From assembly GCF_003334305.1 (NCBI RefSeq), contig NZ_QOWS01000005.1: a stretch of 64,000 bases of DNA; one strand, 5' to 3'. The translations under genes and the position numbers were made by a program. Positions 1 to 64,000 of the stretch are shown piece by piece. Under the pieces are notes generated by a model. It was not told where the DNA came from, made no database searches, and saw nothing but the letters and a program-made list of their open reading frames with translations. This stretch comes from Escherichia coli (lineage in GTDB: Bacteria > Pseudomonadota > Gammaproteobacteria > Enterobacterales > Enterobacteriaceae). Positions within the stretch are counted from its first letter, which is position 1, and every line of letters begins with the position of its first letter.

Positions 1-9
1 ATGAAGGGG

Positions 10-37
10 GCGTGTGGTCAGTAACCTGACCACACGC
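10..37 (-). terminator. hairpin downstream of slyB
   Basis: 12-bp stem gcgtgtggtcag/ctgaccacacgc, loop taac. Confidence 0.5.
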
Positions 38-45
38 AAACTTAT

Positions 46-513
46 TTAGCGCGGAGAAACGGTCACCTGACTGCCATTGCTGGCCAGTACGACACGTTGG
101 CCCGGAGAGAAACGAGTGTTGCCTTGTTTCTGTACCACCATGATGGTATTACCATCGTCTTTACGAATTTCCAGCTCGACACCCTGCGTTTTGTTCATTG
201 CACTCTGTACGCCCTGACCAGCTACGCCACCTGCAACAGCGCCTGCTGCAGTAGCCAGAGAACGCCCGGTTCCGCCACCAACAGTATTCCCCAGGAAACC
301 ACCAAGAACAGCACCGCCAATTGCACCGATAACGTTGGAATCATCACCGCCCTGAATCTGTACCGGACGTACGTTAACGATGGTGCCATAGCTGACATTC
401 TGTACTTGTTTCGCTTCAGAAGCGGTATAAACATCCCCTGACAGGGTGTCGTTATTAACACAACCGACAAGAGACAGACCTACCATTGAAACAACCAATA
501 CGCGTTTAATCAT
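46..513 (-). CDS. slyB: outer membrane lipoprotein SlyB
   Basis: 155-aa ORF, lipobox (LVGC), Gly-rich core; recognised SlyB sequence. Confidence 0.9.
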   Translation of the reverse strand: MIKRVLVVSMVGLSLVGCVNNDTLSGDVYTASEAKQVQNVSYGTIVNVRPVQIQGGDDSNVIGAIGGAVLGGFLGNTVGGGTGRSLATAAGAVAGGVAGQGVQSAMNKTQGVELEIRKDDGNTIMVVQKQGNTRFSPGQRVVLASNGSQVTVSPR

Positions 514-786
514 TGAAAAATCTCCTGTTCACCATGAAACGCCACGCAAGCATCCCTCATGGTCAAAGTATATGGCATATGTGAATCCATGGTTACATGT
601 TCTACCAAATATGAGCAAATCATAATGAAAGTAGGATCAACCAATTATAAACAAAACATTCATGATGATTATTGATTTGAAGATAATGTTTTACTACCAA
701 CGGTAAAAATCGGTCATTCCGCATGGTATTCACGAAAAGTTTATGTTTGAGTGGTGCGCAAACGTCAGATTGAAAAAGGATGAACT

Positions 787-1896
787 ATGAAATCGGGCCG
801 CTTTATTGGCGTTATGTCAGGCACCAGCCTTGATGGTGTTGATGTTGTGTTGGCGACAATAGATGAACACCGGGTCGCACAGCTGGCAAGCTTGAGCTGG
901 CCGATCCCGGTGTCTCTGAAACAGGCTGTACTGGATATTTGCCAGGGCCAGCAGCTTACACTTTCGCAGTTTGGACAGCTTGATACTCAACTCGGGCGAC
1001 TTTTTGCTGATGCGGTCAATGCCTTGCTTAAGGAACAAAACCTGCAGGCGAGAGATATAGTTGCGATCGGCTGTCACGGTCAAACCGTCTGGCATGAACC
1101 GACGGGCGTGGAACCACACACTTTACAGATTGGCGATAACAATCAAATTGTGGCACGCACCGGAATTACGGTTGTCGGTGATTTTCGCCGTCGCGATATT
1201 GCCTTGGGAGGACAAGGCGCACCGCTGGTACCTGCGTTCCATCATGCCTTGCTGGCTCACCCAACCGAGCGACGAATGGTGCTCAATATTGGCGGCATCG
1301 CCAATCTGTCACTGCTCATTCCTGGGCAGCCGGTTGGCGGCTACGATACCGGTCCTGGTAACATGCTGATGGATGCCTGGATCTGGCGTCAGGCCGGTAA
1401 ACCTTACGATAAAGATGCCGAGTGGGCACGGGCGGGTAAAGTTATTCTCCCACTGCTGCAAAATATGCTCAGCGACCCATATTTCTCGCAACCTGCACCG
1501 AAAAGCACCGGACGCGAATACTTTAACTACGGCTGGCTGGAGCGCCATTTACGCCATTTTCCGGGTGTTGATCCCCGTGATGTTCAGGCCACACTGGCAG
1601 AACTCACCGCCGTGACCATTTCTGAACAAGTTTTGTTGAGCGGTGGCTGCGAACGATTGATGGTATGTGGTGGAGGTAGTCGTAATCCGCTACTCATGGC
1701 GCGTCTGGCGGCATTACTGCCAGGCACAGAAGTCACCACCACCGATGCCGTTGGCATTAGTGGCGATGACATGGAAGCATTGGCTTTCGCCTGGCTTGCC
1801 TGGCGGACGCTGGCGGGATTACCAGGAAATCTGCCTTCCGTCACTGGCGCAAGCCAGGAGACGGTACTGGGGGCTATTTTCCCTGCTAACCCGTGA
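787..1896 (+). CDS. anmK: anhydro-N-acetylmuramic acid kinase
   Basis: 369-aa ORF recognised as AnmK; divergent from slyB. Confidence 0.9.
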
Positions 1897-1993
1897 TATC
1901 AGAGTTAACTGAATTTTTCTTACCGCGTCTGCCGTTACACTTGGAACGTTAGGGAGGGCGTATTGCCCTCCAGACCAGGAAAGTCTTCGGGAA

Positions 1994-2323
1994 ATGTCTA
2001 TGAAAAAACTGTTACTGATCTGTTTGCCGGTGCTTCTCACCGGCTGTAGCGCGTTCAATCAACTGGTTGAGCACATGCAAACCGCTACGCTGGAATACCA
2101 GTGTGATGAAAAACCGTTGACGGTCAAACTGAATAATCCGCGCCAGGAAGTCAGTTTTGTTTACGATAATCAACTACTGCATCTCAAACAGGGCATTTCA
2201 GCGTCTGGTGCACGTTACACTGACGGTATCTATGTTTTCTGGTCGAAAGGCGATGAAGCGACTGTCTATAAACGCGACCGCATCGTATTGAATAACTGTC
2301 AGTTACAAAATCCACAGCGTTGA
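1994..2323 (+). CDS. mliC: membrane-bound lysozyme inhibitor of C-type lysozyme (lipoprotein)
   Basis: 109-aa ORF with lipoprotein signal (LLTGC); recognised MliC. Confidence 0.85.
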
Positions 2324-2381
2324 GATTTTTCCAGGGGCGGCGCACAATAGCGTCACCCACTGACAATCCGTAAAGAAAACC

Positions 2382-3038
2382 ATGTCTGATAACGACGAAT
2401 TGCAGCAAATCGCGCATCTGCGCCGTGAATACACCAAAGGCGGGTTACGCCGTCGCGATCTTCCCGCCGATCCATTAACCCTTTTTGAACGTTGGCTCTC
2501 TCAGGCGTGTGAAGCCAAACTGGCAGACCCTACCGCGATGGTGGTCGCTACCGTGGATGAACATGCTCAGCCTTATCAACGCATCGTTTTACTCAAACAT
2601 TACGACGAAAAAGGCATGGTGTTTTACACCAACCTCGGTAGCCGTAAAGCACATCAAATTGAAAATAATCCGCGCGTTAGCCTGCTGTTCCCGTGGCATA
2701 CCCTTGAACGCCAGGTGATGGTGATCGGTAAAGCAGAACGACTTTCGACTCTCGAAGTGATGAAATATTTTCATAGCCGCCCGCGTGATAGCCAGATTGG
2801 TGCATGGGTTTCGAAGCAGTCCAGTCGCATTTCTGCCCGCGGTATCCTTGAAAGTAAATTCCTGGAGCTGAAGCAGAAGTTTCAACAGGGCGAAGTGCCA
2901 TTGCCGAGCTTTTGGGGCGGTTTTCGCGTCAGCCTTGAACAGATTGAGTTCTGGCAGGGCGGTGAGCATCGCCTGCATGACCGCTTTTTGTACCAGCGAG
3001 AAAATGATGCGTGGAAGATTGATCGTCTTGCACCCTGA
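2382..3038 (+). CDS. pdxH: pyridoxine/pyridoxamine 5'-phosphate oxidase
   Basis: 218-aa ORF recognised as PdxH. Confidence 0.9.
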
Positions 3039-3166
3039 AAAGATGCAAAAATCTTGCTTTAATCGCTGGTACTCCTGATTCTGGCACTTTATTCTATGTC
3101 TCTTTCGCATCTGGCGAAAAGTCGTGTACCGGCAAAGGTGCAGTCGTTATATACATGGAGATTTTG

Positions 3167-4441
3167 ATGGCAAGCAGTAACTTGATTAAACAATTGCAAG
3201 AGCGGGGGCTGGTAGCCCAGGTGACGGACGAGGAAGCGTTAGCAGAGCGACTGGCGCAAGGCCCGATCGCGCTCTATTGCGGCTTCGATCCTACCGCTGA
3301 CAGCTTGCATTTGGGGCATCTTGTTCCATTGTTATGCCTGAAACGCTTCCAGCAGGCGGGCCACAAGCCGGTTGCGCTGGTAGGCGGCGCGACGGGTCTG
3401 ATTGGCGACCCGAGCTTCAAAGCTGCCGAGCGTAAGCTGAACACCGAAGAAACTGTTCAGGAGTGGGTGGACAAAATCCGTAAGCAGGTTGCCCCGTTCC
3501 TCGATTTCGACTGTGGAGAAAACTCTGCTATCGCGGCGAACAACTATGACTGGTTCGGCAATATGAATGTGCTGACCTTCCTGCGCGATATTGGCAAACA
3601 CTTCTCCGTTAACCAGATGATCAACAAAGAAGCGGTTAAGCAGCGTCTCAACCGTGAAGATCAGGGGATTTCGTTCACTGAGTTTTCCTACAACCTGTTG
3701 CAGGGTTATGACTTCGCCTGTCTGAACAAACAGTACGGTGTGGTGCTGCAAATTGGTGGTTCTGACCAGTGGGGTAACATCACTTCTGGTATCGACCTGA
3801 CCCGTCGTCTGCATCAGAATCAGGTGTTTGGCCTGACCGTTCCGCTGATCACTAAAGCAGATGGCACCAAATTTGGTAAAACTGAAGGCGGCGCAGTCTG
3901 GTTGGATCCGAAGAAAACCAGCCCGTACAAATTCTACCAGTTCTGGATCAACACTGCGGATGCCGACGTTTACCGCTTCCTGAAGTTCTTCACCTTTATG
4001 AGCATTGAAGAGATCAACGCCCTGGAAGAAGAAGATAAAAACAGCGGTAAAGCACCGCGCGCCCAGTATGTACTGGCGGAGCAGGTGACTCGTCTGGTTC
4101 ACGGTGAAGAAGGTTTACAGGCGGCAAAACGTATTACCGAATGCCTGTTCAGCGGTTCTTTGAGTGCGCTGAGTGAAGCGGATTTCGAACAGCTGGCGCA
4201 GGACGGCGTACCGATGGTTGAGATGGAAAAGGGCGCAGACCTGATGCAGGCGCTGGTCGATTCTGAACTGCAACCTTCCCGTGGTCAGGCGCGTAAAACT
4301 ATCGCCTCCAATGCCATCACCATTAACGGTGAAAAACAGTCCGATCCTGAATACTTCTTTAAAGAAGAAGATCGTCTGTTTGGTCGTTTTACCTTACTGC
4401 GTCGCGGCAAAAAGAATTACTGTCTGATTTGCTGGAAATAA
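3167..4441 (+). CDS. tyrS: tyrosine--tRNA ligase
   Basis: 424 aa from MASSNL; HLGH and KFGKT class I aaRS motifs; ORF track starts 4 codons upstream. Confidence 0.9.
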
Positions 4442-4456
4442 TGCATTAAGTGGAAA

Positions 4457-4489
4457 GGGGGAGTGAGAAATCACTCCCCCTGGTTTTTA
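4457..4489 (+). terminator. rho-independent terminator of tyrS
   Basis: gggggagtga-gaaa-tcactccccc followed by tggttttt. Confidence 0.85.
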
Positions 4490-4499
4490 TACAGGGAAC

Positions 4500-5363
4500 A
4501 TGATGAAAAATATTCTCGCTATCCAGTCTCACGTTGTTTATGGTCATGCGGGTAACAGTGCGGCAGAGTTTCCTATGCGCCGCCTGGGCGCGAACGTCTG
4601 GCCGCTGAACACCGTTCAATTTTCTAATCACACCCAATACGGCAAATGGACTGGCTGCGTGATGCCGCCCAGCCATTTAACCGAAATTGTGCAAGGCATT
4701 GCCGCCATTGATAAATTACACACCTGTGATGCCGTGTTAAGTGGCTATCTGGGATCGGCGGAGCAGGGTGAACATATCCTCGGTATCGTCCGTCAGGTGA
4801 AAGCCGCGAATCCGCAGGCGAAATATTTTTGCGATCCGGTAATGGGTCATCCGGAAAAAGGCTGTATCGTTGCACCGGGTGTCGCAGAGTTTCATGTGCG
4901 GCACGGTTTGCCTGCCAGCGATATCATTGCGCCGAATCTGGTTGAGCTGGAAATACTCTGTGAGCATGCGGTAAATAACGTCGAAGAAGCGGTTCTGGCA
5001 GCGCGCGAACTCATTGCGCAAGGGCCACAAATTGTGTTGGTTAAACACCTGGCGCGAGCTGGCTACAGCCGTGACCGTTTTGAAATGCTGCTGGTCACCG
5101 CCGATGAAGCCTGGCATATCAGCCGTCCGCTGGTGGATTTTGGTATGCGCCAGCCGGTAGGTGTTGGTGATGTGACGAGCGGTTTACTGCTGGTGAAACT
5201 GCTTCAGGGGGCAACGCTGCAGGAGGCGCTGGAACATGTGACCGCTGCAGTCTACGAAATCATGGTGACCACCAAAGCAATGCAGGAATATGAGCTGCAA
5301 GTGGTGGCTGCTCAGGATCGTATTGCCAAACCAGAACATTACTTCAGCGCAACAAAGCTCTGA
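4500..5363 (+). CDS. pdxY: pyridoxal kinase 2
   Basis: 287-aa ORF recognised as PdxY. Confidence 0.9.
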
Positions 5364-5374
5364 AATATCTCATT

Positions 5375-5400
5375 TCGGCCCACAACGACCTGTGGGCCGA
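5375..5400. terminator. hairpin between convergent pdxY and gstA
   Basis: 10-bp stem tcggcccaca/tgtgggccga, loop acgacc. Confidence 0.6.
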
Positions 5401-5406
5401 TGGATA

Positions 5407-6012
5407 TTACTTTAAGCCTTCCGCTGACAGCGCGTCTTGTACTTCCGGACGTTCAGCCATACGTTGCATAAATGCTGCAATGTGCTCTAACCCTTCCAGA
5501 TTCAGTTTCACCGCGTATGCCCAGCGCAGAACCGTAAACAGATAGGCATCAGCAATTGTAAATCTTTGCCCGCAGATCCAGTGCTCATCCTTCAGTGCCT
5601 CGTTCACATATTGCAGCTTCTTCTCCAGCTGCGCGCGAACTGTCGGTTTGTACTCTTCCGGTGTATCAGGGCGAAACAGAGGTGTGAAACCTTTATGCAG
5701 CTCGGTGGCGATGTAATTCAGCCATTCGATGGTTTTATAGCGGGAAATACTGTTTACCGGTGCCAGCAACTGGCGGTCGGGGACGCTGTCGGCAAGATAC
5801 TGCATAATCGCTACGCCTTCCGTCAGCAAAGTACCGTCATCCAGCAGCAATGCAGGCACCTGCCCCTTAGGGTTAACGGCAAAGTAATCGTCACCGTTTT
5901 CGAGACGTTTTTTCATTAAATCCACACTGACGAGGGTAAAATCCTTTCCGCTCTCACGCAGGGTGATATGGGAAGCGAGAGAGCAGGCACCCGGTTTGTA
6001 GAACAATTTCAT
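5407..6012 (-). CDS. gstA: glutathione S-transferase
   Basis: 201-aa ORF recognised as GstA; convergent with pdxY. Confidence 0.9.
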
Positions 6013-6061
6013 CGGTAACTCCTTTTGTCTGTGGTTTAAAGTATGGTAGTGCGTTGCTGAA

Positions 6062-6095
6062 CAAAAAAAAAGCCGCTAACGAAAAGTTAGCGGCT
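6062..6095 (-). terminator. rho-independent terminator of dtpA
   Basis: agccgctaac-gaaaa-gttagcggct with a 9-nt U-run on the minus strand. Confidence 0.85.
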
Positions 6096-6117
6096 TGTAA
6101 AAGAGTTTCCCTGAATT

Positions 6118-7620
6118 TTACGCTACAGCAGCTTTCGCCGCTTTGTCTGCAGCGTCATCCTGCGTCATACGGTGCAGTTTAGGCGCGGTCAGCAGCATCA
6201 GTACTGCAATAATGGCAGTAGCGACACCAATCTGCAAGAATACGCGACCATAAACTTCCAGTGACATCAGCGGGTCGGTAACGTTATCCGGCACAGCCAT
6301 CATACCCGCAACATAACCACCAATCAGGTTTGCACCGGCAGTGGTCAGGAACCAGCTACCCATAATGAAGCCCATCAGACGCTGCGGAACGAGTTGTGCA
6401 ACCATTGCCAGACCCAGACCAGAGATCATCAGTTCCCCGATGCTCTGCAGGCCATAGCTTGCGACCAGCCAGCTTACAGACACGATACCAGCGTCAGACG
6501 CGAATTTCGCACCCAGCGGCAGAATCAGGAACGCACCAGAACACATCACCATGCCGATTGCAAACTTGGTTGGCATCGGCAGGGTATCGCCCATCTTGTT
6601 ATAGATAGCGGCCAGAATCGGACTACCGATGATGATCCAGAACGGGTTCAGTGCCTGATACTGCTCAGGTTCTACGGCCAGACCCAGAATGGAGTGCTCA
6701 ACGTTACGAATCGCAAAGAAGTTCAGTGACGTTGGCATCTGGCTGTACAGCACGAAGAAGATAATGGCTTCGAGCATCAGGATGAAGGCAACGATCATTT
6801 TACGACGCGCAGCACCTTTCATCGCGAAGGCTTCTTTACCGAAGATAACCACGATACCGAAGGCAACAACGCCCAGCGCCATACGCGCAACTTCCTGATT
6901 GTGCAGCAGCCAGGTGGCGATAGCGATCAGTGCCACAACACCAATAATGGTCAGCAGCAGGTTACGGTAGTTGATAGGCTCGAAGTCTGGTTTTGAACCG
7001 TACTGTTTAACCCAGCGTTGGCAGAAGGCGAAGTTAACGATAGTGATCAGCAGGCCTACAACGCTCAACGCAAACGCAACACTCCAGCCGTATTTCGCGG
7101 CCAGCCACGGCGTAGCAATCATAGAGAAGAAAGAGCCGATGTTGACGGACATGTAGTACATGGTGAATGCACCGTCCAGACGCGGGTCGTTTTTCTCATA
7201 GCATGTAGAAAGCAGAGAAGACGGGTTAGCTTTAAACAGGCCGTTACCGACCGCAATAGCCGCCATACCCATATAAACGATACCGGCGTCGTGACCAGAC
7301 CAGGCAACCAGAGCATAACCAATCGCCAGCACAATAGCGCCGAGCATAATTACGCGTTTAGTACCCAGTACCTTGTCACCTAACCAGCCGCCGATAGCGA
7401 CCAGACCATAAACCAGGGCACTAAAGGAAGAGAAAAGGGTGATTGAATCCGCTTCAGACATACCCAGTTGTTTAACCAGGTAAACAGCCATAATTCCTTG
7501 TAGGCCGTAATAACCAAAACGTTCCCATAACTCAATCGAGAAGATGAGATAGAACGCCTTCGGTTGTTTGAAAGCGTTCAAACTGACGCTTTCAGTTGGT
7601 TTTTGGTTTGCAGTGGACAC
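6118..7620 (-). CDS. dtpA: dipeptide/tripeptide:H+ symporter (POT family)
   Basis: 500-aa polytopic membrane ORF recognised as DtpA (TppB/YdgR). Confidence 0.9.
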
Positions 7621-8204
7621 TTTTACCTCTTTTTTTACATCCCATATTAACGGGGGTGCTTTCTCGCGTTATGTCTAAAAAACATACGCGCAATTGTTAT
7701 AGTGGGAGGGGAAACGGCAGGTAATGTTCACTATCTTGCACTTTCAGACAAGTCCTTTGTAATAATCTGTTACATATAACTGAGGCGGGGAATTCAACCA
7801 TTCCGGGAAATGTTATCCAGCGTTAAATTTTTCAAAAAACGTAACGGCAGATTTTTTCACTGCACTGAGAGGGGGGTGATGGCTTAACGGCGATATGTTC
7901 TGCTATTTAGCGTTTTTACTAGTGAGATAGTCCAGTTTCTGAAAAATAGCCAGTGTAATGTTTTGTAGGTCAATATTTGTTGCGTGTGTAAATTTAAATG
8001 ATTTTAACCTGATTCTTGCAATGTTTTTACATTGCGACAGCATCGTGATCTTGATCACGAATGAATAGAAAATTTCGCTATTAAAAAAACAATTAACCTG
8101 CATTTTTGGTTATCTGCAAACGGATTACCTGATGATAACGCTAAGCAATGGCATCATTCACGTTAAAAAGATGTTTTAAAAGAGGATAAAGAAAGGTTAT
8201 CAAT

Positions 8205-8228
8205 GGGGTAATCGGTGTTACCCCTTTT
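8205..8228. terminator. hairpin just downstream of nth (end of rsx-nth operon)
   Basis: ggggtaa-tcggtg-ttacccc; the T-run lies on the plus side. Confidence 0.5.
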
Positions 8229-8230
8229 CT

Positions 8231-8866
8231 TCAGATGTCAACTTTCTCTTTGTATTCACAAAGATCTTCAATAATACAAGAGCCACAGCGGGGCTTGCGG
8301 GCAATGCAGGTATAACGCCCGTGCAGGATCAACCAATGGTGGCAGTCGACTTTAAACTCTGCCGGAACCACTTTCAGTAGCTTTTCTTCTACCTGTTCGA
8401 CGTTTTTCCCCGGCGCAAATTGAGTACGATTACAAACGCGGAAAATGTGCGTGTCGACAGCAATAGTCGGCCAGCCGAATGCAGTGTTTAATACGACGTT
8501 GGCTGTTTTACGACCTACGCCGGGCAGGGCTTCAAGCGCAGCACGATCTTCCGGAACCTCGCCATTATGCTGCTCCAGCAAGATACGGCAGGTTTTGATG
8601 ATATTTTCTGCTTTGCTGTTATAAAGCCCAATCGTTTTGATATAGGTTTTCACCCCTTCAACGCCCAGTTCAAGCATCGCTGCAGGCGTATTCGCCACCG
8701 GGTAGAGTTTCGCCGTCGCCTTATTAACACTGACATCGGTCGCCTGAGCGGAAAGCAGTACGGCAATCAGCAATTCAAAAGGCGAACTGAAATTAAGCTC
8801 GGTGGTGGGATGAGGATTGTTCTCACGCAGGCGAGTGAGGATCTCCAGGCGTTTTGCTTTGTTCAT
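8231..8866 (-). CDS. nth: endonuclease III
   Basis: 211-aa ORF; C-terminal 4Fe-4S Cys cluster (CxxxxxxCxxCxxxxxC); last gene of the rsx operon. Confidence 0.9.
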   Translation of the reverse strand: MNKAKRLEILTRLRENNPHPTTELNFSSPFELLIAVLLSAQATDVSVNKATAKLYPVANTPAAMLELGVEGVKTYIKTIGLYNSKAENIIKTCRILLEQHNGEVPEDRAALEALPGVGRKTANVVLNTAFGWPTIAVDTHIFRVCNRTQFAPGKNVEQVEEKLLKVVPAEFKVDCHHWLILHGRYTCIARKPRCGSCIIEDLCEYKEKVDI

Positions 8867-9561
8867 CAGACATTCCCTGTTTCACCGTTTGGCAATGCAC
8901 GTTCGGCAGTTGCTTCAGCACGGCGCTTTTTCATTCTTTCATCAATCAGGTATTTTCCTGCCAGCATCAGTCCCAGGCCAATAAATGCACCTGGAGGCAG
9001 CATCGCCAGCAGGAAAGGGGAGTCGGTGTGGAAAATTTCCACGCGTAATACTTTTGCCCAGCTACCTAACAGCGCATCTGCACCGTCAAACAATGTGCCA
9101 TTGCCGATAATTTCGCGTAGTGAACCCAGCACGAACATGGCGCAGGTTGCGCCCATACCAATTGAAAAGCCGTCCAGTGCCGAAAGCGCCGGACCTTTTT
9201 TGGCGGCGAAGGCTTCAGCGCGGCCCACAACGATACAGTTAGTGACAATCAGCGGAATAAAAATCCCTAATGATTGATACAGGCCAAAGGCGTAGGCGTT
9301 GATCAGCATCTGTACAGCGCTGACCACCGAGGCGATGATCATCACGTAAATGGGAATGCGGATCTCGGCTGGCGTCCAGTGACGCAGCGTCGAAATGGTC
9401 AGGTTGGTCAGCGTCAGTACCAGCGTAGTCGCAAGTCCTAAACCCAGAGCGTTAGTGGCAGTGGACGTGACCGCCAACAGAGGACAAAGGCCGAGCAACT
9501 GGACCAGCGCAGAGTTGTTTTTCCACACCCCCTGAACAATAACGTCTTTAATTTCGCTCAC
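8866..9561 (-). CDS. rsxE: Rnf-type ion-translocating oxidoreductase subunit E
   Basis: 231-aa membrane ORF; 1-nt overlap with nth start. Confidence 0.9.
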
Positions 9562-9564
9562 GCT

Positions 9565-10185
9565 TTATTCTCCACAGGCAGGAAGTTGAGAAAGTTGTGC
9601 CGGTAACGTCTGAGCGTACAATCCGGCGCGTTTTACCGCATTAACCACCGCGCGGGGAGTAATCGTCGCGCCGGTGAACTGGTCGAAATCACCACCATCT
9701 TTCTTCACCGCCCAGTGCGCATCATCCGCACCACTGATTTTTTTACCCGCAAAATGGGTGATCCAGTCAGAAAGGCGCAGTTCGATTTTATCGCCAAGCC
9801 CTGGCGTTTCGTGGTGCTCTGTCACGCGCGTGCCAAGTACCGTGCCGTTAAAATCGGCTCCCACCAGCAGCTGAATCGCACCGGAATAGCCATCTGGCGC
9901 GGTTGCTTCCAGAACGGCGGCTACCGGTTTGTCATCCTGTTTGGCGATGTAAACCCGATGCTCACCTTTACCTAACTCTGGCGCAGTTACCAGATAGCAA
10001 CTCTGTGCCAGCGCATTGTTATAGCGTTCGGCTGGCAGCACCTGATCAAATAATGCCTCTTGTTGCAGACTGGCCTGTTCAGCAATCGTCGTTTTGGTCA
10101 TCTGGTTGATGGCCGCAGTTAACCCTGTTGAACCCGCTGCAAATAGCGCTAACGTAATGCCGTGTTTTCGGATAGTTTTCAGCAT
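9565..10185 (-). CDS. rsxG: Rnf-type complex subunit G
   Basis: 206-aa ORF recognised as RsxG. Confidence 0.9.
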
Positions 10186-10188
10186 GGT

Positions 10189-11247
10189 TTACCCTTTGCG
10201 ATGGCCGTAGACGCGCGGACGCGTGTAGTAATCGATCAGAGGAACCGTGATGTTCGCCAGCAGGACGGCAAAAGCCACGCCGTCAGGATAGCCGCCGAAA
10301 CTGCGGATCAACCAGACTAATAAGCCCGCCAGCGCGCCGAAAATAAGACGACCACGATTGGTCGTAGAAGCGGTAACCGGGTCAGTCAAAATAAAGAATG
10401 CGCCGAGCATGGTCGCACCAGACAGCAGATGAATTTGCGGTGCTGCCAGTGTTTCTGGTGAGAACAACCAGCCCAACGTTGCGCATAACGCCAGCGTTAC
10501 TAAGAAGCTGAGGGGAATATGCCAGCGAATCGCTTTCTGCCATAGCAACCACAGGCCGCCAGCCAGCCAGGCGAGATTTACCCATTGCCAACCAGCGCCC
10601 GCCAGAATACCGCTGTAGATCGGATATTGCATAATCTGTTCAACCGAATGACCGGCACGGACAGAGGTTTTAAATGTATCCAGCGGTGTCGCCTGACTAA
10701 TGCCATCAATACCTAAGCGTAGTGTGTTCATATCACCACCACTGGCGGTATGTCCGCTGAAAATAACCTGTATGGCGTCGATAAAACCAGGGATGTTGAC
10801 CGCAATTTCATGTGGCGGTAACCAGCTGGTCATCTGCACCGGGAAGGAGATCAGTAAGACCACATAACCAATCATTGCCGGATTAAACGGGTTTTGCCCC
10901 AGACCGCCATACAACTGTTTAGCGATGATCACCGCAAACACCGTACCCAGCACGACCATCCACCATGGCGCGAGGGGGGGAATACTTACCGCCAGCAATA
11001 AGCCTGTCAGCAATGCTGAGTTATCTTTCAACGTTGCGGCTACCGACTGCTTGCGTAGTTTGAGTACGAGAGCTTCGGCTAACAGAGCACTAACCGATGC
11101 CAACAGGATCTGAACGAGAGTACCCCAACCAAAAAACCACAGTTGCGCTGCGATTCCTGGCACGGCTGCGAGCAACACCAACAGCATAATGCGCGATGTC
11201 TGGCGCTGGTTATGGGTATAAGGGGAGCTAGCTATTCTGAATACCAT
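10189..11247 (-). CDS. rsxD: Rnf-type complex subunit D
   Basis: 352-aa membrane ORF recognised as RsxD. Confidence 0.9.
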
Positions 11248-13944
<2,697 letters not shown>

Positions 13945-13945
<1 letters not shown>

Positions 13946-14526
13946 TACAACTTCACCAAACCACTAAAGCCCATAAAGGCCAGAGACATAAGACCTGCGG
14001 TAATTAACGCAATGGCATTACCGCGAAAAGGTGCCGGGACATCAGCCACAGCAAGGCGTTCGCGGATGGCGGCGAAGAGCACCATCACCAGCGAGAAACC
14101 GACAGCGGCGGAAAAACCGTACAGCGCCGACTGCAAGAAATTGTGCCCGAGATTGATATTCAGCAACGCCACGCCGAGCACTGCACAGTTGGTGGTGATA
14201 AGCGGCAAAAAAATCCCCAGCAGACGGTAAAGCACCGGGCTGGTTTTGCGCACCACCATCTCGGTGAACTGCACGACCACAGCAATCACCAGAATAAATG
14301 CCAGGGTGCGCAGGTAAATCAGATTAAGTGGGATCAAAATCCACGTATCGATAAGCCAGGCGCAAATAGACGCCAGCGTCATCACAAACGTTGTTGCCAG
14401 CCCCATGCCCATCGCGGTTTCCAGTTTTTTGGAAACCCCCATAAACGGACAGAGACCGAGAAACTTGACCAGTACAAAGTTATTGACCAGTACAGTTCCG
14501 ACAAACAGTAACAGGTAGTCAGTCAT
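13945..14526 (-). CDS. rsxA: Rnf-type complex subunit A
   Basis: 193-aa membrane ORF; first gene of operon. Confidence 0.9.
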
Positions 14527-14602
14527 TTTTCGGCCTGAAATAAAAAAGCCGCCTATTATCCGTTAATCCAGAGCAGGCGACAACAGGTTAACTGTAAGGT
14601 TA

Positions 14603-15043
14603 TTACGGATTCACAAACGTCGCTTTTACCCGCGACGAGCGTTTGAAATAGGGGACGATCAATGCGGTTGCCAACAAAGTAAACAGCAACTGGCGAACGG
14701 CTATGCCATCTTCCACGGGTGAAAAAGCGAATGCTTTTACTGCCAGCAATACGGAAATAAGCAGCCAGATAATATAGTGTTTAGGAACACAACGCCGACG
14801 TTTAAAGAAAGCGATGGTCAACCACAGTGTGTAATACCACATGGCGATAGCGGTAATAAAAGAAACGCCCCATAAGATTTGTGTCGTCAGTGCTTGTCCG
14901 CCGAGCGTTTGAAATGTTTGCGGAGAAGATAACGCAGCGGTATACAGCAACAACGCCAGCGTCGTACTCAACAGAGCGACTAAAAGCCAGGCCAACGGGC
15001 CAAGCAACCAGCCTCCAATACGTTGTGGCGTTGTGGTGGTCAT
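14603..15043 (-). CDS. ydgK: inner membrane protein YdgK
   Basis: 146 aa from MTTTTPQ; hydrophobic; ORF track starts 8 codons upstream. Confidence 0.8.
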   Translation of the reverse strand: MTTTTPQRIGGWLLGPLAWLLVALLSTTLALLLYTAALSSPQTFQTLGGQALTTQILWGVSFITAIAMWYYTLWLTIAFFKRRRCVPKHYIIWLLISVLLAVKAFAFSPVEDGIAVRQLLFTLLATALIVPYFKRSSRVKATFVNP

Positions 15044-15128
15044 AGGTTCTCCAGAATAGCGACGCAAACAGGCAAATCTAATTTTAGGGGCGTTATTATA
15101 AGGCTTTTATAACCGATCGCTACTTTCT

Positions 15129-15344
15129 TTATTGGACATAGTGCCAGACGGACTTCGGTACCTGGCCGAGGTCAAACAAACGCCCGCCAGAAACCAGCTC
15201 TGCGCGACGGTGATCGGCAGCACGATACATATTGATCAGTTCCTGATCGTCCGTCAGGGTGTAATTAAGATGGTCGTAGAGTTTTTCCAGACTTTCGAGT
15301 GAACTGATTTTGCGAAATTTTAATAAGTAGTCCTGAACAGTCAT
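15129..15344 (-). CDS. cnu: Hha-family nucleoid-associated regulator Cnu (YdgT)
   Basis: 71-aa ORF recognised as Cnu. Confidence 0.85.
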
Positions 15345-15616
15345 AAAAGGTCCATAAAATAATTAATACCAAAGGGGTAGGTATTATTAGTGATGATAAA
15401 ATTTCACCAAAAGTGAACGCTTGTGTTATTACAATAATAAGAATGCGCTGATGGCAAATATTCAGGGATGAAAAACTGCTCTGAAAAGAGTAACGCGCTT
15501 TACTATCCCTGACAATCACCAACAACATCGAACAAGATAATAAATTCCTGGTTTAATATCCGACAAGTGAAAACATGCACCCGGACGGGCAGCATGTCGC
15601 TCCACAAGTGCAGAGC

Positions 15617-15742
15617 TTACTTGTGTTGTACCGAAGCACTCTGTTCAGGTGGCTGATAGTTGTCAATGTGACTCGCCACGCCAAGAAGAATGACTGAAAC
15701 GACAAGAACGATCCAACCTGTTAATTCAATAAGACGATTCAT
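15617..15742 (-). CDS. blr: small membrane protein Blr (41 aa)
   Basis: C-terminal 41 aa of the 66-aa track ORF from MNRLIELTGW; single TM helix. Confidence 0.75.
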   Translation of the reverse strand: MNRLIELTGWIVLVVSVILLGVASHIDNYQPPEQSASVQHK

Positions 15743-15984
15743 TACAGCCCACATCTCTCTTGATTGATCCATTAACTTCAGGGGGTAAATGTTACTTAGC
15801 AATAATAGCTCCAGCAAGATTTTTACTGAGGTTTTTGCGATATTTAGCTTTTGTCGTTGGAAAATTCGCTATTTTTTTGACTTAAGTTAAACAACATCCC
15901 TTATTGCTGGCAGGTTATTAAACTGTTGAGCGTGGGTAAAGGATAGTGTCAAATAGCCATCATACTTCAATGAGAGGCAATGAC

Positions 15985-17025
15985 ATGAGCGACAACATCC
16001 GTGTTGGGTTGATTGGGTATGGTTATGCGAGCAAAACCTTCCATGCGCCCCTGATTGCGGGCACGCCCGGGCTGGAACTGGCGGTAATCTCCAGCAGTGA
16101 TGAAACAAAAGTAAAAGCCGACTGGCCAACGGTTACGGTTGTCTCTGAGCCGAAGCATCTGTTTAACGATCCCAACATAGACCTGATTGTCATTCCTACA
16201 CCCAACGATACCCATTTCCCGTTAGCCAAAGCGGCGCTTGAGGCGGGTAAACATGTGGTCGTTGATAAACCCTTTACCGTGACACTGTCACAAGCGCGAG
16301 AGCTGGATGCGCTGGCAAAAAGCCTGGGGCGTGTGCTGTCTGTATTCCATAACCGTCGCTGGGATAGCGATTTCTTGACGCTAAAAGGTTTACTCGCGGA
16401 AGGCGTGCTGGGTGAAGTTGCTTACTTTGAGTCTCATTTTGACCGCTTCCGTCCGCAGGTGCGCGATCGTTGGCGTGAACAGGGCGGCCCAGGCAGCGGT
16501 ATCTGGTACGATTTAGCACCACATCTTCTTGATCAGGCCATTACGCTTTTTGGTTTACCGGTCAGCATGACGGTAGATTTGGCACAGTTACGGCCCGGAG
16601 CGCAGTCGACCGATTATTTCCACGCCATCTTGTCCTATCCACAGCGGCGAGTCATTTTACACGGTACCATGCTGGCAGCCGCTGAGTCAGCACGGTATAT
16701 CGTGCATGGATCCCGAGGCAGTTATGTGAAATATGGCCTCGATCCACAGGAAGAACGTCTGAAAAATGGCGAGCGTCTACCGCAGGAAGACTGGGGCTAC
16801 GATATGCGTGATGGCGTACTTACCCGCGTGGAAGGTGAGGAACGTGTCGAAGAAACGCTGTTGACGGTGCCTGGGAATTATCCGGCTTACTATGCGGCTA
16901 TTCGTGATGCGTTAAATGGCGATGGTGAAAATCCGGTTCCGGCAAGCCAGGCAATCCAGGTAATGGAGTTGATTGAGCTGGGCATCGAATCCGCCAAACA
17001 TCGCGCGACTTTGTGCCTTGCATGA
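15985..17025 (+). CDS. ydgJ: Gfo/Idh/MocA-family oxidoreductase
   Basis: 346 aa from MSDNIRVGLIGYG (Rossmann N-terminus); ORF track starts 13 codons upstream. Confidence 0.85.
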   Translation: MSDNIRVGLIGYGYASKTFHAPLIAGTPGLELAVISSSDETKVKADWPTVTVVSEPKHLFNDPNIDLIVIPTPNDTHFPLAKAALEAGKHVVVDKPFTVTLSQARELDALAKSLGRVLSVFHNRRWDSDFLTLKGLLAEGVLGEVAYFESHFDRFRPQVRDRWREQGGPGSGIWYDLAPHLLDQAITLFGLPVSMTVDLAQLRPGAQSTDYFHAILSYPQRRVILHGTMLAAAESARYIVHGSRGSYVKYGLDPQEERLKNGERLPQEDWGYDMRDGVLTRVEGEERVEETLLTVPGNYPAYYAAIRDALNGDGENPVPASQAIQVMELIELGIESAKHRATLCLA

Positions 17026-17058
17026 AAAATGGATGGTGCAATTTGCACCATCCATTTT
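17026..17058. terminator. bidirectional terminator between convergent ydgJ and add
   Basis: perfect palindrome aaaaatggatggtgca-att-tgcaccatccatttt filling the gap between the two stop codons. Confidence 0.8.
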
Positions 17059-17059
17059 G

Positions 17060-18061
17060 TTACTTCGCGGCGACTTTTTCTCGCAGTGCGCGTTTTTCCT
17101 CAGCGCTGAGGAAAGCCATTTCCAGACCATTAATCTGTGCCTGGCGGATTTGCTCGCGGGATAACCCAGCAGCTGGCGCGGCAACGGTATATTCGTGAAT
17201 GATATCCACTCCCTGTACGCCGGGATCGTCAGTGTTAATGCTGGCACGAATGCCATGCTCAAGGAACGTTTTCAGCGGATGTGCAGCCAGCTCTGCTACG
17301 GTGCTGGTCTGAATATTGGAGGTCAGACAGGATTCAATACCAATTTGTTGCTCGGCGAGAAAATCCATCAGCGCCCGATCTTCAATGGCTTTTACGCCAT
17401 GTCCAATACGCTCCGCACCCAGTTCACGAATCGCCTGCCAGATGCTTTCCGGCCCGGCAGCTTCGCCTGCATGGACGGTAATATGCCAGCCCGCATCACG
17501 CGCGCGGTTGAAGTGAGAAAGGAACAGACTTCCCGGGAAACCAAGTTCATCACCGGCTAAATCAAGTGCGGTAATCTGGTCACGGTGGGCTAAAAAGGCC
17601 TCCAGCTCTTGCTGACAGGCGGCTTCGCCGAAGGTCCGGCTCATAATGCCGATAAGCTTCGCCTGCACACCAAAGGTGCGGCAACCTTCACGTACGCCAT
17701 CGATCACCGCTTCGACAACACCCGCTACAGGCAGCTGATGTGCCATTGCCATGTAGCCTGGTGAAAAACGCAGCTCGACATAGTGCAGGCCGTGACGGGC
17801 TGCATCTTCAATGTTTTCAAATGCCACGCGGCGACAGGCATCAAGAGAGGCGAGAACTTTAACGCCCCAGTCAAGTTTGGTCAGAAAGCTCACCAGATCG
17901 GGTTCGTTGGCAATGACCTGAACGTGGGGAATCAGTGTTTCCAGGGATTGTGCAGGAAGCGAGATATTATACTGGCGGCCAAGTTCAAGAATGGTCTGGG
18001 GACGAATGTTGCCATCAAGGTGGCGATGGATATCAGTTAATGGCAGGGTGGTATCAATCAT
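17060..18061 (-). CDS. add: adenosine deaminase
   Basis: 333-aa ORF recognised as Add; convergent with ydgJ. Confidence 0.9.
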
Positions 18062-18129
18062 GGTCGCACTCTTTTTCTGAATATAAAAGTGCGCACCATT
18101 ATAAAAACAAAGCAGGGTAAAAATCCACG

Positions 18130-18159
18130 ATTGCGCAACGATTTTTTACGTTGCGCAAT
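18130..18159 (-). terminator. terminator of malY
   Basis: attgcgcaacg-atttttta-cgttgcgcaat; U-run follows on the minus strand. Confidence 0.7.
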
Positions 18160-18164
18160 TGGGG

Positions 18165-19337
18165 TTAGCGAACAGCGCGGATGGCGTTTATTAATCCAGC
18201 CACACCTTTTTCCAGTTTCGAACGTGGGCAGCCGGCATTGAGACGGACAAAACCACGACCTTCTTCACCATAGGTATACCCCGGCATGATCGCGACTTTT
18301 TCTTGCTCGATAAGCGCTTTTTGCAACGCGTTGTCGTCAATATTCAACGGACGTAGATCAAGCCAGGCCAGATAAGTGGATTGCGGGATCTGCCAGTTGA
18401 GTTCAGGAAACGCGGCGTTCATTTTATCTGAGATATACGTCAGGTTATCTTTCAGATAGACGCGTAAGGCATCCAGCCACGGTGCACCTTGCTGATAGGC
18501 GGCGATATGGGCAGTTAACGCCAGTACCGAAGGGGAAGAAAGCCCATCACGTCCTTTCAGTGCCGATAAATAGGCATCACGGCTGCTGCTATTTTCTATA
18601 ATCCCGTAAGCACCGGTCAGCGCGGGAATATTGAAACTTTTCGAGCCCGACGTCAGCAACGCCCAGTCTCCCCGCGCCACATTACTCCAGGGAATATGCG
18701 GCTGCTCGCCCCAGACCATATCCATATGGATTTCATCGGAAATAACCCGCACACCATGACGCTCGCACAGGTCAGCCATGATCTCCAGCTCATCGCACGT
18801 CCACACTTTCCCGGTAGGATTCTGTGGGCTACACAGGAGCATAATTTTACATTCTGGTTTCGCCAACACGGCTTCCAGCTTGCCCATATCGCAAAACCAG
18901 TCGTCAGCCTGCTTCTCTAAAGCAACGGGCATTACTGTGCGCTGGTTACCTTCAATGGCCTTGTAAAATGCATCATAGGCGGGCGTGTGGATCACCACGC
19001 CTTCACCTGTTTCAGACCACTGACGAATCAGTTCTGAAACCATATAGATGACAGAAGGGCCATACACCACCGTCTGCGTATCAATTGCGGTGTAATGCTG
19101 GGTGGAAAACCAGTGGGCAATAGCCGCGAGAAACTCATCGTTTTTCCAGCGGCTGTAGCCAAATACGCCGTGCATCAGGCGCTGATTCAGCGCCTCGATA
19201 ATGCAGGGGGCAGTGGCAAAATCCATGTCTGAAATCGTGAACGGTAACAGGTCAGCAGTGCCGAAACGGTCAGCGACATAATCCCACTGTGTACACCATG
19301 TGCCATGACGATCCACGACCTTTGAAAAATCGAACAT
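18165..19337 (-). CDS. malY: PLP-dependent cystathionine beta-lyase / MalT-regulon modulator MalY
   Basis: 390-aa ORF recognised as MalY. Confidence 0.9.
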   Translation of the reverse strand: MFDFSKVVDRHGTWCTQWDYVADRFGTADLLPFTISDMDFATAPCIIEALNQRLMHGVFGYSRWKNDEFLAAIAHWFSTQHYTAIDTQTVVYGPSVIYMVSELIRQWSETGEGVVIHTPAYDAFYKAIEGNQRTVMPVALEKQADDWFCDMGKLEAVLAKPECKIMLLCSPQNPTGKVWTCDELEIMADLCERHGVRVISDEIHMDMVWGEQPHIPWSNVARGDWALLTSGSKSFNIPALTGAYGIIENSSSRDAYLSALKGRDGLSSPSVLALTAHIAAYQQGAPWLDALRVYLKDNLTYISDKMNAAFPELNWQIPQSTYLAWLDLRPLNIDDNALQKALIEQEKVAIMPGYTYGEEGRGFVRLNAGCPRSKLEKGVAGLINAIRAVR

Positions 19338-19346
19338 ATCTTATCC

Positions 19347-22142
<2,796 letters not shown>

Positions 22143-22253
22143 TCCTCTCTTTATCTGCTATACCTGGTAGTGTCCTTTCCTCAAGGTTAATGATAAAAAA
22201 TGTGGCACACAGGCGGTGCCTTTTATTTTTACTGAAGTTCACAGGAGGTTTAT

Positions 22254-23021
22254 GTGTTTAATTCTGACAACCTGAGACTCGACGGAAAATGCGCCATCAT
22301 CACAGGTGCGGGTGCAGGTATTGGTAAAGAAATCGCCATTACATTCGCGACAGCTGGCGCATCTGTGGTGGTCAGTGATATTAACGCCGACGCAGCTAAC
22401 CATGTTGTAGACGAAATTCAACAACTGGGTGGTCAGGCATTTGCCTGCCGTTGTGATATTACTTCCGAACAGGAACTCTCTGCACTGGCAGACTTTGCCG
22501 TCAGTAAGCTGGGTAAAGTTGATATCCTGGTTAACAACGCCGGTGGCGGTGGTCCTAAACCGTTTGATATGCCAATGGCAGATTTTCGCCGTGCTTATGA
22601 ACTGAATGTGTTTTCTTTTTTCCATCTGTCACAACTTGTTGCGCCAGAAATGGAAAAAAATGGCGGTGGCGTTATCCTGACCATCACTTCTATGGCGGCA
22701 GAAAATAAAAATATAAACATGACTTCCTATGCATCATCTAAAGCTGCGGCCAGTCATCTGGTCAGAAATATGGCATTTGACCTGGGTGAAAAAAATATTC
22801 GGGTGAATGGCATTGCGCCGGGGGCAATATTAACCGATGCCCTGAAATCCGTTATTACACCAGAAATTGAACAAAAAATGTTACAGCACACGCCGATCAG
22901 ACGTCTGGGCCAACCGCAAGATATTGCTAACGCGGCGCTGTTCCTTTGCTCGCCTGCAGCCAGCTGGGTAAGCGGACAAATTCTCACCGTCTCCGGTGGT
23001 GGGGTACAGGAGCTCAATTAA
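22254..23021 (+). CDS. hdhA: 7-alpha-hydroxysteroid dehydrogenase (SDR family)
   Basis: 255-aa ORF, TGAGAGIG Rossmann motif; recognised HdhA. Confidence 0.9.
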   Translation: MFNSDNLRLDGKCAIITGAGAGIGKEIAITFATAGASVVVSDINADAANHVVDEIQQLGGQAFACRCDITSEQELSALADFAVSKLGKVDILVNNAGGGGPKPFDMPMADFRRAYELNVFSFFHLSQLVAPEMEKNGGGVILTITSMAAENKNINMTSYASSKAAASHLVRNMAFDLGEKNIRVNGIAPGAILTDALKSVITPEIEQKMLQHTPIRRLGQPQDIANAALFLCSPAASWVSGQILTVSGGGVQELN

Positions 23022-23249
23022 TACACTAACGAACCGGTAAACAGCCGTATGTGTTGTTTACCGGGATAGCGTGTGCAATTCATCAACGTCTCTGCTAAAC
23101 AACTGGCAGCCAAATCACGGCTATTGGTTAACCAATAGCTGGATGAAAAGCATACGAATAGAGTGTGCCTTCGCACTATTCAACAGCAATGATAGGCGCT
23201 CACCTGACAACGCGGTAAACTAGTTATTCACGCTAACTATAATGGTTTA

Positions 23250-23840
23250 ATGATGGATAACATGCAGACTGAAGCACAACCGACACGGACCCGGATCCTC
23301 AATGCTGCCAGAGAGATTTTTTCAGAAAATGGATTTCACAGTGCCTCGATGAAAGCCATCTGTAAATCCTGCGCCATTAGTCCCGGGACGCTCTATCACC
23401 ATTTCATCTCCAAAGAAGCCTTGATTCAGGCGATTATCTTACAGGACCAGGAGAGGGCGCTGGCCCGTTTCCGGGAACCGATTGAAGGGATTCATTTTGT
23501 TGACTATATGGTCGAGTCTATTGTCTCTCTCACCCATGAAGCCTTTGGGCAACGGGCGCTGGTGGTCGAAATTATGGCGGAAGGGATGCGTAACCCACAG
23601 GTCGCCGCCATGCTTAAAAATAAGCATATGACGATCACTGAATTTGTTGCCCAGCGGATGCGTGATGCCCAGCAAAAAGGCGAGATAAGCCCAGACATCA
23701 ACACGTCAATGACTTCACGTTTACTGCTGGATCTGACCTACGGTGTACTGGCCGATATCGAAGCGGAAGACCTGGCGCGTGAAGCGTCGTTTGCTCAGGG
23801 ATTACGCGCGATGATTGGCGGTATCTTAACCGCATCCTGA
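23250..23840 (+). CDS. uidR: TetR-family repressor of the uid operon
   Basis: 196-aa ORF recognised as UidR. Confidence 0.85.
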   Translation: MMDNMQTEAQPTRTRILNAAREIFSENGFHSASMKAICKSCAISPGTLYHHFISKEALIQAIILQDQERALARFREPIEGIHFVDYMVESIVSLTHEAFGQRALVVEIMAEGMRNPQVAAMLKNKHMTITEFVAQRMRDAQQKGEISPDINTSMTSRLLLDLTYGVLADIEAEDLAREASFAQGLRAMIGGILTAS

Positions 23841-24176
23841 TCCTCTCATTTCGCGGGCTGGTGATAACTGTGCCCGCGTTTCATACTTTAATTTCCCTGT
23901 ACAAAATACAATCTAGCCGGGATCGGAGAATTCCCCCCAAAAATATTCACCGTAGCCATATGTCATGAGAGTTTATCGTTCTCAAGATGCTCGAACGAAC
24001 GTTCGATTGCTTATTTTATGGCTTCTGTCAACGCTGTTTTAAAGATTAATGCGATCTATATCACGCTGTGGGTATTGCAGATTTTGGTTTTTTGATCGCG
24101 GTGTCAGTTCTTTTTATTTCCATTTCTCTTCCATGGGTTTCTCACAGATAACTGTGTGCAACACAGAATTGGTTAA

Positions 24177-27409
<3,233 letters not shown>

Positions 27410-27447
27410 TATTCAATAAAAATAATCAGAACATCAAAGGTGCAACT

Positions 27448-28713
27448 ATGAGAAAAATAGTGGCCATGGCCGTTATTTGCCTGACGGCTGCCTCTGGCCT
27501 TACCTCTGCTTATGCGGCGCAACTGGCTGACGATGAAGCGGGACTACGCATCAGACTGAAAAACGAATTGCGCAGGGCGGATAAGCCCAGTGCTGGCGCG
27601 GGAAGAGATATTTACGCATGGGTACAGGGAGGATTGCTCGATTTCAATAGTGGTTATTATTCCAATATTATTGGCGTTGAAGGCGGGGCGTATTATGTTT
27701 ATAAATTAGGTGCTCGTGCTGATATGAGTACCCGGTGGTATCTTGATGGTGATAAAAGTTTTGGCTTTGCCCTGGGGGCAGTAAAAATAAAACCCAGTGA
27801 AAATAGCCTGCTTAAATTAGGTCGCTTCGGGACGGATTATAGTTATGGTAGCTTACCTTATCGTATTCCGTTAATGGCTGGCAGTTCGCAACGTACATTA
27901 CCGACAGTTTCTGAAGGAGCATTAGGTTATTGGGCTTTAACACCAAATATTGATCTGTGGGGAATGTGGCGTTCACGAGTATTTTTATGGACTGATTCAA
28001 CAACCGGTATTCGTGATGAAGGGGTGTATAACAGCCAGACGGGAAAATACGATAAACATCGCGCACGTTCTTTTTTAGCCGCCAGTTGGCATGATGATAC
28101 CAGTCGCTATTCTCTGGGGGCATCGGTACAGAAAGATGTTTCCAATCAGATACAAAGTATTCTCGAGAAAAGCATACCGCTCGACCCGAATTATACGTTG
28201 AAAGGGGAGTTGCTCGGCTTTTACGCGCAGCTCGAAGGTTTAAGTCGTAATACCAGCCAGCCCAATGAAACGGCGTTGGTTAGTGGACAATTGACCTGGA
28301 ATGCGCCGTGGGGAAGCGTATTTGGCAGTGGTGGTTATTTGCGCCATGCAATGAATGGTGCCGTGGTGGATACCGACATTGGCTATCCCTTTTCATTAAG
28401 TCTTGATCGTAACCGTGAAGGAATGCAGTCCTGGCAATTGGGCGTCAACTATCGTTTAACGCCGCAATTTACACTGACATTTGCACCGATTGTGACTCGC
28501 GGCTATGAATCCAGTAAACGAGATGTGCGGATTGAAGGCATGGGTATCTTAGGTGGTATGAACTATCGGGTCAGCGAAGGGCCGTTACAAGGGATGAATT
28601 TCTTTCTTGCTGCCGATAAAGGGCGGGAAAAGCGCGATGGCAGTACGCTGGGCGATCGCCTGAATTACTGGGATGTGAAAATGAGTATTCAGTATGACTT
28701 TATGCTGAAGTAA
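27448..28713 (+). CDS. uidC: outer membrane glucuronide porin
   Basis: 421-aa ORF with signal peptide and C-terminal aromatic residue. Confidence 0.85.
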   Translation: MRKIVAMAVICLTAASGLTSAYAAQLADDEAGLRIRLKNELRRADKPSAGAGRDIYAWVQGGLLDFNSGYYSNIIGVEGGAYYVYKLGARADMSTRWYLDGDKSFGFALGAVKIKPSENSLLKLGRFGTDYSYGSLPYRIPLMAGSSQRTLPTVSEGALGYWALTPNIDLWGMWRSRVFLWTDSTTGIRDEGVYNSQTGKYDKHRARSFLAASWHDDTSRYSLGASVQKDVSNQIQSILEKSIPLDPNYTLKGELLGFYAQLEGLSRNTSQPNETALVSGQLTWNAPWGSVFGSGGYLRHAMNGAVVDTDIGYPFSLSLDRNREGMQSWQLGVNYRLTPQFTLTFAPIVTRGYESSKRDVRIEGMGILGGMNYRVSEGPLQGMNFFLAADKGREKRDGSTLGDRLNYWDVKMSIQYDFMLK

Positions 28714-28749
28714 AAAATAACGCCGGAGAGAAAAATCTCCGGCGTTTTG
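28714..28749. terminator. bidirectional terminator between convergent uidC and ydgA
   Basis: cgccggaga-gaaaaa-tctccggcg flanked by an A-run and a T-run. Confidence 0.8.
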
Positions 28750-28757
28750 TCTGTGAA

Positions 28758-30266
28758 TTACTGCTGCGGAATAGCGGGTACGACCGGAACATTTAATGCC
28801 GGCATTGCAAACATACCAACGAAATCTTCCAGTGGCATTTTCTGCCCGTTTAACGTTATCTGACCGTTAGCATATTGCAGGCTGGTGGTGATGGTATTGT
28901 CCTGCAAGGTGGTCAGACGGAACATCTGCCCCATTGCTGATGCACCTTCAACTTGCTGTTTCGCCAGTTTTTTCGCTTGATCTTCCTGATAACCTTCCAG
29001 CTTCGCTACCTGAGTCATAAACTCAGTTGCCATATCCACCGGAATGGTCAGTTTCGCATCCAGAGATTTAACCGAGCGGTCCACTTCCTGCGCCAGCGTT
29101 TGCGGCGCTTCTTTAGTCGTTGCCGGATCTTTCAGGAACAGCGACAGATTCAGCGCACTTTCACCCTGACTGTTTTTCCAGCTTAGCGGCGCGATAGTAA
29201 TCACCGGATCGCCTTTCAACATCAGCGGCAGGGCGCTAAAGAAGGCTTCCGTCACTTTCTCCTGATAAAGTTCGGGATTGTTGGCAATTTCTGGCTGTGC
29301 CAGCAGCGCCTGAGTTTGCGCGTTATATTGCTGGCTAAACTGATGCCAGGCTTCACCATCAATCTGGCCGACTTTTAAAGTCAGCTTGCCGCTGCCCAGA
29401 TCCTGATTCTGTACCTTCAGGCTGTTTAGCGAGTAATCCAGTTGGCTATTGATCGTTTTACCATCATTGACCAGATCCGATTTACCGCTGATCTCCATGC
29501 CTTCCAGCAGTGCCAGTTCTTTGCCTTCCACCGAAATGGTCATTTTTTCCAGTGACAGTTTTTGGTTTCCTACGCGCTCACCAAAACTTGCCAGCGTGCT
29601 GGAACCGTCGGTTTTCAGATTATTAAAGGTCAACTGCACTTTCTGGTTGTATTCGTTAACTGCGTCTATCCGACCACTTTGCGCCTCCCCGGAAAGGGAG
29701 ATAGCTTTGCCGTCTCTGTCCGCATTTAACTGGAACTCGCCGCCGCTAAAGGCGACTTTTTCATCCTTTTGCTCGTAATTCAGTGGCTTGAGTGAAATAT
29801 CGGAACTGGAATCACCGCTGTAACCAATGCGCGAGTTAATCTCAAAAGGCGTTTCACCTTTTGCCATATCAAACAGTGGTTTGCTTACTTCGTTATTAAC
29901 CAGCGTGGTTTGAATTGATGCCATCGACGGGATCAGGTTCAGTTTTTTAAGCTGGGCAAGCGGGAAGGGACCATGATCAACCGATTCGTTGAAGATGACG
30001 CTCTGACCGCTTTTAATCCACGGATTTTCTTTCCCGGCAATGGGTTTCACCAACAGTTGCAACTGGCTGCTGAATACGCCGCGATGATAGTTTTGATAAC
30101 TCACTTCCAGGTTGGATTCAGGAGCTGTCAGTTTGAGTTGCGCGTTCGCCTGCGCGACCATGTCTTCGAGATGGGTTTCAATCTTCTTGCCTGTATACCA
30201 TGCGCCGCCTGTCCAGACTACGCCTAGCGCAACAATGACGCCTACCGCTACCAGCGATTTATTCAT
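28758..30266 (-). CDS. ydgA: DUF945-family protein YdgA
   Basis: 502-aa ORF with N-terminal signal/anchor; recognised YdgA. Confidence 0.85.
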   Translation of the reverse strand: MNKSLVAVGVIVALGVVWTGGAWYTGKKIETHLEDMVAQANAQLKLTAPESNLEVSYQNYHRGVFSSQLQLLVKPIAGKENPWIKSGQSVIFNESVDHGPFPLAQLKKLNLIPSMASIQTTLVNNEVSKPLFDMAKGETPFEINSRIGYSGDSSSDISLKPLNYEQKDEKVAFSGGEFQLNADRDGKAISLSGEAQSGRIDAVNEYNQKVQLTFNNLKTDGSSTLASFGERVGNQKLSLEKMTISVEGKELALLEGMEISGKSDLVNDGKTINSQLDYSLNSLKVQNQDLGSGKLTLKVGQIDGEAWHQFSQQYNAQTQALLAQPEIANNPELYQEKVTEAFFSALPLMLKGDPVITIAPLSWKNSQGESALNLSLFLKDPATTKEAPQTLAQEVDRSVKSLDAKLTIPVDMATEFMTQVAKLEGYQEDQAKKLAKQQVEGASAMGQMFRLTTLQDNTITTSLQYANGQITLNGQKMPLEDFVGMFAMPALNVPVVPAIPQQ

Positions 30267-30366
30267 AATGATTATCCATAAAATGAAATCAGGCGGACTG
30301 GCCGCCTGAAGGTGTTATAAGCCTTTAATAAGCTTAGCAAGAGATGTTAATTTTTTCAGTAAGCTC

Positions 30367-31542
30367 TTACAGCTTGTTGTAAACACGCGCTAAACGGCCG
30401 TGGCCTTTGACAGTCACCGGTGATTCGTTGGCGGCAATAAACGCTGATTCACCCGGTTTAAGCTGTAACTGCTGAGAACCTTTCCACAACGTTGCATCGC
30501 CTTCGACGCAGAACAAAATGGCGGCACTCTGCTGGCTAATGGTGGTTTCTTTATCACTAAGGTCATGCAGCGAGAAGGCAAAATCATCCACTGGAATCGG
30601 GAAGTCCAGTTCTGCACCTTGTTTCACCGGCTGGGTCAACAACTGGTTAGCCGGTTTGGCTTCGAATTTCACATTGGCAACCAGTTCCGGAATATCAATG
30701 TACTTAGGCGTCAGACCCGCACGCAGCACGTTATCGGAGTTCGCCATCACTTCCAGCGCCACGCCTTGCAGGTAAGCGTGCGGTGTTTCAGCGAACAGGA
30801 ACATCGCTTCGCCAGGATTCAATTTCACCACATTCAGTAACAGCGGGGAGAACAGGCCGCTGTCTTCCGGGTAAAATTCAGAAATTAAACGAATCGTTTG
30901 CCACGGTTCACCCTGCTGACTGTCGAGCGCCGATTTTAAAATCGCCAGCGCGCGGGATTTTTCTTCACCCTGCATATTCAACAGGCTGGCGAACAGTTCG
31001 CTTAAACGTTCGGCATTAGGCTGTTGTAAAAAGTGAGCAATTGCCGGATGTGCACCTGCGACTGGCTGGAGTAGGGAGACAATCTCGGAAAACTCACGAA
31101 ACGCGTTCATCGCAAGGAAAGGCGTCAGCGCAAAAACCAGCTCCGGCTTGTGGTTAGGATCTTTATAGTTACGCTCGGCGGCATCCATCGGGATACCTGC
31201 GGCATTTTCTTTGGCAAAACCGATTTCAGAATTGCGTTTGTTTGGATGAACCTGAATGGAGAGCGGCTGTGCTGCGCATAATACTTTGAACAGGAAAGGC
31301 AGTTCGCCAAAGCGTTTGGCAACGGCCTCTCCGAGCAGAGTCGATTTATCACTCTCAATCACATCACGCAGTGAAACGATATCTCCGGCGGCATTCTGCA
31401 CTCGTGAACTGCTTTTCGGATGTGCGCCCATCCACAGCTCGGCCATCGGCTGGCTGGACGGATTTTCCATACCATAAAGTTCAGTCAACGCCGTTTTGCT
31501 GCCCCAGGCATAGTTTTGCACTGAGTTAATGAGTTTTTGCAT
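30367..31542 (-). CDS. manA: mannose-6-phosphate isomerase
   Basis: 391 aa from MQKLINSVQNYAWG; the 417-aa track ORF is an upstream extension. Confidence 0.9.
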   Translation of the reverse strand: MQKLINSVQNYAWGSKTALTELYGMENPSSQPMAELWMGAHPKSSSRVQNAAGDIVSLRDVIESDKSTLLGEAVAKRFGELPFLFKVLCAAQPLSIQVHPNKRNSEIGFAKENAAGIPMDAAERNYKDPNHKPELVFALTPFLAMNAFREFSEIVSLLQPVAGAHPAIAHFLQQPNAERLSELFASLLNMQGEEKSRALAILKSALDSQQGEPWQTIRLISEFYPEDSGLFSPLLLNVVKLNPGEAMFLFAETPHAYLQGVALEVMANSDNVLRAGLTPKYIDIPELVANVKFEAKPANQLLTQPVKQGAELDFPIPVDDFAFSLHDLSDKETTISQQSAAILFCVEGDATLWKGSQQLQLKPGESAFIAANESPVTVKGHGRLARVYNKL

Positions 31543-31740
31543 GATCAATCCCTGTTTTAATGTGGAAATTAATCCCACTATTAAAGCAAGAATCCTACGG
31601 GAAGTAACCTGGAGCCGCAAAAAGTCGTACTAGTCTCAGTTTTTGTTAAAAAAGTGTGTAGGATATTGTTACTCGCTTTTAACAGGGCAACGGAACACCC
31701 GCCCAGAGCATAACCAAACCAGGCAGTAAGTGAGAGAACA

Positions 31741-33387
31741 ATGTCAAACAAACCCTTTCATTATCAGGCTCCTTTTCCACTCAAAAAAGATGATACTGAG
31801 TATTACCTGCTAACCAGCGAACACGTTAGCGTATCTGAATTTGAAGGGCAGGAGATTTTGAAAGTCGCACCCGAAGCGTTAACTCTGTTGGCGCGTCAGG
31901 CGTTTCATGATGCGTCGTTTATGCTGCGTCCGGCTCACCAACAACAGGTGGCCGACATTCTGCGTGACCCGGAGGCCAGCGAAAATGATAAATATGTGGC
32001 GCTGCAATTCCTGCGTAACTCCGACATCGCGGCGAAAGGCGTTCTGCCAACCTGTCAGGATACCGGCACTGCGATTATTGTTGGTAAAAAAGGGCAGCGT
32101 GTATGGACCGGTGGCTGTGATGAAGCGGCGCTGGCGCGCGGTGTCTATAACACTTATATCGAAGATAATTTGCGCTACTCGCAAAACGCGCCGCTGGATA
32201 TGTATAAAGAGGTGAATACCGGCACCAATCTGCCAGCGCAGATCGATCTTTATGCCGTTGATGGCGACGAGTACAAATTCCTCTGTATCGCCAAAGGTGG
32301 TGGTTCGGCAAACAAGACGTATCTCTATCAGGAAACCAAAGCGTTACTAACGCCGGGGAAACTGAAAAATTACCTGGTTGAGAAGATGCGCACGCTGGGT
32401 ACGGCGGCCTGTCCTCCGTATCATATTGCGTTCGTAATTGGTGGAACTTCTGCAGAAACTAACCTTAAAACAGTGAAACTGGCTTCCGCTAAATACTATG
32501 ACGAACTGCCAACGGAAGGGAATGAGCACGGTCAGGCATTCCGCGATGTGGAACTGGAAAAAGAATTGCTGATCGAAGCGCAAAATCTCGGTCTGGGTGC
32601 GCAGTTTGGTGGTAAATACTTCGCTCACGACATACGCGTGATTCGCCTGCCACGTCACGGCGCATCCTGTCCGGTTGGTATGGGTGTTTCCTGCTCTGCT
32701 GACCGTAATATCAAAGCGAAGATCAACCGTCAGGGGATCTGGATCGAAAAACTGGAACATAATCCAGGTAAATATATCCCTGAAGAGCTGCGTAAAGCGG
32801 GAGAAGGCGAAGCGGTGCGCGTTGACCTTAACCGTCCGATGAAAGAGATCCTCGCACAGTTGTCGCAGTATCCCGTTTCTACACGCTTATCGCTTAACGG
32901 CACGATTATCGTCGGTCGTGATATTGCTCACGCCAAACTGAAAGAGCGGATGGATAACGGTGAAGGGCTGCCGCAGTACATTAAAGATCATCCGATTTAC
33001 TACGCGGGTCCGGCCAAAACGCCGGAAGGTTATGCCTCCGGTTCTCTTGGCCCAACGACCGCCGGACGGATGGATTCTTATGTCGATCAACTGCAAGCGC
33101 AGGGCGGAAGTATGATCATGCTGGCGAAAGGCAACCGCAGCCAGCAGGTGACGGATGCCTGTAAAAAACACGGCGGCTTCTACCTTGGCAGTATCGGTGG
33201 TCCGGCCGCTGTATTGGCGCAGGGAAGTATTAAGAGCCTGGAATGTGTTGAATATCCGGAACTGGGAATGGAAGCCATCTGGAAAATTGAAGTGGAAGAT
33301 TTCCCGGCGTTTATCCTTGTGGATGATAAAGGAAATGACTTCTTCCAGCAGATACAACTCACACAGTGCACTCGCTGTGTGAAATAA
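31741..33387 (+). CDS. fumA: class I fumarate hydratase (aerobic, Fe-S)
   Basis: 548-aa ORF recognised as FumA. Confidence 0.9.
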
Positions 33388-33392
33388 ACAGA

Positions 33393-33417
33393 GCCGCCCT
33401 TCGGGGCGGTTTTTTTA
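33393..33417 (+). terminator. rho-independent terminator of fumA
   Basis: gccgccc-ttcg-gggcggt followed by ttttttt. Confidence 0.85.
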
Positions 33418-33529
33418 CATGGCACGAAAGACCAAACATTTGTTATCAAATAGTAAATAATAAGTGAGCTAAAAGTTGCTTAACGAAAGCAAAACAGAAA
33501 GAAAAAATTAAACAGGTGAGGAGCAGGCC

Positions 33530-35892
<2,363 letters not shown>

Positions 35893-35934
35893 TTATAGCA
35901 CAGTGGTGGTGACTTGACCATCGTGCGCGTAATG

Positions 35935-37236
35935 TCAGGCAGAGGTAAATTGCGGGATGTTATGCCATAACGGCCAGCTAAACGAGAAGCGGGCACCACC
36001 CAGTTCGCTGGTGTCACAATTAACCGTACCGCCCATTGCCAGTGCTATAGAGTGGACAATTGCCAGCCCCAGCCCGCAGCCGCCGGTTGAGCGATCCCGG
36101 CTGGGATCGAGGCGAACAAAAGGTTCAAAGATATGTTCGCGGTTTTCTGGGGCAATCCCTGGGCCATCATCCTCAACAATTAATGTCGCTCTATTCCCCG
36201 ACAGTAGCAGGCTGGTTTCAACCGTTGAATGGCAGTACCGCAGGGCGTTATTGAGCAAATTATCCAGCACGCGCTCCATTAAGCGCATATCCAACGCCGC
36301 ATAATGGCCTTGCACGAGCGTTTTTATCCGTACCGTTTTATCGGGCGTTACTGCCTGAATATCTGCCAGATGCGTTGACAGCCACAACGGCAGGTCTGGT
36401 TCGCTAAGATGAAGCTCGTTTTGTGGGCGATCGAGTCGGGCATAAGTCAGCAGCTCTTCAATTAAAGCTTCAAGTTGACTGATATCACGATTCAACGCCT
36501 GGGATTCGGCGGCGCTCAGGTTATCGCTCATCTCCAGTCGATAACGCAGGCGCACTAACGGTGTTCGCAGTTCGTGAGCGATACCGTCAATAAGCTGTTT
36601 TTTGCTGGCAATCAAGGCGTTGATATTGTCCGCCATCTGGTTAAATGCGATACCAAGTCGTTCAAAGCTCGAACCCTCATCAAAGTGGATACGCTCATTG
36701 AGATGCCCATCGCCAAATCGTTGCGCCGCTGCTTCCAGTTTTAACATATCCTGCCAGTGCGGACGCATCCAGATAAACACCGGAAAGGCGAGGGAAATAG
36801 CAATAAAAGCGATCAGGGCGATATCCAGCAATCGCATCTGATGGAGATAATAAAGATAAGGAACAGGACCAACTGCCAGCACGTAGTGGCTGCGCGGGAT
36901 ACGCTGCAAAAACGTGTACTGATCGTCCAGGGCGACAATTTCGCCGCCACGCAGTCGGTGCATGGAAATATCATCAAGATGGTATTTACTCAGTGGCTCG
37001 ACACGCAGATCGAAAGAGAGATTTAAATCCATCTCTTTCAGCGTCTTACCCCAGTCGTGTGGGGGGATCTCACGCAATTCGCTGCGCATCAGATACAGCG
37101 AACTGTTCATCAAATCATCCAGCGACTGTTTGCCCGCGCGTTCGGCGGTAAATTTGTACACCAACCCAACCAGCAGAGACATCACAAGGAAGCAGACAAA
37201 CAATAACAGGTAAAACTGGATAAACAGTTTTTTCAT
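35935..37236 (-). CDS. rstB: two-component sensor histidine kinase RstB
   Basis: 433-aa ORF with TM, HAMP, H-box (HELRTP) and ATPase motifs. Confidence 0.9.
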   Translation of the reverse strand: MKKLFIQFYLLLFVCFLVMSLLVGLVYKFTAERAGKQSLDDLMNSSLYLMRSELREIPPHDWGKTLKEMDLNLSFDLRVEPLSKYHLDDISMHRLRGGEIVALDDQYTFLQRIPRSHYVLAVGPVPYLYYLHQMRLLDIALIAFIAISLAFPVFIWMRPHWQDMLKLEAAAQRFGDGHLNERIHFDEGSSFERLGIAFNQMADNINALIASKKQLIDGIAHELRTPLVRLRYRLEMSDNLSAAESQALNRDISQLEALIEELLTYARLDRPQNELHLSEPDLPLWLSTHLADIQAVTPDKTVRIKTLVQGHYAALDMRLMERVLDNLLNNALRYCHSTVETSLLLSGNRATLIVEDDGPGIAPENREHIFEPFVRLDPSRDRSTGGCGLGLAIVHSIALAMGGTVNCDTSELGGARFSFSWPLWHNIPQFTSA

Positions 37237-37239
37237 CGC

Positions 37240-37959
37240 TTATTCCCATGCATGAGGCGCAAAAAGATAGCCTTTGTTACGCACAGTTTTAATGCGATAA
37301 GGTTCTGCGGCGTTATCGAGCAGTTTTTTTCTTAACCGCGAAATAGCCACGTCCACGCTACGATCCAGTCCGTCATAACTGACGCCGCGTAAATTTTTCA
37401 GCAATGCATCGCGGTCCATGATTTGCCCGGCATGGGTAGCTAATTCCCACAATAATTCGAAATCAGCTGTCGAGAGCGAGATTTCAGTGTTAGCCAGGGT
37501 GACTACGCGGTTGATGGGATCGATGGTCAACGTGCCGAAATGCAGGGCTTTGTAGGGAGTCAGAGACGTTTCCTGAAGACCTTTGGTCAGTGTGGCTTGC
37601 TCATTCTGACGCAAATGCAAACGTAAACGCGCTAGCAAAACAGCAGGGGGCGTCGTTTTGAGAATATAGTCGCAGGCACCCATTTCCAGTGCCAGGATGT
37701 GGTTCATATCGCTATCGAGAGAGGTTAGAAGAACAATCGGTCCAGACCACTTTGCGCGTAAATCACGACAAATGGTCATGCCGTCCTTGCCTGGTAGCAT
37801 GATGTCGAGTAACACCAAATCCGGACTTTCTCGCAAAATGGTTTCTTCGGCCTGGTCGCCGCGCGGTTCTACGGTAACCTGCATATCATGTTTTGCCAGG
37901 TACGCGGCAATCAGTGAACCGACTTCCGCATCATCTTCCACAAATACGATAGTGTTCAT
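37240..37959 (-). CDS. rstA: OmpR-family response regulator RstA
   Basis: 239 aa from MNTIVFVEDD; track ORF extends 20 codons upstream. Confidence 0.9.
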   Translation of the reverse strand: MNTIVFVEDDAEVGSLIAAYLAKHDMQVTVEPRGDQAEETILRESPDLVLLDIMLPGKDGMTICRDLRAKWSGPIVLLTSLDSDMNHILALEMGACDYILKTTPPAVLLARLRLHLRQNEQATLTKGLQETSLTPYKALHFGTLTIDPINRVVTLANTEISLSTADFELLWELATHAGQIMDRDALLKNLRGVSYDGLDRSVDVAISRLRKKLLDNAAEPYRIKTVRNKGYLFAPHAWE

Positions 37960-38087
37960 AACATTCACGGTAGATATAAAAACGTCACAATACACCGCGC
38001 TGTTTTTACTTACTATCAATCGTTTCTAAACAAGTTTTCATCAGGTATTCTACTGATGACTTGTTATGGAAGTGTTAAGGTAAAAAG

Positions 38088-38423
38088 ATGGGGCTGGTAA
38101 TCAAAGCCGCGCTCGGTGCGCTGGTAGTGCTGTTGATTGGTGTTTTAGCAAAAACGAAAAATTATTATATCGCCGGGCTGATTCCACTTTTCCCGACCTT
38201 TGCGCTTATCGCGCATTATATTGTTGCCAGCGAACGCGGCATTGAAGCCTTACGCGCAACCATCATTTTTAGTATGTGGTCGATTATTCCCTATTTTGTT
38301 TACCTGGTGTCGCTGTGGTATTTCACCGGAATGATGCGCTTGCCCGCCGCTTTTGTTGGTTCTGTTGCGTGTTGGGGGATAAGCGCATGGGTGTTGATTA
38401 TATGCTGGATAAAGCTGCATTAA
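38088..38423 (+). CDS. ydgC: GlpM-family inner membrane protein YdgC
   Basis: 111-aa hydrophobic ORF recognised as YdgC. Confidence 0.85.
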   Translation: MGLVIKAALGALVVLLIGVLAKTKNYYIAGLIPLFPTFALIAHYIVASERGIEALRATIIFSMWSIIPYFVYLVSLWYFTGMMRLPAAFVGSVACWGISAWVLIICWIKLH

Positions 38424-39142
38424 CGCAGATGACGACCGCCATCAAGTGGGAAACTGCGTCCGGTGACAAAGCAGCTGGTAAGTAAGTAATCGACCAGGTC
38501 GATCACTTCTTTCTCGCCAGGCGCGGTTTTCATCAGTGATTTATTCAGCGCCTGTTGTCGATATTCGGCATCATCATGTTCATTAAACAGGATCAGCGAT
38601 GGCGCAATAGAATTCACTTTCACTTCCGGTGCCAGCTTGCGGGCAAACGAGCGGGTCATATTATCCAGTGCCGCTTTGCTTGCAGCATACGCAACATGTT
38701 TGTCGCTACCGCGCTCCACCACATAATCGGTAAAGTGAATGATATCGCTGGCGGCGTGTCCGTGCCCACGCAGTAATCTTTCCAGCGCATGGTTGAGCAG
38801 GTATGGGGTATTAACGTGGATCTGCATCATGCAAGCCAGTACGTCGGCCAGTGGTGTACCTGGTTTTTCCGCCATCCACGCACTGGCGTTATGCAAAATA
38901 GCACGCAGACCATGGGTGCTTTTTAGTACTTCATCGGCAAACGCCATCACACCGTCGTTGGTCGAAAAATCAGCCTGAATACACTGCGCACCTGCCTTAA
39001 TCAGTCCATCAATGGCTGGATAGTGCGTCCGATAGCTGACAATCACCGGTTGCTTTTGATTAATGAAATGCCAGGCGAGGGCGAGGCCGATGCGACGACC
39101 TCCGCCAGTAATTAATATTGGCAAGGGCTGGGCTTTACCCAT
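38420..39142 (-). CDS. folM: dihydromonapterin reductase / alternative dihydrofolate reductase (SDR)
   Basis: 240-aa ORF, ITGGGRRIG Rossmann motif; stop overlaps ydgC stop. Confidence 0.9.
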   Translation of the reverse strand: MGKAQPLPILITGGGRRIGLALAWHFINQKQPVIVSYRTHYPAIDGLIKAGAQCIQADFSTNDGVMAFADEVLKSTHGLRAILHNASAWMAEKPGTPLADVLACMMQIHVNTPYLLNHALERLLRGHGHAASDIIHFTDYVVERGSDKHVAYAASKAALDNMTRSFARKLAPEVKVNSIAPSLILFNEHDDAEYRQQALNKSLMKTAPGEKEVIDLVDYLLTSCFVTGRSFPLDGGRHLR

Positions 39143-39178
39143 CGTTATCTCCTTTGCTATCCAACGATGGGATGAACG

Positions 39179-40561
39179 TTATCCCACCAGCATCCAGGTC
39201 GCCGGAACTGAGGCAATTAACAGCATGCCAATCAGCACCATTTCCTGACGGTTCAGTACATTATCATGTGTATGCGTTTTGCGCGCATACAGGAAAACCA
39301 GCAGCCCCGGCGCATACAGAACAACGGATAACAGCAAGTGCATTGGACCAGAGGCATACAATAACCATAAGCCATAAATGCAGGCACCGACACCTACCGC
39401 TTTATGCAGTGGACGGGTTGCGATTTTCAGCAAGAACGCGCCGACCAGGAAATAGGGCACCAGAATCATTTCTGAGGCGATGGTCAGCAACGTGTTGTAA
39501 TCGGAACCGGTCAGCCAGATGAGTACCAGACAAATTTGCACGCAGATGTTGGTCAACCACAGCGAGGCGGATGGCGCAGCTTGTGCGTTCTGGCGCGCAA
39601 AAATGCGTGGGAATGCTTTATGAGTGGCAGCCAGGAACGGAACTTCTGCCGCCATGATGGTCCAGCTTAAGTACGCGCCGCAAACGGAAACGATCAAACC
39701 GGCAGCGATGATGATTTCGCCCCATGGTCCCATCATTTCCACCATCAGACCGGCCATTGACGGGTTACGAATTTCAGCCAGTTCAGGACGTGCCACCACG
39801 CCCAGCGAAAGCAGCGTTACCAGCAAGTAAACGCCCAGAGCGGAGAGAACCGCCAGCAGTGTCGCTTTGCCAACATCACGTTTATTACGCGCACGCGCAG
39901 AAACAACCACGGCACCTTCCACACCAATGAAAACCCACAGGGTGATCAGCATGGTGTTTTTCACCTGTTCCCACACGGGTACGCCAAGTGCAAGTCCGGT
40001 GAAGTCGAGCTTGAAGGTATCCAGTTTGAACATCATCATCGCCAGCACAACAAACAGACCCAGCGGCAACAATTTTGCCAGTGTCGCCACCAGGTTAATG
40101 CTGGCAGCGGTTTGCACCCCGCGCAGGATCAAAAAGTGAACAATCCACAATAAAGCCGATGCACCGACTATCGATTGCCAGGTATTACCATCGCCGAACA
40201 GGCGCAATTCCGGCGTGTCCGTAAAAAAGCTTAACGCGGAAAAAACGATCACCAGATAGGAGACGTTGGCGATGACTGCGCACAGCCAGTATCCCCATGC
40301 GGAACAAAAGCCGATTAGCTCGCCAAACCCTTCGCGGGCATAGGTAAAGATACCGCCGTCAAGTTCGGGACGAATGCGCGTGAGGATCAGCATGGCAAAG
40401 GCCAGCAATAAAATGCCAGCGCCAGTAATACCCCAGCCGATGAGCAGTGCTGCCGGGCTGGCAACTGCCGCCATATTTTGCGGCAGACTGAAAACACCCG
40501 CGCCCAGCATTGAGCTTAATACCAGCGCGGTGAGTGCGCTCAGTCCCAGTTTCTTTTCCAT
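39179..40561 (-). CDS. ydgI: APC-family putative arginine:ornithine antiporter
   Basis: 460-aa polytopic membrane ORF recognised as YdgI. Confidence 0.85.
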   Translation of the reverse strand: MEKKLGLSALTALVLSSMLGAGVFSLPQNMAAVASPAALLIGWGITGAGILLLAFAMLILTRIRPELDGGIFTYAREGFGELIGFCSAWGYWLCAVIANVSYLVIVFSALSFFTDTPELRLFGDGNTWQSIVGASALLWIVHFLILRGVQTAASINLVATLAKLLPLGLFVVLAMMMFKLDTFKLDFTGLALGVPVWEQVKNTMLITLWVFIGVEGAVVVSARARNKRDVGKATLLAVLSALGVYLLVTLLSLGVVARPELAEIRNPSMAGLMVEMMGPWGEIIIAAGLIVSVCGAYLSWTIMAAEVPFLAATHKAFPRIFARQNAQAAPSASLWLTNICVQICLVLIWLTGSDYNTLLTIASEMILVPYFLVGAFLLKIATRPLHKAVGVGACIYGLWLLYASGPMHLLLSVVLYAPGLLVFLYARKTHTHDNVLNRQEMVLIGMLLIASVPATWMLVG

Positions 40562-40746
40562 CGATATCCAGTGATTAAAACGTGATAAGAAGAATAAATA
40601 TTAGGGCAAAACGCATAAAAATGGAGTTTGCCACTGAAGCGCGGGATTTTACGAAGAGATGTGTCTGCATGCAATGGTCGCGGGGAAATTTGTGACTAAA
40701 AATGCGAAAGGCGGCATCAAGCCGCCTTATAGGAGTAACCGAATAG

Positions 40747-41691
40747 TTATTTATACAGATCTGCGCTGACGGTCAGGTTATTACCACGTTCCTGCCACTG
40801 GCGGGTGATGTGGTAATACTTAGCACCTTTCTTCGCGGCACGTTTCGCAACCTGATAGGAGACTTCGGTCATGTTGCCGTAGTTGCCAGAGAATTTGATG
40901 CTGTCGAACGGGACCATCATCGCTGCTGTCGCTTTGTTCAGTTCTTCGACTTTAGTGCCATCCGGGAGCGTGACAGTGTAACGTCCGCCTTTTGATGACT
41001 GGGTTTCAAAGAAACGACCGACTTCAGAACTTGGTGATGCGGTAGTCGCAACACCTGGGATCTCAACTTTCTTCGCGGCTTCGCCACCGGCAGCCAGAGC
41101 TGCACGTCCTGCTTCGGAATCTGCCGGGATCACATCCGGGCTCTGGACGATACGTTTCTTAGCATCTTTTTTATAGATGAATGCAGTAATACGCTGGTTG
41201 CCGCCCTGGTTGGCATCGATTTGACGAACAATGTAGAAAGAGTAGGCACCTTTCGCTTTTGCTGCTTTGGTGATGGCATCATTGACTTCTGGCTGGCTAC
41301 GATAGAAGCCCTGGACGGTGACCGTGTCAAACGGTTCAATCAGAACAGCCTGATCTTTCGGCAGTTCGACAACACCGTTAATTACGCGATTACTTGTTTC
41401 TTCTGCTTTTTCAGCATCGGCTTTATAGAGGTCAGCGACCACACGCCAGTTACCGCTGTTACCAAAATCAGAAGTGTCGACAACATAAAAAGAGGCGGCA
41501 CCTTCTTTATCTGCGCGACGAGAAACGGCTTTCACCGCTTCGCCAATAGCATTAAAACGACCGGTAACCACTACACGGTCAAAAGGTTTAACCGCTGCCG
41601 CTTGCTCCGGTGTCAGTTCTGTTGCTGCGTTAACGGAGAATGCCGTAGCAGAAAGCAGTGCCGACGCCAGGAGGGTGTTCTTAAGCTTCAT
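40747..41691 (-). CDS. ydgH: DUF1471 (YdgH/BhsA/McbA-like) periplasmic protein, three internal repeats
   Basis: 314-aa ORF with signal peptide and three similar domains. Confidence 0.85.
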   Translation of the reverse strand: MKLKNTLLASALLSATAFSVNAATELTPEQAAAVKPFDRVVVTGRFNAIGEAVKAVSRRADKEGAASFYVVDTSDFGNSGNWRVVADLYKADAEKAEETSNRVINGVVELPKDQAVLIEPFDTVTVQGFYRSQPEVNDAITKAAKAKGAYSFYIVRQIDANQGGNQRITAFIYKKDAKKRIVQSPDVIPADSEAGRAALAAGGEAAKKVEIPGVATTASPSSEVGRFFETQSSKGGRYTVTLPDGTKVEELNKATAAMMVPFDSIKFSGNYGNMTEVSYQVAKRAAKKGAKYYHITRQWQERGNNLTVSADLYK

Positions 41692-42151
41692 AAAAATAAT
41701 CCTTCGCCTTGCGCAAACCAGGTACTGGTATTGTTATTAACGAGAAACGTGGCTGATTATTGCATTTAAACGGTGTAACTGTCTGCGTCATTTTTCATAT
41801 CACATTCCTTAAGCCAATTTTAATCCTGCTCAAATGACCGTCTATGCTTAAAAAACAGCCGTATCAGCATCATTACTACTGAAGCAACTGAATTGTATAA
41901 GTTAATTTAATGTTAAGTAGTGATTCGTGCCGGGGCGATGTCTCGTTTTACCCGACCGTCGAAGACAATTATCAGTCTTTATCCGGCGTTCTAAGGTGTT
42001 TATCCCACTATCACGGCTGAATCGTTAATATTTTGCGAGTTCACGCCGAAATACTGATTTTTGGCGCTAGATCACAGGCATAATTTTCAGTACGTTATAG
42101 GGCGTTTGTTACTAATTTATTTTAACGGAGTAACATTTAGCTCGTACATGA

Positions 42152-43747
<1,596 letters not shown>

Positions 43748-43754
43748 GGGGTAA

Positions 43755-45146
<1,392 letters not shown>

Positions 45147-45150
45147 CCCT

Positions 45151-45172
45151 GACGGCCTCTGCGGAGGCCGTC
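45151..45172. terminator. hairpin between convergent pntB and tqsA
   Basis: gacggcctc-tgcg-gaggccgtc; overlaps the tqsA stop codon; no clear U-run. Confidence 0.5.
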
Positions 45173-46205
45173 ACTCTTTATTGAGATCGCTTAACAGAAC
45201 GGCGATGCTTTGACCTCCCGCTGTTTGTTCAAGCGCAATTTTGACAATAATTGTTAACGGCACGGAAAGCAGCATACCCACCGGTCCTAACAACCATCCC
45301 CAAAAAATCAACGACAAAAATACCACCAATGTGGAAAGCCCCAGCCCACGTCCCATGATGCGCGGCTCCAGAATATTGCCGAAGACCAGATTAATCAGCA
45401 GATATCCCGCCAGCACCAGCAACGCTTCGTAGAAGCCATTAAACACCAGTACCTGAGCGATAGGGGGGATTGCCGCGAGAACTGAACCAATATTAGGGAT
45501 GTAATTAAGCGCAAAGGCCAGCAATCCCCAGACAAAAGCGAAGCGAACATCGAGTGCGGCGAGCATCGCCCAGGCGACCAGGCCGGTGATGATGCTGATG
45601 GCTGTTTTTAGCACCAGATAATGAGAAACACTGTCAATTGCACGTTGAATCGCCGCCATCCCTTCAACCGGACGCGCCATCATTTGCTGAAATTTTCCGG
45701 GCAATTGTGGCACTTCGAGCAGCATAAACAGCACCGTCAGCAGCAATAAAAATATTGATGACATGGCATTAGATAACTGCGTCAATAAGTTGGTGAGCAA
45801 CGTCATCGCCGCGTTCGGATCAATGTAATGCGCCAGCTGGTCAACTGAGACGTCAATCCCTACGCGTTGCAACAACGGCTCAAGAGCTTGCAGCGGCGTC
45901 ATAATAGAGTTGCGATATTGCGGTAACGTCCGCGTCAACTCGTTGAGCGCGGAACCCAGATAAGCTAATAGCAACACCATCGCCATCACGATGATGGTCA
46001 TCAAAATCGACACCGCCAGTACACGCGGCACTCGCCAGCGGACCATGTGTTGCACCAGCGGGTTAAGAATAACAGCAATAAATAATGCGAGAATAAACGG
46101 CACGATGATCTCGGCGGCAAAACGGATACCGCAGAGAATAATGACCAGCATTCCCAACATAATGACGATTTTTAGGCCATTGAGCGTGATGATCGGCTTT
46201 GCCAT
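45171..46205 (-). CDS. tqsA: AI-2 exporter TqsA (YdgG)
   Basis: 344-aa membrane ORF recognised as TqsA. Confidence 0.85.
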
Positions 46206-46616
46206 GCTTGTCCCCGTTTTTTCTTCCTTTGCTAATAATAATGTCTTTTTCGCTCCGTCATCATAACGAAAATCAAACCGCTCAGGTAAAGAAGTGAAAA
46301 TATTTTGAGTTAATTCTTAAGCTATGATACAAATCAGGCGTGTTCAACTACCGAGGACAATTATCATCCGCGATGACGAGAAGCAACACTGCGGATAATT
46401 GTAATATTATGGACAATTTGTTCAGGACGTTATTTTCAACATTTACCCATCTTCGTACCTCATCCACTATCTTGCTCGTAGGTGAGCAGCACTGGCGCAA
46501 CGCGCTTTAGTCCTTTCTTCTGCCTAAGCTTGCCCTATGCGCGGGGCTTGACCACTTTACTTTGGTTTCGCTGAATTAAGCGAAAATTAAAATAATTCTC
46601 TTGCAGGAGAAGGACA

Positions 46617-46982
46617 ATGTATATTTATTGGATTTTATTAGGCCTGGCTATTGCTACAGAAATTACCGGTACGCTGTCAATGAAATGGGCGAGCGTCAGT
46701 GAGGGAAATGGCGGCTTTATTTTAATGCTGGTGATGATTTCTCTGTCGTATATATTTCTCTCTTTCGCCGTTAAAAAGATCGCCTTAGGCGTAGCTTATG
46801 CGCTGTGGGAAGGTATCGGTATTTTATTTATTACCTTGTTTAGCGTTTTGTTATTCGACGAAAGTTTATCGCTGATGAAAATTGCCGGGTTAACCACCCT
46901 GGTCGCCGGGATTGTGTTGATCAAATCAGGTACCCGTAAAGCGCGTAAACCTGAACTGGAGGTGAACCATGGCGCAGTTTGA
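46617..46982 (+). CDS. mdtJ: SMR-family spermidine exporter subunit MdtJ
   Basis: 121-aa ORF with four TM helices; good SD (GGAGAAGGA). Confidence 0.9.
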
Positions 46983-47298
46983 ATGGGTTCACGCCGCCTG
47001 GCTGGCATTGGCAATCGTGCTGGAAATCGTTGCTAACGTCTTTTTGAAATTTTCTGACGGCTTTCGTCGCAAAATATTTGGCTTGCTCTCCCTGGCGGCG
47101 GTGCTGGCTGCCTTTAGTGCGCTTTCTCAGGCCGTAAAAGGGATCGACTTGTCTGTCGCTTATGCATTGTGGGGCGGGTTTGGTATTGCCGCCACGTTAG
47201 CCGCAGGTTGGATCTTGTTTGGTCAACGGTTAAATCGTAAAGGCTGGATTGGCCTGGTCTTGCTGTTGGCTGGAATGATCATGGTGAAACTTGCCTGA
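46969..47298 (+). CDS. mdtI: SMR-family spermidine exporter subunit MdtI
   Basis: 109-aa ORF; 14-nt overlap with mdtJ. Confidence 0.9.
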
Positions 47299-47303
47299 TG
47301 AAC

Positions 47304-47330
47304 ACGCTGCCCGCACTGTCGGGCAGCGTT
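47304..47330. terminator. hairpin between convergent mdtI and ydgD
   Basis: acgctgcccg-cactgt-cgggcagcgt. Confidence 0.6.
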
Positions 47331-47336
47331 TGAACA

Positions 47337-48158
47337 TTATTTTTGCGACAGTTGATCCAGCTTGTCGCGAAAACCGGTAACAGAAATGGCCCGGTTATCG
47401 GCGCGCCAGCGATCTTTCGCGGCAGGAGCCGAACTTTGCACCCCAATTAATTGCCAGCCGTCATCGGTATGCAACATCAGAGGCGAACCGCTGTCACCCG
47501 GCAAGGTATCGCACTGATGTGACATCACCGACGTTTGCGCCCAGCCAGTCACTTCACAGTTTTGATGACTGTATAACGTATCGAGATGATCTTCAGGATA
47601 TCCCGCCTGAGTCACTTTACGACCAGCCGATTTTAATGCGGCAGTAAGCGCGGCTTTATCTCCCTCAAATAACGGCAACGGTGTAATGCCAGAAGGGGGA
47701 TTACGCAGCACAATCAAGCCGAAGTCCCATGGTGCAGCTGCGGGAGGAACAATCCAACCATCCCCATCTGCTTTTAACCGCTTTCCCAGTGTCGGATCAA
47801 CGCGGCCTTCTATGTCGTGGATGTCATAGCGCCAAAGACCTTTATTTGACACAAAACGCAGCGCTACCGCCTTATCCGCTTTACCCTTAGGCGGCGTCAA
47901 TAAACAGTGTCCTGCCGTTAATGCCAGATTGGGTGCAATCAGCGTCGCCGTACATAAATTGCCGCTGGCCGTTTCCAGTTGCCCAACCGCATCCCACGGT
48001 GATTGGGTCGTGTCATTCACTGGCACACGATCATCATGACCAAAAAACAGGGTGCTGACCTCATCGTTTGCCGATTTGGCAACGTCTGGTTTATCTGCAA
48101 ACACAAAAGCAGACGTCAAACTAATTGCACCCAACACTACAGCAATGGTTGTACGCAT
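47337..48158 (-). CDS. ydgD: secreted trypsin-like serine peptidase YdgD
   Basis: 273-aa ORF with signal peptide, TAGHC and GDSGSP catalytic motifs. Confidence 0.85.
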
Positions 48159-48257
48159 ATCACACTCTGGTGGGTAATTATGATTATTAAAAGCAAACCC
48201 TCATAAATACTATAGACGGGACGGGATGAAAGTGGGAGTAAAATCAGATAACTACAG

Positions 48258-48341
48258 TCAGGAAAGATAAAAACGGGCGGCAATCAGTGCGCATAAAATA
48301 AGGATGATAAGAATGAACTCAAAGCGATAACGGCCCACCAT
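48258..48341 (-). CDS. ydgU: 27-aa hydrophobic small protein
   Basis: ATG 7 nt after a GGAGGG SD; encodes MVGRYRFEFILIILILCALIAARFYLS, matching my recollection of YdgU. Confidence 0.6.
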   Translation of the reverse strand: MVGRYRFEFILIILILCALIAARFYLS

Positions 48342-48433
48342 ACTACCCTCCGCTAAAGGCGGTGCTAAACGTTACCCGCTTAGCACCGTAATTTTCAGGC
48401 GCGAGGGGGCGCGCCAGCATTACTGTTGAAAAC

Positions 48434-48742
48434 TTACGCTGCGGGTTGTGCAGCAGGTTTTGCCGGTTGCTGATGGCTGTGTTTCCCGGCGTGTTTCTTC
48501 GCTGCCTGCGCTTTTTGTTCAGGGGCTTTCTGTTCAGCTTTCGTATTTTTATGATGCTTTTTAGCCGCCTGCGCTTTCTGGGCAGGTGCTGCTTTATGCT
48601 GTTTTTTATGATGTGTCGTTTTCGCCGGCGCTGCTTTGGTGGTCGTCGCAGTCGGAGCAGGTGTGGTCGCAGTCTCTGCAGCAAAGGCGGCAGAAGACAG
48701 ACCCATAGCAGCGGCAACAACCAGAGCTAATACTTTTTTCAT
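48434..48742 (-). CDS. asr: acid shock protein Asr (low-complexity periplasmic protein)
   Basis: 102 aa from [14 protein letters not shown]; A/K/Q/H-rich repeats; track ORF has a 9-codon upstream extension. Confidence 0.85.

Positions 48743-64000: not shown

Follow-up and report, generated by a model that had tools for sequence, protein, structure and literature searches.

The closest described system is the OmpR-dependent tppB/dtpA promoter of E. coli and Salmonella, in which OmpR sits just upstream of a weak -35 element; it is the same locus as the one analyzed here. The activity of a dtpA fusion spanning -201 to +15 is strongly cut without OmpR, according to passages of PMC5175337 and PMC5438342 that cite Goh, Siino and Igo (2004). 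As far as these passages describe it, the published tppB/dtpA promoter work covers about 200 bp upstream of the gene (-201 to +15) and includes neither the distal conserved blocks, nor the CRP site at -335, nor the leader structure reported below. YdcI (by ChIP-exo) and GadX have also been reported to act at dtpA, and an A-to-T change adjoining the dtpA -10 element raises the mRNA about 23-fold and sweeps repeatedly in long-term stationary cultures. The other known arrangements with which we compare the locus are the transporter leaders targeted by GcvB and Hfq (dppA, oppA and others), the intrinsic terminators found at operon ends, and the class I and class II CRP promoters. We analyzed the spacer between nth and dtpA within a stretch of 64,000 nucleotides of E. 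coli DNA (hereafter the window). At its core, this region is made up of the known and ordinary OmpR-dependent promoter of dtpA together with the end of the rsx-nth operon. To this our analysis adds a conserved two-hairpin dtpA leader and a distal CRP module, both of which are ordinary in kind. Overall, we think it likely that the nth-dtpA gap is an ordinary, densely packed control region of dtpA, with an end-of-operon hairpin of nth at its far end.

The window carries the K-12 rsx-nth-dtpA-gstA region in reverse complement and matches K-12 MG1655 collinearly, with an identity of about 99%; coordinates were converted as K-12 = 1720389 minus the window coordinate. The open reading frames of GstA (5407-6012), DtpA (6118-7620, with the start codon GTG at 7620) and Nth (8231-8866, with the stop codon TGA at 8233-8231) all lie on the minus strand, as do those of RsxE, RsxG and RsxD near the gap. 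The gap between nth and dtpA (7621-8230) measures 610 bp and has the same length in K-12 (1712159-1712768). A preliminary description of this DNA had called the gap the largest in the window, rich in A/T tracts and devoid of a credible open reading frame, and each of these points agrees with what we found. Specifically, in the K-12 equivalent of the 64 kb it is the largest annotated intergenic gap, followed by pntA-ydgH with 523 bp. Its GC content of 0.369 (window, 0.504) is the minimum among all 1268 windows of 610 nt, and it holds 11 runs of at least five A or T, compared to 2.7 +/- 1.5 in shuffled sequences (0 out of 1000 shuffles had as many). Spacer open reading frames of at least 25 amino acids remain intact, start codon included, in at most 9 of 44 orthologous spacers, and the longest of them (66 amino acids) in 0 out of 44. 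The spacer itself is present in 5424 out of 5426 complete E. coli genomes at 95-100% identity. Among the E. coli records listed, no annotated feature underlies it, and an Rfam search of positions 7000-9000 at a permissive threshold returned only chance-level matches.

The transcription start of dtpA lies at 7716 on the minus strand (K-12 1712673, forward). This position is taken from the SMRT-Cappable-seq supplement, in which b1634 (dtpA) is transcribed alone and 1712673 is the sole dtpA start reported, and it is also implied by the distance of -46.5 given in the OmpR table. In that table the OmpR ChIP-exo peak at dtpA spans 1710621-1710680 in old K-12 coordinates, is centred -46.5 from the dtpA start and is scored as activation (Seo et al., 2017, supplement). 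In the window, the OmpR-bound region corresponds to 7733-7792 on the minus strand and is highly conserved across 45 species. The peak centre plus 46.5 equals 1710697, which is 1712673 minus 1976, and 1976 is what we take to be the shift between the two K-12 coordinate versions. Since this shift reproduces 1712673, the two independent sources, OmpR ChIP-exo and SMRT-Cappable-seq, describe one and the same start, and both the start and the -46.5 distance at our locus agree with the published tables. The gap had previously been read as the promoter and regulatory region of dtpA, with a search for regulator binding proposed as a check. The mapped start at 7716 and the binding of regulators support this reading, as there is an OmpR ChIP-exo peak at 7733-7792 and CRP genomic SELEX lists tppB.

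From a reading of the sequence together with a position-matrix scan, we place the dtpA core promoter at 7723-7751 on the minus strand, with TTGTCT (7751-7746) as the -35 element, a 17-bp spacer, and AACATT (7728-7723) as the -10 element. In the scan, this pair of hexamers predicts a start at 7716, the same as the published one, with a modest score. The weak -10 element and the modest score are consistent with an activator-dependent sigma-70 promoter at dtpA, and we propose that an OmpR-activated sigma-70 promoter would drive dtpA from 7716. A candidate promoter with TATAAC at 7701-7696, which would give a leader of 68 nt, was rejected because the published start is at 7716.

With the start at 7716, the dtpA 5' leader is 96 nt long (7621-7716, minus strand), and not 610 bp as the preliminary description had it. 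Conservation of the spacer peaks at 7780-7621 in the 45 Enterobacterales spacers. The leader is conserved across the 45 species and is 79-98% identical to the closest relatives compared (Escherichia and Citrobacter). We found two stem-loops in it. The first, SL1 (7665-7690, leader positions 27-52), consists of nine pairs with a one-base bulge and is retrieved by covariation, by RNAalifold and by alignment-free folds. The second, SL2 (7641-7654, leader positions 63-76), pairs CCCGU with AUGGG and is recognized by covariation; it lies just upstream of a run of seven A and the Shine-Dalgarno sequence GAGG (7626-7636), which are invariant. All three elements are on the minus strand.

The pairing in both stem-loops is maintained while the sequence changes. 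In SL1, changes on both sides occur in nine out of nine pairs and 91.8% of the cells are paired; in SL2, double changes occur in three out of five pairs and 96.2% of the cells are paired, with arms such as CCCGUC/GACGGG, CCUG/CAGG and CUCG/CGAG in Serratia, Pantoea and Pectobacterium. A covariance model built from seven gap-free Escherichia and Citrobacter leaders with the two-hairpin structure matched once per locus, just upstream of dtpA, at 45 loci. In the resulting alignment, 12 out of 14 leader pairs show double changes and 93.4% of the cells form standard pairs, compared to 30-42% when the 3' partners are slid by one to three columns. The leader covariation score of 0.523 was reached in none of 500 shuffles (0.207 +/- 0.016), and RNAalifold predicted the same pairs from this alignment. 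An alignment fitted to a covariance model leans towards the structure in its pair counts, and this bias is offset by alignment-free single folds of 52 distinct orthologues, each of which shows the same two leader hairpins, with variable sequence between fixed anchors (median dG -17.2, median z -2.4, with 90% below -1.5). Together, these observations indicate that the dtpA leader is a conserved cis-acting 5' UTR RNA structure, the pairs of which are kept by compensatory changes in about 50 Enterobacterales. In the E. coli fold, GAGG additionally pairs with CCUC (7709-7706) near the 5' end of the leader; both sequences are invariant, so covariation is uninformative on this pairing. We found no match to the leader structure in Rfam and no description of a two-hairpin dtpA leader in the searchable literature.

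We propose that the two stem-loops, which precede an A-rich tract and the Shine-Dalgarno sequence, would act with Hfq and GcvB in setting how stable the mRNA is or how well it is translated. The dtpA leader resembles the GcvB- and Hfq-targeted leaders of dppA, oppA and other transporter genes in being a short hairpin leader with an A-rich tract by the Shine-Dalgarno sequence, and in having GcvB chimeras, since GcvB-tppB chimeras have been reported by RIL-seq. It differs from these leaders in matching no Rfam family and in the location of its best predicted pairing with GcvB R1, which is not in the leader. This partner is the C/A-rich CACUGCAAACCAAAAACCAAC at 7595-7614 (minus strand), in dtpA codons 2-9 and thus outside both leader and gap, where window-by-window duplex prediction gave -24.2 kcal/mol for a 30-nt window; the duplex energy for GcvB over its whole length was no better than that of shuffles. 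The predicted site in codons 2-9 fits the RIL-seq chimeras. The conserved SL1 and SL2 make post-transcriptional control accessible to testing in a peptide transporter for which promoter mutations recur when cultures starve. We also observed an upstream open reading frame of 12 codons (7647-7685, minus strand), with its AUG inside SL1 and its stop codon in the SL2 loop. Its frame is intact in 10 out of 44 species, and the Citrobacter version also has 12 codons. The AUG/CAU pair of SL1 itself is strongly conserved. At 7568-7595, within the dtpA codons and antisense to the start of the coding sequence, the plus strand has a terminator-like hairpin of 11 pairs, followed by TTGGTTTTTG.

At the opposite end of the gap, six nucleotides past the nth stop codon, the stem-loop GGGGTAAT-CGGT-GTTACCCC (plus-strand reading) occupies 8205-8224, on the minus strand with respect to the nth operon. 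It has eight pairs, four of them G-C, and a predicted dG of -11.3 kcal/mol on the plus strand and -10.5 kcal/mol on the minus strand. On the plus strand it is followed by the T-run TTTTCTTC (8225-8232; six T out of eight), which is complementary to the spacer AGAAAA and to two bases of the nth stop codon. The hairpin and its plus-strand T-run had been pointed out in the preliminary description, and both are present as described. As a single structure the hairpin is not significant (z = -0.8 in a 51-nt context), and a tail with at least five T in eight has, by our own calculation, a chance expectation of about 10% at the composition of the spacer; what exceeds chance is the position of the hairpin. 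In 39 of the 45 Enterobacterales, a stable stem-loop (dG <= -8) lies no more than 50 nt from the nth stop codon, with unrelated sequences. Moreover, the first 45 nt past the stop codon have a median dG of -13.7, compared to -5.1 for the remaining windows of these spacers, and in 27 out of 45 species no other 45-nt window in the spacer is as stable. Because the position is conserved and the sequences are unrelated, it is the structure, and not the sequence, that is maintained at the end of nth.

SMRT-Cappable-seq reports operon variants from 1705206 and 1705743 that end with nth (b1633), with dtpA having its own start. From these variants and the conserved position of the hairpin, we infer that the ydgK-rsxABCDGE-nth operon has its 3' hairpin or terminator in the stem-loop at 8205-8224, and that this stem-loop would serve the nth strand in E. 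coli. Like the intrinsic terminators at operon ends, it is a G+C-rich stem-loop right after the last stop codon, and in many genera the nth strand has a T-rich tail (at least four T out of eight in 21 of the 45 species, at least five in 10). The E. coli element departs from this pattern, since it has a weak tail on its own strand and a canonical one on the opposite strand, and it lacks the pairing of an A-tract with a U-tract expected of a bidirectional terminator. Specifically, the nth-sense tail ATTGATAA contains three T out of eight, and as RNA (AUUGAUAA) it is a poor U-tract with three U out of eight, which makes efficient intrinsic termination of nth at this hairpin doubtful. The tail on the plus side, UUUUCUUC, is canonical, and stem and U-tract on that side are those of an intrinsic terminator. 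An A-rich stretch upstream of the hairpin (at least five A in eight), which reads as a T-run on the plus strand, was seen in 3 of the 45 species, namely the window, L002 and, as an inner-helix artefact, L030. A terminator scan retrieved a plus-oriented tail also in L003 (E. albertii), and it retrieved elements with two sides in two other genera (L008 and L045); these two aside, the plus-side T tail appears to be specific to Escherichia. The earlier suggestion of an rsx-nth terminator acting in both directions therefore stands only in part: the hairpin belongs to the end of the operon, as its presence in 39 out of 45 species indicates, but only its plus side is T-rich (6/8 versus 3/8). We propose that the stem-loop six bases past the nth stop codon would end or stabilize the ydgK-rsx-nth transcript, and we regard the T-rich tail on the opposite strand in Escherichia as probably incidental. 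That the same terminator hairpin can carry a T-run on either side across genera calls for caution in assigning strands from a T-run alone.

Between this hairpin and the dtpA promoter, conservation across the 45 species is patchy but strong, with blocks at 8097-8045, 7960-7888, 7862-7845 and 7835-7810. The first of these includes a CRP-type site, cGTGATCTTGATCACg (8044-8059, no strand assigned), which we recognized by the conservation of its half-sites and the centre of which (8051.5) lies at -335.5 from the dtpA start. It reads cGTGA-TCTTGA-TCACg, so both core pentamers match the consensus TGTGA-N6-TCACA in four out of five positions. GTGA-N6-TCAC is kept in 30 out of 45 species and the central 6 bp vary; conserved half-sites around a varying centre are the signature of a CRP site, and we regard this predicted site as near-consensus. 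In CRP genomic SELEX, tppB is listed as a new target, in a portion of the report's text that gives no coordinates. At a fixed spacing from the CRP site there is a conserved block (8063-8100, no strand assigned), which on the plus strand consists of ATAGAAAWTT, 7 variable bp, a run of seven A, and YRATTAACCTG. No sigma-70 arrangement of -10 and -35 elements fits this block on either strand. On the plus strand, the position expected for a class II -10 element falls on the variable part of the block, and with TAACCT (8093-8098), the sole conserved -10-like hexamer, CRP would come to lie near -54.5. The minus strand shows no -10 element that is consistent across species. By-eye comparison of the block with the consensus sequences of IHF, Lrp, ArcA, PhoP, CytR, GalR, ArgR, FliA and sigma-32/54/E gave only partial matches, none of which we claim. 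We also rejected GGTTAATCG-T7 (8098-8083, nth sense) as the real nth terminator, as no consistent hairpin precedes it (median z = 0.04). A 7-bp dyad, GCAATGT-TTTT-ACATTGC (8018-8035), adjoins the CRP site; it was rejected as a conserved structure, since other genera have different dyads or none.

Further towards dtpA, the block at 7888-7960 is 81-86% identical even to Citrobacter and presumably binds a regulator. Two further conserved blocks, within 7810-7862, include AACGCTGGATAACA; none of these blocks has an assigned strand. In the dtpA sense, AACGCTGGATAACA (7811-7824) and AACGCTAAATAGCA (7901-7914) form a direct repeat (repeat family D3) 90 bp apart, with both copies in conserved blocks, and they may be paired regulator-binding sites. 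The segment 7961-8040 is the least conserved and fastest-evolving part of the spacer, at 45-55% identity and only 53-55% even between Escherichia lineages, compared to more than 80% in its flanks. Together, about 450 bp of AT-rich DNA would serve as upstream regulatory DNA for dtpA, much of it in conserved blocks that include the CRP site at -335.5 and the block beside it. The CRP site resembles those of class I and class II CRP promoters in its four-out-of-five core pentamers and in the pattern of half-site conservation. It differs from them in lying 335 bp from the sole mapped start, with no conserved -10 element at the required distances on either strand; class I and class II activation does not usually reach over such a distance. 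Because the conserved module lies this far upstream, part of the control of dtpA may escape fusions ending at -201.

Several other readings of the distal gap deserve to be weighed against that of an upstream regulatory region ending in an operon hairpin. Peptide uptake genes are commonly under CRP control, and the CRP site could drive a second, upstream dtpA promoter, yielding a transcript with a long leader of about 270-400 nt under carbon limitation. Downstream of the CRP site, the minus strand does carry -10-like hexamers, such as TAAAAT at 8006 and TAAATT at 7996, and CRP binding to the tppB spacer is reported by genomic SELEX. However, these hexamers would place CRP at about -57 and -67, off the activating face, and they score below the shuffle median; moreover, no part of the spacer is less conserved than 8040-7961 (45-55% identical), and SMRT-Cappable-seq gives only 1712673 for dtpA. 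We consider such a promoter quite improbable. On the opposite strand, the near-consensus CRP site lies 150-190 bp upstream of the canonical plus-strand terminator, which could point to a CRP-controlled small RNA of about 115-190 nt. It would run from about 8040-8105 to the hairpin and U-tract at 8205-8232, lie in part antisense to nth at the 3' end of that gene, and have been acquired in Escherichia. TATTAA at 8079-8084 in E. coli would set CRP near -40, and the plus-strand sequence downstream, AACGATTAACCTG, is conserved, as is often the case at the 5' ends of small RNAs. If true, a carbon-responsive small RNA would have escaped annotation at a locus under study for decades, yet we judge this very unlikely. 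The supposed -10 element falls where the block varies, what is conserved in the block matches no arrangement of -10 and -35 elements, and the block is conserved in about 30 species, most of which are without the plus-strand terminator. The would-be body (8101-8198) is 82-83% identical within Escherichia and 47-56% identical to Citrobacter, which is about the level of third codon positions (43-66% in nth and dtpA), and short open reading frames within it are not conserved. No feature is annotated there among the E. coli records listed. An Hfq-type small RNA gene is not supported here: the promoter is unsupported, the terminator is not co-conserved with the block, and there is no Rfam match.

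The plus-strand T-run could also be explained without a dedicated RNA, if the hairpin were a true two-way element in Escherichia, acting on the plus strand as an insulator that stops stray or antisense transcription from the AT-rich spacer before it reaches nth. AT-rich spacers are a known origin of spurious promoters, the plus strand has the canonical stem and UUUUCUUC, the arrangement of hairpin and T-run is kept in three Escherichia lineages, and the versions in L008 and L045 are two-sided, with A- and T-runs on both sides. Against this, the T-run consists of only six spacer bases plus the stop codon, with the chance expectation of about 10% given above, and it is shared by descent in one genus and absent from most other genera. 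In addition, no plus-strand promoter scores above shuffled sequence. A consensus promoter scan of the spacer found nothing, and the position-matrix scan found no promoter above shuffles on either strand, with a best plus-strand score of 7.5 compared to a shuffle median of 8.7. We therefore hold the insulator to be unlikely, if somewhat plausible. No plus-strand gene or conserved open reading frame was found that would form a transcription unit ended by the hairpin, and the part of the Adams 2021 Term-seq supplement that was covered has no entry for 17121xx-17124xx. A separate RNA on the opposite strand of the gap is thus not supported. The short plus-strand transcript that the preliminary description had considered likewise finds no backing, given a promoter signal no better than chance and a T-run that is not conserved outside Escherichia. 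We therefore retain the reading of the gap as a dtpA control region bounded by the 3' hairpin of the nth operon.

The spacer is not uniform across the family. In eight loci from Kosakonia, Phytobacter, Pantoea and one Pectobacterium (L009, L012, L049, L063, L065, L066, L079 and L041), it measures 1.1-3.4 kb compared to about 600 bp elsewhere, which implies that something was inserted. Where the spacer is enlarged, as in Kosakonia, Pantoea and others, the CRP block is not kept in the same form and is lost or altered. In one locus labelled E. coli (L002), segments of the spacer are 53-96% identical to those of the window and third codon positions of nth are 68% identical; this is probably a divergent Escherichia lineage. 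Outside the gap, rsxC contains internal tandem-like repeats at 11297-11718, which give multiple offset BLAST matches to K-12 at 88-92% identity and thus indicate that this repeat region is variable.

Follow-up and report, generated by a model that had tools for sequence, protein, structure and literature searches.

The convergent Escherichia coli genes ydgJ and add are separated by a gap of 34 nt that consists almost entirely of one perfect palindrome, and this element is probably a compact bidirectional Rho-independent (intrinsic) terminator common to both genes. The interpretation draws support from the sequence features of such terminators, all found on both strands, from ranks of 3 and 5 among the terminator candidates of the window (the whole 64,000-nt stretch of DNA that was analyzed), and from the hairpins that occupy the orthologous gaps of related species. 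The canonical form of the terminator is predicted to vary among Escherichia lineages, and termination is predicted to be incomplete, at least in the direction of add.

The palindrome between ydgJ and add

The features at the site are as follows, in order along the window.

15985..17025, + strand: ydgJ CDS (putative oxidoreductase), stop TGA at 17023-17025 (ORF list and RefSeq annotation of matching E. coli genomes)
17022..17029, - strand: U tract of the add transcript (TTTTTCAT on the - strand), crossing the complement of the ydgJ stop; nT 3.88, d +21.9
17026..17058, both strands: whole perfect palindrome, a 15-bp RNA stem with a 3-nt loop (inverted-repeat search and folds)
17026..17029, both strands: A tract AAAA, which A17025 of the ydgJ stop extends to AAAAA (sequence and scoring)
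17030..17040: left arm of the 11-bp core stem, TGGATGGTGCA, in the best-scoring hairpin (17030-17054, dG -17.7)
17041..17043: loop ATT, variable among strains (comparison and alignment)
17044..17054: right arm of the core stem, TGCACCATCCA (inverted-repeat search and scoring)
17055..17062, + strand: U tract of the ydgJ transcript (TTTTGTTA), entering the complement of the add stop codon; nT 3.96, d +23.5
17060..18061, - strand: add CDS (adenosine deaminase), stop TAA at 17060-17062, read as TTA on the + strand (ORF list and annotation)

From stop to stop the sequence reads gca TGA aaaa tggatggtgca att tgcaccatcca tttt g TTA ctt. The gap between the convergent stops spans 17026-17059, and the palindrome occupies 33 of its 34 nt, leaving G17059 as the sole base outside. 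At the DNA level the arms (17026-17041 and 17043-17058) are 16 nt each, 100% complementary and 1 nt apart, and they form the longest perfect inverted repeat of the 64-kb window. The first-pass annotation had described the gap as a near-total palindrome flanked by A and T runs on both sides. Both descriptions hold: the perfect inverted repeat at 17026-17058 gives a 15-bp stem, with AAAA on its left (AAAAA including the A of TGA) and TTTT on its right. The left arm as it had been typed needs a minor correction: it carried five A's (16 nt), the first of which is the last base of TGA and is unpaired because it lies opposite G17059.

A chance origin of the palindrome can be ruled out. Analytically, about 5e-4 such repeats are expected per 64 kb (arms of at least 15 nt, loops of 0-8 nt), and in 30 shuffles of the window the longest arm was 8-11 nt versus the 16 nt observed. 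A folding-energy calculation, proposed in the first-pass annotation as a check, gave a stable structure on both strands, at about -22 kcal/mol and a z of about -7. Specifically, a 40-nt piece folds at -22.6 kcal/mol on the + strand and -22.1 kcal/mol on the - strand (z of -7.0 and -7.8, respectively), and the fold energy was matched by 0 of 200 dinucleotide shuffles. The core stem has 11 bp, six of them G-C pairs, and a 3-nt loop (dG -17.7 kcal/mol on either strand). Its outer edge lies 4 nt from the ydgJ stop and 5 nt from the add stop.

Terminator candidates were ranked with a hairpin-plus-T-tail score, calculated at every position of both strands, whose energy term is the ViennaRNA hairpin energy computed with a forced outer pair. 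T tails were weighted, and the discriminant was built, in the manner of d'Aubenton-Carafa 1990, and the score serves only as a rank within the window. The hairpin at 17030-17054 ranks third on the + strand (d +23.5, tail ttttgtta) and fifth on the - strand (d +21.9, tail tttttcat) among 866 candidate clusters on both window strands, only 19 of which have a d above 0. Other top-ranked sites are at expected gene ends, namely after dtpA, fumA, ydgK, and tyrS, and also between uidC and ydgA.

The sequence features of an intrinsic terminator are all present: a stable stem-loop, a U-rich tail directly 3' of the stem, and a position past the stop codons. After the core stem, the ydgJ-sense tail is UUUUGUUA and the add-sense tail UUUUUCAU, with six U in 8 nt in each case, and on both strands an upstream A tract mirrors the U tract. 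The A tract at 17026..17029, for example, lies upstream of the hairpin in the ydgJ transcript and also templates the first U's of the add tail. The layout is likewise that of a bidirectional terminator, with one symmetric hairpin, an A tract and a T tract, and a d above 0 on both strands. A consensus terminator scan did not call the ydgJ/add site because its longest stem (15 bp, extended by A:U pairs) swallows the T run. No sigma-70-like promoter was found in the gap.

These features suggest how the element may work. RNA polymerase arriving from either direction would copy the same palindrome, and the nascent RNA would fold into the 11-bp core stem, UGGAUGGUGCA paired with UGCACCAUCCA, closed by a loop of AUU or AAU. 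The U-rich tail would follow at once, and the transcript would be released by the combination of a weak rU:dA hybrid and hairpin formation. Since the A tract of one side templates the U tract of the opposite strand, the whole element reads as a 15-bp perfect palindrome. Under the usual 7-9 nt rule for intrinsic 3' ends, the 3' end of the ydgJ mRNA is predicted at about 17061-17063 (+) and that of the add mRNA at about 17023-17021 (-); the corresponding K-12 positions are about 1,703,231-233 (-) and 1,703,270-272 (+), respectively. Each mRNA would then end within the stop codon of the other gene, the two short 3' UTRs would be fully complementary, and the same hairpin would shield both 3' ends from 3'-5' exonucleases. 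That termination actually takes place at the element, and its efficiency, are what we infer from sequence and comparison.

A second palindrome lies in the 3' end of the add CDS, 35 nt from the terminator. It is a perfect, spacer-free palindrome of 20 bp at 17095-17114 (TTTCCTCAGC/GCTGAGGAAA). This one may be a chance event, as about 0.06 spacer-free palindromes of this kind are expected per window.

Other gene ends in the window

Wherever convergent genes of the window are separated by 24 nt or more, the pair shares a hairpin, and two-sided A/T tracts are restricted to ydgJ/add and uidC/ydgA. The first-pass annotation had named pdxY/gstA, uidC/ydgA, pntB/tqsA, and mdtI/ydgD as sites of similar hairpins. 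A shared hairpin is indeed found at all four, but only that of uidC/ydgA is truly similar; the other three are GC-rich with U tracts that are weak or one-sided. Apart from ydgJ/add and uidC/ydgA, the shared hairpins are as follows.

10-37: slyA/slyB hairpin, shared by a convergent pair
About 5375-5400: pdxY/gstA hairpin, shared by a convergent pair
45150-45167: pntB/tqsA hairpin, in the gap 45147-45170
47314-47339: mdtI/ydgD hairpin, in the gap 47299-47336
49126-49161: hairpin between a small KPN_01571-family gene and ynfM, in the gap 49118-49165

Most of these five lack a U tract on one or both strands. The uidC/ydgA hairpin (28721-28744, in the gap 28714-28757) consists of a perfect 11-bp stem (CGCCGGAGAGA.../...TCTCCGGCG) flanked on either side by A and T tracts. 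It ranks fourth (+22.2, + strand) and sixth (+21.1, - strand) in the window.

Four convergent pairs leave no room for a shared hairpin. The CDSs overlap by 4 nt in both fumC/tus (34930-34933) and folM/ydgC (38420-38423) and by 48 nt in clcB/ynfK-bioD (53547-53594), and those of speG/ynfC are 2 nt apart (63372-63373; annotation of strain 503025). The sequence gives no obvious indication of how the transcripts of these four pairs end.

Terminator-like hairpins also occur away from the gaps of convergent pairs. One, at 53638-53662 on the - strand (CCGGGGAGTATCAGCTACTCCCCGG followed by TTTATTGATT; score +15.6), falls within the 3' part of clcB as annotated, about 90 nt short of the stop and just ahead of the overlap with the convergent bioD-like gene. 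Another, at 13250-13276 on the - strand (followed by TTTTGTTATT; score +20.4), is within the rsx operon, about 100 nt into rsxC and just past the end of rsxB. The rsxC gene also has a region of 96-nt tandem repeats (11294-11718), in which the window has one unit fewer than strain 503025, causing a 96-nt shift in coordinates between the two.

Variation in Escherichia and other Enterobacteriaceae

The window, which is chromosomal E. coli DNA, is 99.5-99.7% identical to strain 503025 from end to end, is reversed relative to MG1655, and differs from K-12. A 701-nt region around the element is present once in 5,424 of 5,426 complete E. coli genomes. Of these genomes, 1,544 have the exact 57-nt allele, about 2,000 differ from it by one or two bases, and about 1,800 differ by more. 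In an alignment of 11 Escherichia sequences, the inner 9-bp core (GGATGGTGC/GCACCATCC) is invariant, while the A/T flanks vary among lineages and the loop together with the innermost pair is AATTT, ATTT, AATTA, or AATTG. The K-12 loop is one A shorter, resulting in a 14-bp stem with a 4-nt loop. A loop that varies by an indel and substitutions around a fixed 9-bp core fits a hairpin and misfits a protein site of fixed spacing. No covariation could be obtained from the Escherichia stems or the orthologous gaps, because the core stem is invariant in Escherichia and orthologues outside the genus are nonhomologous.

Variation in the flanks is associated with differences in score. The alleles of the window, K-12, and O157-type strains score above 0 in both senses. 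For B2/D-like E. coli, the ydgJ-sense score is +5 to +7 and the add-sense score is negative, and for E. whittamii and cryptic-clade genomes both scores are negative. We tentatively suggest, as a possibility less probable than its opposite, that the terminator is changing type within the species, with flanks that shift around a fixed 9-bp core. Flanks that offer a hairpin only, as in E. whittamii, cryptic-clade genomes, and, in the add sense, B2/D-like E. coli, would have a protective role and rely on assistance from Rho. In A/B1/E-type lineages, a small number of point changes (in one flank, AAAGG to AAAAT) would have produced matching A and U tracts, yielding an element that is canonical both ways. 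Alone, the ydgJ/add site is of little weight, being part of the core genome of the best-studied bacterium. Its series of alleles, in which a fixed stem is combined with changing A/U tracts, represents a natural test of switching between Rho-assisted and intrinsic termination via U content.

Across Enterobacteriaceae, 76 of 80 species loci have add and ydgJ in convergent orientation. Where the gap is at most 120 nt, a stable hairpin was found in 68 of 68 cases, with a median z of -4.4 and 94% of values below -2. These 68 gaps represent at least 21 unrelated sequence groups, and the hairpin of the window is confined to Escherichia. The presence of a stable hairpin in unrelated sequences points to selection for structure at this position. 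By the hairpin-plus-T-tail score, 14 of the 68 orthologous hairpins were canonical both ways, 12 one way, and 42 neither way. With 42 of 68 hairpins having no U tracts either way, it is the hairpin that is conserved, and a canonical terminator is not always present.

The gap has been filled in different ways. Leclercia (TAAGAAAAAGCCCGGCAATGCCGGGCTTTTTTTA), Phytobacter, and a single genome of Citrobacter freundii have perfect two-way terminators. Many species of Citrobacter and Enterobacter instead have one or two elements of the REP/BIME type (GCCGGATG... or GCCTGATAAG...) at this place. Within Escherichia, strain Escherichia sp. MOD1-EC7003 (L005 3503-3598) has a REP/BIME-type gap in place of the Escherichia hairpin, and further gaps of this type are those of loci L007-L015, L018, and others. 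A canonical two-way terminator is one among several solutions in the add/ydgJ gap.

Transcript ends, Rho, and known systems

Published transcript-end data were searched for the predicted 3' ends. In the curated tables of Term-seq ends from Adams et al. 2021 (PMC7815308 supp. 1 and 3), no 3' end is listed at K-12 17032xx-17033xx. This does not refute termination at the element, given the thresholds applied to the lists and the weak expression of both genes; the DirectRNA-seq data (PMC7815308) amount to about 110 reads per 800 nt, suggesting weak expression of ydgJ and add alike. The TERMITe supplements have no match at the ydgJ/add site, and a literature search returned nothing relevant on ydgJ with a terminator or sRNA.

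A Rho-dependent region antisense to ydgJ is reported at K-12 1703728 (+) with a Rho score of 4.9, and its read counts are 110 upstream and 16 downstream without bicyclomycin (BCM) versus 213 and 153 with BCM (PMC7815308 supp. 2). The region is about 460 nt beyond the hairpin on the add strand. Add-sense RNA is therefore present about 460 nt beyond the hairpin and increases when Rho is inhibited, which suggests leakage in the add direction. An antisense promoter within ydgJ could be an alternative source of the signal. On the ydgJ-sense strand, no Rho region antisense to add is listed in the same table (PMC7815308 supp. 2). Rho regions antisense to the convergent partner are also listed there for three other pairs of the window, at slyA, mdtI/mdtJ, and ynfC.

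A separate Rho-dependent region is inside add, at K-12 1702379 (+), corresponding to about position 17915 of the window. Its reads (119/101 without BCM and 108/329 with BCM; PMC7815308) suggest either that Rho ends transcription prematurely or that an internal transcript is present early in add.

The spacing between stop codons and stem may influence termination. In vivo, the lambda terminator tR2 is almost fully repressed when it is 8-9 bp from a stop codon and reaches full activity only beyond about 30 bp (Li et al. 2016, PMC4824070). At the ydgJ/add hairpin each stop codon is within 4-5 nt of the stem, close enough for a terminating ribosome to sit over the 5' arm. The first-pass annotation had called the element a textbook terminator, a description that suits its sequence features and needs qualification for the 4-5 nt spacing of its stops and for the Rho region antisense to ydgJ, which suggests read-through from add. 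We infer that some transcripts escape termination, at least those coming from add. Rho appears to end the read-through transcripts inside antisense ydgJ. In the tentative scenario of a terminator changing type, the distance at which the ribosome trails the polymerase could control termination, Rho acting as a fallback. The 4-5 nt from stop to stem represents a natural test of the occlusion of terminators by ribosomes.

The same data raise an unlikely alternative, in which the hairpin chiefly protects 3' ends. Polymerase would read through the element, Rho would stop it later, and 3'-5' exonucleases would trim the transcripts back to the stem-loop. Trimming would set the steady-state 3' end and stabilize the mRNA, maybe in the add direction only, and this reading is compatible with partial intrinsic termination. 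Rho-dependent transcripts end just past stable stem-loops that lack U-rich tails and A tracts, and terminators have been proposed to switch type through changes in U content (Dar and Sorek 2018, PMC6061677). Consistent with protection are the Rho-dependent region 460 nt beyond the hairpin on the add strand, the Rho regions likewise antisense at slyA, mdtI/mdtJ, and ynfC, and the possible repression of intrinsic termination by the nearby stop codons. A good U tract is also missing from 42 of 68 orthologues and from B2/D-like E. coli in the add sense, as in the stem-loops at Rho-type ends. The window allele, however, has the U tails and upstream A tracts typical of the intrinsic type (PMC6061677) and is within the top five candidates in both directions, and the ydgJ-sense strand antisense to add is without a listed Rho region.

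Even less probable is that the element is a bidirectional terminator of the collision type, in which the hairpin pauses polymerase and release needs head-on and trailing collisions. Convergent genes with a symmetric hairpin in the overlap of their transcripts are the layout described by Wang et al. 2022 (bioRxiv 10.1101/2022.10.23.513370). That class is described as unlike intrinsic terminators, though, and the ydgJ/add element resembles one. Moreover, at about 110 DirectRNA-seq reads per 800 nt, both genes are apparently weak, and weak transcription of ydgJ and add should make collisions rare.

It is scarcely credible that the palindrome acts not as an RNA signal but as a DNA site bound by a dimeric (e.g., NtrC-like) protein or as a REP-like repeated or mobile element. 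Its perfect symmetry would suit a dimer, and the half-sites TGGTGCA and TGCACCA resemble those of the NtrC consensus, TGCACCA-N3-TGGTGCA. They are arranged in the order TGGTGCA-ATT-TGCACCA, tail-to-tail versus head-to-head in the consensus, and their spacing varies by 1 nt among strains; an NtrC-type operator thus fails on half-site order and on the lack of fixed spacing, and between two gene ends there is no promoter to regulate. The REP-like reading draws on the REP-type elements that Citrobacter, Enterobacter, and one Escherichia species have in this gap, but the sequence is single-copy per genome and found only in Escherichia, and has no match to the GCCGGATG-type REP of orthologous gaps. 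A REP/BIME element was rejected since a search identified one locus per genome (the second match is the palindrome on itself) and no 10-mer shared with the REP-bearing gaps.

The bidirectional intrinsic terminator remains the preferred reading, and known systems differ in how closely they resemble the element so read. The Rfam scan of the window returned no family at or above its threshold. RF02056 STnc390, a Salmonella sRNA candidate, scored 23.6 bits over 17005-17064 (+) relative to a gathering score of 50, and its likeness to the element consists of a hairpin and the UUUUGUUA tail, a generic resemblance among terminators. Descent of STnc390 from the orthologous locus was rejected, as the gaps of Salmonella arizonae/diarizonae are unrelated and the consensus stem was found in 0 of 82 loci; the literature search found no mention of the name STnc390. 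Citrobacter, Enterobacter, and Escherichia sp. MOD1-EC7003 have REP/BIME elements in the same gap, and such elements have been proposed to act jointly as terminators and stabilizers in 3' UTRs (bioRxiv 10.64898/2026.03.23.713779). In contrast to them, the ydgJ/add element has a single copy, is limited to the genus Escherichia, and shows no sequence relationship to the GCCGGATG type. The SEnd-seq bidirectional class (Wang et al. 2022) shares its convergent layout but is described as collision-driven and unlike intrinsic terminators.

Rho-type protective stem-loops (PMC6061677) are alike in having a hairpin after the gene and, on the add strand, a Rho region downstream. They differ in being without the U tails and A tracts that the window allele has, and the alleles of B2/D-like E. 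coli and other Escherichia are nearer to this class in the add sense. Relative to lambda tR2, which is nearly inactive at 8-9 bp, the stops of ydgJ and add are closer, at 4-5 nt on both sides. Canonical E. coli intrinsic terminators, as defined in PMC6061677, share the stem-loop, the U-rich tail (7-8 nt by definition), the upstream A tract that often accompanies it, and the post-stop position; the ydgJ/add stem differs in being only moderately G+C-rich.

A second bidirectional terminator of this kind, uidC/ydgA, lies in the same window. There, too, a single palindrome bordered by an A tract and, on the opposite side, a T tract serves either strand, and the two sites have almost equal scores (d of +22.2/+21.1 for uidC/ydgA vs. 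+23.5/+21.9 for ydgJ/add). The ydgJ/add element is the more compact, with a gap of 34 nt versus 44 nt. Bidirectional intrinsic terminators between convergent bacterial genes are already textbook knowledge, and the ydgJ/add element is an ordinary member of them, albeit an unusually clean and compact case in which a 33-nt palindrome is predicted to serve two genes and each U tract enters the stop codon of the other.
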